Shown here piece after piece: positions 1 through 64,000 of a stretch of 64,000 bases of DNA. How positions within the stretch are numbered: the first letter of the stretch is position 1; each line of letters begins with the position of its first letter. The stretch spans positions 256,001 to 320,000 of the forward strand of contig JBDHZC010000002.1 in the NCBI GenBank assembly GCA_039811685.1, in the 5' to 3' direction. Source of the stretch: Armatimonadota bacterium. Lineage in GTDB: Bacteria; Armatimonadota; UBA5829; DSUL01. Below the pieces are notes generated by a model. That model did no database searches and was not told the origin of the DNA. It saw only the letters and a list, made by a program, of their open reading frames with translations. The translations under genes and the position numbers were made by a program.

Positions 1-152
1 CGCCCAATGGAAATGCCAGCCAGCGATCTTTCTGGCCCAAAAGAGACTGGCGCAGCCCGGCGCGACCTGGCGGCTTCCCCGGTCCCCGCCGCGCAGGCCA
101 AAACCGCTGAGGTCAGCGCAATCCCCATCACTGTGTAAAATCTAGCGTTCAT
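1..152 (-). CDS. Secreted hypothetical protein, N-terminal fragment running off the window start
   Basis: ATG at 152 reads MNARFYTVMGIALTSAVLACAAGTGEAARSRR..., a signal-peptide-like start, and stays open to position 1. Confidence 0.6.
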   Translation of the reverse strand, partial: MNARFYTVMGIALTSAVLACAAGTGEAARSRRAAPVSFGPERSLAGISIG

Positions 153-234
153 AGATGAATCTCTCGTAGCCTTCTTATTTTTCCCGGACGCCTGGGCTAT
201 GGAAAACCTGTCTCAGATCCCGTCCCGAAGCCTT

Positions 235-1992
235 TTATTTTCTCAGGTCCGAGATGCCCACCATTTTCAGATTCCGGCTCCTGAAGTTCGCGATCATCGC
301 CGGAAACGCTTTCAGAGTCGTTGGTTCACAGTTGTGCAACAGCAGGACTGACCCTGCCTGCACTTTAGCCGCAGCGTATTGTTCCATTGTGGCCACCGGT
401 CCTCCTTCATACGGCCCGACATGAGTCGTCCACATGACCGGCGTAAGGCCGAACTCAGCCGCAGTGCGCCGCGCCACCGCATTGAGATGCCCGCCCGGCG
501 GGCGGAAAAAGCGCGGAATCTGTCCCGTAAGCTCGTGTATTATTGATATCGGCCCAAACAGCTCCCTAATAAACTCCTCGGTGTTGAGCTGGGTCATGCT
601 GCGGTGCGACTCGGAATGGCAGGCCAGCTCGTGACCGCCAGCCGCAATCTTCTTCAGCAAATCAGGATATCTGCGAGCCTGCGATCCGACGATGAAAAAT
701 GTCGCTCTTACGCCACTGGCGCTCACGGCCTCCAGTAATGACTCTGTACCATCATTAGGCCCGTCGTCAAAAGTTACGGCAATGCTGTGGTCAGTTCCTT
801 TGCCCTTCCACACTGTCTCCAGAGCGGAAAAGCGTGTCAGGCTCTTCCACCTCGATCCTGCATCACGGTAGAAAGGCTCGCTTGCCAGCACTCTTTCGTA
901 GTGAAGCATGGCTTCTCTGGACCGCCCACTCTGCTCTGCAATCCTGCCAAGTTCGTATTCATTCCACGTATGACACGGCCCAAGTCTCAACAGTTCCCAC
1001 AGCGCCTGGATCAACCGGTCGGCCGCCGGCCCGGTAATTGGCGCACCCGGCGAGGGCGCGACGTTTGTGACCATCACCTGCTGAGAGGTCTCTCCCAGGA
1101 CGTACCCGGCTCCCGTCTGGCTGCGCATCGTCACAGTGTGCACACCGTTGGCTACGCGGCTGGTATCCCAGGATATTTCATAGGGCGGCGCGTTCACGAT
1201 GCCGATAACACTGTCGTCCACCATGAACTGGACGTATTCTGCCCCCGGAGTTTTGCTTCTATCCGCACGGAGCCGCACGACTCCTGAAAACCCGGTGAGA
1301 GGTCCGGCCTGAACCTGCCCCAGGATTTCAGACGCAGCGTTGCTCAGGCTCACATAGTGCACCGGCGCTGCGGGATCCATACTGAAGCCCAGACCAGAAT
1401 CCAGAGCCGCGACGGGCTCCGTCCTGCGTTTGACAGAACTCAACAGAGCTTCCGCTTTCGGCAAATCTCCCGCGCGAAGGCTGGCGTAAGCCGCCATCTG
1501 AACGAAGGCAGGCTCGTTCCTGACTCTGTCAGGCCCTCCGCCCCTCAGCACATCAATATAGGCGCTGAGCGCCTGCAGATCCTCTGTCTGCACCCATTTT
1601 CCGGAAGAGGGCAGACGGCTCCGGGCAGCTCCAAAATCCCGGCGGGCCAGACTGCACACAGCTTTGCCGTAAGCGCAGATGTCGCCCGGAGCATTCATCT
1701 TGATCGCTTCGTCAAAGGCTTTGTCCGCCTCCGCAAAAGCGCCGCAATGCAGGTAGATTACAGGCCGGACGAGGTAGGCCAGGCGCTCATCCCGCCTCTG
1801 CTCCAGCGCAGCCACCAGCGCCTGGTGCGCACTCACGCAGCTTCCCGACTCAAGCTCCTGAAGCGCTGTAGCCAGGCGCTCCAGATACAGCCTGTCAGGC
1901 GCAGGCAGAGCCGCGCGCGCAGGCGCAGCGACACCGGTGATTACGGCGGCGAGAAATACAATGAAGACAGCGAGTTTGTTCCAAAAAATCAC
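235..1992 (-). CDS. Secreted polysaccharide deacetylase (CE4/NodB) with TPR repeats and a bacterial Ig-like domain
   Basis: Signal peptide; TPR-like helices; Ig motif APPYEISWDTSRVANGVHTVT; NodB motifs TFDDGP, HSESH, FRPPGG, LLH. Confidence 0.85.
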   Translation of the reverse strand: MIFWNKLAVFIVFLAAVITGVAAPARAALPAPDRLYLERLATALQELESGSCVSAHQALVAALEQRRDERLAYLVRPVIYLHCGAFAEADKAFDEAIKMNAPGDICAYGKAVCSLARRDFGAARSRLPSSGKWVQTEDLQALSAYIDVLRGGGPDRVRNEPAFVQMAAYASLRAGDLPKAEALLSSVKRRTEPVAALDSGLGFSMDPAAPVHYVSLSNAASEILGQVQAGPLTGFSGVVRLRADRSKTPGAEYVQFMVDDSVIGIVNAPPYEISWDTSRVANGVHTVTMRSQTGAGYVLGETSQQVMVTNVAPSPGAPITGPAADRLIQALWELLRLGPCHTWNEYELGRIAEQSGRSREAMLHYERVLASEPFYRDAGSRWKSLTRFSALETVWKGKGTDHSIAVTFDDGPNDGTESLLEAVSASGVRATFFIVGSQARRYPDLLKKIAAGGHELACHSESHRSMTQLNTEEFIRELFGPISIIHELTGQIPRFFRPPGGHLNAVARRTAAEFGLTPVMWTTHVGPYEGGPVATMEQYAAAKVQAGSVLLLHNCEPTTLKAFPAMIANFRSRNLKMVGISDLRK

Positions 1993-2134
1993 TACACTAC
2001 ATGACGCACCGGACGCCGAGCGTGTTCTCCAATTCCAAACAGGGGGTCAACGAACGGAGTCGGGCGTGGCTTGCGGGACATTAAAGCTCAATCCGCCAGG
2101 TACAGCCCACCAGACGGCCTGAAGCCGGCCGACT

Positions 2135-2671
2135 TCAGTTCTTGGTTGAATCCCGCTGGACAATCTCCGGACCGGCGCGACTCACTTTGCACAGAGCCGT
2201 CATGACCTTGTCCCACAGTGTCACCGTCTGAGGCTCGGGCGCGGTCAGGCGCTGCGCCAACTGATCCTGCCCCGGCAACACAAAAGGCACTTCACCAGGC
2301 TTGATATATCCGTAGTCACGTGAAAGCGCGACGGCTCCGCGGGGAGATTCGGCAAACTTGAGCTGCCACTTCAGGTCTTCCTGCTTCTGGCGCTCCTCTT
2401 TCACTTTGCGCTCAAGGGCGGGTGTGTCGCGGGAAACAAGCCAGATGGCGCAGAACGGCCGTATCGCGTACGTAGCCCCTTCAAAGAGGACAGCGAGCAC
2501 AGCAAAAATCACGAAATAGCGCCTTATCAGCGCTCGAGGGGTGGCCCTGGCGCGGTTATCTGTCTTGCGCGACCTTGAAACGCGAGGTTTTTTGAGAGGC
2601 TCGACTGGAAGTCTGTTGAGCCTGAGGAGATCCTTCTCCGCTTCCGTGGGCATCCTGCACTTCTCCACCAA
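2135..2671 (-). CDS. FtsB/DivIC-like septum formation initiator
   Basis: One TM helix, then a coiled coil, then SRDYGYIKPGEVPF (typical DivIC motif); lies downstream of eno-pyk, and ftsB commonly follows eno. Confidence 0.65.
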   Translation of the reverse strand: MVEKCRMPTEAEKDLLRLNRLPVEPLKKPRVSRSRKTDNRARATPRALIRRYFVIFAVLAVLFEGATYAIRPFCAIWLVSRDTPALERKVKEERQKQEDLKWQLKFAESPRGAVALSRDYGYIKPGEVPFVLPGQDQLAQRLTAPEPQTVTLWDKVMTALCKVSRAGPEIVQRDSTKN

Positions 2672-2721
2672 CCAGCGAATGCCCAGGGCGATCCCTCACC
2701 CAGGACTCCGCCGGTCTTTCT

Positions 2722-4155
2722 CTACCCGATACTGTCACCAACGCGATGGTATTTGATGAGACTGGTATTGCCGGGCACTCCGGCCCGGACACCCGCAATG
2801 ATGATAACCCAATCATGCAGGTTTACAACGCCGGTGTCAATGGCTCCTTTCACGGCTGTTGAAATCATGTCGTCCATGCTCGCCTGTCCTTCAGTCCGAT
2901 ACGGCCGCACACCCCACGAAAGCGCGAGCTGCCCCCGGACAAACTCAGCGGAGACGGATGCCAGGACAGGAACGGAAGGACGCTGCTTGCTCACGGCCCG
3001 GGCTGTTGCGCCTGTTGCGGTGCAGCTTATAATCGCCTTGACATCCAGCTCCTCCGCCATAGTCGCCGCGGCCATGGCGATGGCGTCTGTGGAAGATATT
3101 CCGGAGCGAGAGCGTGTTCTGCCCCGTTGTGAGGAGTCTCCAAGCAGATACTCTTCTGCCTGCTCCGCCACCTGGGCCATTGTCTGAACGCATTCGACCG
3201 GATAGCGCCCGATAGCTGTCTCTTCGCTCAGCATCACGGCGTCAGTTCCATCCAGAATAGCATTAGCGATATCTGCCGCTTCGGCGCGCGTTGGACGTGG
3301 ACTGTCAACCATGCTCATCAACATCTGCGTGGCGACAATAACCGGCTTTCCGGCCGCGCGACACTTCTTGATAATCTCTTTTTGAATCAGTGGAACCTGC
3401 TGAATCGGGATTTCAATTCCCAGATCTCCACGCGCGACCATCACCCCATCAAAAGCCGCAATGATCTCATCGAGATGATCCAGCGCCTGTTTGCGCTCGA
3501 TTTTCGCCAGAAAGCGCACGCGGCTGCCCACCGACCTGGCAGCCTCTCTGAAGGGAATCACATCCTGGGGACTGGCGACAAAGGAGACGGCCACCCAGTC
3601 AACACCGGCTTCCATTCCAAAACGCAGATGCTCCAGATCGACCGTAGTCGCCGGTGGCAGCGCAACCTGACTGTCGGGAACGTTGACTCCCTTGTGACTG
3701 CGCAGCACTCCGCCAACTACCACTTCCGCAGTCACGCCGTCGCTGTCTTTGGCCAGCACTCTCAGATCCAGCATTCCGTCGGCCAGGTAGAAGTGAGTCC
3801 CAGAGGACATGCCCACCAGAATCTCCGGATGCGGGAGACCGATGCGCTGCGCATCACCCAGCGCCACATCTGCTTCGAAGCGCACCCGGCGGCCGGTTTC
3901 AAGTGTAGCAGACCCACCCTTGAGCGCGCCTATGCGAATCTTGGGTCCCGGCAGATCCTGCAGCACGCCAACGGCGATCCCACGCTCCTCAGCCACTGCG
4001 CGAACCGCCTCAATGTTGGCCCGGTGAAAGGCGTGAGTCCCGTGCGAGAAGTTCAGCCGCGCGACGTTCATTCCCGCGTCTGTCAACGCTTCAATAGCTT
4101 CCTGCCCACTGCTCGCCGGTCCCAGTGTGCAGACTATCTTTGTGCGGCGCGCCAC
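2722..4155 (-). CDS. pyk: Pyruvate kinase
   Basis: RRTKIVCTLGPAS, ARLNFSHG, MVARGDLGIE, ATQMLMSM, DGTDAVMLSEETA. Confidence 0.98.
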   Translation of the reverse strand: MARRTKIVCTLGPASSGQEAIEALTDAGMNVARLNFSHGTHAFHRANIEAVRAVAEERGIAVGVLQDLPGPKIRIGALKGGSATLETGRRVRFEADVALGDAQRIGLPHPEILVGMSSGTHFYLADGMLDLRVLAKDSDGVTAEVVVGGVLRSHKGVNVPDSQVALPPATTVDLEHLRFGMEAGVDWVAVSFVASPQDVIPFREAARSVGSRVRFLAKIERKQALDHLDEIIAAFDGVMVARGDLGIEIPIQQVPLIQKEIIKKCRAAGKPVIVATQMLMSMVDSPRPTRAEAADIANAILDGTDAVMLSEETAIGRYPVECVQTMAQVAEQAEEYLLGDSSQRGRTRSRSGISSTDAIAMAAATMAEELDVKAIISCTATGATARAVSKQRPSVPVLASVSAEFVRGQLALSWGVRPYRTEGQASMDDMISTAVKGAIDTGVVNLHDWVIIIAGVRAGVPGNTSLIKYHRVGDSIG

Positions 4156-4251
4156 GGCTATAGTGTCCCTCGCCCAGGAGTACGGTAAAGATGAAAACAG
4201 GCAGTCAGAGCCTGAAAACGTAACGCACCTGCTCCGACTGCCCTCACAGCG

Positions 4252-5556
<1,305 letters not shown>

Positions 5557-5619
5557 TTATGTGTGGCTTTCACGGCGCCCTTGCTCTGATGAGACCGCGA
5601 GGATTTTAGCCGAAACCGC

Positions 5620-5655
5620 CTCCTCGAGCCAGACGCAAGGGTCTGGCTCGAGGAG
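5620..5655. repeat. Perfect 15-bp inverted repeat with a 6-nt loop in the divergent eno/oxidoreductase intergenic region
   Basis: CTCCTCGAGCCAGAC-gcaagg-GTCTGGCTCGAGGAG. Confidence 0.8.
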
Positions 5656-5740
5656 TGCCTTACCCACTGAGAGTAGCAGGTTTGGAGGAACTTGTACTGG
5701 GGGAGCTAACTCTCAGGCGATAACCTTGGAGGAGATGGAT

Positions 5741-6721
5741 ATGGCGGATGCAATCAGATGGGGTATTCTTGGCGCGGGTGGTATCGCGCGCAAAATGGCG
5801 GAGGCGCTAAATGCGCTTCCAGACGCGGACCTGGCAGCGGTAGGCTCACGAGATATTGAGAAAGCGCGCAAATTTGCCTCCGAGTGCGGGATAGCGAAGG
5901 CTTATGGCAGCTACGCTGAGATGGCCGCCGATGACAACCTCGACATCATTTATGTCGCCACCGCTCATCCGTACCACAAAGACTGCACGGTCCTGTGCCT
6001 GGAGCATGGGAAGGCCGTACTGTGCGAAAAACCCTTCGCGGTCAACTTTGCGGAAGCCGAGCAGATGGTGGAGACGGCGCGAAAGCAAAAGCGATTTCTA
6101 ATGGAGGCGATGTGGACGCGCTTTCTTCCAGTGATGGAAAGAGCGCGCCAGATGGTCTCAGAAGGCGCCATTGGGGAGTTGCGAATGCTGCAGGCGGATT
6201 TTGGCTTTCGCGCCGGATGGGATCCGTCCGGCCGTCTCCTGAACCCACAGCTTGCGGGCGGAGGATTGCTGGACGTGGGCGTTTACACGGTATCCCTGGC
6301 TTCCTGGTTTTTGGGCGCTCCGGAGCACATCGCATCCCTGGCGCATCTCGGACAAACCGGAGTGGATGAACAGTGCGCCATGCTGCTTGGGTATGGCGGT
6401 GGAGAGGTGGCGATACTCTCCTCGGCCGTGCGTACAAACACTCAGCATGAAGCTGTGCTGATGGGCTCTGAGGGGATGATTCGCATCCCAAACTTCTGGC
6501 GCGCCACCAGAATGACTGTCACAAAGGGCGACGAGACAGAGACTATCGAGATGCCCCTTGCCATAAACGGGTTTGAGTACGAGGCGGAGGAGTGCATGCG
6601 GTGCATCCGGCAGGGCAAAACCGAAAGCGAAGTCATCGGGCTGAACGAAACACTGTCCATCATAAGAACAATGGATGAGATTCGCAGCCAGTGGGGACTG
6701 AAGTATCCGATGGAGGCGTGA
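5741..6721 (+). CDS. Gfo/Idh/MocA family oxidoreductase (sugar dehydrogenase-like)
   Basis: IRWGILGAGGIA, LCEKP, MEAMWTRF, GGGLLDVGVY; GGAGGAG RBS before ATG 5741, so the true start is shorter than the ORF-track start. Confidence 0.92.
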   Translation: MADAIRWGILGAGGIARKMAEALNALPDADLAAVGSRDIEKARKFASECGIAKAYGSYAEMAADDNLDIIYVATAHPYHKDCTVLCLEHGKAVLCEKPFAVNFAEAEQMVETARKQKRFLMEAMWTRFLPVMERARQMVSEGAIGELRMLQADFGFRAGWDPSGRLLNPQLAGGGLLDVGVYTVSLASWFLGAPEHIASLAHLGQTGVDEQCAMLLGYGGGEVAILSSAVRTNTQHEAVLMGSEGMIRIPNFWRATRMTVTKGDETETIEMPLAINGFEYEAEECMRCIRQGKTESEVIGLNETLSIIRTMDEIRSQWGLKYPMEA

Positions 6722-6807
6722 CTGCGAAGCTCTGCGACAAAGGAGACCGAAGCGGTGCGGTCTAACTAACACATTACTACCCGCACTGAAGTGAGGACGC
6801 CTCCCCT

Positions 6808-8865
6808 TTGCCTGAGCCACCGACGGATCATCTGGCCAAAATACAACACTGCGGGGCTGAAAGAGCCAGCGCAGCGGACTGCGAAAGCGACCTGAAAATC
6901 GAGGTCGGCGATTCCGGGCGACACGGCGGTGTGAGCGCGCGCGCCGTCCTCACGTCACTGGCGTTGATCGTAGCCATGTGCTGGTGGATCACCTACTCTG
7001 AAGTGCGCACAGGCACGACAGAGATTACCTGCACAGCGCTGCCAATCGGGGCGATCTTTGCGCTGTTTGTTGTGTGTAGCCTCAACGCATTTGTGCAGAG
7101 TGTGCGCCCGGCAGCGGCGTTCAAGCCCGGAGAGCTTGCCACAATTTACATCCTGACCGCCGTCGGCTCCTCAGTAGCGGGGATCGGAATGATCGGCTTT
7201 CTCACTCCGGCGCTGGCCAATCCCCTCTGGTTTCCGTTTGACCACTGGAAGGAGATGGCAGACGCTGTCCCCTGGTCCTGGGCGCCGCGCGACCAGGAAG
7301 CCATTCGCGCTTTTTATGTGGGCAACAGCACGTTGTACACATGGGCGCACATTCGCGCATGGATTCCACCGCTTCTGGTCTGGGGTGGGTTCCTGCTGCT
7401 GATTCTTTTTATGATGTTGTGCTTCGCCGCAATTCTCCGGCGGCAGTGGATTGAAAATGAGCGCCTGACTTTTCCTATCACTTACGTACCAGTCGCCATG
7501 ACCATGTCACCGGGAGGATTCGGAGAGCTGATGCGTGGCCGCGCAATGTTGATAGGATTTTTGATTCCGGTGGTGCTGCAGTCTATCAACAGCCTGAACT
7601 GGCTGTTTCCGCAGATTCCCGCGATTCCGCTCAAACCCACAGCCGGCGGGCCGCTGGATCTCGGTCCGTTCTTCAGGACACCACCCTGGAATGCGCTTGG
7701 CTATTTCCCTCTGGCGTTTCACCCGAACACCATCGGCCTGTCCTATATTCTCACCACAGACGTCTCGTTCAGTTGCTGGTTTTTCTATCTGGTGCGCAAG
7801 TTCTCTGAAGTCTGGTGCGTTGCGCTCGGTTGGCGCACTGGCTCGGGAAGCTCGGCCTTTGCCAGAATGCCGTTTTCGTCTGAGCAAGGCGTTGGAGCCT
7901 GGCTGGCGCTGGCGGCTCTGGCTCTCTGGATTGCGCGAAAACACCTGGCTGCGGTCTGGCGCGGCGCTATGCGACCGTCTGAAGCCAACGACGCAGATGA
8001 GGGTATGTCCTATAGAACGGCAGTATTTGGCGCGATAGCCTGCTTTGCAGGAGCCATTGCGTTTGCGTGCTGGGGCGGGCTGCCGCTGATTGCGTCTGCG
8101 CTGTTGTTTGGGATATTCGGCGCTTACATGCTTGCGCTCACACGCATCCGGGCGGAAGTAGGCACGGCGTGGAACTTCGGCCCGTGGGTGAATCCACCGG
8201 AGATGGTGGTGCGCACTCTCGGGCCTATGAACTTCAGCACTCACGCTCTGGCTGCGCTGGCCTACCACGGATGGTACAACATGGACTACCGCTCCATGAC
8301 AGCGCCTCACCTATTTGAAGGCTACAAAATCGGAGAGCAGGGACGTCTGCGCACGCGAAGGCTGACGCTGGCCATGGTAGCGGCCGTTGTTGTGGGCATC
8401 CTCTGCGCGTCCTGGACTGTGCTGCATCTGTACTATACGTACGGCGCAGGCACAGCCAAGGTGAACCCGTGGCGCATTGAGATGGGCCAGATCCCCTATA
8501 CCAGGGCGGCCTCGCACATTCTGGAGCGCGACGTGGGCCCAGACTTTCCCGGGCTGACCGCTGCGGGCGTGGGCGCCGCCATCACAGTGTTACTCAGCAT
8601 AGCCCGGACGCAGTTTGTGTCGTGGCCCTTCCACCCGGCCGGCTACGCTGTCGCCAACACCTATATCACCGACCTCCTCTGGTTCCCTTTCTTTCTGGGG
8701 TGGCTGGCCAAGCTCTTGACGCTGAAGTTTGGCGGGATGAAGTTCTACCGCAAAGCGCTGCCCTTTTTCATTGGGTTGATCCTGGGCGACTATGTGATCG
8801 CAAGCCTGTGGACCTTTGTCGGCATCATCCTGAACAGCGATATGTACCGCTGTTTCCCGAACTAG
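6808..8865 (+). CDS. Polytopic membrane protein, DUF6785/DUF6784 type (putative transporter)
   Basis: Many TM helices; motifs LRRQWIENERLTFP, SFSCWFFY, RIRAEVG, WPFHPAGYA, PFFIGLILGD; paralog of 24497-26557. Confidence 0.75.
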   Translation: MPEPPTDHLAKIQHCGAERASAADCESDLKIEVGDSGRHGGVSARAVLTSLALIVAMCWWITYSEVRTGTTEITCTALPIGAIFALFVVCSLNAFVQSVRPAAAFKPGELATIYILTAVGSSVAGIGMIGFLTPALANPLWFPFDHWKEMADAVPWSWAPRDQEAIRAFYVGNSTLYTWAHIRAWIPPLLVWGGFLLLILFMMLCFAAILRRQWIENERLTFPITYVPVAMTMSPGGFGELMRGRAMLIGFLIPVVLQSINSLNWLFPQIPAIPLKPTAGGPLDLGPFFRTPPWNALGYFPLAFHPNTIGLSYILTTDVSFSCWFFYLVRKFSEVWCVALGWRTGSGSSAFARMPFSSEQGVGAWLALAALALWIARKHLAAVWRGAMRPSEANDADEGMSYRTAVFGAIACFAGAIAFACWGGLPLIASALLFGIFGAYMLALTRIRAEVGTAWNFGPWVNPPEMVVRTLGPMNFSTHALAALAYHGWYNMDYRSMTAPHLFEGYKIGEQGRLRTRRLTLAMVAAVVVGILCASWTVLHLYYTYGAGTAKVNPWRIEMGQIPYTRAASHILERDVGPDFPGLTAAGVGAAITVLLSIARTQFVSWPFHPAGYAVANTYITDLLWFPFFLGWLAKLLTLKFGGMKFYRKALPFFIGLILGDYVIASLWTFVGIILNSDMYRCFPN

Positions 8866-8971
8866 CCAGCGGGCTGACGCAGGTCTCCGGGTGTCAAGAA
8901 CGCGACTCCGAGTGAGGCTTGAGGGGCTCGACTTCGTAGCTGCCCAGTCCGCCGAGTTATCTCCTGCGTAC

Positions 8972-9040
8972 AAAAAATGCACGGCGGCAAACTGAGAAGG
9001 GAAAGAAGTAACTAAGAAACCTTCAAGTTCACCGCCGTGC
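8972..9040 (-). terminator. Long hairpin plus U6 tract: terminator of the ric operon, or a small RNA
   Basis: GCACGGCGG (8979-8987) / CCGCCGTGC (9032-9040), inner pairs AACT/AGTT and GAAGG/CCTTC, A6 at 8972-8977 on the + strand. Confidence 0.6.
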
Positions 9041-9132
9041 TTCAGTGTAAGCGCGAAGGAAACTGCATGGCGCGATACGTCAAAGACCGATAGGTACGAA
9101 TCGCACCTGAAGTTGTCACTCAGACCGCTTTG

Positions 9133-9864
9133 TCAGGCGACAGGCGCGGCTGAGTTCAGATCCTGCTCGAGCACGATAGACTTGGGGAACAGAATGTTGT
9201 TCTCCAGATGAATGTGCCGGAAAAGGTCATCTTCGAACTCCTTGAGAAGTGAGTACGTGACCATATAGGTGTTGCAGGCATCTGGCGGCGGAGTGTACTT
9301 GTCGCTCAGCACAGACATCTTGTGGAAGCGCTCGCCCACAGCATCGTGATCGTGATGCATGCTGGCGATGGGAACCTCCACAGAAGAAGAATCCTGCGCG
9401 CTCCCCTTCTTCGAGTCTACGAGCTTGCGAATCTGAGGGAAAAGGCCGGACTCTTCCTTGTCCATGTGCTCCACGAGCTCCTTGGCAGACTCAGAAAAGA
9501 GCTCATTGATGTCCACCAGCTCCGGATGGCGCCCACCGTGAACACGCATAATCTTGTCCAGATATGGCGTGATCTCCTCAATTCGATGGCGGACGTAGCG
9601 GTGGTGCGTCTTCTCAATGTAGTCCGCCAGCAAATCCAGCGGCCAGGAGTTGTAATCCTGCTCTTCGGTCTGCGCCGGGGTGGCCTCGACCTCTTTGAGC
9701 TGCGCAATAAGGTCATCCACATTCAAATTGCTCTGCTCACATGCGTGCTGAATGGAGTGGTTTCCCTTGCAGCAGAAATCGATACCGGCCGCTCTGAAAA
9801 CACCGGCATACCGGTAGTTCTCTGCGACAATCTGTCCTACGTTGCTTTGTGGTGTAATGTTCAT
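9133..9864 (-). CDS. ric: Iron-sulfur cluster repair di-iron protein (Ric/YtfE/ScdA)
   Basis: GIDFCCKG, THHRYV, HMDKEE, HIHLENNILFP hemerythrin motifs. Confidence 0.95.
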   Translation of the reverse strand: MNITPQSNVGQIVAENYRYAGVFRAAGIDFCCKGNHSIQHACEQSNLNVDDLIAQLKEVEATPAQTEEQDYNSWPLDLLADYIEKTHHRYVRHRIEEITPYLDKIMRVHGGRHPELVDINELFSESAKELVEHMDKEESGLFPQIRKLVDSKKGSAQDSSSVEVPIASMHHDHDAVGERFHKMSVLSDKYTPPPDACNTYMVTYSLLKEFEDDLFRHIHLENNILFPKSIVLEQDLNSAAPVA

Positions 9865-9875
9865 GCTTATTAGTC

Positions 9876-10652
9876 TTAGTTTTTTTCCGCTATTATGGCA
9901 ACAGCATTCAAGTGCGGCTCATACTTTCGAAACACTCTGCGCATCTCCGCAATCCTCTTCCGAGCCTGCGGGTGCAGAAGGATGTTGACGTTGATTTTGA
10001 TCGCTCTGAAGAAGCCTTCATCATCCAGCACTCGCTTCGACTCCAACAGATGCATGGTGTTGGTGTCAACTGACCTGATAGTGAATCCTTCTTTCTCGAG
10101 CAGTGCCTTCCACTGACTCACGGTCCGCGGACGGGCGTTGACTCGGATTACACGGGCAAGCTCCTTTCGGATCTCTGTCTCCAGATCCTCTCCAAGATTT
10201 TCGGGGCACAGGCCCAACTCGTGAATTCCGTACAGCCCACCCTTGCGCAGTACGCGATACGCTTCTCCTATGATTTTCGACTTCTGCGCGTCTGACTGCA
10301 TTGTCAGCATCGCTTCGCCGTAAACTTTGTCCCGGCTCTCTGCCGGTAATCCCGTCTGCTCAGCGCTGCCAAGGAGAAAGGATGTGTTGCCGTTTCTTAT
10401 ACCCCTCCTGAGCAGCTTCACCGCGTCCTCATCCGCATCAATTCCCACGTAAGACTGTGGGTGTCTGGCAAGAGCAAGCGCCGCAGTGTACCCGAGTCCC
10501 GGCGCAAACTCAGCGACGCGATCCTGAGGTGAAATATGTAGCCCTTCGATCAGCTTGTGAGTGAGCTCTTTGCCACCGGGGCGCAGTACTCTCTTGCCCA
10601 TACGCGCGAGGATCCAGTGACCTTTGGCTTTTGCAAAATTGTCTTTGTCCAT
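9876..10652 (-). CDS. Class I SAM-dependent methyltransferase
   Basis: GHWILARMGKRVLRPGG, VAEFAPGLGYT (motif I), GEAMLTMQ. Confidence 0.88.
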   Translation of the reverse strand: MDKDNFAKAKGHWILARMGKRVLRPGGKELTHKLIEGLHISPQDRVAEFAPGLGYTAALALARHPQSYVGIDADEDAVKLLRRGIRNGNTSFLLGSAEQTGLPAESRDKVYGEAMLTMQSDAQKSKIIGEAYRVLRKGGLYGIHELGLCPENLGEDLETEIRKELARVIRVNARPRTVSQWKALLEKEGFTIRSVDTNTMHLLESKRVLDDEGFFRAIKINVNILLHPQARKRIAEMRRVFRKYEPHLNAVAIIAEKN

Positions 10653-11112
10653 ATGCTTTGCGTGCTGGCATCTGCTGGCGCCGCACAGAGTAGCCGATGA
10701 ACACGGCGGAGCCGGATATTTGCTCCGCGCTGCCCGGCTTACACGTTGACGCTGAGAAACCTTAGATTTCTTTCAGATTCAAAAGGCCTCCGGAAGGCAT
10801 TGAGCCAGACCAACAGCAGTGTTCACGCTCGAAGGGTCCTCAGGTCGTTAGTACGCGCGGACTCGCGGAAAAGATTGGCTTACATGCATCTCAGTGGCAA
10901 CACGAACTGGTTAGAGTTTACCCAAAAACCAGAAGAAGTCGCATCCCGATATATCTCAGGTGTTGGCCGTGCGAACGAGAGGAGTCCGGACACAAAGCCA
11001 GCGAATGCGCAGTTTTGCAGAGCCGCACTCCGGGCCAGGCCGTGGAGTCTGGTATAATTGATACAGGCGTCGGCTATTTGCGCAGAGACGCTGCCCCTTC
11101 GAGCCGTTGTGA

Positions 11113-12564
11113 GTGACTATTATGCGAATCTCTGGTTACACGTTGCTTCTCGTTTTCTTGAGCGCCATTTGCGGCGCTGCTTTCGCGGACGACGTGCCTG
11201 TCGCCTGCTACGGCACCTACGATATCAATGTCTGCTACTCCCCCTGGAGGGTTGTGCTGGCCGAGCCGGGCTATACCGGCGTCGTCATGCGCAAGGGGCC
11301 TTCCTTTGACGCCGAGCCGATCTACCGGCCGAACAACACGCCGGTGATTATTCCGATTGGCGACTTCGTAGGACGCGCCAGCAACCGGGACGGTGGCGTG
11401 GCCAACAACTGCCCAAGCCCCGGGCCGCGCAAAAACCTTGACGGGTGGTTGTGGGTGTACTGGCCGAACTACGCCAAGCAAGGCTGGATTCCTTACTCTG
11501 TCAACGGTGTGAAGTACGCTGTCGGGGACTCTTCTTACTCCGGCGTTCTGTGCGGCCCAGCCAAGTTCGATTTTGACTGCCGGTATCCCGGGAGCGCCTG
11601 CCCAAAATACCACGGGTGCGGTGGAAGTCCAGTGCCGGCGACAGCAACCTGTCCCGAGGAATCTACCTTCCGGCCCATCATTGCGGTTGGTTCGACTCCT
11701 TCAGAGCTTAGCGAGCAGAAGTACTATCTGCGCTACGGAATTGACAGCACAACGTATATGTGGCTTGTGCCCGGTGACATCGTTGAGCGCCACTGTTTTG
11801 CGTACGGAAGTGGCTACAACTGGAGCTGCGTGACAGTGGTGTGCGCGAAATACTGTCCGCATGGCGCGCGCGGGTGGGTGCGCTCGGATGCCCTGGGCGC
11901 TCCGATGAGCAAATCCGCAGCGGTTCCGTGCTACAACACACTGTTTCCTCCGGATGGCAGTGGGGTGTATGAAGACACACCTGGCGGCGCTAAGCGGATG
12001 CGAGACGGCGCTCCTGTTGTTATCTCCGGTGGCATCGTGACCGCAGCATTTCCCGATGCGTTCTACATAGAGTCTACTGACCGCAGCTCAGCCGTTCGTG
12101 TCGAGGGGGCCTCCACGCCTGTTGTCACCGGCCAGCGCTACGACATAGAAGGCCGGATTGGCACTACGCCCCAGGGTGAGCGTGTGGTGCAGGCTAGCTC
12201 AATTACCGCTGCGGGGACTGGCTGGGTAAGCCCTGTCCTGCTCCCCAACGCCTCGGTCGGAGGAGACGCGTGGTTTTACGATCCGATGCTGGGCTCTGGT
12301 CAGGCGGGAGCCTCTCCCGGCAACGGTCTGTCGAATGTTGGAATGCTCATCAGGACATGGGGCGTCGTCCGGAACGTAACAGCCTCCAGCTTCAGTGTCG
12401 ATGACGGGTCGGGTCAGCCTATCACATGCCTGCTACCCTCTGGCGTCTCCGCGCCAACGGGAGGGCATGTCTCTGTCACTGGTATTTGCGTCGTCAGAAA
12501 CACAGCGGGTGGACGACAGGCGGCGATACAGTTGCGCTCGGCCTCGGACATCCAACCCTCATAG
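11113..12564 (+). CDS. Secreted Cys-rich protein with two SH3b-like segments and the shared C-terminal domain
   Basis: Signal peptide; GWLWVY...KQGWIP and NWSCVTV...RGWVRSDAL resemble SH3b; the C-terminal ~195 aa are homologous to the C-terminus of 27129-30329. Confidence 0.75.
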   Translation: MTIMRISGYTLLLVFLSAICGAAFADDVPVACYGTYDINVCYSPWRVVLAEPGYTGVVMRKGPSFDAEPIYRPNNTPVIIPIGDFVGRASNRDGGVANNCPSPGPRKNLDGWLWVYWPNYAKQGWIPYSVNGVKYAVGDSSYSGVLCGPAKFDFDCRYPGSACPKYHGCGGSPVPATATCPEESTFRPIIAVGSTPSELSEQKYYLRYGIDSTTYMWLVPGDIVERHCFAYGSGYNWSCVTVVCAKYCPHGARGWVRSDALGAPMSKSAAVPCYNTLFPPDGSGVYEDTPGGAKRMRDGAPVVISGGIVTAAFPDAFYIESTDRSSAVRVEGASTPVVTGQRYDIEGRIGTTPQGERVVQASSITAAGTGWVSPVLLPNASVGGDAWFYDPMLGSGQAGASPGNGLSNVGMLIRTWGVVRNVTASSFSVDDGSGQPITCLLPSGVSAPTGGHVSVTGICVVRNTAGGRQAAIQLRSASDIQPS

Positions 12565-12570
12565 GCGCGG

Positions 12571-13101
12571 CTAAAGTTGCGGGAAGCCTCGCGGCGCAAG
12601 CGACGGCGCGATGCCTCCGCCGAGCATGCCGACTCCAAATATCAGCGCCATCACTCCCAGAGCGATTACGGCCAGTAAGATGCCGGTCTGCGTCATCGCT
12701 TTGCCTGCGGAGTCCATCTCACCCCTGTTCATCGCCGACAGATCAGAGCCGCCCATGACAATCGTCACCAGCCCAGTGAGAATCGGCAGCACACCACAAC
12801 AGCAGCACCCCATGAAAACGAGCACGATGCTGGCAATGCCCAGCCCCAGAATCAGCCCTCCCCGGTGAGGTCTCAGCCATACCGCCTGCGCGCTTTGAGG
12901 AGTTGCTGGAACGGGTGGAGCCCCAAACACAGAAGTGTCTTGAGTGGAGAACGAAGTGATCTGGGCTACAACGCCAGGGCTCTGAGGCTTCGGCGGTACC
13001 TGAAACGTGCGCTGGCAGCGGACACACATGGCGGGGTGTCCCGCGTGATGATCCTCCACGGTCATCTGCTGTCCACACTGGCATTGGATAGTGTAGCTCA
13101 C
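12571..13101 (-). CDS. Zn-ribbon plus DUF4190-like membrane protein (copy 2)
   Basis: CQCG...CVRC N-terminus; PHRGGLILGLGI TM; GEMDSAG; second TM. Confidence 0.75.
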   Translation of the reverse strand: MSYTIQCQCGQQMTVEDHHAGHPAMCVRCQRTFQVPPKPQSPGVVAQITSFSTQDTSVFGAPPVPATPQSAQAVWLRPHRGGLILGLGIASIVLVFMGCCCCGVLPILTGLVTIVMGGSDLSAMNRGEMDSAGKAMTQTGILLAVIALGVMALIFGVGMLGGGIAPSLAPRGFPQL

Positions 13102-13116
13102 AGTGTCAGACCAACC

Positions 13117-13581
13117 TCAAAAACCCCTGTGGGAATACGGGCTCAACTGAAAACCAAGAAACACTATCACTTCGATGACCCAGAGAAGCGCTGCGAGCAT
13201 GCCAAGAATCTTGCCGACATTAGTCACCCCTTCTCCTGAGGGGTCCATCTCGCCGCTGTGCATCTTCTTTATGTCACTGACTCCAAAGACCCACGCAATA
13301 GCCCCGACGAATCCACAGCACGGGATGAACCCGAGCAGCCCGAGCACAAGAACCAGAGACGCTCTGTGTGGTAGGCGATGACCTACGCCAGCCGCCTCCG
13401 GCAAAGCGTCAGAACCCATGCTGCTACGAGGCACCTCAGCTCTCACTACTGCACCAGCGTCTGCAGGCGCCTGCGGAACGCGCAGTCTCTGATGGCACTT
13501 TACGCAGATGACTTCGCGGCCGACATAGCTGTCGTCCACAGTCATGAGTTGGCCGCAGGGGCATTGGATAACGAAGCTCAC
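13117..13581 (-). CDS. Zn-ribbon plus DUF4190-like membrane protein (copy 1)
   Basis: CPCG...CVKC; PHRASLVLVLGLL; GEMDPSG; tandem paralog of 12571-13101. Confidence 0.75.
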   Translation of the reverse strand: MSFVIQCPCGQLMTVDDSYVGREVICVKCHQRLRVPQAPADAGAVVRAEVPRSSMGSDALPEAAGVGHRLPHRASLVLVLGLLGFIPCCGFVGAIAWVFGVSDIKKMHSGEMDPSGEGVTNVGKILGMLAALLWVIEVIVFLGFQLSPYSHRGF

Positions 13582-13602
13582 CAGTCAAGACTCCTTCGGG
13601 CT

Positions 13603-13632
13603 ACTCTACGGCAACGGAGCTTCTCGCGTCAA
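13603..13632 (-). promoter_or_regulatory. Putative sigma70 promoter for the DUF4190-like gene pair
   Basis: Minus strand TTGACG-18 nt-TAGAGT just upstream of the start at 13581. Confidence 0.45.
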
Positions 13633-13741
13633 GAGCAGTATCGCCGAACAGCAGTAAACCTATTGTGTGTGCATAATACCGGATATGCACAGGCGTGATT
13701 CCAGAGACGCATGGGAATACACACAGCGGAGATTGTTCAAT

Positions 13742-14479
13742 ATGAAACAACGGTCATTCTGGCTTGCCGCTGCTGCCGCAGCTCTTATTCTCAGCGGATG
13801 CAACACGGGAAGTATGGTCAGTACTGATCAGGAAGTGGATGTCGGGAGAAGATCTGCTGAAGAGGTGGAGTCTCAGTACCAGGTCATCACCGGGACAGCG
13901 GAGGCGCGCGAAATTCAAGCCATTGGAGACCGCCTCAAAGCCGTTCGCAACCGCCGGGACATTGAGTACCGCTTCAAACTGATTCGCAACAAAGACGTCA
14001 ACGCCTTCGCGCTGCCGGGCGGGTGGATTTACGTGGACAGCGGCCTGATGGACCTGCTGAACAAGTCGAGCGTTCCTGCCGGCTACCCTGGCAACCCGAC
14101 AAAGACGGACATGCTGGCTGGGGTTCTGGCGCACGAAATGGGGCACATTGAAGCGCGGCATCAGGCGAAAATGATGGGGCGCGCGGAGCTGTACGGCATT
14201 GCCCTGTCAACGCTCAGCAACAAGAACACACAGCAGTGGGCCAGTGTATTCGCCAACATTAACATGCTTCAGTACAGCCGCGCGGATGAAAATGAGGCGG
14301 ATGCGCTGGGCATCAAGTACTCAGCGGATGCGGGCTATAACCCTTACGGACTGGTGGCGTTTCTGGACCTGCTCAACCGGACTTCTAGCGCCGGTGGCAC
14401 ACCCGCGTTTTTGCGCACACACCCGAGCACGCCAGAGCGCATCGAGCGAACACGCAAGCTTGCGGCGCAGTACCGCTAA
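13742..14479 (+). CDS. M48 family Zn metallopeptidase, lipoprotein
   Basis: Lipobox LSGC; NAFALPGG; HEMGH; YSRADENEAD; THP; start taken at MKQR. Confidence 0.92.
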   Translation: MKQRSFWLAAAAAALILSGCNTGSMVSTDQEVDVGRRSAEEVESQYQVITGTAEAREIQAIGDRLKAVRNRRDIEYRFKLIRNKDVNAFALPGGWIYVDSGLMDLLNKSSVPAGYPGNPTKTDMLAGVLAHEMGHIEARHQAKMMGRAELYGIALSTLSNKNTQQWASVFANINMLQYSRADENEADALGIKYSADAGYNPYGLVAFLDLLNRTSSAGGTPAFLRTHPSTPERIERTRKLAAQYR

Positions 14480-14523
14480 AGCGCAAATCGTCACACTGCG
14501 GGCTTGTGGGTATCATCCCCGGT

Positions 14524-16674
14524 ATGAGCACATACTTTGCGGGAGACCCACAGACTTACCCGTTGACTTACGTCCCCTTTGGAGCGCAGTACTACCGCGC
14601 GCCCACTCCGAGGCCGGAGGACTGGGAATCAGACCTTGCGCAGTGCCGCGCGGCCGGGTTCAACACTGTGAAAATCTGGGCGCAGTGGCGCTGGAACCAG
14701 CCCGAGCCAGAGCGATTCGATTTCAACGATCTTCGCGAAATCATGGACATAGCGCAGTCGCAGGGGCTGAAGGTCGTCATCAACGCGATCCTGGACGGTG
14801 CGCCTGCGTGGCTGTTCCAGAAGTACCCGGGCTGCCATATGATTACGGCATCCGGGCAGAAGCTCACACCTGTGACAACCGCCTACCGTCAGACTGGCGG
14901 TGTGCCCGCGCACTGTTTTCACCATTTGGCGGCGCGCGCGGAGTCGGTGCGTTTTATGGAAGCGCTCAGTGCGGAGTTTGCCGATCATCCCGCGCTTGCC
15001 ATGTGGGATCTGTGGAACGAACCTGAGCTGACGGTTGGGCTTCTGCGGGAGCCGAAAATAGCCGATCTGGTGTGTCACTGCACGTCCTCCCGGGCGGAGT
15101 TTCTCATCTGGCTGAAAGAGCGTTACGGGACTATTGAGAAGCTGAACCGGGCGTGGTGGCGCAACTATCAAAGCTGGGATGAGCTGGAGTTGCCCATTCA
15201 GCCTCACACCTACCGGGACTTCATTGACTGGAGAGTATTCTTCACGGAGACGCTGCGCGATGAGCTAATCCGGCGCAAGGAAGCCGTGAGGAAATGGGAC
15301 AGGACGCACCCTGTCATGTGCCACACAGTGCCACCTCCGATTTTTTCCGTCACCTCGTCCGGGTCGGATGACTGGCTGCTTTCTGAACCGGGAGACCTGC
15401 ACGGCAACAGTGTAGGCTCTGAGCCGTTTGCGGCCGACCTGCTGCGAAGCGCCGCCCGCGGCAAACCCGTCATCAACGCTGAGATACACGCCCTCTCCGG
15501 AGGCACTTTTTCCCGCCCGCAGCCAGTGGGAGAACAGGAGATGAAGCGCCACATCCTGCGCCCTCTGGCGCACGGAATTAAGGGCTTCCTCTTCTGGCAG
15601 TACCGCGCGGAGCGCCTCGGCGCGGAATCACCAGCCTGGGGATTGACGATGCCAGACGGCACGGCTGCGCCGTGGCTGGCGCCGGTGGGCCGGATAGCCA
15701 GAGCGATACAACACGACGAGGGGTTCTTCCTGAGCGCCCGGCCGCGCACGGCCAGAGTGGCCATCCTGGCGGATCCACAAACGCAAGTGTTCTGCTGGGC
15801 GGGGACGCTGTCTGACGATGTGTACGCCCGCAGCCTCCGAGGCGCCTACGACGCTTTGCACCAGCGGGGATACGTGGTTGACTTCGTTCATCCCAGAGAC
15901 TTCGAAGCCGGAGTCCACGCGTCCTACAGCTGCCTCTATCTGCCAATTCCGTACTGGCTCTCACCACCAGTCGCCCTGGCCTTGCAGGAGTATGTGTCCG
16001 GTGGCGGGAGCGTGATCAGCGAGCTGTGGCTGGCTGCGTACGACAGCCAGGAAAACCTGCACTCCGCCGTCACTCCCGGAATGGGGCTTCACGAGCTCTT
16101 CGCCGTCCGGGAAAGCTTGACCTGGCCTCAAAGTGACAGGTTTTCCGCCTATGCTATGTGGCAAATTGCAGGTCAGGAAGATGCGGGAATGAATCTGATT
16201 CTGAAAAAGCCGATCGGCAATCTCGATGAGGGTGACGCGGTGCCGGTGCGTCTGGCGGTGAGTGAGTATCACGGCCAGGCAGAGACCCTGGCCAGGATGC
16301 CGGACGGGCAGTCTGTGGTTGCGGAAAACATTTTTGGGGACGGGCGCGCTATTGTCGCCGGAGCGCCCCTGGGTTACTCCGCCGCTTTCGCTCCTGACGG
16401 CGCTGCGGCGCAGTTGATATCGGGTCTGGTGGAGCGCTGTGTCGGCGGCCCTGAGCTGCAAATCGCCGGGCCCGGACGCGCTGATCTCCTCACTCTGGAC
16501 AGCCGGAGATTTCTGGTGGTGTCCAACGAATCTGAGGAATCCGACGTCATCCGAGTGCGCCTGTCAGGAAAAGTGAAAGGATTTCTGGGAAATGAACCTC
16601 TGCCAGCCACGCTTGAGGACTGGCTGGAGTTTGCACTTCCCAGCCAGTCCGTTGAGGCGTACTGGATCGAATAG
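14524..16674 (+). CDS. Beta-galactosidase-like glycoside hydrolase (GH42)
   Basis: FGAQYYR, WDLWNEP (acid/base), WLKERYGTIEKLNRAW, INAE (nucleophile), LFWQYR, C-terminal trimerisation domain. Confidence 0.85.
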   Translation: MSTYFAGDPQTYPLTYVPFGAQYYRAPTPRPEDWESDLAQCRAAGFNTVKIWAQWRWNQPEPERFDFNDLREIMDIAQSQGLKVVINAILDGAPAWLFQKYPGCHMITASGQKLTPVTTAYRQTGGVPAHCFHHLAARAESVRFMEALSAEFADHPALAMWDLWNEPELTVGLLREPKIADLVCHCTSSRAEFLIWLKERYGTIEKLNRAWWRNYQSWDELELPIQPHTYRDFIDWRVFFTETLRDELIRRKEAVRKWDRTHPVMCHTVPPPIFSVTSSGSDDWLLSEPGDLHGNSVGSEPFAADLLRSAARGKPVINAEIHALSGGTFSRPQPVGEQEMKRHILRPLAHGIKGFLFWQYRAERLGAESPAWGLTMPDGTAAPWLAPVGRIARAIQHDEGFFLSARPRTARVAILADPQTQVFCWAGTLSDDVYARSLRGAYDALHQRGYVVDFVHPRDFEAGVHASYSCLYLPIPYWLSPPVALALQEYVSGGGSVISELWLAAYDSQENLHSAVTPGMGLHELFAVRESLTWPQSDRFSAYAMWQIAGQEDAGMNLILKKPIGNLDEGDAVPVRLAVSEYHGQAETLARMPDGQSVVAENIFGDGRAIVAGAPLGYSAAFAPDGAAAQLISGLVERCVGGPELQIAGPGRADLLTLDSRRFLVVSNESEESDVIRVRLSGKVKGFLGNEPLPATLEDWLEFALPSQSVEAYWIE

Positions 16675-16711
16675 AGCCCGGAGGCGGATGTCTCTCCGCG
16701 CTCTCCCAGAT

Positions 16712-18157
16712 TCAGATGTCAAAATAGAGGTGGAACTCGTGATGGTGCGGACGCAGCCGGATCGCGTCCACCTCTTTTTTCCTCTTGTACTCGATCCACG
16801 TTTCGATCACGTCCCGCGTGAAGACATCACCGCGCAGCAGAAAGTCGTGATCGGCTTCCAGCGCCTCAAGCGCCTGCGCCAGATCGCCCGGCGTGCCCTT
16901 GATGTGGCGCGCTTCCTCCGGCGGCAGGTCGTAGATGTTCTTGTCAATCGGCTGACCCGGATCTATCTTGTTCTGTATTCCGTCCAGACCGGCCATCTGC
17001 ATCGCCGCGAAACAGAGATACCCGTTTGAGCTGGGGTCGGGGCAGCGAAACTCCAGACGCTTGGATTTTTCGCTCTGGAGGTAGGCTGGAATACGCACAG
17101 CCGCCGAGCGGTTGCGCTGCGAAAACACAAGGTTGATCGGCGCTTCATAGCCCGGGACCAGGCGGCGGTAAGAGTTGGTCGTCGGCGCGGCAAAGGCAAG
17201 CAGCGCCGGCGTGTGTTTCAACAGCCCGCCAATGTAATAGCGGGCCGTATCCGACAGCCCGGCGTATCCGTTCGGGTCCCAGAACTGATTCTTGCCGCCC
17301 TTCCAGATTGACGTGTGCACGTGCATTCCGGAGCCGTTGTCCATAAACAGGGGCTTGGGCATAAAAGTGACCGTCTTACCATACTGATACGCAACATTCT
17401 TGATGATGTACTTGTACTTCATCAGCATGTCCGCCATCGTCACCAGCGTGTTGTAGCGCAGGTCTATCTCAGCCTGGCCACCCGTTCCGACCTCGTGGTG
17501 GTGCAGCTCCACATCTACGCCCGCCCGCCGCAAAGCGCTGACCATCTCGGCCCGCAGGTTGTGCGTAGAGTCCATCGGCGGCAGCGGGAAGTAGCCCTCC
17601 TTGTGGCGGATCTTGTAGCCGGTGTTGTTGCCGCCTTCCCTGCGTCCGGAGTTCCATATCCCTTCATCGGAGTCAACGGCGTAGAAACCGGAGTTGGCCG
17701 ATTCCTTGAATCGGACATCGTCGAAAATGAAGAACTCCGCCTCAGGGCCCCAGTAGCTTGTGTCTCCCAGACCGGTGGATTTGAGATAGGACTCAGCTTT
17801 CTCCGCAATGTAGCGCGGGTCGCGGCTGTAGCGCTCACTGGTCATCGGATCGTGCACATTACAGATGATGGCCAGCGTTGAGTGTTCCATCATCTCGTCC
17901 ACAAAGGCGCTGGAAGGATCGGGCTTGAGGATCATGTCGGATTCCTGAATGTCCTGAAACCCGCGGATACTGGAGCCGTCAAATCCTGTCCCGTCCTCAA
18001 ACACTCCTTCGTTCAGATAGACAGACGGGATGGTGTAGTGCTGCCAGACGCCCGGCAAGTCAGTGAAACGGAAGTCAATGTACTCGATGTCGTTGTTCTT
18101 TACGAAATCGACAACGTCTTTCGCGCTTCCAAAAGTTGGCAACTTGTCCTCTGCCAT
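16712..18157 (-). CDS. glnA: Glutamine synthetase type I (GSI-beta)
   Basis: FDGSSIRGF, HHHEVG, TFMPKP..DNGSGMHVH, NRSAAVRIP, adenylylation-site motif NIYDLPPEE. Confidence 0.99.
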   Translation of the reverse strand: MAEDKLPTFGSAKDVVDFVKNNDIEYIDFRFTDLPGVWQHYTIPSVYLNEGVFEDGTGFDGSSIRGFQDIQESDMILKPDPSSAFVDEMMEHSTLAIICNVHDPMTSERYSRDPRYIAEKAESYLKSTGLGDTSYWGPEAEFFIFDDVRFKESANSGFYAVDSDEGIWNSGRREGGNNTGYKIRHKEGYFPLPPMDSTHNLRAEMVSALRRAGVDVELHHHEVGTGGQAEIDLRYNTLVTMADMLMKYKYIIKNVAYQYGKTVTFMPKPLFMDNGSGMHVHTSIWKGGKNQFWDPNGYAGLSDTARYYIGGLLKHTPALLAFAAPTTNSYRRLVPGYEAPINLVFSQRNRSAAVRIPAYLQSEKSKRLEFRCPDPSSNGYLCFAAMQMAGLDGIQNKIDPGQPIDKNIYDLPPEEARHIKGTPGDLAQALEALEADHDFLLRGDVFTRDVIETWIEYKRKKEVDAIRLRPHHHEFHLYFDI

Positions 18158-18432
18158 TGGTGGCCTTACTTCCTTTCATTCTCTACATGGCGCGCGTCTT
18201 GCCCGCGGCCTCCCACTCTGTGCACAGGAGAGGAGGCCAACTGACCTGGACTGCCCCGGTTGGTTATGCCCGCCGTTAATCCTCGTCTGGACGGAATACT
18301 GGCGGCGGTATTCAGCCAGTCCACCGCCGTTATGGGCGCTCTGGCTATATCAGCTTTCAGGCTGCCTGTGGTTCTCGGCGCTCTTGTCGGTCAACAAGGC
18401 TTTTCCGAAATCGTCATGCGCCTCTTGCAGCG

Positions 18433-18771
18433 CTAAATCGAGTCTTCTCCGCGGTCACCGGTACGCACCCGCACGGATTCCTCAACGGGTAGCACAAAGA
18501 CTTTTCCGTCTCCGATCTCCCCCGTGCGCGCGGCCCGCACTATGGCATTGATAACGTCTTCCTTGCGCTCGTCTTCGCAGACAATCTCCAGCTTGATCTT
18601 TGGGAGGAGATCGATAGTGTACTCCAGCCCGCGATACTTCTCCACCTGACCCATCTGCCTGCCGTGCCCGCGCACCTCAGTCACCGTCAAGCCAGTCAGC
18701 CCCAGCTCTTCAAGAGCGTCCTTGACTTCCTGCAGCTTATGCGGCCTGATAATCCCAATCACCATCTTCAT
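18433..18771 (-). CDS. glnB: P-II nitrogen regulator
   Basis: IIRPHKL, GHGRQ, YRGLEY (Tyr51 retained), TGEIGDGKVF; start overlaps the glnD stop (ATGA). Confidence 0.93.
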   Translation of the reverse strand: MKMVIGIIRPHKLQEVKDALEELGLTGLTVTEVRGHGRQMGQVEKYRGLEYTIDLLPKIKLEIVCEDERKEDVINAIVRAARTGEIGDGKVFVLPVEESVRVRTGDRGEDSI

Positions 18772-21446
18772 CCTGAAAAATCTCCTCCTCCCCCGAGAGC
18801 CTGCAAAGTCCGCTCCAACTCTCCAGCAGCCTCAGGTCCGATCTTTTTGCCTTCCCGAGTGACGTAAAAAGAGTCTCTGACATCCTGACCCCACGTGCTG
18901 ACCCGGGCGGAGTGTATGTGCCAGCCAAGCTCGGCAAACGCGCGGGTAAAGCGGTAGAGAAGACCGGGCTGATCCTTGGTTCTCACGTCCACAACCGTGT
19001 GCTCTTCTGAAAGATGGTCTGAGACTTCCAGCGTCCTGGACTGATAGTCCGGACTCAGTTTTTTCTGGTGTTGCTCGAGAAGTTTTTTCAGATCAAGCTC
19101 ACCTTTGAGTACTCTCACCATCTCCTTTTGCAGTTGCTGCTTCTTGAACTCCGGCAGTTGCTTGTCCTCGAAAGCGACATAGAGCATATCCAGAGCCACC
19201 TGCCCGCCGTTACCCCGGGTGAATACCTGAGCCGCATGCACGTCCACATCCAGCGCCCAGAGTACGCCGGCGATCTTCGAGAGCAGGCCGGGATGCGGAT
19301 CGTCCTCCACGCACAGCGTCAGTTCTGTGTAGTCTGAACCCGCATCCGCCTTGAAGCTCACGGACGGCTCACCCTGCAGAGCTTTCTGGATGAACTCCAC
19401 ATGCTCGGCCATCTCCTCGAGACGTGTGTTCAGCAGATACATCGGTGGCATGCGCACAATGTGCTCTTCGACGGCTTCAGGCGGAAGAGCCGTCAGAGAC
19501 AGCTCACGGCGCACACGGCTGCGATACTGCGCCAGATCTTCTTCCGAATCAATCAGAGGCGCCTTTGTGACGATCGCGCGCTCGGCGCGGAAATACAGCT
19601 CTCTGAGAAACCGCCCCTGAATCTCACTCCACCCACTCGCGCCAACGCCCAGGATATCAGCGTTAGTGAGCATATAAAGCATGCTCAACAGCTCCACGTC
19701 GTTGACAACAGCCACAAAGTCGTCCACGGTCCTGCGCAAGTTCAGGTCCCGCAGGCGCGCCGTATCTGACATAAGTTGATGGTGTCTGACCAGAAACTCC
19801 AGATGCACAATGCTCTGGTCGTCCAGCCTCAACCGCTGACCGATCTCCCTCACCATGATCGCGCCGCGCTCGGCGTGCTTGCCGCCTGCTCCTCCTTTGG
19901 CGATATCGTGAAGCAGAGCGGCGAGATAGAGTATCTCCGGACGCCGGATATTGGCGTAAATCCGCCGGGCGTCCTCGTCTGAGCTTCGGGTTAGACGTTC
20001 GCAGTGGCGCACTACCTGCAGCGAGTGCCATCCGACCGTGTACTCGTGGGCGGCATCGAAAGGGATCTGTCCCATGACGCGGCCGAACTCTGGGATATAC
20101 CAGCCCAGCACACCACAGTGAGACATCTCGATAATGGCGTCTCCGACATCATCCGAGCGCAAAATCATCAGGAACAGACGCGCCGCATCCTCAGCGTCAG
20201 GCGCATCTCCCACCGGCGGCGCGGCCGAAGCAACCGCTAGACGGATCGCATCCGTTACCATCTGCGAAAGGGTCAGGCCGTATCTTTGACAGTACGCGAA
20301 CGCTCTGAGGCAGGCTACGGGATCGTTCAGAAACGCTTCCGGGTTGTCAAGAACCACCTGCCCATCCTCGGCGCATAGCCCGGGTTCAAGCTCCATCCGC
20401 TTGGAGCGAACACGTCTGAGCATTTTTTCAGCCGTGCGCCGCGCCCCTTCCGCATGCCGGTAATAGTCCCGCATGAGTGTGACAACCGCCGGCTCCTCTT
20501 GGGAATCCTCATAGCCCAGCTTCGGCGCAATGGCGCTCTGCTTTTGAGAAGTCAGCGTGTCCGCCTGCCTTCCAGATTCCAGATGCATTTTCCAGCGAAT
20601 CCGGGAGAACATCTCCATCACATCGTACACTCTGTCCACTTCCGCGCTTGTGAGCAGACCGTGCTGGCGAATGTCTTCCCAGACTGCCTCCCGATCAAAA
20701 CCGTAGGCCACCTGCGCCAGCCAACTTGTCAGATGAAGGTCGCGCAGCGATCCCTCGCCCTCTTTGATATCGGGTTCAACCCGGTAAACACCGCGACCGT
20801 GACGACTGATTGATGCCTCGCGCTCTTTGAGCTTGTCATGCATAAACGCCACGGGGTGAATGCTGCGTCTCAGCTCATCCTGGAACGATTGGGCAAGTTC
20901 CCTGCTGCCCGACACAAAGCGAGCGTCCAGCAAAGCAGTCTGATTCTGGTGGTGCAGCCCCGCAGCTTCTTCCAACAGCCGGTAGGCATACCCAACTTTC
21001 AGATTCGCCTCCGCCAGGAACACGTCCATGATCAGCCGGAACATCTCCCGGGTAATCTCATCCAGCAGGGGATCGTCATCTGACGCTGAGATAAAGCTGA
21101 TGTCAATGTCACTGAAAGGAGCCAGTTCACGCCGGCCGTATCCGCCCGTAGCGACGATCGCCAGAGACCTTTGGGCCACAGCCAGAGGACTGAGCCCCTG
21201 ACCCGAAGACTCCGAAGGCTTTGTCACCTGCTCACATGCCACTTCCAGCATCCGCTGGACGACCACATCAATCAAATCGCTCAACAGGGCCATACGCGCG
21301 CGGCCAGACAGGCCTTTCGAGTTGTCAATCAACTCCTGGCGCTTGGAAATCAGCGCAGCCGCCAGTTCCTTGACCGTAGAGAGCGGTTTGAGCGCGTTTC
21401 GCGCGGACTCTTTCCAGTTGGCGAACGCGGGCACGTTCTCTGGCAT
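18768..21446 (-). CDS. glnD: Bifunctional P-II nucleotidyltransferase/nucleotidyl-removing enzyme
   Basis: ATGGYGRRELAPFSDID NTase, PDIKEGEGSLRDLH, HD domain (HEYTV..HS; LLHDIAKG), two C-terminal ACT domains. Confidence 0.96.
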   Translation of the reverse strand: MPENVPAFANWKESARNALKPLSTVKELAAALISKRQELIDNSKGLSGRARMALLSDLIDVVVQRMLEVACEQVTKPSESSGQGLSPLAVAQRSLAIVATGGYGRRELAPFSDIDISFISASDDDPLLDEITREMFRLIMDVFLAEANLKVGYAYRLLEEAAGLHHQNQTALLDARFVSGSRELAQSFQDELRRSIHPVAFMHDKLKEREASISRHGRGVYRVEPDIKEGEGSLRDLHLTSWLAQVAYGFDREAVWEDIRQHGLLTSAEVDRVYDVMEMFSRIRWKMHLESGRQADTLTSQKQSAIAPKLGYEDSQEEPAVVTLMRDYYRHAEGARRTAEKMLRRVRSKRMELEPGLCAEDGQVVLDNPEAFLNDPVACLRAFAYCQRYGLTLSQMVTDAIRLAVASAAPPVGDAPDAEDAARLFLMILRSDDVGDAIIEMSHCGVLGWYIPEFGRVMGQIPFDAAHEYTVGWHSLQVVRHCERLTRSSDEDARRIYANIRRPEILYLAALLHDIAKGGAGGKHAERGAIMVREIGQRLRLDDQSIVHLEFLVRHHQLMSDTARLRDLNLRRTVDDFVAVVNDVELLSMLYMLTNADILGVGASGWSEIQGRFLRELYFRAERAIVTKAPLIDSEEDLAQYRSRVRRELSLTALPPEAVEEHIVRMPPMYLLNTRLEEMAEHVEFIQKALQGEPSVSFKADAGSDYTELTLCVEDDPHPGLLSKIAGVLWALDVDVHAAQVFTRGNGGQVALDMLYVAFEDKQLPEFKKQQLQKEMVRVLKGELDLKKLLEQHQKKLSPDYQSRTLEVSDHLSEEHTVVDVRTKDQPGLLYRFTRAFAELGWHIHSARVSTWGQDVRDSFYVTREGKKIGPEAAGELERTLQALGGGGDFSG

Positions 21447-21599
21447 TATCGCTGTGTTAATCTGTCTGTCCTCACTGTCTCAGGAGTTGGCCAGCCATCG
21501 CTCTGGCGCCGCAATCAGCCCACTCCTCGCGTTCGGGAGACCGAGATGATACTCTGGCTTGAAGGTCACGTCCGGCCCCTGTGAGACGGCTCGCCACGC

Positions 21600-21941
21600 T
21601 CACTTGAGCGCCGAATCCCCCTGCTCTCCCGTTCGGATGCGCAGAGCGTTGTCAATTCTTGACATGAAAACTTTACCATCGCCGATATCGCCGGTCGCCG
21701 CTGCCTGCGTAATGGCCTTCACTACCTGATCCGCCTCAGCGTCTGAGACGACGGTCTCCAGTTTGATCTTGTCGAGCAGGTTCACAATGTACTCCTGCCC
21801 CCTGTAGTGCTGCGTCCGTCCGCGCTGCTTTCCGGAACCCATCACATGAATCACTGTCATGCCCTGCACTCCGAGCGCATCCAGCGCCGCCTTGACGTCA
21901 TCCAGCTTGTTCGGCCGTATGATGGCTTCAATCTTGATCAT
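21600..21941 (-). CDS. glnK: P-II nitrogen regulator, amtB-linked
   Basis: KIEAIIRP, GSGKQRG, YRGQEY, TGDIGDGKVF; GGAGG RBS before ATG 21941. Confidence 0.93.
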   Translation of the reverse strand: MIKIEAIIRPNKLDDVKAALDALGVQGMTVIHVMGSGKQRGRTQHYRGQEYIVNLLDKIKLETVVSDAEADQVVKAITQAAATGDIGDGKVFMSRIDNALRIRTGEQGDSALK

Positions 21942-22043
21942 CCGCTTATCCTCCAAAACTCCAGTGCGTGGCAGGGCGGCCCCGCCTCCTGGAACACTTC
22001 ACGCAATGTTGAGCGCCCGCTGGACACCCAAAATCAACCGAAG

Positions 22044-23417
22044 CTAGACGGCTTCGAGATGATAGCCTACTTCCCCATGCTGCGTCAGATCCAGACCCAT
22101 CGCCTCATCCTCCCGCGTCACCCTGATTCCGGAAAGCAACTTTATGACACTCAGTATCGCTATTGACAGGGCAAAGGAGAAGACGGCCGTCGCGGCGACA
22201 GCAACAATCTGCCTCCAGAGCAACTGCACTCCACCGCCAAAGAAAAGTCCGTTGTACCTGACCATCCCGGGGTTGATCGCCTTTGTCGCAAACAACCCGG
22301 TGGCGATGGCCCCGAAGGAGCCCCCGACAAAGTGTACGCCCACCACATCCAGCGCATCATCCAGACGAAGTCTGCTCTTGAGCTGGATTGCGCAGTAGCT
22401 AAGCGGACTGATCGCCAGCCCTATGATAATGGACGATACAGGACCGACATAGCCCGCGGCCGGTGTGATGGCGACGAGACCCGCCACAGCCCCGGAAGCA
22501 GCGCCCAGCGCAGTCGCTTTTCCTGTAGCCAGCCGCTCCACCGCCATCCAGCTCAGCGCCGCTGCGGCCGCCGCCGTGTTTGTGGCGACGAATGCGCTTG
22601 AGGCAAGCGCTGAAGCGCCAATAGCGCTGCCCGCATTGAAGCCAAACCATCCAAACCACAGAATACCCGCGCCAAGCACAGTCATCGTGACGTTGTGGGG
22701 CGCCAACTCTTCACTGCCCAGATGCTGCCGCCGCCCCAGCATCAGCGCGCATGCCAGTGCGGCGACGCCGGAAGAGATATGCACAACAGTGCCTCCCGCA
22801 AAATCCAGCGCCCCGAGTGTGCGCAACCACCCCCCAGTGCCCCACACCCAGTGAGCAACCGGGCAGTAAACCAAAATAGACCAGAGAAACGTGAAGGCCA
22901 TGTAAGCCCCGAACTTCATCCTCTCCGCCAGTGCTCCGGAGATCAGAGCCGGAGTGATGATGGCAAACATCGCCTGATAAATCATGTAGGTCGTATGTGG
23001 AATTGTCGGGGCGTAGTCCGGGTTCGGCGCAGCGCCAACTCCCCTCAGACCCAGCCAGCCGAGATCCCCTATGAGCGATCCGTGCCCGGAAAATGACAGG
23101 CTGTATCCCCAGAGCACCCAGGTGAGACCGACCATCGCCATCATCGAAAAGCTGTGCATAGTGGTGCTAAGAACGTTCTTGGAACGTACCATGCCCGCAT
23201 AGAACAGCGCGAGCCCGGGCGTCATAAACAGCACCAGCGCCGAGGAGACGAGCATCCAGGCGGTATCGCCCGTGTCAATGCTTCCCGATACCTGCTGCGC
23301 CTCAAGCGCTCTGTGAAGCAGAAGAAGAAGCGTGGACAGGATAGCGACGGCAACTGGCCGAGCCACAAGCCGCTTACCGGCGCCTGTTGACAACCGTTTT
23401 CTAATTGAACTGGTCAC
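22044..23417 (-). CDS. amtB: Ammonium transporter
   Basis: DTAWMLVSSALVLFMTPGLALFY, LDFAGGTVVH, LWFGWFGFNAGS, DDALDVVGVH. Confidence 0.98.
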   Translation of the reverse strand: MTSSIRKRLSTGAGKRLVARPVAVAILSTLLLLLHRALEAQQVSGSIDTGDTAWMLVSSALVLFMTPGLALFYAGMVRSKNVLSTTMHSFSMMAMVGLTWVLWGYSLSFSGHGSLIGDLGWLGLRGVGAAPNPDYAPTIPHTTYMIYQAMFAIITPALISGALAERMKFGAYMAFTFLWSILVYCPVAHWVWGTGGWLRTLGALDFAGGTVVHISSGVAALACALMLGRRQHLGSEELAPHNVTMTVLGAGILWFGWFGFNAGSAIGASALASSAFVATNTAAAAAALSWMAVERLATGKATALGAASGAVAGLVAITPAAGYVGPVSSIIIGLAISPLSYCAIQLKSRLRLDDALDVVGVHFVGGSFGAIATGLFATKAINPGMVRYNGLFFGGGVQLLWRQIVAVAATAVFSFALSIAILSVIKLLSGIRVTREDEAMGLDLTQHGEVGYHLEAV

Positions 23418-23521
23418 TGCAGCCGTCCTGCGCGCTCCCCAATGTTGTCATCTCGGACCGGGTCCCTGTTCAAAACCCGACAGCAGAAGTGAAATGACAC
23501 CGGGAAACGCTGCCCTTTCTC

Positions 23522-23586
23522 AGTATGAGTTCATGGTAATGCGACAATGTTAAGATCAGATTTCAGAGGTACTAACAGTGGTTTTC
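23522..23586 (-). promoter_or_regulatory. amtB promoter region with four GlnR-box-like pentamers at 11-bp spacing and a candidate -10
   Basis: Minus strand GAAAA-n6-TTAGT-n6-GAAAT-n6-TTAAC (23586 to 23549), then CATACT at 23527-23522. Confidence 0.55.
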
Positions 23587-23698
23587 AAGTGCTTTCAGGA
23601 CAGAGCTGAGGAACAAGACCTGAGACGCGGCGCTGCGAGCGATCCTGGCGCGACAGGCGCTTCGATGAAGAGGCGTTCTTTGCAGGGGCGGTTGGCAG

Positions 23699-24376
23699 CT
23701 ACGGCAGAGGCGTGAAGCGATAGCCTACCCCGCGCACCGTGCTGACACAGTCCTGATAGGGCTCGCCCAGCTTCGTGCGGATGCGGCGGATGTGGACATC
23801 CACAGTGCGTGTGCCGCCGTAGTAGTCATAACCCCACACGCGGGCCAGGAGTGACTCTCTGGTGTGCACGCGGCTGCGGTGGGTCACCAGATACTTGAAG
23901 AGTTCGAACTCTTTGAAAGTCAGGGGGATGACGTCGCCGCCCACGCGCACCTCATAGTTCGCGAAGTCCAGACTCAGCGCTCCAAACTCGATGCTGCCCT
24001 CTTGCCGGATGCGGCTGTGCGTCCAGAACAGAAGGCGGATCCGCACAGACAGCTCTCCCGCTGCGCCCGGAACAACCACAAAATCGTCAGCGCCCCACGT
24101 GAGGTCAAACTCATCCAGCGCCTCCTGGTGAATCAGCAGGAATGTGGGCATGGCAGGGATACCCAGCTCCATCTCAAGGCGCTGCTTCACGGTCCTCGCG
24201 CCCGGGCCAGAGCCAGGCAGGTCGATCACCAGCGCTTCCGGCGCCATCTGAGAAAGAGCCGCGATGAGTGACTCAGTGTCGCTTGGAGTCCACAACACCT
24301 GGTGATTGGCAAGAGTCAACTCGCGGCGGACTCCACCGATTGAGCGTTCATCATCTGAAACAACGAGAATGCGCAT
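23699..24376 (-). CDS. glnR: Orphan OmpR-family regulator of the actinobacterial GlnR type
   Basis: Atypical receiver with ..TWGADDF..; wHTH LTFKEFELFKYL and VWGYDYYGGTRTVDVHIRRIRTKLG; directly upstream of amtB; no kinase nearby. Confidence 0.8.
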   Translation of the reverse strand: MRILVVSDDERSIGGVRRELTLANHQVLWTPSDTESLIAALSQMAPEALVIDLPGSGPGARTVKQRLEMELGIPAMPTFLLIHQEALDEFDLTWGADDFVVVPGAAGELSVRIRLLFWTHSRIRQEGSIEFGALSLDFANYEVRVGGDVIPLTFKEFELFKYLVTHRSRVHTRESLLARVWGYDYYGGTRTVDVHIRRIRTKLGEPYQDCVSTVRGVGYRFTPLP

Positions 24377-24496
24377 AGTGTGTGGCCTTGTGCCAATCCG
24401 TATAGGGCGAAAAACGATTATCTATCTGAGAAAGAGTCTGAACAGAGTCACCACTCTGGCTGCGGCTCAGCGGAGCAGAGAAACTCGCCCTGTGTG

Positions 24497-26557
24497 TCAC
24501 GGCCAGGGCCAGAACGCATAGGTGCGGATATCCAGCAGCACGCCTATGATAAGCCACGCCCCTCCTATGACACACTCACCCAGTATAAGCCCCATGAAGA
24601 ACGGGAGCGTTTTGCGATACATCCGCAACCCGCCGTAGCGCAACATCAGGCCCTTGAGCGCCCAGGCTATGAACATTGATAACCATAACAGGCTCATAGA
24701 CCACGAGCTGGACACAGCATATCCGACTGGATGAAACGGAAACCACGCCAGGCGCATCCGGAGAGTGTTCAACGCAATGGTAAGCGCAAATCCGGCCGTT
24801 ATGGCCTCTACTGTATGCCGGGCAAGACCTGCGCTCTGGGGAGCTTTCAACCAGCCGTCCAGCCGGTTGTACGGCTCCCCTCCAAAGATCAATGGCACGT
24901 CCGGCGGCGCCATTCTCGCCGCAGCGCCATATTTGTACGTCAGTGTCAGCACCGCCCAGAACGCCGCATACGTTCCCACGATTACCGCCAGCGTCATCGC
25001 CACACCCAGGCGCCGGTAGTTCATCCCGGTGCGCTCACCCATTTTCAGGCTCTCCAGCTCAACGGGCATTGGCAAAGAGCGGTAGGCGCGGTTGAACCAG
25101 CGAAACTGACTGAGCGCCGTCAGAGTCGCGCTGCCGGTGGGATTGGCCTGATCGGGGTGTGCGCCAAGGGCTTTCGTGCCCGCAATCAGCGCGATCATCC
25201 GATCGGGGCCGGAATCGTGGAGATCGTGCGCTGGAGGGCCAAGCTCGGCTCGCATCCGCGTAATCGCCAGCGCCAGCAGCCAGTAAACCGCGAAGAAGGT
25301 GATGGCTACCCACCACGGCATTCCCGCGAGATACGCAAAGCAGATGAGAAACACAGTTCCCAGGATGAATCCGAGACCTGCGAGACGGTAGGGCAGAGGT
25401 TCATCGGCATCACCCAGATCCCGCTTCCAGTCAACCGCGCCTCTGAGCAGCTCTCCAAAGTGCGCCCTGCTTGACCAGAGCGCAAAGGCCGCAATGCCAA
25501 TATAGGCTCCAAAGGACTGCTCGTTCACGAACGGTGTGCCTGGCGTATCAAAACCCTGCCACGATGAGAAGACGAACTGCGCTTTCCATGTGAGAAAAAA
25601 GAACCAGCACGAGAACGAAAGGTCCAGCGGCAACAGAATTCCGAGGCCGATAGCAAACGGATAGAAGCAGATGGGCATCCATCCGACAGCGTTCCACGGA
25701 CGGGTCGTGAAGACTGGAGTCAGGTCAATGCTCTTGGTGGGAATCATCGGGAGCTGCGGAAACAGAAAGCTCCAGCCGTTCCAGAAGTCGATGGTCCCCG
25801 CTACAGTGAAGCCAATCCACATAAGGCGGTCGCGGAATAACAGCGCCCCGGGCTGCGTCATATCCAGCGGCAACTGCACGAGCGGATAGGCAAGGCGTTC
25901 GCGCTGAGTCCACTGCCTGCGCAGCAAAATCACCAGGCACAGCATCGACAGCACCAGCACGATGATGAACGCACTCCAGCACGCTACCGGAGTGATCCAC
26001 CACCGAAGATTGTCCGGATCAAAGAATTTGTCATTACCCAGATAGAAGCCATCCAGCGCCCGCTTGTCACGAACTGACAGCCACGGCTTCATGTACGGAG
26101 CAATCAGCTTGTCCCACTGGTTGGTGCTGTTGGCGAAAAAGAACGGATGCGTCATCCCCGGCACCAGCACCTGAATGAAGTCGTGACTCACGAGCGCTGT
26201 CGAGATGTTGATCATAATGTAAACCGTCAACAGCTCGATCTGGCTGAACATCAGACGCGGGGCGACGCGACGCAAGAAGCCGTTCACAACAATGAGCGCC
26301 AGCAAAATCAGGATGGAGTTGAAGAAAAGCGAGATGGTCGTGGGGTGTCCTGAGTACCGGACGACCTCCATCATGTAGATCCACCACGCGTTAGGCCAGA
26401 TGAGGATAAGCCCGATGAGGATAGAGCGCAGGGAGATGCCACGCTCGACACCACCAGGCGGGATGACTTCTCTGTCGCGGACTGGCGGGCGCCCGGCAGC
26501 AGACGATGCAGCTTTGGGAGTGGATGGAGCCGAATACTGCCGGTCTGTAGTTTTCAA
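24497..26557 (-). CDS. Polytopic membrane protein, DUF6785/DUF6784 type (putative transporter), second paralog
   Basis: LRRQWTQRERLAYP, SFSCWFFF, RMRAELG, WFPFHPVGYA, PFFMGLILGE. Confidence 0.75.
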   Translation of the reverse strand: MKTTDRQYSAPSTPKAASSAAGRPPVRDREVIPPGGVERGISLRSILIGLILIWPNAWWIYMMEVVRYSGHPTTISLFFNSILILLALIVVNGFLRRVAPRLMFSQIELLTVYIMINISTALVSHDFIQVLVPGMTHPFFFANSTNQWDKLIAPYMKPWLSVRDKRALDGFYLGNDKFFDPDNLRWWITPVACWSAFIIVLVLSMLCLVILLRRQWTQRERLAYPLVQLPLDMTQPGALLFRDRLMWIGFTVAGTIDFWNGWSFLFPQLPMIPTKSIDLTPVFTTRPWNAVGWMPICFYPFAIGLGILLPLDLSFSCWFFFLTWKAQFVFSSWQGFDTPGTPFVNEQSFGAYIGIAAFALWSSRAHFGELLRGAVDWKRDLGDADEPLPYRLAGLGFILGTVFLICFAYLAGMPWWVAITFFAVYWLLALAITRMRAELGPPAHDLHDSGPDRMIALIAGTKALGAHPDQANPTGSATLTALSQFRWFNRAYRSLPMPVELESLKMGERTGMNYRRLGVAMTLAVIVGTYAAFWAVLTLTYKYGAAARMAPPDVPLIFGGEPYNRLDGWLKAPQSAGLARHTVEAITAGFALTIALNTLRMRLAWFPFHPVGYAVSSSWSMSLLWLSMFIAWALKGLMLRYGGLRMYRKTLPFFMGLILGECVIGGAWLIIGVLLDIRTYAFWPWP

Positions 26558-26609
26558 CCCCCGAGAACGCTCCTTCCAATGCTTTGCCGGATTGACAAAT
26601 GCCCGCTAA

Positions 26610-26638
26610 AGCGTAGCGTTCCAGAGGCGGTCTGTCAA
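26610..26638 (-). promoter_or_regulatory. sigma70-type promoter for the membrane protein gene (possibly reading into glnR)
   Basis: Minus strand TTGACA-17 nt-TACGCT. Confidence 0.6.
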
Positions 26639-26652
26639 GACGGGCCGAGAGA

Positions 26653-27108
26653 TCACCCGCCCCATACCTGCTCCATCAGGTGGTAGGATGTGCGCTGCAT
26701 GCCAAGCGACGCATAGGTTCTGAGCGCGGTGTCATTCTGGGCTTCAACATAGAGGCGCAGCCCTGCGGCATGCGATTCGAGCGCTGCTGTGCGAACGTGC
26801 TCAAAAAGCGCGCGAAAAACACCGCGGCGGCGGAACTCCGGCCAGACGTAAACGCTCTGAATCCACCAGATATCGCCATTGCGCCAGTCGCTCCACTCAT
26901 GCGTGATCATCAGCATCCCCGCAACTTCACCGCCAACCTCCGCGACAAAATACAGAGCTTTGGCCGGGTCTTCCAGCGCACGCCTGACACCTTCACCAAC
27001 GACAGAAGGCTTCAGAGCCAGCCCTTCTGTCTCCTGCGCCATACGAATGTTGCCCTGAGCGATTGCCTCGCAATCGCCAATGACCGCCTGACGGATATTG
27101 ATGTTCAC
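26653..27108 (-). CDS. GNAT family N-acetyltransferase
   Basis: EWSDWRNGDIWWIQSVYV.PEFRRRGVF, LRLYVE..N..A..Y; GTG start after a purine-rich RBS. Confidence 0.9.
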   Translation of the reverse strand: MNINIRQAVIGDCEAIAQGNIRMAQETEGLALKPSVVGEGVRRALEDPAKALYFVAEVGGEVAGMLMITHEWSDWRNGDIWWIQSVYVWPEFRRRGVFRALFEHVRTAALESHAAGLRLYVEAQNDTALRTYASLGMQRTSYHLMEQVWGG

Positions 27109-27128
27109 ACTCCCCCTTCGAAAGTCTT

Positions 27129-30100
27129 CTACGGATTGAGAGCTACAATGTCGGCTGCGCTCTGCACACGCACCACCCGCTGAATCTCTCCCTGATCCAG
27201 AACACACGAGCTGATCCCCGTGACAACAACTGTGGAACCAACAACCGGCAGCGCTGCGGATTCAAGCAGAACCCTGACGCCTTTCTGGCCGGATATGTCC
27301 TGAACACTGGAGCCGTCGGACACATAGAAAACGCCCTGCCCCGCGGAGACGACACGGCCACACACCCGCACCAGCAGGCCGACGTTGTTGAGTCCAAAAC
27401 CACCCGATACACCGGACTGACCCGCGCCGGACACCGCAGAAAAGGCCAGGTCCGCTCCGCCAAGCGTCTCCAGACGCATCACGAGTGACCCTGCCGCCCC
27501 CTGTCCGCTAACTGTGACAGAAGAAGCGATGACCTGCTTTTCCTGGTCAGGCGTCGTCTGCACCGTACCGCTGACTGAAACAAGCGCTCCACGCGCCAGT
27601 CCCTGCGGCATTGAGGCGACTCGGAGTCCAGCGGCCCGGCTGGCGCTCTGGATGTAGAAATACTCGGGGAACACAGCGGTCACAACAGCGCTCGGGATAT
27701 TCACGGCAGTGCCGTTGCTGGACATTCGCGCCGACTCCACGGACACGGCAACCACTGCGACATATTCGTCACTGCCAATATCCACAGAACTCCCTTGAGG
27801 CCGCGCCTGGCCGTCAAGATCGGACGCGGGGATATCGGGCGCCTGTGGCCAGGCGGTGTCAATACACGGAGAACCGGGCGCCAGGTGGTAGTCTCGAACG
27901 GACGGATTGACGAATATGGGATTCAGTTGGATGTCGCCTGTTCCGGGAACCGCCATGTCCGTGTAGTTCACCCCACCCGGATTGTAAACGCAGTTGCTGC
28001 GCAAAACTGCCGTCGTCCCCGCGTTGCCGGAGACACCGGAGGAGTTCAGAGCGACGATATTGTTGGCGACGGCTCCACTCGCGGGCAGCACAAGCGCGGC
28101 TGCTCCTGCATTTTGCGCCAGTGTGTTGTTCACTATGTTTGCAGAGCCCCCGGCGCAGTACAGACCCCCGCCAGAGGTGGCGGCGGTGTTGTTAGCCACA
28201 AGGTTTCCCGCGATAATCAGACTTCCCTCCGCTGCGTAGATGCCTCCGCCCGACCCCTGCCCGGCCGTATTTGAGACAACAGTGTTTCGTTCCAGCCGCG
28301 CCGACGCTGGAGACTGCAGATAGATTCCTCCGCCAGACCGCGCGCCGTTGCCAGAAACGGTGTTTCCGGTGATTTCTCCCCGGAAGCTTACGCCAGCGAT
28401 GGCCCCGCCATTAGCCCCGGCTCCGTCTGAGCTGTTCCCGCTGAAAATGTTATCCACGATACGCGCCCCCGTGGACACACAGTAAACTCCCGCGCCGGAG
28501 CCTGTCGCCAGATTTCCCGAGATGTCGCAATTAGAGATAACAGGGTCTGTTTCAGAGGCGACAATGCCCCCGCCGTTACCGGACGCCCCGTTGTTCGTGA
28601 TCCGGCAGCCCGTAATAGCGGGGGTGGAGAAGGTCATGCCGATGCCGCCTGCTGCGCCGCCTGAATAGTTGGCGCTGAGGACGCTGTTCTGGATAACCGG
28701 CGAGGAGTAGTAGGCAAAGAGCCCGCCGCCAGTATAGCTGGCGGTGTTGGCTGTAATGTTGCAGCCATTGATGAGAGGCGAGGACATCAGACAATAAATC
28801 CCCCCTCCAAAGACCGCCATGCCGTTTTGGACTCGAAAACTATCGAGCGTACACGTTTCAAATCCCGGCGCGGAAAAGATGACGCCAGTCGCCAGGGAGT
28901 CTGCATCAATTACGGACGGGCTTGGAGAGCCTGCAGGACGCTCAGAAGGCGCAGTCTCACTACCGGCAAAGCCGCCAAACAGGTGAATGTAAGGTTGCTG
29001 GACAGTCAGATTTTCAATGTACTCCCCGGACGCCACCCAGATGTCACCGCCAGTGACAGCAATCTGCGCGAGCGCGGCTGTGATGGTCCGCTTAGGGTGC
29101 GCCCAGTCTACCCCGCTGTTCGAATCCGTTCCAAACGGGGCCACACGCACGACTGCGGGTGAGAAGGTTCGCACCACTCCGTCGGATTCATCAGCCCCGA
29201 TATCCACCGCACCGCCAATAACACGCTGCTGTCCGTCAATGTCTGTCCAACCAGGCTGGATGAAAACTCCGCTGCCTGCGTCTTTGCACGGAGAATCCGG
29301 CTGGATGTGTGCCTCTCCACGCGCAGGGCTCACCAGGCGGGGATCCGAAGCGATGTCGCTGGCTGCTGCGGCGAGGCCTGAATAGTCATAGCGAGCAGGG
29401 TTGTAAACACAGTTGTGGCTGAGTGTTGGAGTTCCCGGGCTGATTGTCCTGTAGATGCCGCTTGAGTTGAGCGCGATGATGTTGTTGGCCAGATTGATCT
29501 GCGACCGGTCCAGCGCAATGCCACCGCCTTCCACCCCCGTACCATTGGCAACCACCGTGTTGTTCACAATGCTGAGCGCCGCAGTGCAGTTGTCCACACT
29601 CAATCCACCGCCTGAGTTAGCCGCGCTGTTGGCGTCAATGACGTTATTAGCGACCAGTCCGCTGGCAGCGCTCAGCCAGACCCCGCCTCCGCGGCTTCCT
29701 GAAGAGTTGCCCCTGATGACATTGTTGGTGACCAGCATTGGTCCTGTGCAATAAATCCCTCCGCCACCGCCAAGCGCGGAGCTTGTGTTGCGCACTATCG
29801 TATTGCCGGTTACCTGGACCGTCGAGGTTGCGTTGATGCTGATGCCCGCGCCTGTGCCCGCGAAGTTGCCCGTTATGGTGTTATTGGCGATGACCGGTGT
29901 GGCTCCGGCACAGGCGATGCCGCCGCCCGATGTCGCATAGCCATTCGTGAGTGTGAATCCATCCAGCCTGGAAGACCCGGCAGAAGGTGGGATTGTCACC
30001 ACCGATCCCGAGGCCATGCCGTTGATGACGACAGGGTGGAGTTTGATGTTTCGCTGTAAGATGGCGGTCTCAGTGCCGGCGAAACCTCCGTAAATCCACA

Positions 30101-30329
30101 CGTTCCTGGGTACTGTGATGCGCTCGAAGTACTCTCCTTGCGCCACCCATATCTGCTCACCCTCCGGCGCAATGGCCAGAGCCGCCCCTATCGTGCGCCG
30201 GGCAGCTATCCAGGAAAGCCCGGACGCCGAATCATTACCCGTCTTTGACACGTAGATCGTGGCGTGGCAGGGTAGAATCAAGGTTGAGATGACGGCCACC
30301 GCCGGCAGAAGTCCTTTTCCCACGGTCAT
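27129..30329 (-). CDS. Large secreted parallel beta-helix (pectin lyase-like) repeat protein, two modules, with the shared C-terminal domain
   Basis: Signal peptide; duplicated IYVS..GNDS..G.SW / IWVA.GEY.E unit; GGGI and N-x-I-x-x-N repeats; SPC.DAG...D.DG..R......DIGADE twice. Confidence 0.85.
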   Translation of the reverse strand: MTVGKGLLPAVAVISTLILPCHATIYVSKTGNDSASGLSWIAARRTIGAALAIAPEGEQIWVAQGEYFERITVPRNVWIYGGFAGTETAILQRNIKLHPVVINGMASGSVVTIPPSAGSSRLDGFTLTNGYATSGGGIACAGATPVIANNTITGNFAGTGAGISINATSTVQVTGNTIVRNTSSALGGGGGIYCTGPMLVTNNVIRGNSSGSRGGGVWLSAASGLVANNVIDANSAANSGGGLSVDNCTAALSIVNNTVVANGTGVEGGGIALDRSQINLANNIIALNSSGIYRTISPGTPTLSHNCVYNPARYDYSGLAAAASDIASDPRLVSPARGEAHIQPDSPCKDAGSGVFIQPGWTDIDGQQRVIGGAVDIGADESDGVVRTFSPAVVRVAPFGTDSNSGVDWAHPKRTITAALAQIAVTGGDIWVASGEYIENLTVQQPYIHLFGGFAGSETAPSERPAGSPSPSVIDADSLATGVIFSAPGFETCTLDSFRVQNGMAVFGGGIYCLMSSPLINGCNITANTASYTGGGLFAYYSSPVIQNSVLSANYSGGAAGGIGMTFSTPAITGCRITNNGASGNGGGIVASETDPVISNCDISGNLATGSGAGVYCVSTGARIVDNIFSGNSSDGAGANGGAIAGVSFRGEITGNTVSGNGARSGGGIYLQSPASARLERNTVVSNTAGQGSGGGIYAAEGSLIIAGNLVANNTAATSGGGLYCAGGSANIVNNTLAQNAGAAALVLPASGAVANNIVALNSSGVSGNAGTTAVLRSNCVYNPGGVNYTDMAVPGTGDIQLNPIFVNPSVRDYHLAPGSPCIDTAWPQAPDIPASDLDGQARPQGSSVDIGSDEYVAVVAVSVESARMSSNGTAVNIPSAVVTAVFPEYFYIQSASRAAGLRVASMPQGLARGALVSVSGTVQTTPDQEKQVIASSVTVSGQGAAGSLVMRLETLGGADLAFSAVSGAGQSGVSGGFGLNNVGLLVRVCGRVVSAGQGVFYVSDGSSVQDISGQKGVRVLLESAALPVVGSTVVVTGISSCVLDQGEIQRVVRVQSAADIVALNP

Positions 30330-30540
30330 TCCCCTTTTGCGGATGAGAGACTGGAGAGGCCACACCAGCCAGAAACACCCGTTCACGCATGCTAAGACAT
30401 CCCTGCCCAAAAGTCCAGAGCAGGCGCGGCATTCAGAGGAGGCAGGCTGGCGGAGGGCATGAGTAGAAGAGGCAGGTGGGCCAGGGTTCTGTGTGAGAGG
30501 CTCCCGCGCCTGAGAGTGACATACGGAAGGCAGAGTTCAA

Positions 30541-31272
30541 ATGAAGTTGAGAGCCGTGTTGACCGCACTGAGCGTCCTGACAGCGTTAGTGATGACAGAC
30601 GTGTGGGCTGCGCCAGCGCCCGGACAGATTCCCGTTACCTGGAAAACGCTGAGTGCGCAAAAGAAAGGCCAGTGGACAGCAAAGATCGTCTATCCCAGAT
30701 TTGGTGGTGATAGTCCTCTGGCAATAACAGCTAACAAAACACTGGAAGAAGCGTCTCGAAAAGCGCTGGATGAGTTTCGAACAGAGGCGGAAGAGAACTT
30801 TGACTCCAGAACCGCAGTAGCGGCGTTTGAAACAGAAAGCCTCACTGTGCTCAGTGTGGCAACAGAGCAGATCATCAGTCTGTATATCCGGACCTATGAG
30901 TTTACGGGAGGCGCGCACCCGAACACCTTCTACCAGCCGATGACTTTTGGGTATGCAAACGGGAAAGCCAGCCGGTTGAAGTTGCAGGATCTGTTCAAGA
31001 AAGACGTCAACGCGCTGCAGATAGTTTCCGAGCTGGTCATTCCAAAGCTGCGCAGTCTCAACGCGTCTGCAGTCACCGATGGTGAGGTCACTGCGTTGAC
31101 GCCGCAAATGGCCGAGAGCTTTGTTGTCACTCCGAACGGACTGACGTTCCTGTTTGAGCCGTACGCGGTTGGCGCCTATGCCGAAGGCAGCTTTTTCGTG
31201 AAGATTCCCTTTGCGGACTTGCGAGCCAATCTGCTTCTCGGCGGCCCAGCGGATTTTCCATTGAAGGCGTAA
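30541..31272 (+). CDS. Secreted DUF3298/DUF4163 (RsiV/PdaC-like) protein
   Basis: Signal peptide; YEFTGGAHPN; L.L.DLF; FEPYAVGAYAEG. Confidence 0.85.
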   Translation: MKLRAVLTALSVLTALVMTDVWAAPAPGQIPVTWKTLSAQKKGQWTAKIVYPRFGGDSPLAITANKTLEEASRKALDEFRTEAEENFDSRTAVAAFETESLTVLSVATEQIISLYIRTYEFTGGAHPNTFYQPMTFGYANGKASRLKLQDLFKKDVNALQIVSELVIPKLRSLNASAVTDGEVTALTPQMAESFVVTPNGLTFLFEPYAVGAYAEGSFFVKIPFADLRANLLLGGPADFPLKA

Positions 31273-31325
31273 AGGCTCCAAGCTTACTGGATGCAGGTCA
31301 ACAGCGCGCCTGCAGAGCCGGGGAC

Positions 31326-32138
31326 TCAGGAATGCAGGCGAAGTGCGGACACAGCAACATCCGGACGGTCTGTGGCGAAAGATTGCACCCCAAGCTCCAC
31401 AAGCAGACGATAGACACCGGGATCGTGCCCGAGCTCGCCCATGGGAAACGCCTGAAACAAGATGCCTCTTTCACGCAATTCGTCCCCTGTGAGGCGCAGA
31501 AAATCCGGCTGAGGAGAGAACGCAGATGAGGAGCTGTTTTCAGGCCGCCGCACGTGAATCTGAAGCTGGGAGATCCCGGCAAAGCTCTGGGCGCGCGACT
31601 CCCGCAGACGCTCAGACAGATACTCCTCGGAACCACCGAGCCACAGCAGAGTCTTTGCGCCGGGCGCAACCAGAGACCAATCTCGAATCACGGCGTAATC
31701 CGTCGAGGCGACGATGCACTGTCTGAGCGCGCCCTTCGCCTGGCAAAGCGCAGCAAGCTCAGGAAGCGGCGCATGCTTGATGTCCAGATAGATCAGCCGA
31801 CCAGAGGACGCGCGAACTTCCTCGAGGACACTGGCAATGGAGGGCGTCTTCTGGCCGCGAAAGGACTCCCCCAGATACAGCCCGACATCCATGCAGGCGA
31901 CTTCCGGCCACGAAAGAGCTTCGACTCCCAAAGGCCGCCACTCATCCGGAATGCCAGTTGGGATGCGCTGACAGTTGGAGTCGTGAAACGCGACAAGCAC
32001 TCCGTCTGCGGTGGCGCGGACATCGGCCTCAGGAACGGTTCCCATTTCCCATGCCAGGCGGAACGATTCCAGAGTGTTCTCCGGTCCCAGGTCTCCAGCG
32101 CCCCGGTGAGACTGAATCAGCACGACATGCCGGCCCAT
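31326..32138 (-). CDS. Glycerophosphodiester phosphodiesterase family protein
   Basis: SHRGAGDLGPENTLESF, EADVRATADGVLVAFHD, FATDRP. Confidence 0.88.
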   Translation of the reverse strand: MGRHVVLIQSHRGAGDLGPENTLESFRLAWEMGTVPEADVRATADGVLVAFHDSNCQRIPTGIPDEWRPLGVEALSWPEVACMDVGLYLGESFRGQKTPSIASVLEEVRASSGRLIYLDIKHAPLPELAALCQAKGALRQCIVASTDYAVIRDWSLVAPGAKTLLWLGGSEEYLSERLRESRAQSFAGISQLQIHVRRPENSSSSAFSPQPDFLRLTGDELRERGILFQAFPMGELGHDPGVYRLLVELGVQSFATDRPDVAVSALRLHS

Positions 32139-32186
32139 TTCAGCGTCCCGGCCGCGGGAAGGCCGGGACGCCAGAGGTTGCGGTGC

Positions 32187-33356
32187 CTAGATCTCGGACG
32201 TGCTGACCCAGCGGCGCTCGCGAGATGAGCGCGTGACAGCTTCCAGCACTATCTGGCACTTCAGGCCATCCTCAAAGTCTGCGTGCGGGTTCTTCCGGGT
32301 CGCGATGCCCGTCATAAGCTCATACACCTGATGCGTGAACGTCTGCGCCCAGCCGATTATGTGCGCAGGCGGCCACCACGCGTGCATCCACGGATGAGAG
32401 CCTTCCGTCGTCTGAATTACCCGGAAGCCCTGGCGGTCGCCGGGGTCGCTGCGGTCAAAGTACTCCAGCTCGTTCAGACGCTCAACATTGAAACGGATCG
32501 AACCTTTGTCCCCGTTGATCTCGAAAGTGTTGCCATTGCGATGACCGGCGGCGAAGCGCGTCGCTTCAAACGTGCCCACAGCGCCATTCTTGAACTTCAC
32601 GAGGAAAAGGCTGGCGTCGTCAACGGTCACTTCGCCCTTCTCTGACGACCCGGCCGCCGTCAGGCCGCCGGTCGTTGCCGCCAGCTTCGGACGCTCTTTG
32701 ACGAAAGTCTCCTGATGCCCGACAACCTCGTCAATATCCCCCACGAGATAGTGTGCCAGATCGATCGAATGCGCCGCAAGGTCGCCGTGCGCTCCTGACC
32801 CGGCGACATCGCCCTGCAAACGCCAGACAAGCGGAAAGTCCGGGTCAATGATCCAGTCCTGAAGATAGAACCCTCGCCAGTGGAATATGCGCCCGATCTT
32901 TCCTTCGTCAATGAGCTGCTTTGCAAAGCGGATAGCGGGCACAGCGCGGTAGTTGAAGTTGACCATGTTGATAACGCCGGCCTTCTTGACGGCATTTACC
33001 ATTTCACGAGCCTGGGCAACATTCATCGCCAGGGGTTTTTCGCAGAAGATATGTTTGCCTGCCTCCGCTGCGGCTATGGCCATTTCGTGATGAACGTTGT
33101 TACCGGTTGCAATGTCAACCAGACCGATGTCGCTTCGCTGTACCAGGTTGCGCCAGTTTGTCTCGTACTCGTCCCAGCCAAATTGCTTCTGCGCCTCGGT
33201 GACACCCTTCTCATCGCGACCACAGATGACTTTCATGCGGGGTCTGGGCTTAACATCCGGAAAGTAGAAGGCGACATCCCGGAAGCCTTGACTGTGAGCC
33301 TTTCCCATGAACTTGTAACCTATCAGACCGACATTGATCTCTTCAGCCAATTCCAT
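32187..33356 (-). CDS. Gfo/Idh/MocA family oxidoreductase
   Basis: VGLIGYKFMGKAHS, CEKPLA, YLQDW, GDLAAHSID. Confidence 0.93.
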   Translation of the reverse strand: MELAEEINVGLIGYKFMGKAHSQGFRDVAFYFPDVKPRPRMKVICGRDEKGVTEAQKQFGWDEYETNWRNLVQRSDIGLVDIATGNNVHHEMAIAAAEAGKHIFCEKPLAMNVAQAREMVNAVKKAGVINMVNFNYRAVPAIRFAKQLIDEGKIGRIFHWRGFYLQDWIIDPDFPLVWRLQGDVAGSGAHGDLAAHSIDLAHYLVGDIDEVVGHQETFVKERPKLAATTGGLTAAGSSEKGEVTVDDASLFLVKFKNGAVGTFEATRFAAGHRNGNTFEINGDKGSIRFNVERLNELEYFDRSDPGDRQGFRVIQTTEGSHPWMHAWWPPAHIIGWAQTFTHQVYELMTGIATRKNPHADFEDGLKCQIVLEAVTRSSRERRWVSTSEI

Positions 33357-33504
33357 ACCTCCTCACTCCGGCCACACCGGAGACGCATAACCTCAAGTCT
33401 TTGGAATCCAACCACACCAGCGCCCTGTCAGCGCTGGCGCCGTGGAGAACTCTGTTGCACCTATTCCGACACAAAAGCCGCGACATCCTCCCTTGCCACA
33501 CGAA

Positions 33505-33536
33505 GAAGCCCGGCGTCAACGCGACCGCCGGGCTTC
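33505..33536 (-). terminator. GC-rich hairpin terminator after the foldase gene
   Basis: GAAGCCCGGCG / CGCCGGGCTTC 11-bp stem, 25 nt after the stop. Confidence 0.6.
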
Positions 33537-33560
33537 CTCCAGAACTTATCTGCCTGCGCT

Positions 33561-34784
33561 CTACTTGGTGGGAGCAGGCGGCGGTGGCGGCGGAGCCTCT
33601 GTCCCGCCGGAGCCGTTGCCAGTGGCCGGTTTGGGTTTTGGCGCTGGCGCAGGCTTGGGCGCGGGTGGCGGTGTGGGCGTCATAGCAGGCGCGGGCTTCG
33701 GGTTTTCTCCGACGTAGCGCGTTGTCTTCTTGACGCAGTCCTCTTTCACACGCAGATACCAGGCCGTCATCTCCGGACGCAGTTTTTCGTCTGTAATCCG
33801 CTTCGTCAACTCGGCCTTTTCGGCAGGCGTCGCGTCTTTGCCCAGCTTCTCCACCTGAATCAGGTGGTAGCCGTAGTTGGTCTTGACCGGTTCAGAGATA
33901 TCGCCGGGTTTCAGAGCAAACGCCGCGTTGTCAAAATCCGCAACCATAGTGCCGCGCTTGAACCACCCCAGGTCGCCGCCCTGCTGCTTACTGCCCGGAT
34001 CGTCCGAGTGCTCCTTGGCAAGCTCGTCAAACTTCGCTTTACCGGCCAGAATCTCCGCTTTCCAGTCCTCGAGCTTCTTCTTGTTGTCTTCTTCGCTCTT
34101 GGCTTTTTCTTCAGGCGTGTTGCCGGAAGTGCTGAGCAGAATGTGGCGCGCCTTGATGTACTGAGCCAGGTCCTGATCAGTCACCTTGATACTCTTGGCG
34201 GCAGCTTTTTCGACGTAGATATTTGTCTTCAGCTCATCCCGAAGCTGCTGATCTGTCAGGTTGTACTGGCTCTTGAACTGGTCGAAGGTCATGCCCTGCT
34301 GAGCCACACGGCCTTTCAGCTCATTCACCTTCTCGTCAATGTCAGCCTTGGTAATCTGCACACCCTGAGCCTGCGCGGCCTGCTGCACACAGGCCTTGTC
34401 AATGAGCTCGCTGGTGAGACTGACCGCGTAGCGCTGCCACGCGGCATTGTCCACCTGACCCTTGGTAATCTTCTGAGACCCGACTATCGCCACGACGGTC
34501 GAGGCAGGCGCGCTGGCTGTAATCGGCTTCTTCGGCGCAGGTGTAGCCGGTTTCGCTGCAGGCTTGGCGGCGGACTTTGCAGCCGGTTTTGCCGCAGGTT
34601 TGGCCTTCGGCTTGGCAGCAGGCTTGGAAGCTGCAGGTTTGGTGGTGGACTTGGCCGCCGGTTTGGCGGTTGTGGTCTTGGTCGCAGGCGTAGATGCCGC
34701 AGCCCAGACAGCGGTTTTAGTGGCTGGTAGCGAGGCGAGCCCCAGTGTCAACGCGGTCGCCATCCATAGAGATGCCCTACACAT
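33561..34784 (-). CDS. Parvulin-type peptidyl-prolyl isomerase/foldase (PrsA/SurA-like) with Ala/Lys/Pro-rich N-terminus and Pro-rich C-terminus
   Basis: [43 protein letters not shown]; start taken at MCRASLW, which gives a signal peptide. Confidence 0.9.
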
Positions 34785-35123
34785 AGGCGTAAACGTGCTC
34801 CTCTCTGAAGCAGACTTCAGGACTTTGTTGCGTAAGTCGCATAGTAGCTGATCAGTTGCGCATAGCGCGCAAAAGGCATAGGCTAGCCGCCCAACGCCAG
34901 ACAGCCGGACAGTATTATGCCCCACAAACCCGCCTTGTGCATAGTCTATAGCGGAATTTGGGATAATTCCTCGTGAAACCAGAGTCTGCTGATCGCGACG
35001 TGAGCGACACAAGCATTACGAACAGATATCCCGCGCCGGTTCCGGCAACCGCCAGCTTTGCGCTGGTGCTACAATACAGGCAGCTTCGAGTCCGTGGCCT
35101 CACTGCATAACACACCAGCCATC

Positions 35124-36272
35124 ATGAAAAAACGGGACAAAGCCATCATAGACAACTGGCGCGAGGAGATGCGGGCTGCGCAGACGTACGAGACTCTCGG
35201 TAAGGTAGAAAAGGACCCACACCGCAAAGCGCTCTTTCAAGAGCTGGCTGAGATGGAGAAGAAGCACGCCGGGATGTGGGCCCAGAGGATGGCGCAGCTT
35301 GGCATTCGCCAGCCGCCTCCGCCACCGGGACGCCGGGCCAAAGTGTACCGGCTCATGGCAAAGCATCTGGGACCGGTACGCATGCTGGAGCGCATTGAGA
35401 AGGATGAGCGCCATCACGCGCACGAGTTTCAGCGGCAACTCAAAGAGATTCACGAGGACGACGCCGTCATCCTAAGAGAGATCGCCCACGATGAGAAAGA
35501 CCTGACCAGACGGCTGCACCACGCTGTCTCGGAATCCAGGGAACAGGGCGAGCTCAACTACCTTCTTCACCGGGAGAAGTGGCACGTCAAAGGCGGAAGC
35601 TGGGTGGCGGACGCTATCTACGGAGTCAATGATGGGCTTGGCGCGGTGTTTGGCATCGTGAGCGGAATGGCCGGCTACACGGGAGGCAGCGGACTTGTGC
35701 TGGTTGCCGGTCTGGCCGGTATGCTGGCAAGCGCCCTCTCAATGGGCTCAAGCGCGTATCTGGCGGCCAAATCCGAAAAGGAAGTCATCGAGTCAGAGCT
35801 TGCTCGCGAGCGCGAGGAGATCCTCGAAGAACCCGAAGAAGAGCGCCGGGAACTGGAGCTGATCTACAAGCTGAAGGGTTTCTCAGATGAAGAGGTCGAT
35901 ATCCTCGTTGACCGCCTGAGCAAGAATCCCGAAGACATGCTCAGCACTCTGGCGCACGAGGAGCTGGGTATCTCCCACTCTTCCGCGCCGAATCCCTGGA
36001 CCAGCATGTTCTCATCTATGATCTCCACCGCTATTGGCGCCTCTGTCCCACTGATCCCGTTCTTCTTCACGACGGGCATGCCGGCTGTCGTCGCCGCTCT
36101 GGTAATCAGCCTGATGGCTCATTTCGCCGTAGGCGCGCTCAAGAGCCTCCTTACCACGCGCCACTGGTTTACCTCAGGCCTCGAGATGACCTCTGTCGGA
36201 GTCATTGTCTCAGTCGCCACCTACATCCTGGGAAGGCTGCTTGGACAGGCGGGGCTCCCTGGCGCAGGCTAG
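35124..36272 (+). CDS. Rubrerythrin/ferritin-like plus VIT1/CCC1 fusion (MbfA-like iron exporter)
   Basis: N-terminal E...Y...ELAEMEKKH; C-terminal DAIYGVNDGL, ALSMG, HEELG VIT1 motifs. Confidence 0.88.
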   Translation: MKKRDKAIIDNWREEMRAAQTYETLGKVEKDPHRKALFQELAEMEKKHAGMWAQRMAQLGIRQPPPPPGRRAKVYRLMAKHLGPVRMLERIEKDERHHAHEFQRQLKEIHEDDAVILREIAHDEKDLTRRLHHAVSESREQGELNYLLHREKWHVKGGSWVADAIYGVNDGLGAVFGIVSGMAGYTGGSGLVLVAGLAGMLASALSMGSSAYLAAKSEKEVIESELAREREEILEEPEEERRELELIYKLKGFSDEEVDILVDRLSKNPEDMLSTLAHEELGISHSSAPNPWTSMFSSMISTAIGASVPLIPFFFTTGMPAVVAALVISLMAHFAVGALKSLLTTRHWFTSGLEMTSVGVIVSVATYILGRLLGQAGLPGAG

Positions 36273-36453
36273 GGCAAAAGCCACGCAAATCTCTCACCGC
36301 CCTGTCCGGACCCGCTCCGAGCCTGTCACGCCGCTGCATCGAAACTACACCACTAACCTCACATCCCCACGAGAGAGGGAAAAATTCTTTTATCTTTTTT
36401 CACAGGTCTGTTGCACTGACAGGAATTGACAGTGTCAGCGCCTACACTGGAGA

Positions 36454-37025
36454 CGTGGGGGAAACAATCGGGCCAAACGACGCGCCTGGACCAGCCCATC
36501 GTGTCAGTTGTGGCCCCTGGCAGAAAGCCTCGACCTGCGCAACCCGTCTGCCACGTATGCAGATGGGACTCCCCCCACGCACGCAGCGGAGAGCCTCTGC
36601 GACTGGCGTCAGTCGTAAGCGTTACGGCCGAAGAGGAGCCGCAGCCTTTACCACTGAGTGTTGGAGGTGGAGCCTGGCACTGAGCGCAAGGGCTGCTCTT
36701 TATTCTTCGGCTCAGAGGTAGCGGGCTGACTGGCCGCGGCGCTGCCCGGATTCACAGCAGCGCACACGAGTGAGCGCCAGAGGCACAGCCTGAGATGTCC
36801 GGCAGGACGGTTGTCGCGCGGCAGGGGGCGGCGCCGCCCGCCGGGCGGCGGGGACGTGAAGCCGCCTGCGATGCGCTGAACGCCTGAAGTGTGCAGCCGC
36901 TATTTCGTGACTGGGCAAATGGCGCCACGAGCGCGTCTTGACCTGAGCGCGCGTTCACGTGTGGCACACCCGGCGATGCAACCGCACTCTGGAATGTCAC
37001 CAACGAGCGAGAGACGTTGCGGTGG
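36454..37025 (+). ncRNA. Candidate large structured non-coding RNA, family not recognised
   Basis: No credible ORF in a 765-nt gap between convergent genes; more than 10 nested helices whose wobble pairs are G-U on the + strand; TACACT at 36443-36448 just before helix 1. Confidence 0.55.
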
Positions 37026-37037
37026 GAGAAGAAAAGT

Positions 37038-38144
<1,107 letters not shown>

Positions 38145-38443
38145 TTGTTAAGCGATTCCTCCCATGATGGGCAGCGCTCCCGGCCTGGCAAGACGCCTCC
38201 GGGCCATCAAGAAGCGAGCAAAACGTACAACGCAGCGCAGTTTATCCGCGCAAGCGGCTTTCCGGGAATTATACGAAGCAGGCGCGCCTCGCGTCAATGG
38301 GCAGATTCCCATCCGCTCCCGCGCGTTGGGTTTGGACACCCTGGAGGCGCCCGCTATCACAGGTTCTGACACACTGCCATGGCTGACCGCGACACCTGCG
38401 CTTGAGCCGCGCCCGTGGAAGCCTGATGCATGGCGCCTGCTCC

Positions 38444-41164
38444 TCATCTCTCTGCACTGATATGAAAGCTGTATGAGCCGGAACCCACTTCCAGCCTGAC
38501 CCACTCCCCTGCGTCCTGTGCAGACGTAACTCCGGTTACAGCGTTGAAAGAGCTGTTTTTCCACACCGGGCGCCCGCCTTCAGTCACTGTGGCTGCGCCT
38601 GGCGCTGTCTTGGGCGCCCACACCCGAGCCTGGGCATTGGCGGGCACGGTCACATTCAGTGTAACGCCCGAGGAGTCGCGCTTCCAGTGAGACGCAACTC
38701 GTCCGCGCGCAGTATCCACCGACGCCTGCGCCTCGTTGAGATCGCCCATCAGATAGGGCTTTACGTCAAAGCGCTCGTAGCCGGGATAGCGCCAGTCTGG
38801 AACGATACCGGCCATATGTGAGTAGAACCAGCCACTGATAAAGCCGAAGGCAGGGTGGTTGTGCGAGTTCATCCCAGGTCCTGTCTCGCGCTTCCACAAC
38901 TCCCAGATCGTCGTTGCGCCGTTGGCAATCATGTATCCGTATCCGGGATAGTCAGGTTGGGTGGCGACTGTATAGGCGACGTCGGGGCGACCTTCATTGC
39001 ACAGCGCTTCAAAGAGATAGCGTGTACCCGGGAAGCCAGTACTCAGATGTCCCTTGTGTGTGACCATAATGTCGTGCACAAGGTTGTCCACTACAGCCGC
39101 ACGATGGGCTTGCGGCACAATCTGGAGATACAGCGGCCAGATGTACGAAAACTGACTTCCGTTGCCGTAAACATTCGTCTGAGGGTCGAAAAACTTGCTG
39201 TTGAAGGCTTCAGCAATCTTCCCGCACAACTCCGCGTACGTGCGCTGATCGTCGAGCCTGCCGAGTTGCTGCGCCATCTCACTCACCAGCTTCGATACAA
39301 AATAAAAGCAACCCGTTGAGATGAGGTCTTTGGGCGTTTCGACCAAACCCACCCAGTCACCGTAGTTGTTATGGGTGTAGATGTAGCCGGGCGACCCACT
39401 CTTGACAAAATCCACATAGCGCTTCAGTCCGTCGTAGTGCTTCTCCAGCAGGGCTCTGTCACCGTCATGGCGGTAAACATTCCAGACAATGAGATGATAA
39501 GCCACGGACCACATCGGGTCGCCCACGTCTGTACCCCAGACGTGCGGGACAGTGTCCGGAATACGCCCGTCCGCCCCTTGAGAGTCCTGAATGTCCTGCG
39601 CAAACTTGGTGAACGCCGCGCCCATATTGAAGTTGTAGCATCCCGCGTCACACGTCATTCCCGCGTCACCCATCCATCCCTGCCGCTCATCCCTTTGAGG
39701 GCAGTCTGTTGGGATCGAGTGGAAATTCGTCTTAAATCCCCAGACGGAGTTGTGCTGTATCTGGTTGATCAGTTCGTTGGAACAAGAGAACTCCCCGCGC
39801 GGCGAGAAGTCTGTGTGGACCAGTCTTCCCTTCACAACATCCGAGCCTTCCGGGCGTCCCGGATAACCTTCTATCTGCACGTAACGAAAACCGTGGTAGG
39901 TGAATCTGGGCTCGTAGATTTCCTGCCCGGAGCCTTTCAGAATGTAGGTGTCCGTGGCTTTTGCTGACCGGAGATTTTCCTGATTCACTGAACCATCCGG
40001 ATGCAGTATCTCTGCGTAGCGCAACTTGACTTCCTGCCCCGCCGGTCCGGCCACCCGTAGCTGGCACCACCCCGAAAAGTTTTGCCCAAAATCGAACACC
40101 CACACGCCGGGCTTGACTTCCTTCATGCTCTTGAAAGGCAGTGTTTCGGTTACCCGAACGGGCTGAATCTCCTGTGCGGACAGCAACTTTGTGGGAGAAT
40201 CACAGAGAACAACTCCTCTCCACGCCGAGTCGTCGAATCCCGGCATGTCCCAGCCAGACTGCTCAAGCCGGGCGTCATAGGTCTCGCCGTTGTAAAGGGA
40301 GTTCATCAGAATCGGACTGGTGGACCACTTCCACGACTCATCCGTCGCAAAACTGGCGTGCGTTCCATCGGTGTAATCGACATTTATCTGAAGGAGAAGA
40401 CACAGATTCTGCGAGAACCAGCCCTTGCCGAGAATGGCTCCGACGGCGTTCTTTCCCTCTCGCAGAGCGTCTGTGACGTCGTAGGCGCTGTAAAGGGCGC
40501 GCCGGTCAAAGTTGGTGTAAGACGGGTCGAGCACCCTGTCCCCAACTTTCTCCCCGTTAATCCGCAGCTCGTAGTATCCGAGCCCGCAGACGTAGGCGCG
40601 GGCCCGGCGGATAGGTTTGTCCAAAACTATCTCAGTGCGCAGTTGCGGCGCGATCTGGGACTCTGCCGCCGCGGCGGGGCCGTCACCTTTGCCGCCCGGC
40701 GGGGCGCCAATCCATTTGCCCCGCCAGTCACCCGGGCGCAGAAGCCCCATCTCAAAGCTCGCCGGAGACGACCACTCACTCTCGCGCCCATGGCCGTCCC
40801 AGATTTTCACGCGCCACCAGTAAGCCTGAGCGCTCAGAAGCGCAGAAGCTTCACAGGGCACGCTCAGTGAATTGGCAGACTCGACTTTCCCGCTGTCCCA
40901 GACGACAGATTTCCCCGCAACGAGCGACTGCGGACCGGTGGCCACCTGAATGCGATAGGCAGATTGAAGCGCGCCGCGCTCTGTCTCCTGCATCTGCCAC
41001 GACAGGAGCGGGCGCTTCGCGTCGATACCAAGTGGACTCACGCGATGCTCGCACGTCAGATTGACAGCGGACGGCCTAGCCGCCTGAACAGGTGAAACGG
41101 AGACACAAGACGCAGCCATCAACAAGAGAGCACAGGCGGAGACAGAAAAGAGGTCGTGATACAT
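38444..41164 (-). CDS. Alpha-L-rhamnosidase (GH78), exported
   Basis: DFGQNFSGW, PRFTYHGFRY, PTDCPQRDERQGWMGD, GATTIWE.W, MNSHNH. Confidence 0.93.
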   Translation of the reverse strand: MYHDLFSVSACALLLMAASCVSVSPVQAARPSAVNLTCEHRVSPLGIDAKRPLLSWQMQETERGALQSAYRIQVATGPQSLVAGKSVVWDSGKVESANSLSVPCEASALLSAQAYWWRVKIWDGHGRESEWSSPASFEMGLLRPGDWRGKWIGAPPGGKGDGPAAAAESQIAPQLRTEIVLDKPIRRARAYVCGLGYYELRINGEKVGDRVLDPSYTNFDRRALYSAYDVTDALREGKNAVGAILGKGWFSQNLCLLLQINVDYTDGTHASFATDESWKWSTSPILMNSLYNGETYDARLEQSGWDMPGFDDSAWRGVVLCDSPTKLLSAQEIQPVRVTETLPFKSMKEVKPGVWVFDFGQNFSGWCQLRVAGPAGQEVKLRYAEILHPDGSVNQENLRSAKATDTYILKGSGQEIYEPRFTYHGFRYVQIEGYPGRPEGSDVVKGRLVHTDFSPRGEFSCSNELINQIQHNSVWGFKTNFHSIPTDCPQRDERQGWMGDAGMTCDAGCYNFNMGAAFTKFAQDIQDSQGADGRIPDTVPHVWGTDVGDPMWSVAYHLIVWNVYRHDGDRALLEKHYDGLKRYVDFVKSGSPGYIYTHNNYGDWVGLVETPKDLISTGCFYFVSKLVSEMAQQLGRLDDQRTYAELCGKIAEAFNSKFFDPQTNVYGNGSQFSYIWPLYLQIVPQAHRAAVVDNLVHDIMVTHKGHLSTGFPGTRYLFEALCNEGRPDVAYTVATQPDYPGYGYMIANGATTIWELWKRETGPGMNSHNHPAFGFISGWFYSHMAGIVPDWRYPGYERFDVKPYLMGDLNEAQASVDTARGRVASHWKRDSSGVTLNVTVPANAQARVWAPKTAPGAATVTEGGRPVWKNSSFNAVTGVTSAQDAGEWVRLEVGSGSYSFHISAER

Positions 41165-41283
41165 AGAAATGGTCAGTGAGTCCCTTGACGCAGGCCTCTC
41201 ACCGCGTCCCTTTCAGGTAGTCTGAATGTGTATTCGTGAACCGCGGCCCCTAATCCTACCACCCACCAGATCAGAAGACTGCG

Positions 41284-42114
41284 CTAGCTTCCGCTTGACG
41301 GTTGAGCCGAGGGTACGTTCAAGTCTTCCGGCCGAAGAGCGCCCTCACCAAAGATGACAGGGAAGCTGTGGTCCCGGTGCTGACGCGTCCGCGCATCCAG
41401 ATAGCACACGCTGAAAGCCCGTCTGGGAGTATCCGTGTGGTTGACGTCCGATCTGTGCAACACCATGTTGTGAAGTAGAACCGCCTCTCCGGGCTCCAGT
41501 TCGAGGTAGGCGATCTTGTCCGGCGGGCAATACTGACGCTCCTGCTCCTGCGTAATGGTGTGTCCAAGCTTGCTGAGAAGCCCAAGCCGGTGAGTGCCAG
41601 AGACAACCTGCACACAGCCATTCGCTCTCGTCGCCGGGTCCAGAGCCAGCCACACCGTCACGAGTGGATCGCGATCCAGAGACCACTGGTCGCCCGCGTC
41701 CTGGTGCCAGGGAAGAAATGTGCCTTTCCGGGCCGGTTTGTTCATGAACATGGCGCGGTAGCACGAGATGGACGCGTGCCTTCCATAGACTTCACCGCAA
41801 ATTTCGCGGAACAGCGGCTTTTGCATGTACGAAAGAAACAGCGGATCGTATTCGAGGTCCTGTATTTTCCGGTACGCGAGGGTGGCGCCTTTGTGTCCGC
41901 TGGTCTGGCTTGACAGCTCGGAGTACGACCCTGTCTCAGAGTCCAGTTGCATGAGCATCCGGCTGTAGTTCACCGGAGCGCGGCCAAGCATAATGTCGTC
42001 TATACGCTGCTGCAACGCGCTCAACTCCTGCGGTGTAATCACCGTGCCCAGCCGCAGATAGCCTTCTCGCCAGTACTGAATCCACTGATCGTCGCTGATT
42101 GTGCCTGTCACCAT
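41284..42114 (-). CDS. Phytanoyl-CoA dioxygenase family (Fe(II)/2OG) protein
   Basis: PWHQD, VWLALDPAT..NGC, LHRS..N...R. Confidence 0.9.
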   Translation of the reverse strand: MVTGTISDDQWIQYWREGYLRLGTVITPQELSALQQRIDDIMLGRAPVNYSRMLMQLDSETGSYSELSSQTSGHKGATLAYRKIQDLEYDPLFLSYMQKPLFREICGEVYGRHASISCYRAMFMNKPARKGTFLPWHQDAGDQWSLDRDPLVTVWLALDPATRANGCVQVVSGTHRLGLLSKLGHTITQEQERQYCPPDKIAYLELEPGEAVLLHNMVLHRSDVNHTDTPRRAFSVCYLDARTRQHRDHSFPVIFGEGALRPEDLNVPSAQPSSGS

Positions 42115-42192
42115 TGTCCGTCTCCCCACACTGTGATAACATACTGAGCGCGGGTCTGCAAGTCCGTTCAGGCATCCACCTTTTCAGTCCAC

Positions 42193-42963
42193 ATGCAGTA
42201 CATTCTGCTTTTCATCGCGGCGTTCATCGCAGGCGCCATTAACTCGGTTGCCGGTGGTGGAACGCTTATCACGTTCCCATCGCTTCTGTCCGCCGGTGTC
42301 AGCCCGATAGCGGCTAATACCACGAGCACAGTGGCGCTCGTGCCAGGCTCTTTCAGCGCGTACTGGGGCTACCGGGATGAGCTGGAGCACGGCTGGAAGG
42401 AGCTGGCGTGGATCGGGCTTCCGAGCCTCATCGGCGGCTACCTCGGCGCAGTTCTGCTGGTGCACACCGGAGACAAACTGTTTGCGAAGATGATTCCGTG
42501 GCTGATTCTGGGAGCGACAGCGTTGTTCGCCATTCAGGAGCCCTTCAGACGCATTGTCAACAGAAACGCCTCAGGCGATCCGTCTCACCACGCATTCAAA
42601 GGACGGCGACTGGCGCTCACGATGGCTTATCAGTTTGTAGTGGCGCTGTACGGAGGGTTCTTTGGCGCAGGCATCGGGATCCTTATGCTGGCGGCGCTGG
42701 GCATGCTGGGACTGTCGAATATTCACCGGATGAACGCCCTGAAAGCCTTTGCGGCCGTCTGCATAAACGGAGTCGCTGCTGTCACGTTCATCATTGAGCG
42801 CAATGTCGTTTGGCACTTCGCCATCTTGATGGCTGTGGGCTCGGTGGCCGGAGGCTACGGAGGAGCGGGGCTTGCCAGACGTATCGGCCAGCGCAATGTC
42901 CGGCTGTCCGTTATTGTCATCGGTGTAGCGATCGGTCTTTACACTCTGCTGAAGCGATCTTAG
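42193..42963 (+). CDS. TauE/SafE (sulfite exporter family) membrane protein
   Basis: INSVAGGGTLITFP, YGGFFGAGIG. Confidence 0.9.
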   Translation: MQYILLFIAAFIAGAINSVAGGGTLITFPSLLSAGVSPIAANTTSTVALVPGSFSAYWGYRDELEHGWKELAWIGLPSLIGGYLGAVLLVHTGDKLFAKMIPWLILGATALFAIQEPFRRIVNRNASGDPSHHAFKGRRLALTMAYQFVVALYGGFFGAGIGILMLAALGMLGLSNIHRMNALKAFAAVCINGVAAVTFIIERNVVWHFAILMAVGSVAGGYGGAGLARRIGQRNVRLSVIVIGVAIGLYTLLKRS

Positions 42964-42989
42964 CGAGCTTCTGCCGCCAAGCCTGCACG

Positions 42990-44141
42990 CTAGATTCCGG
43001 CTGAAGAAGGCGCCTCTTTTAACGCCAGCTCCCGTGTGATCTTTCGGCCGTCCCTCCAGAGCACTATCTTCATCGTCCCGCCGACTCTCGCCTGAAGAAA
43101 GGCACCCACTACGTCGTCTGAAGAGTCAATAGCCCGGTCATCAAGCTGAACGACCACGTCACCAGCCTCTATCCCGGCACCTGCCGCAGGACTTCCCGGG
43201 TCAACCTGAACGATGAGCGCACCGGCGCTGGAGGGCAATTTCAGACGCTGGGCAAGGCTGCCGCCGATGTCCCGAACGTAGAAGCCAGGCCACGGATGGC
43301 GCACTCGGCCGTATTGCTGAATCTCCTCTACCGCCCAGCGGATGGTTGCCGACGGCGTCGCAAAGCCTATTCCCTGCGCTTCTGAGATGATCGCGGTATT
43401 CAGGCCGATCACTTCCCCGCCCATGTCGCACAAAGGGCCTCCCGAGTTACCAGGGTTGATAGCGGCGTCTGTCTGTATCATGTTCTCAAGTGTGGACCCG
43501 CGGGGAGAGCGCAGCGTGCGTCCCATCGCGCTAATCACCCCAACTGTGACCGTGTTCTTGAAGCCGAAGGGATTTCCTATCGCTATAGCCCAGGAACCGA
43601 TGGGTGGCGTTGGCGCCTGCGAGATACGCGCCTGTGGCAGATTCTTCCCGTCAATTTTGAGCAGCGCGAGGTCACTGCTCGCGTCACTGCCCAGAACCCT
43701 GGCCTGAAACGTCTGCTTATCGGGAAGGGACACTGTGATGCGCTCGGCGCGGTCGATGACGTGGTGGTTAGTCAGAACGAGCCCTTTTGCGCCGTCAATG
43801 ATAACGCCGGAGCCTTCTCCGGTCTGCACTTCCTGTGACCTGGGTTCCCCGAAAAAATCTCCGAACATCCCGCCGAACATATACCGGTAGCGGCGTGCGG
43901 TGGTGTCAATGTTGACAACAGCGGGGCCGACTTTTCGGATAGCGGCGATGACCGGGCCGCCACCGCCCGAGTCTCCGGTGATACCTGGAGCCTGTACGAG
44001 CTTTGGGGTCAGAACCGTCCAGCCGCTATCGCGACCAGAGCGTACCGCCGCCTGCCGGGAACCGATGTACCCTCCCGCTGCGGACGTCACAAACACTGTT
44101 CCGATCAGCCAGACAACACCGAATCTCCTCATATCTCTCAA
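42990..44141 (-). CDS. htrA: HtrA/DegP-type serine protease with a PDZ domain
   Basis: LTNHHV, DLALLK, IQTDAAINPGNSGGPL, PDZ domain. Confidence 0.92.
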   Translation of the reverse strand: MRDMRRFGVVWLIGTVFVTSAAGGYIGSRQAAVRSGRDSGWTVLTPKLVQAPGITGDSGGGGPVIAAIRKVGPAVVNIDTTARRYRYMFGGMFGDFFGEPRSQEVQTGEGSGVIIDGAKGLVLTNHHVIDRAERITVSLPDKQTFQARVLGSDASSDLALLKIDGKNLPQARISQAPTPPIGSWAIAIGNPFGFKNTVTVGVISAMGRTLRSPRGSTLENMIQTDAAINPGNSGGPLCDMGGEVIGLNTAIISEAQGIGFATPSATIRWAVEEIQQYGRVRHPWPGFYVRDIGGSLAQRLKLPSSAGALIVQVDPGSPAAGAGIEAGDVVVQLDDRAIDSSDDVVGAFLQARVGGTMKIVLWRDGRKITRELALKEAPSSAGI

Positions 44142-44243
44142 TCTCCATCAGCGCCTTTTTCTCGCTCATGTGAGCCCGTTGCGGTGCAAAGAGTCACGCA
44201 AACAGAGGCGAACGAAAGGCAGAAGAGGTTCCGCCAGTCCGCA

Positions 44244-46142
44244 TCAAATCCACCCGACTCCGGGACGCAGGATGCTGCGGCTGATGCGACCGCGCACGGC
44301 TTGCTTCGGATGCAGGACGGGAGGCTCCACGTAAGCTTCGAGCGCCCGAACCAGCGCATAGCACAGATAGCCCGCAAGAGCACACTCCGTGTTAGCGGTG
44401 TCGCCGGTCTCACCGGACGGCTCCAGAGGCCCCGCCGGCGCTTCCCTGAGAGACTCCAGAGGACCCAGATCGCCGCTCAACAGCCGATTGGCCATTGTAA
44501 GCAGACTCTGCCCGGCAGTTGAGTCGTCGGAGCGCTGAGCGCGCAGACGCGCGACCGTGTTAGCGAATACAGGCAAAGTCGGGCGGCAAAACTCAAGGTG
44601 TGTGGCCAGCTCCAGGCTGCCCTCTGGCTCATCGCCCATCTGGGTCTGGCCGTCCAGATCGCTGGCCCAGCAGAACACCGGGCCCCCGTCCTGGCGCACG
44701 ACGAGATGACGCAGAATAGCCGCCTGAACATCCCGCGCCCACTGGTCTGTATCGGCAGAGCGCTCCACATCGCGTATCCGCCGGTAGAGGTCGGACAGAT
44801 CAACCAGCGCCCTCCACACCACCATATTGCTGTAGGTCAGGTACTCAAGCGGCGCAATGCGTTCCCCAGGGGTCAGGCGCGTGCGGTACAGGGCAATCTG
44901 CGGGTGCGAGGCGCCCTCCAGCGTCTCCAGAATCCGGTTCAGACCAGACTGCACGCTCTGGTCAAAGAGTACGGTGAGGTCATCCGTCAGGTCCACGTAC
45001 ATCCACAGCGCGCGTATGGGAGCGACAAGGCCATCCAGTGAAAACCCGGGCTGGAGCAGGGAGCCGTCCAGACCTCGGCTGCGAGCGCCAATATTGCGCA
45101 TCTGAACGCCGAAGACATAGTGCAGAATCTCGCGCGCTTCGACAGGATCAATCAGAAGGACGGCGGGAAAGCTGTACAGACACACGTCGCGGTCGTGATA
45201 GGAGGCGGTCAAAGCGCTGCCCGGGGAGCGGGACGAGACGGTGACACGCCGCTCGGTGTCTATGGCTGTGGCGCGAGAATAGAAGAAGTTGTAGAACGCG
45301 TTTCTGTTCAACAACTCCTCAAAAGGCTCGGCGATGTCTTTGCAGTGAATGTGGCGGGCGTCGAGAAACGCTTCTGAAACCCGCTTTATCGAATCCCAGC
45401 CCTGGTCGCGCAAATCAATGGCGCAGGCTACACTGCTGGCTGGCTCAATACCAACACCTACGTCAAGCTCCAGAGTGAGAGATTCTCCGGCCTGGAGATC
45501 TGCTGAGCGCGATACCGAGAACTCCACTGGCAGCCGCTCGGTTGAATAGACGTCTTCAATGGCCGAGCCCGCGCGGCATTCTTCCGTCGCCCCCTGCCAC
45601 TGGCTGCCCGGTGAAGCGGCCAGCCCGATCGAAAAGATCGGGTGTGCCCATCGCAGTGAAAGATGACGAGCATCGCCCGTACTGTGACCGCCGACCATGC
45701 GCTGGCCGTTCATCTGGCACGTCATCGCCCCGACATGCCGGGTATCCTGCCAGCACACGCAAAATGAGAGCTTTGCCGTCGCCGGGACGTCTGTGCGCAA
45801 AACAGCCCGCACCGCTGCGCCCCGCTTGCCTGGTGGTGTCAGATAGGTGCACTCCACAGAGCCCTCCGGGACCTGCGCGTGAAAATGTGGAATCCAGTTC
45901 CCCAACCGGCTCCACCGGATGTCCCCCAGCGGCACGGGCGTAGAGTCCAACTCGACAACTAATGCAATAAAGGGCTTGGACGATCCGGTCACAACGATAG
46001 CGCCCCGCGCTGTCTCGTGGATCAGGGAAAGCGCGCGTACAGCACCCGTAGAATTGTCAATCTCATCCAGACTCAGAAAATCGTTTGCTGTTTGCAGCCT
46101 GAGGGGCTGGATGGGCGCAGGGCCGGGTTCTTCAGCAGGCAA
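44244..46142 (-). CDS. GH125-like (alpha/alpha)6 protein with degenerate catalytic motifs
   Basis: NAFYNFFY, SSRSP, RDVCLYSFPA, YLTYSN.VW, DEPEGSL, LAGYLCYAL; probable TTG start at 46142 overlapping the DUF1015 stop. Confidence 0.6.
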   Translation of the reverse strand: MPAEEPGPAPIQPLRLQTANDFLSLDEIDNSTGAVRALSLIHETARGAIVVTGSSKPFIALVVELDSTPVPLGDIRWSRLGNWIPHFHAQVPEGSVECTYLTPPGKRGAAVRAVLRTDVPATAKLSFCVCWQDTRHVGAMTCQMNGQRMVGGHSTGDARHLSLRWAHPIFSIGLAASPGSQWQGATEECRAGSAIEDVYSTERLPVEFSVSRSADLQAGESLTLELDVGVGIEPASSVACAIDLRDQGWDSIKRVSEAFLDARHIHCKDIAEPFEELLNRNAFYNFFYSRATAIDTERRVTVSSRSPGSALTASYHDRDVCLYSFPAVLLIDPVEAREILHYVFGVQMRNIGARSRGLDGSLLQPGFSLDGLVAPIRALWMYVDLTDDLTVLFDQSVQSGLNRILETLEGASHPQIALYRTRLTPGERIAPLEYLTYSNMVVWRALVDLSDLYRRIRDVERSADTDQWARDVQAAILRHLVVRQDGGPVFCWASDLDGQTQMGDEPEGSLELATHLEFCRPTLPVFANTVARLRAQRSDDSTAGQSLLTMANRLLSGDLGPLESLREAPAGPLEPSGETGDTANTECALAGYLCYALVRALEAYVEPPVLHPKQAVRGRISRSILRPGVGWI

Positions 46143-47400
46143 CAGGCGCGTCCTGAATAATGCGCAGTACCAGCCCGCTGGCAAGCTTGGGATAGAAGTA
46201 GGTGGACTTCTGTGGCATAGGGCGCCCCTGGCGAGCATAGCGCGTAATTGTGCGCACAGGTATGGGATTGAGCAGTATGGCCGCCTGCCAATCCCCGGAT
46301 GACACCATCCCAAACGCTTCTGATGCCTCTTCGACATAGGCAAGACGTGGGTCGGTCTTCAGATGGGCAACGTCGAAACCAAAAGCCTCAGCCAGCACGC
46401 TCTGCTGTGAAAGCTCCGCTCCGAGCAGATCTACATCCTCGCGCGGCACAATCACCCAGCCTTTCTGCCCGTCCCACAGGCCAAACGCGGACTCACCAGC
46501 CTGCGCCAGACGAGACTCCAGTTCACCTTGCCGACATGCCTGCAGCTCATAGTCCCTGCCCAACTGCTCGGCGAGTCTGTCCAAGAGCACAGAGTCCAGA
46601 TCGCGCAACACGCGATGCGTTGGCAGCACCGTCAGGCCAGGATCATCAGTCCAGACCAGCGTAGCCATCACCCAGTCCCACGGCCCCGCACCGCACTCCT
46701 CACGCTTCTTCCGGGCGTACGCCAGCGCCGTCTCATAGCGGTGGTGGCCGTCGGCTATCGTCAGAACTTCAGAGCCAAGAGCCTGTGAAATCGCCTGAAC
46801 GTCCCCCGCGCCGTCGCAGACATCCAGACTGTAGCCAACGCCTGTTTCATCCCTTGCGTTCTCGATCGCCTCACGCCAATGGGCATTCTGTAAAGCCTTT
46901 CGCACCACGCCGGAGTTGTCCTCGAACATCATCCAGACGCTGTCAAGATTGGCGCTGGTGGCGTCCATAAGTCGCTCCAGGTCCTCCTTGGGCCCACGCA
47001 GCGTCTTTTCGTGCGGAAGAATGATCCCTCGAGCGTAGTCCTCCAGACGCACCAGGGCAGTAAGGCCGCACAGAGTCTTCGCGTGCCCGCGAATCTGGTA
47101 GTCAATGCGTTGCCGGTAGAAGCCCGGCATCGGATCTCTGAGCAGGATCCCCTTTTCCAGCCACTCAACCAGCAGGCTTCCCGCTCGCGTGAATCTGTTG
47201 TGATCGGCGGAATCCAGCGGCTGCTCTTCACCCAGCACCAGGCGCACATAATTGTAGTCGCTGCGCTCATACAGGCGTCGGCGTTGTTGAGAGTCGATTA
47301 CGTCATAGGGTGGAGAGATCAGACTGCCGGGTGTTCCGGCCTTTGCCACATTGAACCGCACGCCCTGAAAAGGGGAGATATCAGCCACTGCTACTGCCAT
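46132..47400 (-). CDS. DUF1015 family protein
   Basis: SPPYDVI, ILPHEKT, IADGHHRYETA, MPQKSTYFYPKL.SGL. Confidence 0.92.
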   Translation of the reverse strand: MAVAVADISPFQGVRFNVAKAGTPGSLISPPYDVIDSQQRRRLYERSDYNYVRLVLGEEQPLDSADHNRFTRAGSLLVEWLEKGILLRDPMPGFYRQRIDYQIRGHAKTLCGLTALVRLEDYARGIILPHEKTLRGPKEDLERLMDATSANLDSVWMMFEDNSGVVRKALQNAHWREAIENARDETGVGYSLDVCDGAGDVQAISQALGSEVLTIADGHHRYETALAYARKKREECGAGPWDWVMATLVWTDDPGLTVLPTHRVLRDLDSVLLDRLAEQLGRDYELQACRQGELESRLAQAGESAFGLWDGQKGWVIVPREDVDLLGAELSQQSVLAEAFGFDVAHLKTDPRLAYVEEASEAFGMVSSGDWQAAILLNPIPVRTITRYARQGRPMPQKSTYFYPKLASGLVLRIIQDAPVAC

Positions 47401-47602
47401 CCTCACTGGTGAGAGTTCTGTCGGGACAGATTATATCATGGCGCACTGCCGTGACGCGGACGGCGTCGGCCAGAGCGAAGTCCCTGTCGCATAGAGGCGG
47501 CCGAATACAGAGAAGAAAAGCAAGAGAACTGCGCTGCCCACTCAGCGTCCTGGCGTTGTATAATTGAGATGAGTTTTCGCGGGTATTCTACTGATAGAGA
47601 CG

Positions 47603-48133
47603 ATGTATTCCAAAGACTGGGAAGTCCTGGCTCTGGAGCCGGGCGCTTCCGTTGCACAAATCAAATCAGCGTTTCGAAGAAAGGTGCGTGAGTCGCACCC
47701 GGACGTCTGTCCGGGTGATGACACCGCCGAGGCTCGGCTGGAAGCCGTGGTCCAGGCCTACCAGAGGCTGCTTCGAGAGCAGGAGACGGTCGATCTTGCG
47801 CACAGGCTGTTTCCGGATGGTCCGGCCCCCGGCGAAGCGCTTTTACGCAATGCGCGGCCTGCGCCACAGAAACCAGACTGGCGCTATGGTGCACTCCTGC
47901 GCAATTTGCGGCGAGGCGCGCAAACACTTGCGCTGATAGCGCTGCTTGCCACACCTGTCGTCTCCGCGGTCCTCGGTGGCATGATCGCGCACCCCTGGAT
48001 CGTCCACACCGCCGAGCAACACTGGGAATCACACAAAGATCCGATCAGCCCGGACGAGCGCTATGCGCAGGCGCTGCTGTATGGAAAACAAAACGAGCGT
48101 CCTGCGCCGATCCGAGTGTCTGAAGAGCGCTGA
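47603..48133 (+). CDS. J-domain (DnaJ-like) protein with a C-terminal TM segment
   Basis: IKSAFRRKVRESHPD (HPD motif); hydrophobic LALIALLATPVVSAVLGGMI. Confidence 0.8.
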   Translation: MYSKDWEVLALEPGASVAQIKSAFRRKVRESHPDVCPGDDTAEARLEAVVQAYQRLLREQETVDLAHRLFPDGPAPGEALLRNARPAPQKPDWRYGALLRNLRRGAQTLALIALLATPVVSAVLGGMIAHPWIVHTAEQHWESHKDPISPDERYAQALLYGKQNERPAPIRVSEER

Positions 48134-48287
48134 ATTCAGGTTGCGGCTCTGTGTCCGATAGATCTCCCCATGCGGGGATTGGTCGAATCGCCCAGCGCCT
48201 CGCACTCCCGAACAGTCCCAGACACAACGCTTCAGATCTGCTGGAGAAGTGGATAGACTCTCAGTAAAGCCACGTAAGGAGTCTCAG

Positions 48288-48833
48288 TTGAAAACACAGA
48301 GAAGGAAAATCGGAATTCTGGTGGAGCAGGACTATCAGGACCTGGAAGTATGGTATCCGGCTTTGCGGCTCAGAGAAGAGGGCTGGGAGACATGTTTTGT
48401 GGGAAGCGGGACGACTGATGGCTACACAGGTAAGTATGGCTACCCCGTAGAGGTTGACAGAGCCATCCACGACGCCAGAGTAGATGACTTCGACGCTATC
48501 GTCATACCGGGTGGCTGGGCGCCGGATTTGATGCGCCGGGAGCCACGTTTTGCCCAGTTCGTTCGGGAGTTTTCCGGCTCCGGTAAGCCTGTGGCCTGCA
48601 TCTGTCACGGTGGGTGGATACTCATTTCCGCGGGCATTCTGAAGGGCCGTCGCGCCACATCGTTCTCGGGAATTCAGGATGACATGATCAACGCGGGCTG
48701 CCACTGGCGCGATGAAGAGGTGGTGGTGGATGGCAATCTCATCACCAGCCGAAAGCCAGAAGACCTGCCCGCGTTCTGTCGTGAGTTGATTACTATGCTC
48801 AAAAGTCAGCCAGGCGCTGGAGTCGCGCGCTAA
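48288..48833 (+). CDS. PfpI/DJ-1 family protein
   Basis: YQDLEVWYP, IPGGWAPD, ICHG, DGNLITSR.PEDLP; AAGGAG RBS before TTG 48288. Confidence 0.93.
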   Translation: MKTQRRKIGILVEQDYQDLEVWYPALRLREEGWETCFVGSGTTDGYTGKYGYPVEVDRAIHDARVDDFDAIVIPGGWAPDLMRREPRFAQFVREFSGSGKPVACICHGGWILISAGILKGRRATSFSGIQDDMINAGCHWRDEEVVVDGNLITSRKPEDLPAFCRELITMLKSQPGAGVAR

Positions 48834-48939
48834 CCGCACATCAGTCACGTCGTTTGGCGCGCCACGCAAATATGGAACAAAAACTGTAGACGGGGGAATG
48901 TATAGACCCGTTTCTGAGCGCGAGCAAGAGCGCGCAAAC

Positions 48940-48968
48940 TTGACACAGGCTCGGGGGAGCGGTACAAT
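48940..48968 (+). promoter_or_regulatory. Near-consensus sigma70 promoter driving the structured leader and rpoN
   Basis: TTGACA-17 nt-TACAAT. Confidence 0.8.
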
Positions 48969-48974
48969 TCCGAT

Positions 48975-49269
48975 AAGCTCCTGCGCCGACTCTACGCTGA
49001 GACCATGTGGTAAGCAGGACATCTTGAGCCGGAAAGACGGCGCGTAACAGGGGCATTCGCTGGGACTGCAGTCATAACTGGGATAATGACTGCTTCTGAG
49101 TGCCTCTCCAGACACGACTGCCGCTTCGGTTGCCCGCTCGCGAGACCGGTGTCATTCGTCCCCGCTTACCAGCCGTTGAAAAGGCTGTTTCCGGCTGAGC
49201 CTGCCTCTGTGTGCAGACTTGGCGTTCTGTCTTGCGGACTGCGGCCGTAGAGACTGGGTCGACTTTTTT
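48975..49269 (+). ncRNA. Candidate structured, pseudoknot-capable RNA or 5' leader of rpoN
   Basis: Closing helix 48990-96/49246-52; crossing helices 49008-15/49164-71 and 49027-35/49188-96; internal arms; T6 at 49264-69. Confidence 0.5.
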
Positions 49270-49317
49270 GAAATCCGCACACTGCTGTCCGGAGTATCAA
49301 GTGAAGAGGCTGGCACC

Positions 49318-50745
49318 TTGCTACTGAGACAAGGCCTTAGGCAAACTCTAAGTCAAAAGATTGATCCGAAGATCATTCTGGCCAACAACGTTCTGGCGTG
49401 CTCTACGCTGGAGCTGACGGAGATGATCGAGCAGGAGTTAGCTGACAACCCCGCTATCGAACGCCCTGATGACGATATCTGCAGCGCGTGCGGAGTGCCA
49501 CGCGAGCTGTGCGTCAACTGTCCGTACAAGCAGGAGCAGCAGAAGGCAGACGCATCAGAGGACATTGACTGGCGGGACTGGCTGGCTCCGGACGTGGAGT
49601 ATGTGGGCGTTGTCGGTCATGCGGACGATGAGTTTGACCCCATCGCGAATCTGCGCTCACAACATACGCTCCACGACCACCTGCTGGATCAACTCCGCGC
49701 GACGGGCGACAAAGAGAGCTTCCCGATTGGTGAGGCTATTATCGACAGCATCACCGGCACGGGCTACTTCGAAGGTTCGCTGGAGGAAATAGCGGCGGAC
49801 CTCAAGGTAACAGCGGCCGAGGCCAGGCTGGTGCTGAACCTGATTCAGACTTTTGACCCCGCTGGAGTCGGGGCGACTTCGGTGCAGGAGTGTCTGGCGA
49901 TTCAGCTCCGGGCTTTGGATGAGCAGACTCCGCTCAGCCGCCTGGCTCTGCGTATGGTTGAAGACTACTGGGCCGACACCCACTCACGGAAAATCACCCG
50001 GCTGGCGCATCATCTGAAAGTGCACAAGCAGACGGTCCAGAGCGCATTGAAGTTCATCCGGGAAGAGTTGTCCCCGCATCCGGGCGAATGCTTCCGCCTG
50101 CCCTGGGACACAAACCCCGAGAACGCGCAGTCCGTGCAGCCGGATATAATCGTGCGCCGGACGATGGCGGGGTACGAGATCGATGTGCTCATCACAGAAA
50201 ACCAGTCTCTCGCCCTCAACAACAAATATCGCGAAGCCTACGCCAATATTCGCAACGGCGGCTCCAGAAACTATTCGTCCGATGAGCGCAGGCACATTGT
50301 GGAGTACGTGGAGCGGGCTGATGCGTTTATCCGCAGCATTCTCCAGCGGCGCAAGACTCTGCGGGCTATCACGAAATACGTCGTTGAATACCAGCAGGGT
50401 TACATCGAGACATCCCAGAAAAACTTCCTGCGCCCGTTGACGCGAACACAGGTGGCCAAAGCCCTGGGCTTGCACGAGTCCACCGTCAGCCGAGCGACCG
50501 CCAACAAATGGATGCAACTCCCCAGTGAGGAGGTGGTCAGCTTCGATCCCTTCTTTGACGGGTCCATTTCCATCAAAGACCTCATTGAGGAGATTATTGC
50601 GCAGGAAGACAAGCGGCGGCCGTTGTCCGATCAGGAGATAGCCGAGATTTTGCAGGAGCGCGGACTGAATGTTGCTCGCCGGACTGTGGTCAAGTACCGC
50701 GAAGCTCAAAACATCCTCTCGAGCCGTCAGCGCCGTGCGAGCTGA
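49318..50745 (+). CDS. rpoN: RNA polymerase sigma-54 factor
   Basis: Region I L.Q.L.Q, EQELADNP, FDPAGVGA, LHESTVSRA, RpoN box ARRTVVKYRE; TTG start after GAAGAGG. Confidence 0.96.
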   Translation: MLLRQGLRQTLSQKIDPKIILANNVLACSTLELTEMIEQELADNPAIERPDDDICSACGVPRELCVNCPYKQEQQKADASEDIDWRDWLAPDVEYVGVVGHADDEFDPIANLRSQHTLHDHLLDQLRATGDKESFPIGEAIIDSITGTGYFEGSLEEIAADLKVTAAEARLVLNLIQTFDPAGVGATSVQECLAIQLRALDEQTPLSRLALRMVEDYWADTHSRKITRLAHHLKVHKQTVQSALKFIREELSPHPGECFRLPWDTNPENAQSVQPDIIVRRTMAGYEIDVLITENQSLALNNKYREAYANIRNGGSRNYSSDERRHIVEYVERADAFIRSILQRRKTLRAITKYVVEYQQGYIETSQKNFLRPLTRTQVAKALGLHESTVSRATANKWMQLPSEEVVSFDPFFDGSISIKDLIEEIIAQEDKRRPLSDQEIAEILQERGLNVARRTVVKYREAQNILSSRQRRAS

Positions 50746-50756
50746 GCTTATCAGAC

Positions 50757-50782
50757 GCCGGCTGTCACAGACAGCGGCTTTT
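50757..50782 (+). terminator. Intrinsic terminator after rpoN
   Basis: GCCG-GCTGTC-aca-GACAGC-GGC followed by TTTT. Confidence 0.6.
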
Positions 50783-50802
50783 GTCCAGACATAGCCCGGT
50801 AC

Positions 50803-50836
50803 AAAAAAGAACCGGCCGAGAACTCATCTCGACCGG
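50803..50836 (-). terminator. Intrinsic terminator on the minus strand
   Basis: Minus strand CCGGTCGAG-loop-CTCGGCCGG followed by TTCTTTTTT. Confidence 0.7.
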
Positions 50837-51089
50837 AGCCTCTCAGAAGCTAGTCTACCGCGTAAAACATCCGTCTCAGCAAGACTTCGCAAACTCACGC
50901 AACCGCAATGCTGTGTCGCAAGAGGACGTGAGTCTTCTGAGCAGGCGATTTGCTCTGCGCTGTGTGCTATATATCTAACGATTCACCCAACTCGAATGTT
51001 CCGCCGTACTCCTGAGCCGCGCGCATAACGGATAAATCGGGGTCCTACAGGTCAGCTCACCACAAAACCCGCACTTGTCAGCGCCGCCA

Positions 51090-51380
51090 TCACGCTTCGA
51101 TATCTATGGCGAACTCCCGAAACTCTCCCGTCGCCTCACTCCACTGCTCGCGCACCCGGTCCACGACAGCCGAGCGCGGCCCCTGCCACAAGGCAGAGAT
51201 CAACTGCTCCAGGGTGTCCGCATCTCCCTCCGCGACGATCTTCACCTTGCCGTCCGGCAGATTTGAGACACGCCCATTGACATGCAGTCCTATGGCCGCC
51301 ATCTGGACGAAATACCGGTAGCCCACGTCCTGCACGCGGCCTTCGACTACCGCTTCAAGCCTCTTCAGCTGTCCACTCAT
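51090..51380 (-). CDS. acyP: Acylphosphatase
   Basis: VEGRVQDVGYR, V.NLPDGKVKIVAEG, GP..A.V. Confidence 0.92.
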   Translation of the reverse strand: MSGQLKRLEAVVEGRVQDVGYRYFVQMAAIGLHVNGRVSNLPDGKVKIVAEGDADTLEQLISALWQGPRSAVVDRVREQWSEATGEFREFAIDIEA

Positions 51381-51753
51381 CTTCTGAGTTTCTCCCCCAG
51401 GGGTGTTTGCGCGTTTTGCGTCCGGGATTGCGCAGATTTGGCGCAGTAGCGTCGCGGCCCTCTTCTGCTATCTTCACGCAGTCCAGCAACGCAGCCGCTC
51501 GCCTGATCATCTCTTTTTCAGCGTTAAGCACTGATACCGCCGCGAGCGAGTCGTGTTCGATCTCTCGCGCCTGCTGAAGCGCTCTGGCCGCCTTTTCCAG
51601 CTTATGCCACTGATAAAGACATGGCAACTCGCTCTCGTCGCTATCGAGATGGGCGGCGAAATTGACGGCACACTGACTGAGCGCGGTTACAGTCTCGTCC
51701 AGCAGACGCAGCACGTCTTCCACCGGCATAAGACGCTTCTGTGGGTGTGGCAT
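51355..51753 (-). CDS. Hypothetical helical protein
   Basis: GGAG RBS before the ATG; overlaps the acyP start; no recognised motif. Confidence 0.55.
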   Translation of the reverse strand: MPHPQKRLMPVEDVLRLLDETVTALSQCAVNFAAHLDSDESELPCLYQWHKLEKAARALQQAREIEHDSLAAVSVLNAEKEMIRRAAALLDCVKIAEEGRDATAPNLRNPGRKTRKHPWGRNSEDEWTAEEA

Positions 51754-51890
51754 GTCTCCTGCTTTCCCGATTTTTCCGATAGAATACCACGCACTGCGGG
51801 AAAAGTCCTTGTGACTGGCTGGCGCCTGGGCCTTGTGCTTTCATACCCAGAGCGTAGCCTGCAAACGCAGACGAAGGAGACAACGAGCTT

Positions 51891-52277
51891 ATGGCAATTG
51901 AAGAAAAAGTGTTCAACGAGCAGGACTTCCGCTCCGAGATCAAGGAAGACCACCGCCCCTGGGGCAAGTTTCGAGAGTATCCCGTCGAAGGTGTCGGTGC
52001 GGTGAAGATCATCACGGTAGACCCGGGAGGAATCCTTTCGCTTCAGTACCACCACCACCGCGCGGAGTACTGGGTTGCGCTGGATGAGGGGCTGGAAGTG
52101 GAAGTGGACGACAAAACCATCCGCCCCGCTCCCAACGAAGAGATTTTTATTCCTCGGGGCGCGCATCACCGCCTGAAAGGGGTCGGGGACAAACCCGCCC
52201 GTATTATGGAGCTGTGGCTGGGCAACTCGGATGAGTCTGACATCGTGCGGCTTGAAGACAAATACGGGCGCAGCTAG
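51891..52277 (+). CDS. Mannose-6-phosphate isomerase type II C-terminal cupin
   Basis: RPWG, LSLQYHHHRAEYW, ESDIVRLEDKYGR. Confidence 0.9.
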   Translation: MAIEEKVFNEQDFRSEIKEDHRPWGKFREYPVEGVGAVKIITVDPGGILSLQYHHHRAEYWVALDEGLEVEVDDKTIRPAPNEEIFIPRGAHHRLKGVGDKPARIMELWLGNSDESDIVRLEDKYGRS

Positions 52278-52293
52278 AACACCAGACAAGCAG

Positions 52294-52337
52294 TAGTAAT
52301 AGTTCCTATTGCTAAGCCCTGATATTTCGGATAAAGT
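52294..52337 (+). promoter_or_regulatory. ahpC promoter with an AT-rich palindrome overlapping the -35
   Basis: TAGTAATAG-ttc-CTATTGCTA (52294-52314); TTGCTA-17 nt-TAAAGT. Confidence 0.6.
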
Positions 52338-52410
52338 CCCGTTTGGCGGCGTCGAACGGGACGTTGCGTTATACCGAGTTGATAGAGAGCTGTAAGAGAG
52401 GAAGATTCCT

Positions 52411-52968
52411 ATGAGCGACGAGAGACATTGCGCGAAAGTGGGTGAGCCTGCGCCCTGTTTCAATATGCCCAGCACCAAGAACATGGAGAAGCTCAACGAC
52501 AACGTGTCGCTTGACGACTACAAAGGGCAGTGGTTGATCCTGTTCTTCTACCCGCTGGATTTTACTTTTGTCTGCCCGACTGAAATCACAGCGCTTTCTG
52601 ACCGCTACGAGGAGTTCAAGGAGCTGGGATGCGAAGTCATTGGCTGCTCAACCGACAGCGTCTACAGCCACCGCGCCTGGATCAACACTCCCCGCAGCCA
52701 CAACGGGATTGCCGATCTGAAGTACCCGCTGGCTTCTGACATCACGAAGAGTGTCTCACGGGACTACGGCGTGCTTATTGAAAATGAGGGGATTGCCCTG
52801 CGCGGGTTGTTCATCATCGACCCCAATGGTGTCCTGCGCTACTCAGTCATTCAGGATCTGAACATCGGACGAAGCGTGGATGAGACCCTGCGCGTTCTGC
52901 AGGCGCTTCAGACGGGTGGTCTGTGCCCGAGCGACTGGAAGCCTGGAAAGGCCCTGTTGCAGGCGTAG
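52411..52968 (+). CDS. ahpC: 2-Cys peroxiredoxin (AhpC/YkuU-like)
   Basis: [28 protein letters not shown]. Confidence 0.95.
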
Positions 52969-53052
52969 TGTCCTGCATTTTTCCGCGGGGAGCGCTCTTG
53001 AAGCCTCCCCCACTTTTTACTTTTCGTTTTCATTGATAGAGGAGTCGCCATC

Positions 53053-53514
53053 ATGCCTTTGAAGATCGGAGCTGACCTGCCGCCTCTTGAGGACGCGACG
53101 GAATGGATAAACGGGGAGTTGGGCTCCGGTGACCTGATTGGGGCGCCGTCTCTGGTCTATTTCTGGGCTGTTTCCTGCCACATCTGCAAAGACAATCTGC
53201 CCAAGCTGGCGCAGTGGCGTGAGAAGTACGGGGACGATCTGCAAATGGTGGGGATCCACATGCCACGCCAGGAAGAAGACATGGATGTTGAGGCGGTCCG
53301 CAAAGCCATCGCAAACTTCAGCATTCCGGACCCGATTGGCATTGACAATACGCACGAAGTCGGGGACGTCTTCGAGAACAAGTTCTGGCCAGCCTACTTC
53401 CTGTTTGACGCAGACGGCAAACTGCGGGCTCGCACTGCGGGTGACGTGGGGCTGGAGATGCTGGAAAAGAGTCTGGAAAAAGTCATGTCGGAGGCTGCGC
53501 AAAGCAGTCAGTAG
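53053..53514 (+). CDS. YkuV/TlpA-like thiol-disulfide oxidoreductase
   Basis: FWAVSCHICK, HMPR.EED, N.FWPAYFLFD; follows the peroxiredoxin as in Bacillus ykuU-ykuV. Confidence 0.88.
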   Translation: MPLKIGADLPPLEDATEWINGELGSGDLIGAPSLVYFWAVSCHICKDNLPKLAQWREKYGDDLQMVGIHMPRQEEDMDVEAVRKAIANFSIPDPIGIDNTHEVGDVFENKFWPAYFLFDADGKLRARTAGDVGLEMLEKSLEKVMSEAAQSSQ

Positions 53515-53627
53515 TGCTTCGCAGCCTCTGAGACAAAGCTCCAGAAGTGGACATGGACTCCGGACACAGGCTAAAATCGCGCCTGCGGCACAGGCTGTTT
53601 CCTAGCGCCGCAACCGGAGAAACCGCC

Positions 53628-54671
53628 ATGCTCACGAAGCTCTCTGCTGTCCTGTTAGCCGTTTGCGCCACCCTCGCTCTGCCCCGGGGGGCGGCGGCGG
53701 ACTTTGCCAGCGGCGCCTATGCCCGCCAGCTCGGGATGGGCGGCGCAGGGCTGGCGCTGATAGACCAGGCCTCCTCTACGCAGTATCTCAACCCCGCAGC
53801 GCTTGCCTTCACGAAGAAAAAGCTTGGCTTCAATTTTCCAAGCGGCACGATCCGCTTTGACGGAGTGAGCTTCTCGACAGCCTCGGATCTGCGCCGGGCA
53901 GTTCTGGATCAGGACCAGGATGACATTATCGAAAGCGCCCGCAGAATGGCCAGACGGGAAGCCACAGTTGACGCCAGCTTCGTCTCCGGGCTCACCTTTT
54001 ACAAGGCCAATCTCGGCTATGAGGGACAGGGGCGCGTGCAGGCTACTCCAGATTCAGCGTTGATGAGCTGGGCCAATGGTCCCCAGACGACTCCTCCAAC
54101 AGGCACATCGCGTATCCGGGCGGCCTCTGTTGTCTCCGCGCCGTCAATCGCTGTCGGCAGCAACGTTCCCTGGTACAAAGGCGGACGGCTGGCGGTAGGC
54201 GCGCGAGTGCGTTTTCAGCAGCTTTCGGGGCAAACCCGGGAAGTGACCTTTGACAACGGAAATGCGAGCGTGGCCGACCTTGCCAGCGAACACAGAAACG
54301 GTGTCGCGGCCGATGTCGGCTTTGTCCTGCGACCACAGGAAAACAAAGGCATTGCGTACGGCCTTGTCGTCAATGACCTGATTCACCCGCACTTTCAGTC
54401 GTACGAGCAAAGGACGATGATCAGCGGAGGTATCGCGAAGCATTTCCGACCCGGACTGGTCGCGGCTGCGGACGCTGTGAACATCACCAATGCGTACGGC
54501 GACGGCGTGGATCTGCGGGCTGGCATTGAATACAAGCCCCTCAAGTTTTTTGCCCTCAGGACAGGGTTGTCCACCCACCGCGGATGGACGGTCGGTGTGC
54601 AGTTGGCGGGGTTCAACTTCGCGTGGGCTGCTGACGCTCCGATGGTGCTGTCTCAGACACTGCGGTTCTAG
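53628..54671 (+). CDS. Putative outer-membrane beta-barrel with a PorV/TraF/FadL-like N-terminal motif
   Basis: Signal peptide; ARQLGMGGAGLA...YLNPAALA; alternating beta strands (DVGFVL, LRAGIEY, ALRTG); terminal Phe. Confidence 0.65.
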   Translation: MLTKLSAVLLAVCATLALPRGAAADFASGAYARQLGMGGAGLALIDQASSTQYLNPAALAFTKKKLGFNFPSGTIRFDGVSFSTASDLRRAVLDQDQDDIIESARRMARREATVDASFVSGLTFYKANLGYEGQGRVQATPDSALMSWANGPQTTPPTGTSRIRAASVVSAPSIAVGSNVPWYKGGRLAVGARVRFQQLSGQTREVTFDNGNASVADLASEHRNGVAADVGFVLRPQENKGIAYGLVVNDLIHPHFQSYEQRTMISGGIAKHFRPGLVAAADAVNITNAYGDGVDLRAGIEYKPLKFFALRTGLSTHRGWTVGVQLAGFNFAWAADAPMVLSQTLRF

Positions 54672-54768
54672 CGCGGCAGACTGCGCGCATCCGGTTCAGG
54701 TAGAATAGTAGGCACAGACACACTCTCGCAGATCTGATTTCAGAATCTGAGAATGGAGCCTTCAGCGC

Positions 54769-55533
54769 GTGGCTCTTTACCGCGCAAACGCAATCGTCCT
54801 GAGACGCCGCAGCTTTGAAGAAACTGACAAGCTGCTGGTGCTCTACACCCGCGAATACGGCAAGCTCTCCGCCGTAGCCAAAGGAGCGCGCCGCTCCCAA
54901 AGCCGCCTGGTAGGCGCGACGGAGCCACTCGTATATGCCCGGATGCAGCTCGCCGAGGGACGCAACCTGGATATTGTCAGCGAGGCCACTCCGCGCCACT
55001 CTTTCTCCGGGATTCGCTCCTCCCAGCGCAAAATCGAGTACGGTCTCTACCTTCTGGAGTTGACGGAGGCTCTGGTGGAGGAGCGCCAGCCTTCACACGA
55101 GCTGTTTGACCTGCTCCTGTCGTCGCTTTATCTGCTGGAGTCTCGCTCGTCGCTCAGCGCAGTTGTCCGCCGCTTCGAGCTTCAAGCGCTGGACGCTGTT
55201 GGATACACTCCGGAAATGGACAGGTGCGTGGTGTGCCAGGCCCGGCGTCCACCGGCGCGCGCAGCGGCGTTTTCCGCCTCTCACGGGGGAATTGTTTGCA
55301 CACGTTGCCGGGCGGGCGTTGAGGACGTTGTCCTGGCCTCCGGCGCTGTGCTGGACGGGATGAAGTCTCTTGCCCGGCTTCCAGCGCATCAGGTAGGCGC
55401 ACTTGATCTCACGGTTGAAAACTTGCGTGACGTGGCGAAGCTGACTCGCAAACACATCAGCTTTCACGTTGGGCGCGATCTCAAGGCCGGCAGCGTTGTT
55501 GCGACCTCTGAAGCCCACCCCTCAGCGGATTGA
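54769..55533 (+). CDS. recO: DNA repair protein RecO
   Basis: AIVLRR..FEETDK...LYTREYGKL.AVAKGARR; FEL..L...GY.P; CxxC...CxxC Zn finger. Confidence 0.95.
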   Translation: MALYRANAIVLRRRSFEETDKLLVLYTREYGKLSAVAKGARRSQSRLVGATEPLVYARMQLAEGRNLDIVSEATPRHSFSGIRSSQRKIEYGLYLLELTEALVEERQPSHELFDLLLSSLYLLESRSSLSAVVRRFELQALDAVGYTPEMDRCVVCQARRPPARAAAFSASHGGIVCTRCRAGVEDVVLASGAVLDGMKSLARLPAHQVGALDLTVENLRDVAKLTRKHISFHVGRDLKAGSVVATSEAHPSAD

Positions 55534-55562
55534 GCGCCGGAGCGGACTCCAGATTTAGCGCT

Positions 55563-57365
55563 CTACCGGGTCTCCACAATCTCATAGGGTGGGACCGAAA
55601 CCCTCTTGCCGCTTAGCGCAACTTCTACTGCGCCTTCTGTCGTGTTGAACAGCAGCGCACTTCTACCGCGATGTGTCACCCAGACGCCATCTCTGGGGTC
55701 AGCATCCGGCAGCAATCCAGCCAGAAGATCGGCAGTTGTGGTGGAATCCTGACTCACGGCGACGGTGTGCGCTGCGCCCGGGTCCCACGGCTTTCCCTCA
55801 ACGCTTTGCACGCGGATATCCCGCATAATCACTGCTCCACCAGCTTTCTGCCATGCGCTGATCCTCTCCAGCGTGTCCTTCTCTACAATGTCCGCTTGAA
55901 CGACAATAAGCGTCTTGTAGCGCTTCAGCGCTCCATCCTGAATCAGCAACTCATCCAGCACATCGTAGTCCACCCGGTCACGCAGAGCATCCGCCACTCT
56001 CACCGTGAAAGACAGATCACCACCCAGCCGGTAGAAAGTGGTGGGCATCAAGATTGCGACCGAGGTGCCGGACGGCTGGCCGGTGTAGAGATGAACGTAC
56101 TTGCGAATGTCTTCAGCGTGCTGATCAAATTCGTACGTAAACAGCTGAGACGCGCCGCAGGAAGCGTCCGAAAACATCCGCCGCACGAAGCTGTTCCGGT
56201 CCAGACCTCCGGCTGGCTCAGTGGAGAGCCGGACGCCGTAGAAGTTGTACGCCGTCGCCAGCCACTTATCCCCAAAGTATGCGCCGTGACAGTCGGCGGG
56301 CTGCAGGACGATGCCGTAGGGCGCGGCCATTTTCGCGTAGCCGGGAGAGTAAGTGCCCCAGGCGATCGGGTTCACCCCACCGGCCGTACCGCCGGGCTTG
56401 GTGCGAACCTTTTCCGCAGGAAAGTACTTCAGAACTGTCTTGATGGACTGTTCTGTGAAGTCAATGATCGCCTGGTGATACCAGGTGATGAAATCCAGCC
56501 AGCGACGCCGCTGTTGCGCCGCGGCGAAAGCGCCAGGGTCTGCAACAAAACCCACCTTGCGCGAGGCGCCGTTGATACTTGGTTTATCTTGCTCGGCTGC
56601 AACTGGTTTGGCTATCTGCTCGGGAAACTCCAGCGCGGCAAAGCTGCGATAGGAGACGCCCCAGGCTTCGTTCAGACTCTCGACCGTGTGGTACTTGCGG
56701 CGCATGGCCTCACGAAAAGCCCGAACCGCATAGACATCCGCACACCAGTACCCCTCGTGGCAGTGGCCGATATTGACCCAGTCCGGGACATTGAGAGGGT
56801 AGTTTCCTTCCCCGTATGGGCCCAGAATGCACGCGTAAATACCGTCAATGCGCGAGCCAAAATGCTCCGCCAGCGCTTTGTAGAAGCGGTCGTACCAGCG
56901 GATGGTCTGAGGGTCGAAAATCGAGAGGTAGTTGGTCTCCTGGCGGTGCTCCAGGCACTTCATCAGCGTGCGCGGCTGAGACGCGTCACCGGGACCTGAC
57001 TCCCGCAGCCAGACGGGAGGAAAATGAGCCCAGTTGTAAACGACGTACTTCAGGCCTGCTCCGTGCAAAGCCTTCTCCACCGTATCGTGTTGAGAGAAAT
57101 CCCACGTTCCCTCGTCGCGCTCCACAGCTCCCCAGGCGATGTAGTCTTCGTAAGCTACCAGACCGGCCTCTTTCATCTTCTTGAGAGCCTCAACAGTCGG
57201 AGGCGGCTCGATGAAATTCGGCTGTGGGCGGGCGCCGATAGGTGAATGCAGAATGTAGAAAACGCTCAAGTTCCCGGTGGAGACGTTCCACTTCGATCCG
57301 TCAAACGCATGCGCCGCACAACTCAACAGCGTAAGAACGGCTGCGAGGATCAGAGCTTCTTTCAC
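55563..57365 (-). CDS. Secreted GH14 (beta-amylase)-like glycoside hydrolase
   Basis: DYIAWGAVE..GTWDFS, LGPYGEGNYP (compare beta-amylase GPAGELRYP), LSTEPAG; GTG start after GAGAGG. Confidence 0.65.
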   Translation of the reverse strand: MKEALILAAVLTLLSCAAHAFDGSKWNVSTGNLSVFYILHSPIGARPQPNFIEPPPTVEALKKMKEAGLVAYEDYIAWGAVERDEGTWDFSQHDTVEKALHGAGLKYVVYNWAHFPPVWLRESGPGDASQPRTLMKCLEHRQETNYLSIFDPQTIRWYDRFYKALAEHFGSRIDGIYACILGPYGEGNYPLNVPDWVNIGHCHEGYWCADVYAVRAFREAMRRKYHTVESLNEAWGVSYRSFAALEFPEQIAKPVAAEQDKPSINGASRKVGFVADPGAFAAAQQRRRWLDFITWYHQAIIDFTEQSIKTVLKYFPAEKVRTKPGGTAGGVNPIAWGTYSPGYAKMAAPYGIVLQPADCHGAYFGDKWLATAYNFYGVRLSTEPAGGLDRNSFVRRMFSDASCGASQLFTYEFDQHAEDIRKYVHLYTGQPSGTSVAILMPTTFYRLGGDLSFTVRVADALRDRVDYDVLDELLIQDGALKRYKTLIVVQADIVEKDTLERISAWQKAGGAVIMRDIRVQSVEGKPWDPGAAHTVAVSQDSTTTADLLAGLLPDADPRDGVWVTHRGRSALLFNTTEGAVEVALSGKRVSVPPYEIVETR

Positions 57366-57421
57366 AATGGAACCTCTTTCACTTCCAGACACACCACACC
57401 TCAGAAGCTGCAGGCAACCGC

Positions 57422-60178
57422 TCAATCAAACTGCGTCCGTGTAATGACGAGGCTCTGCCCTCCACGCAACTCCACCCGCACATCTCCGGCTGCGTGCGAC
57501 ACCGGCCAGCGCACGGTTTTTGAGCCTCCGGCCGGAATGGTGGCCGCGCTTCCAGCCTCTGTATGATCCAGCAGCAAACGGAGGCTTTCAGAGCGCCTGG
57601 AGACGTTGCGCACCGTTGCAGAAAACGAACTGACCGGGCTGGGAAGTCTGCCAAAGAAGACTCCCCACGCTTCGGCCTTCGGGTCCGGAATTGGGCGCAG
57701 CCAGCCGTTACTTGTGAAGTGGTAGGTCCCGACGAGCGTGACACCGTCAATGCGGTGATCGCTTGCCAGACGCCCCTTGCTGGAGCCGTCGTGAGCGTAC
57801 GTCGGCGAGTAGGGCAGGAATCCTTGAAGGTTGGTTACTAGCGCACCTTCGCGAAAAGCGCTCAAGCCCCACTGAATGGGCTGCGACAAATCCAGCGACC
57901 CAGGGTCTGCATCGCCTAGCGCATACTCAATAAGATTGGCAAGCAGTTGTGAAGCTGCAGGGTCGAATCCGGCGCGATCTGCGCAGGCGAACTGGCTCAA
58001 CAGCACACTGCCACGCCCCTCATATATCTCCATCAGCGCCGCGCTCGTGAGCATCTGATCAGTCGCCGCCCAGACGCGCGTTGATCGCAAATCTTCCAGC
58101 TTCGTCAGCCGAAGGATTGAGCGGACAGGAAAGACATCCGGCACTTTGTTTTCGGAAACACCGGTCTGGTTCCAGAGGCGCAAATCGTCGTTCGTGAGTG
58201 TTTTCCACAGCGCTGCGTTGTCACCCGTCTGCTGAATATATGTGAAGCCTTTGTTGGCGCTCATATCCACGCTGCACGGCAGCCACTTACTGGTCCATAT
58301 CTCGGGGGACTGGCGCAGACAGACAATGCGGCCCCCACGCCTGAGAAACTCAACGACCTGTCCGGAGTCCGGCACTGATGTCCCGAGCGCATCCTCTCCA
58401 AGAACAAGCACGCCGGTCTCCGGCAGCTTTGTCAGGGAAGACACCTCCCGCGCCGCGATGCCCAGCGAAGCCAGGGCTTTCTTTGTCTTGCCGGACGGAT
58501 CGTACAGGGACAGGGCGCGGGTTCGGGAGAGAGCTTGCGTGGGCTGTGGGCGTGAATAGACCCGCACGGTAAATTCGTTGCCGGAGATGCTTTTCCCGTC
58601 GCGCGACAGAACGCAGCTTACCCTGTACTCACCAGGGCGCAGATTTTCGGGAAGCGCAACAGAGGCATCAAGAATCCGGTTGGAATAGTACGGGACGGAC
58701 GGCGCAGACATTGTGACAGGCTCTGTGATTTCATTTCCGCCTGAATCCGTGACAAAAGTGGAGACGCTGGCCGCTTCCAGCGTGCGGCCGTCGTCATCGT
58801 CATTGACAATGTGCAGGCGCAGGCGCAGTGTCGCGCCCGGGGAGAGGTTACGCGTCCAGCACTCCGGACTGATCAAGACGGGCTGGAATGCCACACGCAG
58901 GGCGTCGAACGCCGGTTTCTGGATGATGTCCCGCGGGTCCGTCGCGTGGGAGAGGCCGAGAAAGTATGTGAACGGCATCGTACTGGCTACGCCTGGATCG
59001 CTGTCCGTACGAAAGCGCCGCGTAATCTCCACAACCTGCTTCACCAACTCTGCCTGATACTCCATCGCCGCTCTGCGCGGATCGGGCTGCGCGCCCACCC
59101 AGCCGATCATGGTGCTGAGCTGCTTGGACATGGTAAGGAAGTCCCCGGCGTCAGAGGTGTACGCGCCGACGCACTCAGAGATCGTGAAAGGCTCCTTGAG
59201 TCTGCGAGCGGATTGGATCCACGTGCCCAGATCGTACCAATCCACCATTGTGCGCGAATACCATCCGGCGTAACGGTGAATGTCGAACACACCACCCGAG
59301 GGAAGCCCTTCCCCAAAGCCTGCGTTCGCGATTATCGGACGAGTCGGATCGAGTCCCTGGACGTCCTTCTGAATTTTCTCAAGAAATGGCAGATAGAGGC
59401 TCTTCTGATACGTTCTGGGAGAAGCGACTTCGTTGGTGAGGACGTAGATGACGACGCTTGGATGGTTGGCCAGATCGGCAAAAATCCGCCGGTACGCCGG
59501 AATAGCGGACGTAAGCGGCGGAGGGATGTCTCCACCCGTGTGAATTTCTGAGCTGCTCTTGCGCCCACCCGGCGCGCCGCCGTAGTTGCCCTGAAACACC
59601 AGCATCCCCAGCTCGTCACATGCATTCAGCCAGTCTTCTCCATCAGTGCGGATAAGATTTACATTGTGACTTTTCAGCAGGCGGATATAGCCGTCAATGT
59701 AGTTGCGGTCGTGATTGACACTTGCGGGCTCACCGCGCCCTGGCGGATTAATCGGCATCCCTCTAAGGTACAGCGCGCGCCCGTTCAGAAAAAAACTGCC
59801 ACCCCGAGCTTCGAATTTGCGAAATCCGATGCGCGCAGATCCGAGCGTATCAGAACCTCTGAAGATCGAGACCGTGTAAAGCTCCGGAGCGCTCGGCCAC
59901 CAGAGCTTCGGTTTGAGATTGGTAAGTGTCAGCATGCGGTGACCCTGGGCATCAGAGCGCATGTCGGCGACTGAAAATGTGCCACTGGTCAGCCGAGCGC
60001 CATCTGGCCAATGCGCGATAGTGTAGCGCAGAGGCTCGCCAGAGGCAGGCATCGCAGGGGCATTCAATAACTTCAGTGTCAGAGTATCTGTGGAAGGAAG
60101 CGCCAGAAACGCTGGGGACGCAGAAGTGTAAGCGGCGCTCAACGCCAGTATCAAAGCACTCAGAAAACGCACTATCAT
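57422..60178 (-). CDS. Secreted GH2-like glycoside hydrolase
   Basis: PKLWWP..PELY, IGFRKFE, NVNLIRT, CDELGMLV, NHPSVVIY...NE, ISECVG. Confidence 0.8.
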   Translation of the reverse strand: MIVRFLSALILALSAAYTSASPAFLALPSTDTLTLKLLNAPAMPASGEPLRYTIAHWPDGARLTSGTFSVADMRSDAQGHRMLTLTNLKPKLWWPSAPELYTVSIFRGSDTLGSARIGFRKFEARGGSFFLNGRALYLRGMPINPPGRGEPASVNHDRNYIDGYIRLLKSHNVNLIRTDGEDWLNACDELGMLVFQGNYGGAPGGRKSSSEIHTGGDIPPPLTSAIPAYRRIFADLANHPSVVIYVLTNEVASPRTYQKSLYLPFLEKIQKDVQGLDPTRPIIANAGFGEGLPSGGVFDIHRYAGWYSRTMVDWYDLGTWIQSARRLKEPFTISECVGAYTSDAGDFLTMSKQLSTMIGWVGAQPDPRRAAMEYQAELVKQVVEITRRFRTDSDPGVASTMPFTYFLGLSHATDPRDIIQKPAFDALRVAFQPVLISPECWTRNLSPGATLRLRLHIVNDDDDGRTLEAASVSTFVTDSGGNEITEPVTMSAPSVPYYSNRILDASVALPENLRPGEYRVSCVLSRDGKSISGNEFTVRVYSRPQPTQALSRTRALSLYDPSGKTKKALASLGIAAREVSSLTKLPETGVLVLGEDALGTSVPDSGQVVEFLRRGGRIVCLRQSPEIWTSKWLPCSVDMSANKGFTYIQQTGDNAALWKTLTNDDLRLWNQTGVSENKVPDVFPVRSILRLTKLEDLRSTRVWAATDQMLTSAALMEIYEGRGSVLLSQFACADRAGFDPAASQLLANLIEYALGDADPGSLDLSQPIQWGLSAFREGALVTNLQGFLPYSPTYAHDGSSKGRLASDHRIDGVTLVGTYHFTSNGWLRPIPDPKAEAWGVFFGRLPSPVSSFSATVRNVSRRSESLRLLLDHTEAGSAATIPAGGSKTVRWPVSHAAGDVRVELRGGQSLVITRTQFD

Positions 60179-61476
60179 TGCGCCACCTCTTCAGATGAGC
60201 TCTTGCCCCGGACGGCCAGCCACGTAATCAGCGCGCCGGTCGGATGCAGAAGACCCACTATTGTGAACACCGGAAAATAGCCGAACTTGTCAATCACGCC
60301 GCCTACGTAGGCCTCACTGAGGACCCCGCCAAACACCCCCGCCATGCCGGTGAGCCCATACGCTGATGCGACGATCCTCTTCGGAAAGATGTCTGTCGGG
60401 AATGTCAGCAGGCTTGCCGACCAGCTCTGGTGCGCGAAGGCAGCGACACTCAGGCACAGAAGCGCAATCCGCCAGTCCTTCGTATGGACGACGACGATCG
60501 CCACCGGCATCAAAGCAGCCGACAGAGCCATGCCGAGCTTGCGGGCGCGCACGACATTGCCCGTAGTCCTCACAAAGAACGACGACACCGCGCCGCCAAA
60601 AAGACTCCCGAAGTCTGACATGACGAACGGAATCCAGGTGAAAATCGCAATTTTCTTGACGTCGAAATCGTAAACGTCTTTGAAGTACTTGGGAATCCAG
60701 AAGGAGAAAAACAGCCAGGCCGGATCGGCCAGAAACCGCGCGAACATCAACACCCAGAGGTCTCGCCGGACGATCGCCTCTTTCCAGGAACCTTCCGCAA
60801 TCGGTGCGCCAACAACTTCCTTCACCGCGGCAGGTTGCCCCTCGCGGATATAGGCGAGCTCTTCAGGGGTTATTCTGGGATGACGCTCAGGAGTATAGGA
60901 CAGAGCCAACCACGGAATAAGCCACAGGAACCCGATCAGTCCCGTGAAAATGAACGCCTCACGCCAGCCGGCGTGGTAGATAATGAGGCCGACCACCGGC
61001 ATCGCCAGAGCGCCACCAATACCGGCCCCCATGTTGAAAATACCGGTGGCAAGCGCGCGTTCTTTCGCCGGAAACCACTCGCCAACGGTCTTGACAGCGC
61101 CGGGGAAGTTGGCCGCCTCTCCCAGCCCCAGTGTAAATCGGAATACTTTCAGACTGAGGGCTCCTCGAGACAGAGCATGAAGCATGCTGGCAACCGACCA
61201 CCAGATAAACGCAAAGGTAAGGCCCTTGCGAGAGCCTAAGCGGTCAATAATGCGGCCCATAATCGGGTGCATAATGCCGTAGGCAATGAGGAAGAACGTG
61301 ACAATGTGACCGTAGTCCGCGTTCGTGAGATGGAACTCGTCCTCAATGACAGTCTGCGCCACTGCCAGCGCGTTGCGATCCAGATAGTTGATGATGGTCA
61401 TCAAGGTCAACAGCGCCACGATGATCCATCTCAAATGCGGGATTTTCTTCAAACGACCACTCCTTGCTGCCTGCAC
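60175..61476 (-). CDS. MFS transporter, ACS family (ExuT-like sugar-acid transporter)
   Basis: RWIIVALL....INYLDR, GEAANFPGA.K.V.EWFP.KERA.ATG.FN.G, AHQSWSA; stop overlaps the GH2 start (ATGA). Confidence 0.9.
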   Translation of the reverse strand: MQAARSGRLKKIPHLRWIIVALLTLMTIINYLDRNALAVAQTVIEDEFHLTNADYGHIVTFFLIAYGIMHPIMGRIIDRLGSRKGLTFAFIWWSVASMLHALSRGALSLKVFRFTLGLGEAANFPGAVKTVGEWFPAKERALATGIFNMGAGIGGALAMPVVGLIIYHAGWREAFIFTGLIGFLWLIPWLALSYTPERHPRITPEELAYIREGQPAAVKEVVGAPIAEGSWKEAIVRRDLWVLMFARFLADPAWLFFSFWIPKYFKDVYDFDVKKIAIFTWIPFVMSDFGSLFGGAVSSFFVRTTGNVVRARKLGMALSAALMPVAIVVVHTKDWRIALLCLSVAAFAHQSWSASLLTFPTDIFPKRIVASAYGLTGMAGVFGGVLSEAYVGGVIDKFGYFPVFTIVGLLHPTGALITWLAVRGKSSSEEVAQ

Positions 61477-61503
61477 CAGGCCGCGATTGCCCCAGCGCCT
61501 AAG

Positions 61504-64000
61504 CTACGGCGGATTCACTTCGGTGACCATAGCGCGGTTGCCAAGCGCAGCGCCCTTTTCCAGACCTGTTAGCGCGATGGCGGCACTTCTGGTGTTTTTC
61601 CAGTAGCGCAGAACAAAGTCAACGGCCGCCGCCTCCACATCTTCCGCATTCTCACCCGTAACCTCAAGCACAACCGGCTGTCCCGGCCGAAGGCGCATAA
61701 CACCCTCGGCCTCGCCTTTCAGATCGTCTTTCAGATTCTTTCGGGTGGACTTGTTGGTCCGGGAGGCGACCTGGATTATCAGGCCGGCCGTCCTGAAACG
61801 GTCTGGCGTCTGGTCCGACTGGCACAGATACACACTTTGCCCTGTCGCTGTCTGCAGCGTGTTGCGAATCAGATAAGCCATCTCCAGCTCCAGTACCGGC
61901 GCATCCGGCGCAAACGTCACACACGTGGGCTTGACCCAGTTGATCTGGCTGACAATCTCGGCGCCGCCCTCGTACCTGACAAGGTCTGGAAGCACCGATT
62001 CCTTTTCAAAGCGCGGAGCGCCAGGGTTGGAAGCAATCAGCCAACCATACGCAGACTTGCCCGCGTAGTCTATCCGGACGAAAGCATGATAGGCGCCAGG
62101 CAGATTTTCAGAGAGCGTAAGCCTGACTGGCAGACGGATGCTTTGTCCCGGCTTCACAGACAGCACAGGCTTTCGCGTAAACACCATCTGAAGACCGTCA
62201 AAAGCCTCGGCTGTCAGGCCGATTTGCAGCGTGCGGGCGGTGAGGTTCTTCACGGTGAACTCCGCCGCTGCGGAACCTTTCTGCAACGTCACCTGCGGCA
62301 TGCTGATATCAAGCTCTTTGATCGGGGAATCCGCAGGGGCGTACTTTCTGATGAGTTTCAAGAACTCATAGGTTTCTGGCTTCGGGCAGCGGTCGAGATT
62401 GACGATTTCGTAGTGGCGCACGCCCTGACGGGACACGCGCGGATTTACAGACAGCGTCTCCTGAAAGTGAAACTCGAGAAACTCCGGGATGGCGCGTGGC
62501 TGAAGCATCTCGCCGTAGATGAGCGCAAACCTGCGCGCGCGCTCCTCCGGACTCAGGCGCGTCAACTCTTTCCAGTTGAACTCACCAAGCGTAACCGCTC
62601 TGTCCATCTGTGACGCGTGAGCGCCGACGCCCAACGCCAGAGAGCGGAAAGCCTGCTCATCCCCCGGACCGTGCTTGTACATGTGCAGCCCGACCCGATC
62701 GAAAGGCACTCCAAAGCGCTGAAGAGATTCCCAGACCGCCTGATTTGCCGTACCCGTCAGAAACACTTGAGTCTCCGGCGCCACCTGTTTGACGGCCTTA
62801 TACAGAGAGGTCCAGCGCTCCGGCGCGCCAGGCTGGATGCCTGGAATCAGAACCTCATTCTCCAGCTCTACTCGCTTGACTACGTCTTTGTAGCGTCCAA
62901 CAAGCGTCTGAAGCCAGCTTTGGGAGCCTGCCGTATCAATTAGAGCTCTGAGACCCAGACTCTTGCACTCGGATGTGTAGAAGTCGAGGAATGCCAGCGC
63001 GTTGGCGCGATCCATCTGCCCGAGAAGCTCCAGATGGTGCAGCCGCACCCACTGCATTCCCATCGCCTTGATGATTCGCAGGTCCGTGCGCATCTGTGGT
63101 TTGTAATCCCGCCAGCGCTCCCATTGCGCCGGGGAGAAGGGCCACCAGGTCTCCCGATCCAGCCCCTTTACGCGGTAGTAGTCAAAGTTTTCGGTGAACG
63201 TCGAATACGGAAAGTAGCTCGTGCCGAACTCCACACCGCGCACGCCGAGATCGACCGTGCAACCCATACTGTCCTGAGTCAGCGTCCTGACACCGGCGTA
63301 TCCGAGAAGCTGCGCATCCTGCCAGTTGCCAGACGCTTTCACAGGACGCGCCAGTCGCCACCGCAGAGTCAATGGTTGATCCGGGCGCGGCTGAGTGTAT
63401 TCACTGACGCGGATGAAGCTGGAGGTCGCCTGCTCCGGGTTGGGCCCAGCGATCTCGGAGACAAAGTACAGATCCTCACCGTGCCGGATGACTTTGTCCC
63501 AGACGTAGAAGTGGTTGGCGACAATCCAGTTGCCCTTTTCTGCCTGAGCCATGAACCCCGGAGTCACGCCGTTGATCATGGCGAAGCTCTCTGTGCCCTG
63601 CCGCCAGGAGCACCAGTCTACTCCTCTAACGTACCAGAACTCACGATCCCACTCAGGCGCCTTCAGGCTGTCAAAGTAGCTGCCGTTGTAGCGTGTCTTG
63701 AAAGCTTCAGGAGCCCTCAGGCGCACTCTGCGCACGAAGGCTACGTACGCGGGCTCCGCGGACTCTCTCGTATTTCTAATGCGCGCCGTATACTCAACTG
63801 CTGTCGCGAATGCATTGGCCGTCAAATTAATGCTGTAGCCGGAGACGGAGGCTTTCATCTCAGCCGATGCGCCTGATGCCGCGGGTTGGACTTCGATTGG
63901 GTGGTAGGCAGCAACGACGTCCGCGGTGTCCGCGGAGGTTCCCGGAAGAACAACAAACCCATAATCAACGCGAAGCCGCCCGGAGCCGAAGGGATCGCTG
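61504..64000 (-). CDS. Large hypothetical protein with a clan GH-A-like TIM barrel, 5' end beyond the window
   Basis: Frame is open from 64000 through the ORF-track start at 63858; DL..IKAMGMQWVRLH, ELENE, GLHMY, LGEF motifs. Confidence 0.65.
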   Translation of the reverse strand, partial: SDPFGSGRLRVDYGFVVLPGTSADTADVVAAYHPIEVQPAASGASAEMKASVSGYSINLTANAFATAVEYTARIRNTRESAEPAYVAFVRRVRLRAPEAFKTRYNGSYFDSLKAPEWDREFWYVRGVDWCSWRQGTESFAMINGVTPGFMAQAEKGNWIVANHFYVWDKVIRHGEDLYFVSEIAGPNPEQATSSFIRVSEYTQPRPDQPLTLRWRLARPVKASGNWQDAQLLGYAGVRTLTQDSMGCTVDLGVRGVEFGTSYFPYSTFTENFDYYRVKGLDRETWWPFSPAQWERWRDYKPQMRTDLRIIKAMGMQWVRLHHLELLGQMDRANALAFLDFYTSECKSLGLRALIDTAGSQSWLQTLVGRYKDVVKRVELENEVLIPGIQPGAPERWTSLYKAVKQVAPETQVFLTGTANQAVWESLQRFGVPFDRVGLHMYKHGPGDEQAFRSLALGVGAHASQMDRAVTLGEFNWKELTRLSPEERARRFALIYGEMLQPRAIPEFLEFHFQETLSVNPRVSRQGVRHYEIVNLDRCPKPETYEFLKLIRKYAPADSPIKELDISMPQVTLQKGSAAAEFTVKNLTARTLQIGLTAEAFDGLQMVFTRKPVLSVKPGQSIRLPVRLTLSENLPGAYHAFVRIDYAGKSAYGWLIASNPGAPRFEKESVLPDLVRYEGGAEIVSQINWVKPTCVTFAPDAPVLELEMAYLIRNTLQTATGQSVYLCQSDQTPDRFRTAGLIIQVASRTNKSTRKNLKDDLKGEAEGVMRLRPGQPVVLEVTGENAEDVEAAAVDFVLRYWKNTRSAAIALTGLEKGAALGNRAMVTEVNPP

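Follow-up and report, generated by a model that had tools for sequence, protein, structure and literature searches.

A probable regulator-controlled stand-alone noncoding RNA in an intergenic gap of an Armatimonadota genome

The intergenic gap at positions 36273-37037 of the 64,000-nt stretch of Armatimonadota DNA analysed here (the window) raises the question of whether it encodes a large structured RNA. These 765 nt separate a VIT1/rubrerythrin fusion gene on one side from a MalK-type ABC transporter ATPase gene on the other (Table 1). The original prediction saw no credible open reading frame (ORF) between these convergent genes and proposed a plus-strand RNA of ~570 nt, made of several folded domains and similar in size to the OLE and ROOL RNAs. 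Both the gene positions and the noncoding state of the gap were borne out. The locus probably encodes an undescribed RNA, found in one species, that works like a regulator-dependent stand-alone small RNA. Searched by titles and abstracts, the literature yielded no account of any regulatory RNA from Armatimonadota; at that level of the literature, the locus is the first candidate regulatory RNA in the phylum, and a concrete and testable one.

The host genome is the sole member of its genus, and its family adds five genomes from two genera. The gap sequence is single-copy, as an nhmmer search of the gap against its own genome returned only itself. Orthologues of the ATPase gene showed 83-84% identity in four of the relatives (G001-G004), and the gene was found in two pieces in the fifth (G005). 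None of the five family relatives carries a VIT1 fusion gene. Outside the family, the best matches of this gene reached 43-44% identity (10 loci in species genomes, maximum 44%), and 27 loci in metagenome contigs showed identities of 37% or less. No related gap could be reached through VIT1 fusion neighbours in species genomes and metagenome contigs. In the relatives, the same-strand genes after the ATPase gene are a PPIase gene (33561-35012 in the window) and an oxidoreductase gene (32190-33362).

Table 1 Coordinates of the genes, promoter-like elements, RNA library contigs and structural parts at the locus (window positions)
Feature	Position	Strand	Remark
Rubrerythrin-VIT1 fusion gene	35058-36272	+	Pfam; lineage-specific neighbour
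MalK/MsmK-type ABC transporter ATPase gene	37038-38144	-	Pfam ABC_tran, OB_MalK, TOBE_2; convergent with the RNA
AT-rich tract	36380-36402	+	Upstream of the promoter-like element; may act UP-like
Tandem direct repeat CTGACAG-N4-TGACAG, 10-bp period	36416-36432	+	Likely activator site replacing -35 (predicted)
-10-like hexamer TACACT	36443-36448	+	Exactly 10 nt past the tandem repeat
RNA left-end zone	36455-36474	+	Predicted start near 36455; contig starts at 36462, 36466, 36471 and 36474
RNA core in libraries	36462-36792	+ (inferred)	Four contigs, four studies
RNA contig X15	36466-36789		324 nt
RNA contig X17	36462-36839		378 of 400 nt; remaining 22 are adaptor sequence, adjoining 36462
RNA contig X18	36471-36792		322 nt
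RNA contig X19	36474-36773		300 nt
Second X15 contig	36850-37034		Stretch adjoining the ATPase stop codon
Hairpin 1, GGGCCA.../...TGGCCC	36470-36516	+	-23.6 kcal/mol on +, -21.6 on -
Hairpin CCCGTCTGC/GCAGATGGG	36543-36567	+	-14.2 kcal/mol on +, -10.8 on -
C-rich linker joining domain 1 to domain 2	36566-36592	+	Unpaired in the fold of the contig-bounded RNA, given a start at 36462
Domain 2, small hairpin and long imperfect arm	36593-36719	+	Sole part clearly beyond chance in the blind scan
Domain 3 hairpin	36720-36795	+	z -1.21; three of the four contigs end at or in the closing helix
Tail without folding signal	36796-37034		Contig cover partial: X17 to 36839, X15 36850-37034

Part of the gap was found in 20 of the 24 public runs listed, and the RNA recurs in wastewater metatranscriptomes. 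Six RNA runs contain 33-54% of the sampled words of the gap, and DNA runs contain all 765 nt; in the DNA runs X6-X14 the share of words is 80-95%. We compared the contigs of four RNA runs, from four studies, with positions 35800-37600. Such contigs carry neither strand nor level, agreement of contig ends among studies hints only weakly at an RNA end, and stretches without contig cover are evidence neither way. Each of the four runs yielded one contig of 300-400 nt fully inside 36462-36839. The left ends lie 14-26 nt past a conserved -10 hexamer (see below) and 8-20 nt past the start predicted at helix 1, in agreement with that start. A start near 36455 is expected from the 7 nt that usually separate a -10 hexamer from the start site. 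The 5′ strand of closing helix 1 (36454-61) falls outside all the RNA contigs. Together with the promoter-like element upstream, the contigs make a plus-strand RNA beginning near helix 1 likely. At the other end, three of the four contigs terminate at or within the closing helix of domain 3 (36773, 36789 and 36792). The four runs gave no contig of at least 99% identity on 35800-36461 or 37035-37398, where the lack of cover is not evidential. Contig depths, which cannot rank abundance, were 8.4, 40.1, 4.9 and 12.6 for the RNA, as against 2.1-2.9 for the contig at 36850-37034 and the pieces within the ATPase gene. Pieces at 37422-37596 with 3-5 differing letters belong to the ATPase genes of other organisms. 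Since the contigs are confined to 36462-36839 and DNA runs contain the whole gap, the simplest reading is a discrete RNA of ~300-380 nt. The proposed size of ~570 nt does not fit these contigs (36462-36773/36839), and the 3′ 230 nt fold like shuffled sequences.

The region is noncoding. Positions 36440-36860 contain 12 ORFs of 20 aa or more, none of them protein-like; they look like off-frame reads of GC-rich DNA. Four ORFs of the gap were searched against Pfam, of which three were blank at E ≤ 1 and one had a match below the cut-off (16.5 versus 26.6 bits). An 88-aa frame (36455-36721) is nearly coextensive with domains 1 and 2, and the RNA might be read as the mRNA of a small protein encoded by this frame or by its internal, ATG-started 55-aa part. 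Besides the near match to the two domains, this reading draws on one of two natural single-nucleotide polymorphisms (SNPs) seen in two RNA runs, C36628A, which is synonymous in the 88-aa frame. However, the other SNP, G36636A, is non-synonymous, the GTG start lies upstream of all the RNA contigs, and no ribosome-binding site stands at a workable distance. The peptide is rich in Arg, Ala and Pro, as expected of off-frame GC-rich DNA, has no Pfam match, and found no homologue among 5.8 billion proteins. A conserved peptide, the one coding feature that would have spoken against the original prediction, was not found in these searches, and we consider a small-protein mRNA hardly credible. A decayed gene or paralogue was also rejected: six-frame translations gave no match below E 0.05 against the genome, and nhmmer found only the gap itself.

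The RNA also matched no known family, as originally suspected. Across the 64-kb window, no Rfam model scored as high as its gathering threshold, and a search of 36200-37150 at E ≤ 10 gave only two chance matches (15.5 and 14.8 bits). The genome carries canonical copies of RNase P RNA (C4:238335-238753, 230.5 bits), tmRNA (C2:702184-702570, 184.7 bits) and 6S RNA (C4:98721-98916, 52.3 bits) at other loci. Identity with any of the three was rejected accordingly, the first two having already been dismissed in the original prediction. ARAGORN detected 48 tRNAs in the genome and none in the gap.

All the 13 named helix string pairs were present at their coordinates. Nested helices in GC-rich DNA can nevertheless be part real and part chance, and this was the case here: the helices themselves are genuine and some 250 nt have a fold better than chance, but the 3′ half of the RNA as proposed does not. 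Against dinucleotide shuffles, the whole of 36454-37025 had a z value of -1.99 on the plus strand (1 of 100 shuffles as good) and -0.23 on the minus strand (45 of 100). Domain 1 (36454-36579) reached z = -4.73 on the plus strand (0 of 200) and -2.07 on the minus strand (5 of 200), and domain 2 (36593-36719) -3.01 and -3.57 (0 of 200 on each). Domain 3 was not significant on the plus strand (21 of 200), and 36796-37025 was indistinguishable from shuffles (plus-strand z = -0.01; 104 of 200). The region bounded by the contigs (36462-36792) gave z = -2.22 on the plus strand (2 of 150) and -1.34 on the minus strand (14 of 150). The domain borders were chosen on the helices, which flatters the z values of the domains. 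In a blind sliding scan of 126-nt windows, the standouts were 36595-36720 (plus -3.1, minus -3.6) and 36469-36594 (plus -2.3, minus +0.1). The background of 284 windows in 30001-36048 had a mean z of 0.08 and a standard deviation of 1.21, with four windows at z ≤ -3. One nearby intergenic window (33487-33612) had z = -4.2, so that a low z is not peculiar to the gap. The fold beyond shuffles is limited to 36454-36719, and 36720-37025 matches shuffles. It was the conserved promoter and the RNA libraries, not the fold, that decided what is real at this locus.

The RNA body showed no conservation. BLAST of the gap against 40 relatives returned a single 27-nt GC-rich match in one of them. A covariance model of 36470-36719 (250 nt, single sequence, 81 base pairs) found nothing but itself at E ≤ 0.1 in 60 relatives and 150 genomes of the phylum, and only chance-level matches with filters off at the syntenic loci of the sister genera. 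Both SNPs lie in domain 2. C36628A breaks a C-G pair (partner 36710) and is uncompensated, and G36636A converts a G.U pair to A-U; on both strands, the fold of the variant allele is less stable by 5-7 kcal/mol. The prediction of conservation in relatives was therefore not upheld, as no homologue of the RNA body was found in the 60 relatives, the 150 phylum genomes or the syntenic sites, and these comparisons do not support membership in a conserved structured RNA class. An RNA of a widespread large class (OLE/ROOL-like), with relatives too divergent for the searches used, would account for domains 1 and 2 beating shuffles and for contigs recurring across studies, and would be new, given that no known family matches. 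Yet the model searches and the syntenic loci were negative, one of the two SNPs disrupts a helix, the 3′ half folds at chance, and the contigs of 300-380 nt are below that size class. In addition, the space corresponding to the 590 nt here, between the -10 hexamer and the ATPase stop codon, is just 68-153 nt in the sister genera. We judge this alternative very improbable.

Conservation was found instead upstream of the RNA. The only piece of the gap alignable with relatives is 36408-36434, and it falls in a promoter-like architecture (36416-36448, plus strand) made of the tandem repeat, 10 nt and TACACT. The hexamer had been proposed as the start-site signal of the RNA, and it indeed belongs to a conserved architecture that points along the plus strand. 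Three exact tandem-repeat sites occur in this genome against ~0.03 expected. One copy each of the element CTGACAG-N5-GACAG-N10-TAnnnT precedes the RNA locus, a type I-C cas3-cas5d operon and a DUF3276 gene. Among 61 genomes, it was present in all six of the family and in one of the 55 outside it, and the reversed-pattern control gave no match in the same genomes. A relaxed search of this genome gave five matches, three of them clear, and none in the reversed genome. At all the 14 sites in seven genomes, a TAnnnT hexamer lies 10 nt from the repeat. A comparable AT-rich stretch is found at the matching relative position in the syntenic regions of the sister genera.

All five relatives have one copy of the promoter downstream of the orthologous ATPase gene and aimed at its 3′ end. 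In one sister genus 68-69 nt separate the -10 hexamer from the ATPase stop codon, and in the other ~153 nt. In the genome studied here, the genes on the far side of the promoter copies are those of a small membrane protein and, as judged by eye, a penicillin-binding protein. G001 has two further copies, placed 60-95 nt ahead of protein genes that have ribosome-binding sites, which argues that the orientation of the element is the productive one. The TTGACA in the repeat is just 11 nt from TACACT, so that the spacing of a sigma-70 promoter is not met, and a promoter scan reported no sigma-70 site on either strand. The tRNA promoters of the same genome are of the textbook form TTGACA-17-TATAAT and fit sigma-70 well. 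The layout resembles the activator-dependent promoters of the OmpR/PhoB family. Judging from the conserved combination of repeat and TAnnnT, TACACT is very probably a genuine -10 element and TTGACA very probably half of an activator site.

The direction of this promoter bears on the strand of the RNA. The original prediction had argued for the plus strand from a bias toward G-U among the non-Watson-Crick pairs. A strand-neutral count did not sustain this argument: the five single mismatches flanked by Watson-Crick pairs were one G.T, one A.C and three others. Individual hairpins are nonetheless 2-6 kcal/mol more stable on the plus strand than on the minus strand. The adaptor letters of contig X17 that abut 36462 are, we presume, those of the read-2-side Illumina adaptor. 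In dUTP-stranded libraries, this adaptor marks the 5′ end of a plus-strand RNA at such a position, although the kit used for X17 may differ. The promoter direction, the better fold on the plus strand and the adaptor at 36462 together favour the plus strand, and we place the RNA there with fair, though not full, confidence.

The same position, 36462, has another possible meaning. On the minus strand, hairpin 1 (36516-36470) precedes GAUUGUUU, the final U of which falls at 36462, exactly where contig and adaptor meet in X17, and the whole is terminator-like. The species in the libraries might therefore lie on the minus strand, as a stable 3′ piece, closed by a terminator, either of a long 3′UTR of the ATPase operon mRNA or of an RNA begun at a weak promoter where the gene ends; it would be cut at ~36790-36839 and end at 36462. 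This is the sole terminator-like site for the ATPase gene that we found between 37037 and 36462, and a 3′UTR fragment would need no promoter of its own. The second X15 contig covers the stretch beside the ATPase stop codon, and TTGACA-17 nt-TACTAC is found on the minus strand at 37069-37041, 7 nt before 37034. As for the plus strand, the left end at 36462 is 14 nt after the -10 hexamer and so ~7 nt beyond a normal start. No terminator-like site was found on this strand near 36773-36839, the region where the right ends lie; the lone plus-strand site, 36682-36698, is inside the contigs and occurs at the chance rate (1 found, 1.1 expected). However, the U-tract is interrupted and separated from the stem by GA, and TACTAC lacks the final T of a -10 element. 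The fold z values and hairpin energies are weaker on the minus strand, and the adaptor type suits a plus-strand RNA if the library was dUTP-stranded. The conserved promoter aims the opposite way and ends 14 nt from the left end of the RNA. A minus-strand origin is, in our view, rather unlikely.

Our favoured explanation, held with moderate confidence, is a stand-alone noncoding RNA on the plus strand, transcribed from an activator-dependent promoter with a start near 36455 and with the first 330-380 nt as the main species; its strand, start point, activator dependence and function are what we infer. An activator, probably of the response-regulator type, would bind the tandem repeat and recruit RNA polymerase to TACACT. 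Transcription would then head for the convergent ATPase gene, which it would meet from the 3′ side. Of the transcript, the initial 330-380 nt (to ~36790-36839) would persist, comprising hairpins 1 and 3, domain 2 and possibly domain 3, and longer forms to ~37034 may exist. The locus is thus probably an orphan small RNA under the control of a regulator. The C-rich linker might, speculatively, serve as a pairing seed.

The sister genera suggest where such an RNA could have come from. Only 68-153 nt lie there between the promoter and the ATPase stop codon, so that an RNA made from this promoter would have to run antisense into the ATPase gene, and the ancestral role was therefore most likely antisense or convergent-transcription control of the sugar-import ATPase. 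Here the spacer would have grown to 590 nt, and the structured 5′ part may act as a regulatory RNA of its own. The transcript could also be a functionless by-product, with the conserved promoter firing into lineage-specific junk DNA and the GC-rich hairpins merely prolonging the life of the RNA. The promoter is conserved while the body is not, the spacer ranges from 68 to 590 nt across genera, the extra DNA is single-copy, and the helix-breaking SNP is uncompensated. Against this, domains 1 and 2 fold above chance, with a skew to the transcribed strand, and we hold a functionless product to be quite improbable. This account overlaps with the favoured one and differs from it only in whether the product matters.

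The promoter type common to the RNA, the cas3-cas5d operon and the DUF3276 gene suggests a common signal. One may tentatively go further and envisage a signal-responsive regulon private to the family, whose one constant member would be a gene for a noncoding RNA, placed opposite the 3′ end of the gene for a multi-purpose sugar-transport ATPase. In the species studied here, this RNA would have grown into a structured one of ~350 nt, and its induction would coincide with that of the type I-C CRISPR-Cas operon and of a PUR-alpha-like nucleic-acid-binding protein. We consider this joint reading possible but doubtful; if true, it would tie sugar uptake and phage defence together via a single regulator and a single RNA. 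The restriction of the promoter type to one family and the apparent shared control with a CRISPR-Cas operon are in any case of interest. A CRISPR link at the level of the RNA sequence was rejected: the 11-nt identity of 36972-36982 with the CRISPR repeat of the genome was equalled by 32% of 300 shuffles.

Among known systems, the OLE, ROOL and GOLLD RNAs are likewise intergenic, noncoding, built of many hairpins and present in RNA libraries. They are, however, ~550-800 nt long and structured throughout, whereas the contigs here are 300-378 nt, roughly half or less, and 36796-37025 folds at chance. These classes are defined by a deeply conserved intricate fold, of which we found no conservation here, and their Rfam models gave no match even at E ≤ 10. 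Failing on model match, size and conservation, the proposed likeness does not hold, and the RNA is not of the OLE/ROOL class. CpxQ and SroC are small RNAs derived from 3′UTRs, which share the terminator of the upstream mRNA. If on the minus strand, the RNA would resemble them in lying directly downstream of a gene, in ending with a hairpin and U-tract, and in having no promoter of its own. Unlike in those cases, a conserved promoter opposes this direction, and the species is much longer than typical 3′UTR-derived small RNAs.

The Pho boxes and the cyanobacterial HLR1 are class II activator-dependent promoter elements of the OmpR/PhoB family. As in these, two hexamer-like repeats share a face of the helix and directly precede the -10 element, the distance to it being short and fixed. 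In contrast to them, the sequence and distribution of the repeat are private to one Armatimonadota family, and it has no phosphate-regulon neighbour; a Pho box reading was rejected, as no phosphate-acquisition gene adjoins any of the three copies. The OmrA and OmrB RNAs of enterobacteria are OmpR-dependent stand-alone small RNAs of roughly 90 nt. The RNA described here differs from them in being 330-380 nt, or 3-4 times longer, in being found in one species, and in the 3′ intrinsic terminator expected of a stand-alone small RNA, which was not seen on the RNA strand. It shares with them, and with response-regulator-driven small RNAs in general, a predicted promoter of its own directly upstream, with a tandem repeat of ~10 bp in place of the -35 element. 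Like them, it appears as a discrete intergenic transcript devoid of coding capacity, and its promoter type also seems to drive a few protein genes.

Besides the copy preceding the candidate plus-strand RNA, the promoter-like architecture (tandem repeat CTGACAG-N4-TGACAG, 10 nt, then TACACT, or TAnnnT elsewhere) occurs at two further positions in the same genome. One, with repeat and TACACT laid out as before the RNA, lies directly upstream of a type I-C-like cas3-cas5d operon (Pfam families Cas3_HD, DEAD, Cas3-like_C_2 and Cas_Cas5d); this genome also carries two CRISPR arrays. The third copy lies about 190 nt 5′ of a gene for a 94-aa DUF3276 protein, and a long 5′ leader is therefore expected. 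In the sister genus represented by G001, two copies precede other protein genes, one product being a 260-aa protein of unknown family and the other a 266-aa ankyrin-like membrane protein named by eye, so that membership of the putative regulon differs between genera, except for the site beside the MalK-type ABC transporter ATPase gene.

Positions of the features discussed (bare numbers are window coordinates; C2 and C13 are contigs of the same genome; G001 and G004 are family relatives).
Feature	Position	Strand
Motif before cas3-cas5d	C2:646462-646494	-
cas3-cas5d region	C2:640000-646700	
CRISPR array, at least 19 repeats	C2:636986-638258	
CRISPR array, 10 repeats	C13:11018-11655	
Motif before DUF3276 gene	C13:26256-26288 (region C13:26000-27200)	+
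Motif before 260-aa protein	G001:C1:2076541-2076573	
Motif before 266-aa protein	G001:C1:2552375-2552407	
Rubrerythrin-VIT1 fusion gene	35058-36272	
473-aa ORF	G004:C1 5366-6787	
PPIase gene	33561-35012	-
GFO/IDH/MocA oxidoreductase gene	32190-33362	-
616-aa ORF	32880-34730	+
Folded intergenic segment	33487-33612	
TTGACA-17 nt-TACTAC	37041-37069	-
RNA contig of library run X15	36850-37034	

At the extreme end of the ATPase coding sequence lies TTGACA-17 nt-TACTAC, and a single RNA contig of X15 ends 7 nt past it. Either this is a coincidence or the element possibly serves as a weak promoter on the minus strand. The PPIase and oxidoreductase genes are separated by an intergenic segment whose folding is much more stable than that of its shuffles on either strand (z = -4.2 on the plus strand and -3.1 on the minus strand); this segment is probably a terminator or other RNA element. 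The 616-aa ORF, which had no Pfam family, overlies these two genes on the opposite strand; both have orthologues in all the relatives, and the ORF is very probably spurious.

The rubrerythrin-VIT1 fusion gene was found in none of the five family relatives, and its best matches among species genomes reached only 43-44% identity (Alicyclobacillus). In the relatives the PPIase gene adjoins the conserved promoter element, whereas here the fusion gene separates the two; it has the appearance of a lineage-specific insertion. G004 carries, at this ATPase/PPIase junction, an inserted 473-aa ORF for a sulfatase-family-like enzyme, as judged by eye. The cargo acquired at the junction differs from genus to genus.

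What the first reader, a model, noticed from the sequence alone, without database searches (positions are those of the whole stretch)
48975..49269. ~290-nt pseudoknot-capable RNA between a near-consensus promoter and rpoN
Seen: TTGACA-17-TACAAT (48940-68) lies ~350 nt upstream of the rpoN start. The leader has a closing helix CTCTACG(48990-96)/CGTAGAG(49246-52). Two long helices cross each other: TGGTAAGC(49008-15)/GCTTACCA(49164-71), extended by GGAC/GTCC, and AGCCGGAAA(49027-35)/TTTCCGGCT(49188-96). There is also an arm of GGGGCATTC/GAGTGCCTC capped by GCAGTCAT/ATGACTGC, plus GACAC/GTGTC and CAGCC/GGCTG, and it ends in T6 (49264-69) about 50 nt before rpoN. Inference: either a pseudoknotted ncRNA co-transcribed with sigma54, or a riboswitch/attenuator controlling rpoN with the crossing helices as alternative states. 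I do not recognise it as a known family.
Basis: partly seen in the sequence, partly recalled or inferred. Interest (0 to 1): 0.72.

Follow-up and report, generated by a model that had tools for sequence, protein, structure and literature searches.

The report
Long leader of the sigma-54 gene
The stretch is the unusually long untranslated front end of the messenger RNA for the sigma-54 gene, started from a strong promoter that related bacteria also keep, but the knotted fold proposed for it is not supported beyond chance.

Summary
The promoter (48940-48968) is real. The same near-consensus sigma-70-type site lies 96-378 nt upstream of rpoN in 39 of 45 unique rpoN loci of this Armatimonadota class, against about 0.016 expected per locus. 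So 48975-49317 is best read as the 5' leader of rpoN (TTG start at 49318), and it is the longest in the class.

The proposed fold is weakly supported:
- Whole-region folding energy equals that of shuffles (z 0.04).
- 24 of 638 windows of the same size in this 64-kb window have as many long perfect stems.
- No Rfam family matches.
- No DNA similarity was found in 40 relatives' genomes.

Two pieces stand out: one hairpin arm (49049-49107, z -3.07) and a 22-nt block (49140-49167) shared only with one sister genus.

The T6 run follows a weak hairpin (-7 kcal/mol). RNA-library contigs run across it into rpoN.

Verdict: a lineage-specific, expanded rpoN leader, probably acting on translation or mRNA stability. 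A free-standing ncRNA or a riboswitch is not shown.

Side finding: relatives outside this family carry a conserved block next to the ribosome-binding site that resembles flagellar promoters. This genome lacks it.

The parts
48249..48833 (+). Upstream gene, DJ-1/PfpI family. It is not syntenic with rpoN in the relatives.
   Evidence: Pfam PF01965, E 7e-51. The upstream genes differ in the relatives.
48940..48968 (+). Promoter P1, sigma-70 type: -35 hexamer, 17-nt spacer, -10 hexamer
   Evidence: Scores 11 of 12 and is the only such site in 2 kb. The same pattern occurs upstream of rpoN in 39 of 45 unique loci of the class.
48975..49317 (+). Inferred 5' leader of rpoN mRNA, about 343 nt. The start is inferred from the -10 position and has not been mapped.
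   Evidence: Position of P1. No other promoter-like site was found. RNA-library contigs cover it and join it to rpoN.
48990..49252 (+). The MFE uses a neighbouring alternative instead, 48987-92 with 49256-61.
49008..49171 (+). Helix A, 49008-15 with 49164-71. Its 3' strand overlaps the conserved block.
   Evidence: It is present in the MFE. A possible counterpart in genera g2 and g3 was seen by eye.
49027..49196 (+). Helix B, 49027-35 with 49188-96 (9 bp). It crosses helix A.
   Evidence: It is present in the centroid structure, but not in the MFE.
49049..49107 (+). Stable hairpin arm with a 10-nt purine-rich loop
   Evidence: -26.6 kcal/mol, z -3.07, reached by 1 of 200 shuffles
49140..49167 (+). 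Block conserved with genus g2: 22 of 22 nt identical, with a 6-nt insertion here
   Evidence: Local alignment score reached by 0 of 300 shuffles for each of L005, L006 and L007. The block is unique in the own genome.
49199..49208 (+). Predicted pairing partner of the ribosome-binding site (candidate anti-SD)
   Evidence: Pair probability about 0.52 with 49305-49314. This does not exceed the shuffled-upstream control.
49242..49269 (+). Weak hairpin (49242-61) followed by T6 (49264-69). The hairpin overlaps the 3' strand of the closing helix.
   Evidence: -7.0 kcal/mol, z 0.13. Not called by the terminator scan. Crossed by RNA-library contigs in X7, X16 and X18.
49304..49320 (+). Shine-Dalgarno sequence (49304-10) and TTG start codon (49318-20)
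   Evidence: Orthologs align from residue 1-3. The Pfam activator-interacting domain starts at residue 4.
49318..50745 (+). rpoN (sigma-54), 475 aa
   Evidence: Pfam Sigma54_AID, Sigma54_CBD and Sigma54_DBD

Best explanation
The region is the 5' untranslated leader of the rpoN mRNA. RNA polymerase with the housekeeping sigma factor starts at a near-consensus promoter (48940-48968). It transcribes about 343 nt of non-coding RNA and runs on into rpoN, which begins with a weak TTG codon.

The promoter, and the habit of a long leader, are shared by the whole class. The body of this leader is a lineage-specific expansion and is the longest of 39. Only a 22-nt block (49140-49167) is held in common, and only with one sister genus.

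Shown here: promoter conservation, the absence of any known RNA family, the lack of conservation of most of the fold, and the weak terminator.

Inferred: the leader acts in cis on rpoN, damping or modulating translation and mRNA stability. A strong promoter, a long folded leader and a TTG start together point that way. The ribosome-binding site and start codon would be partly occluded by pairing with 49199-49208 and by a local hairpin. Hfq or CsrA, both encoded in the genome, are candidate trans-acting partners.

Most of the listed helices are probably incidental pairings of a GC-rich sequence.
For: - Promoter: 11 of 12 matches and the only site in 2 kb.
- The same pattern lies within 450 nt upstream of rpoN in 39 of 45 unique loci. 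The own-genome background is 249 sites per 6.84 Mb of strand, or about 0.016 per locus. Distances are 96-378 nt, median 198, and ours is the longest.
- No second sigma-70-like site lies before rpoN.
- RNA-library contigs join the leader to rpoN across T6: X7 48919-49710, X16 49182-49566, X18 49195-49382.
- No Rfam match in the window or in 20 relatives' loci. 6S RNA lies elsewhere in the genome.
- The region is single-copy, not a repeat and not a gene remnant.
- A 22-nt block is shared with g2; 0 of 300 shuffles reach the score.
- The SD is predicted mostly paired, mean unpaired probability 0.21.
- Relatives outside this family show a C-rich block complementary to the SD. It is paired in the MFE in 26 of 45 loci, median z -1.86, so occlusion of the ribosome-binding site may be a class habit.
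- CsrA and Hfq genes are present.
Against: - No transcription start has been mapped. In three of four RNA libraries the contigs begin at 48901-48927, upstream of the -35. That means read-through from the upstream gene or DNA in the library. Only X17 begins at 48985.
- SD occlusion does not exceed a control in which the upstream leader is shuffled: 0.286 +/- 0.10, and 24% of 200 shuffles are as low.
- The class-wide SD-proximal block does not match here: best PWM score -6.8, against 14-39 for the 20 training sequences.
- The outer helix of that block shows no covariation beyond its control; 148 of 500 shuffles reach the score.
- Three perfect stems of 8 nt or more, and the z -3.07 arm, are somewhat more order than a neutral spacer should show.
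- Contigs of two studies stop at 49159 and 49162. This could mark a 3' end or a processing site that this reading does not predict.
Confidence: 0.6

Rival explanations
1. Transcription attenuator or riboswitch. The closing helix (48990-96 with 49246-52) and the hairpin before T6 (49242-61) share bases, so they exclude each other. A ligand or protein that stabilises the large domain would prevent termination at T6 and let rpoN be transcribed. Helices A and B would form a pseudoknot, or two alternative states, within the sensor.
For: - The overlap of the two structures is visible in the sequence.
- The crossing helices are sterically possible: the loops are 11, 128 and 16 nt.
- There are more long perfect stems than in shuffles; 1 of 300 shuffles reaches the count.
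- The MFE uses helix A and the centroid uses helix B.
- A strain variant at 49263 lengthens the T run.
Against: - The hairpin is weak (-7.0 kcal/mol, z 0.13), lies 2 nt from the run, and is not called by the scan.
- RNA-library contigs cross T6 in two studies.
- Neither T6 nor the domain is conserved in the five genomes of the same family.
- Whole-region z is 0.04.
- No Rfam match, even at E up to 10.
Confidence: 0.1
2. Free-standing small RNA. P1 makes a separate non-coding RNA that ends at T6 or is cut near 49160. rpoN is then transcribed from its own weak promoter overlapping T6: a -35-like hexamer at 49267-72, an 18-nt spacer, and a poor -10 at 49292-97.
For: - In X17 the leader piece (48985-49159) and the rpoN piece (49292-49733) are separate contigs with different depth, 4.5 against 10.3.
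- Contigs of X16 and X17 stop at 49162 and 49159.
- Relatives outside the family have a promoter-like conserved block at the corresponding place.
Against: - Contigs cannot show ends or levels, as the tool's own caveat states.
- Three libraries bridge the leader and rpoN.
- The X17 rpoN contig starts at 49292, upstream of any start that such a promoter would give.
- The proximal site fails the promoter scan: its -10 matches 3 of 6.
- The PWM of the relatives' block does not match here.
- 6S RNA is elsewhere.
Confidence: 0.08
3. DNA-level control region. The inverted repeats are protein-binding sites (operators or looping sites) on the DNA rather than RNA helices.
For: - Four inverted repeats of 7-9 nt lie within 295 nt.
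- The conserved block contains a short palindrome.
- Overall RNA folding energy is unremarkable.
Against: - The repeats lie 26-260 nt apart and downstream of the promoter.
- None recurs elsewhere in the genome.
- Such repeat counts occur in 24 of 638 windows.
Confidence: 0.05
4. Leader peptide. The 54-codon frame 49086-49250 is translated, and the conserved block encodes part of it.
For: - The block lies in the same frame in this genome and in g2.
- The 6-nt insertion is in frame.
- One difference within g2 is synonymous.
Against: - The start codons differ or are missing in g2.
- The g2 frame has no stop before it overlaps rpoN.
- Nothing outside the block is similar.
- There is no Pfam match.
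- Open frames of this length occur on both strands here, as expected at 58% G+C.
Confidence: 0.03

Closest known systems
rpoS mRNA leader of Escherichia coli (from my own knowledge, not from a call)
   Same: - A sigma-factor gene with a leader of several hundred nucleotides.
- The upstream part of the leader can pair with the ribosome-binding region.
- Hfq is encoded in the genome.
   Different: - No sequence or family relation.
- No partner small RNAs are known here.
- Occlusion here does not exceed the control.
- The gene is the sigma-54 gene, of a different protein family.
CsrA-controlled flagellar leaders such as Bacillus subtilis hag (from my own knowledge)
   Same: - Flagellar regulatory context: CsrA is encoded next to a flagellar hook-associated gene.
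- There are hairpin loops with GGA-type purine motifs. Examples are the arm loop at 49076-85, and loops in relatives' leaders.
   Different: - The ribosome-binding site of this rpoN has no GGA.
- Binding is untested.
- Relatives fit this picture better than this genome does.
Riboswitch or attenuator expression platforms (terminator / anti-terminator)
   Same: A large closed domain has a 3' strand that overlaps a hairpin followed by a T run.
   Different: - No conserved aptamer.
- Weak hairpin.
- Read-through is seen in RNA-library contigs.
6S RNA
   Same: A non-coding RNA of a few hundred nt behind a strong promoter, tied to sigma-factor biology.
   Different: The Rfam 6S model matches another contig (C4:98721-98916, 52.3 bits) and not this locus.

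Membership tests
Any Rfam 15 family | Covariance-model match at or above the gathering score | tested here: not met
   0 matches in the 64-kb window. Within 48700-49500 at E up to 10, the only hit is a 12-bit cobalamin fragment inside the upstream gene. 0 matches in 20 relatives' rpoN loci.
6S RNA | Match to RF00013 at this locus | tested here: not met
   The only match in the genome is at C4:98721-98916.
Sigma-70-type promoter | -35 and -10 hexamers with a 16-18-nt spacer | tested here: met
   11 of 12 matches with a 17-nt spacer. Conserved in 39 of 45 unique loci.
Sigma-70-type promoter | Mapped transcription start about 7 nt after the -10 | tested here: inconclusive
   Only contigs were available. 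X17 starts at 48985; X7, X16 and X18 start at 48901-48927.
Riboswitch / attenuator | Sensor domain conserved in sequence and structure among relatives | tested here: not met
   0 of 40 relatives' genomes match by blastn. No significant alignment with g3, and only 22 nt shared with g2.
Riboswitch / attenuator | Intrinsic terminator: stable G+C-rich hairpin directly followed by a U run | tested here: not met
   Not called by the scan. The hairpin is -7.0 kcal/mol, z 0.13, and lies 2 nt from T6.
Riboswitch / attenuator | Ligand-dependent structural change | not testable with these tools
   Needs in-line probing or SHAPE.
H-type pseudoknot | Two crossing helices supported by covariation | tested here: inconclusive
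   The crossing is real. Only three genera are available. One possible compensatory change in helix A was seen by eye. Strain variants at 49037 and 49263 lie outside the helices.
Leader that occludes the ribosome-binding site (rpoS-like) | SD and start codon paired more than expected | tested here: inconclusive
   Mean unpaired probability 0.21 against 0.29 +/- 0.10 with a shuffled upstream part. 24% of 200 shuffles are as low.
Class-wide SD-proximal block of rpoN leaders (families f2-f5) | Match to the 35-nt block built from 20 relatives | tested here: not met
   Best score in 48901-49320 is -6.8, and not at the expected place. The training sequences score 14-39.

The most novel reading that the evidence does not exclude
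The leader is a working RNA switch private to this genus. A pseudoknotted domain is closed by 48990-96 with 49246-52, and its formation competes with a weak terminator at T6. The domain is built around the conserved 22-nt block, and it sets the level of sigma-54. It would be an expanded version of a class-wide, undescribed rpoN control leader. In other families of the class that leader combines a strong housekeeping promoter, a block that hides the ribosome-binding site, and a flagellar-type promoter box.
Probability: 0.1. Interest if true: 0.6.

Novelty: new member of a known kind. Interest (0 to 1): 0.3.

Why it matters
Sigma-54 is usually described as made constitutively, with control exerted through its activators. 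This is general knowledge, not from a call. A whole Armatimonadota class keeps a near-consensus promoter, a leader of 100-350 nt and mostly a TTG start in front of rpoN. That suggests the amount of sigma-54 itself is tuned after transcription in this little-studied phylum. For this particular window the lesson is more modest. The leader is real, but its eye-catching helices are mostly what a GC-rich 300-nt stretch gives by chance. Only the promoter, one hairpin arm and one 22-nt block deserve experiments.

Tried and rejected
- **Known RNA family:** rejected. 6S RNA rejected. No tRNA or tmRNA in the window.
- **Repeat or mobile element:** the region is single-copy in the own genome.
- **Remnant of a gene:** tblastx against relatives' upstream regions and against the own genome gave nothing below E 0.7 apart from self.
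- **Closer relatives, for covariation:**
  - Metagenome contigs gave 4 loci, the best at 66% RpoN identity.
  - Genome contigs gave 4 loci, the best at 66%.
  - The class holds 53 genomes. Only 5 are in the same family and none in the same genus.
- **The 22-nt block elsewhere in the phylum:**
  - The pattern hit 22 of 401 genomes.
  - The reversed-pattern control hit a similar number, about 25 by my count of that table.
  - None of the 19 fetched places outside the family lies near an rpoN (tblastn gave 0 of 19). I treat these hits as chance.
- **Read laying gaps:** 49163-81 in X16, 49160-291 in X17 and 49182-94 in X18 have no cover. Contig gaps prove nothing, so I do not use them as evidence.
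- **RNAalifold on 20 relatives' SD-proximal segments:** no consensus pairs were returned, because MAFFT does not put the variable inner hairpins in register. I dropped the covariance-model route for the same reason.
- **Sigma-54 self-promoter at the start codon or at 49128-41:** the spacing or bases do not fit the recalled -24/-12 consensus (by eye).
- **Flagellar-type box in this leader:** not found (by eye and PWM).
- **Papers:** two full-text searches, of which I saw the listings only and read no paper. The listed motif-discovery papers have 0 occurrences of rpoN, and nothing concerned an rpoN leader in Armatimonadota. One search call failed on a character.
- **Earlier notes of this scan:** nothing at this place and no look-alike sequence.
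- **Rows dropped before the 45-locus counts:** L061 (the contig starts inside the gene, so the N-terminal query found nothing) and 5 exact duplicates.

Full report
**What is in the sequence.**
- A -35/-10 pair with a 17-nt spacer lies at 48940-48968. One search scores it 11 of 12, and it is the only promoter-like site in 48000-50000.
- The 7-bp closing helix pairs 48990-96 with 49246-52.
- Helix A pairs 49008-15 with 49164-71, and helix B pairs 49027-35 with 49188-96. These two cross.
- The imperfect arm is capped by an 8-bp stem. Two 5-bp pairs and T6 at 49264-69 are also present.

The gene downstream is rpoN, with Pfam Sigma54_AID, CBD and DBD domains. Its most likely start is the TTG at 49318, not the longest-ORF start at 49219. 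Three things support this:
- Orthologs align from residue 1-3.
- The activator-interacting domain starts at residue 4.
- A purine-rich ribosome-binding site lies at 49304-10.

The upstream gene (48249-48833) is a DJ-1/PfpI protein. The organism is an uncultured member of the Armatimonadota. This follows from the record titles of the nearest relatives and from sludge and bioreactor runs that hold the DNA.

**Is the fold more than chance?**
Whole-region evidence says no. The MFE of 48975-49275 is -106.5 kcal/mol against -106.7 +/- 5.2 for dinucleotide shuffles (z 0.04; 47 of 100 shuffles fold as well). The opposite strand gives z -0.54.

Counting perfect stems gives a mixed answer.
- Three stems of 8 nt or more are observed against 0.47 expected, and 1 of 300 shuffles reaches three.
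- Yet 24 of 638 overlapping 295-nt windows of this same 64-kb window reach three as well. A reader who scans the window will find several such places.
- For stems of 7 nt or more, 14% of shuffles reach the observed count. For 9 nt or more, 11% do.

Folding the pieces separately:
- The arm 49049-49107 is unusually stable (-26.6 kcal/mol, z -3.07, reached by 1 of 200 shuffles).
- The hairpin before T6 is not (-7.0, z 0.13).
- Nor is the stretch from T6 to the start codon (z 0.08).
- Nor is the stretch around the conserved block (z -0.29).

It uses a neighbouring alternative, 48987-92 with 49256-61. The MFE contains helix A and the centroid contains helix B. That is what competing pairings in a GC-rich sequence look like.

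**Known families.**
- Rfam 15 has no match at gathering score in the window.
- Within 48700-49500 at E up to 10, the only hit is a chance 12-bit fragment inside the upstream gene.
- There is no match in 20 relatives' rpoN loci.
- There are no tRNA or tmRNA genes in the window.
- The genome's 6S RNA lies on another contig.
- The region is single-copy. It shows no trace of a decayed gene or a repeat.

**The promoter is real and old.**
RpoN orthologs were found in 35 of 40 relatives and in 43 of the 53 genomes held for the class, counting the window's own. I collected upstream regions from those loci, from 13 further regions and from metagenome contigs. I then dropped five exact duplicates and one locus cut by its contig end.

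This left 45 unique loci. In 39 of them, ours included, a -35 hexamer, a 16-18-nt spacer and a -10 hexamer lie within 450 nt upstream of rpoN. In the own genome this pattern occurs 249 times in 6.84 Mb of strand, so about 0.016 would be expected per locus.

The distance from the -35 to the start codon is 96-378 nt, median 198, and ours is the longest. The upstream gene differs between families, so the promoter travels with rpoN. A long rpoN leader is therefore a trait of the class.

**Most of the 290 nt is private to this genus.**
- blastn finds the region in none of 40 relatives' genomes.
- No closer relative than 66% RpoN identity exists in the metagenome or genome collections.
- Local alignment of the leader interior against the five same-family leaders is significant only for genus g2. 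A 22-nt block at 49140-49167 is identical apart from a 6-nt insertion here, and 0 of 300 shuffles reach the score for each of three g2 genomes.
- For genus g3, 236 and 226 of 300 shuffles reach the score.
- The block is unique in the genome.
- A phylum-wide pattern search hit 22 of 401 genomes. The reversed control hit about as many, and none of the 19 places outside the family lies near an rpoN. The block therefore belongs to the rpoN leaders of two genera only.

The 3' strand of helix A overlaps the end of the block. By eye, g2 and g3 can form a shorter counterpart of helix A, with one compensatory change. Three lineages cannot carry a covariation argument.

Strain variants seen in RNA-library contigs (A to G at 49037, C to T at 49263) lie outside the helices.

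A 54-codon frame (49086-49250) holds the block in the same frame as in g2. Its start and stop are not conserved and it has no Pfam match.

**T6 is not a convincing terminator.**
- The scan does not call it.
- The hairpin before it is weak and 2 nt away.
- It is absent from the other two genera of the family.
- Contigs from RNA libraries cross it into rpoN in X7 (48919-49710), X16 (49182-49566) and X18 (49195-49382), from two studies.

There are caveats. These are contigs, which cannot show ends, strand or level, and RNA libraries can hold DNA. In three libraries the contigs start at 48901-48927, upstream of the -35. Only X17 starts at 48985, about 10 nt after the inferred start.

Contigs of X16 and X17 stop at 49162 and 49159, at the conserved block. 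That is a weak hint of an RNA end or a processing site, and I cannot follow it further.

An attenuator layout is therefore formally possible, and I keep it as a rival at 0.1.

**How it most likely works.**
A near-consensus promoter, a long folded leader and a TTG start point to high transcription with limited or modulated translation.

In the Boltzmann ensemble of 48975-49360, the ribosome-binding site pairs with 49199-49208 (probability about 0.52). The start codon sits in a local hairpin with 49330-34 (about 0.89). The mean unpaired probability over 49304-49320 is 0.21. With the upstream part shuffled the value is 0.29 +/- 0.10, and 24% of 200 shuffles are as low.

Occlusion is thus plausible but not demonstrated. 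The genome encodes Hfq. It also encodes CsrA next to a flagellar hook-associated gene. Both are candidate partners, and neither is tested.

**What the relatives add.**
Outside this family, rpoN leaders carry a conserved 35-nt block 43-90 nt before the start codon, further away where insertions occur. It contains a C-rich pentamer complementary to the extended ribosome-binding site.

In 26 of 45 loci the MFE pairs the two, with median z -1.86 and 11 loci below -2. The segments were chosen by my own rule, which favours pairing.

On a 20-sequence alignment, 79% of cells of that helix pair, against 53-73% for slid controls. Covariation does not exceed the shuffle control (148 of 500 shuffles reach the score), because both strands are conserved.

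The block also contains a box that resembles the -10 element of sigma-28 promoters, a consensus I recall rather than took from a call. In one genus it contains instead a different box. Both box types recur upstream of flagellin genes in this class.

The block may therefore be a second, flagellar-type promoter, an RNA element, or both. This genome has two FliA/WhiG-type sigma genes and a flagellin gene. Its rpoN leader does not match the block: the best PWM score is -6.8, against 14-39 for the training set.

If that holds, rpoN sits inside the flagellar hierarchy here. I did not test it.

**Verdict.**
The promoter is real and conserved, and the RNA is the rpoN leader. The specific pseudoknot and riboswitch reading is not supported by energy, by background statistics or by conservation. 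It cannot be tested further with the three genera available.

I file it as a new, lineage-specific member of a familiar kind: a long structured 5' leader of a sigma-factor gene. Interest is low to moderate. The class-wide promoter and SD-proximal block are the more promising lead.

Noticed in passing
Relatives' loci L003-L063, upstream of rpoN; window 48940-48968: A near-consensus sigma-70-type promoter lies 96-378 nt upstream of rpoN in 39 of 45 unique loci of the class. Outside this family it has an extended -10, and the first transcribed bases are also similar.
   Followed up: yes
Relatives' loci, e.g. L008, L012, L016, L021, L054-L057, 43-90 nt before the rpoN start: A conserved 35-nt block combines a C-rich anti-SD pentamer with a box like the recalled sigma-28 -10 element. 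In one genus a different box takes its place. Both box types also occur upstream of flagellin genes of the class. The block may be a second, flagellar-type rpoN promoter, an RNA helix hiding the ribosome-binding site, or both. It is absent from this window.
   Followed up: partly
Relatives' loci of family f4 (e.g. L010, L019, L053-L055), between promoter and SD-proximal block: A second conserved hairpin begins with a C-rich hexamer. Its loop holds a GGA-like purine motif, reminiscent of CsrA sites. The same C-rich hexamer ends the 22-nt block of this window.
   Followed up: no
window 49480-49523 (RpoN residues 55-68): RpoN carries a CxxC-x6-CxxC motif between the activator-interacting and core-binding domains. 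All four cysteines are invariant in 8 of 8 orthologs aligned across the class. This may be a metal-binding knuckle in region II of sigma-54.
   Followed up: partly
window 49318-49320 and relatives: Most rpoN orthologs of the class start with TTG, with a few at GTG or ATG, followed by a conserved second to sixth codon. A weak start codon kept across a class fits translational tuning.
   Followed up: no
window 49159-49195: Contigs from three RNA libraries break here. X16 ends at 49162, X17 at 49159 and X18 at 49181, at the conserved block. This could be strain variation, low cover or an RNA end.
   Followed up: no
window 49037 and 49263: Two strain variants appear in RNA-library contigs. A to G at 49037 is seen in X7. 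C to T at 49263 is seen in X7 and X16 and lengthens the T run to seven.
   Followed up: no
L048:1287-1320 (own genome, contig C7, upstream of flagellin): The flagellin gene of this genome is preceded by a 9-nt box. The same box recurs upstream of flagellin genes in four relatives from three families. It is probably the -10 element of a FliA/WhiG-type sigma factor of this class. Two such sigma genes pass the family cut-off here.
   Followed up: partly
window 48890-48939: Two small hairpins lie between the DJ-1/PfpI stop and the -35: one followed by a short T-rich run, and one G+C-rich directly upstream of the -35. In X7 the RNA-library contigs run from the upstream gene into the leader, so read-through from that gene is possible.
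   Followed up: no
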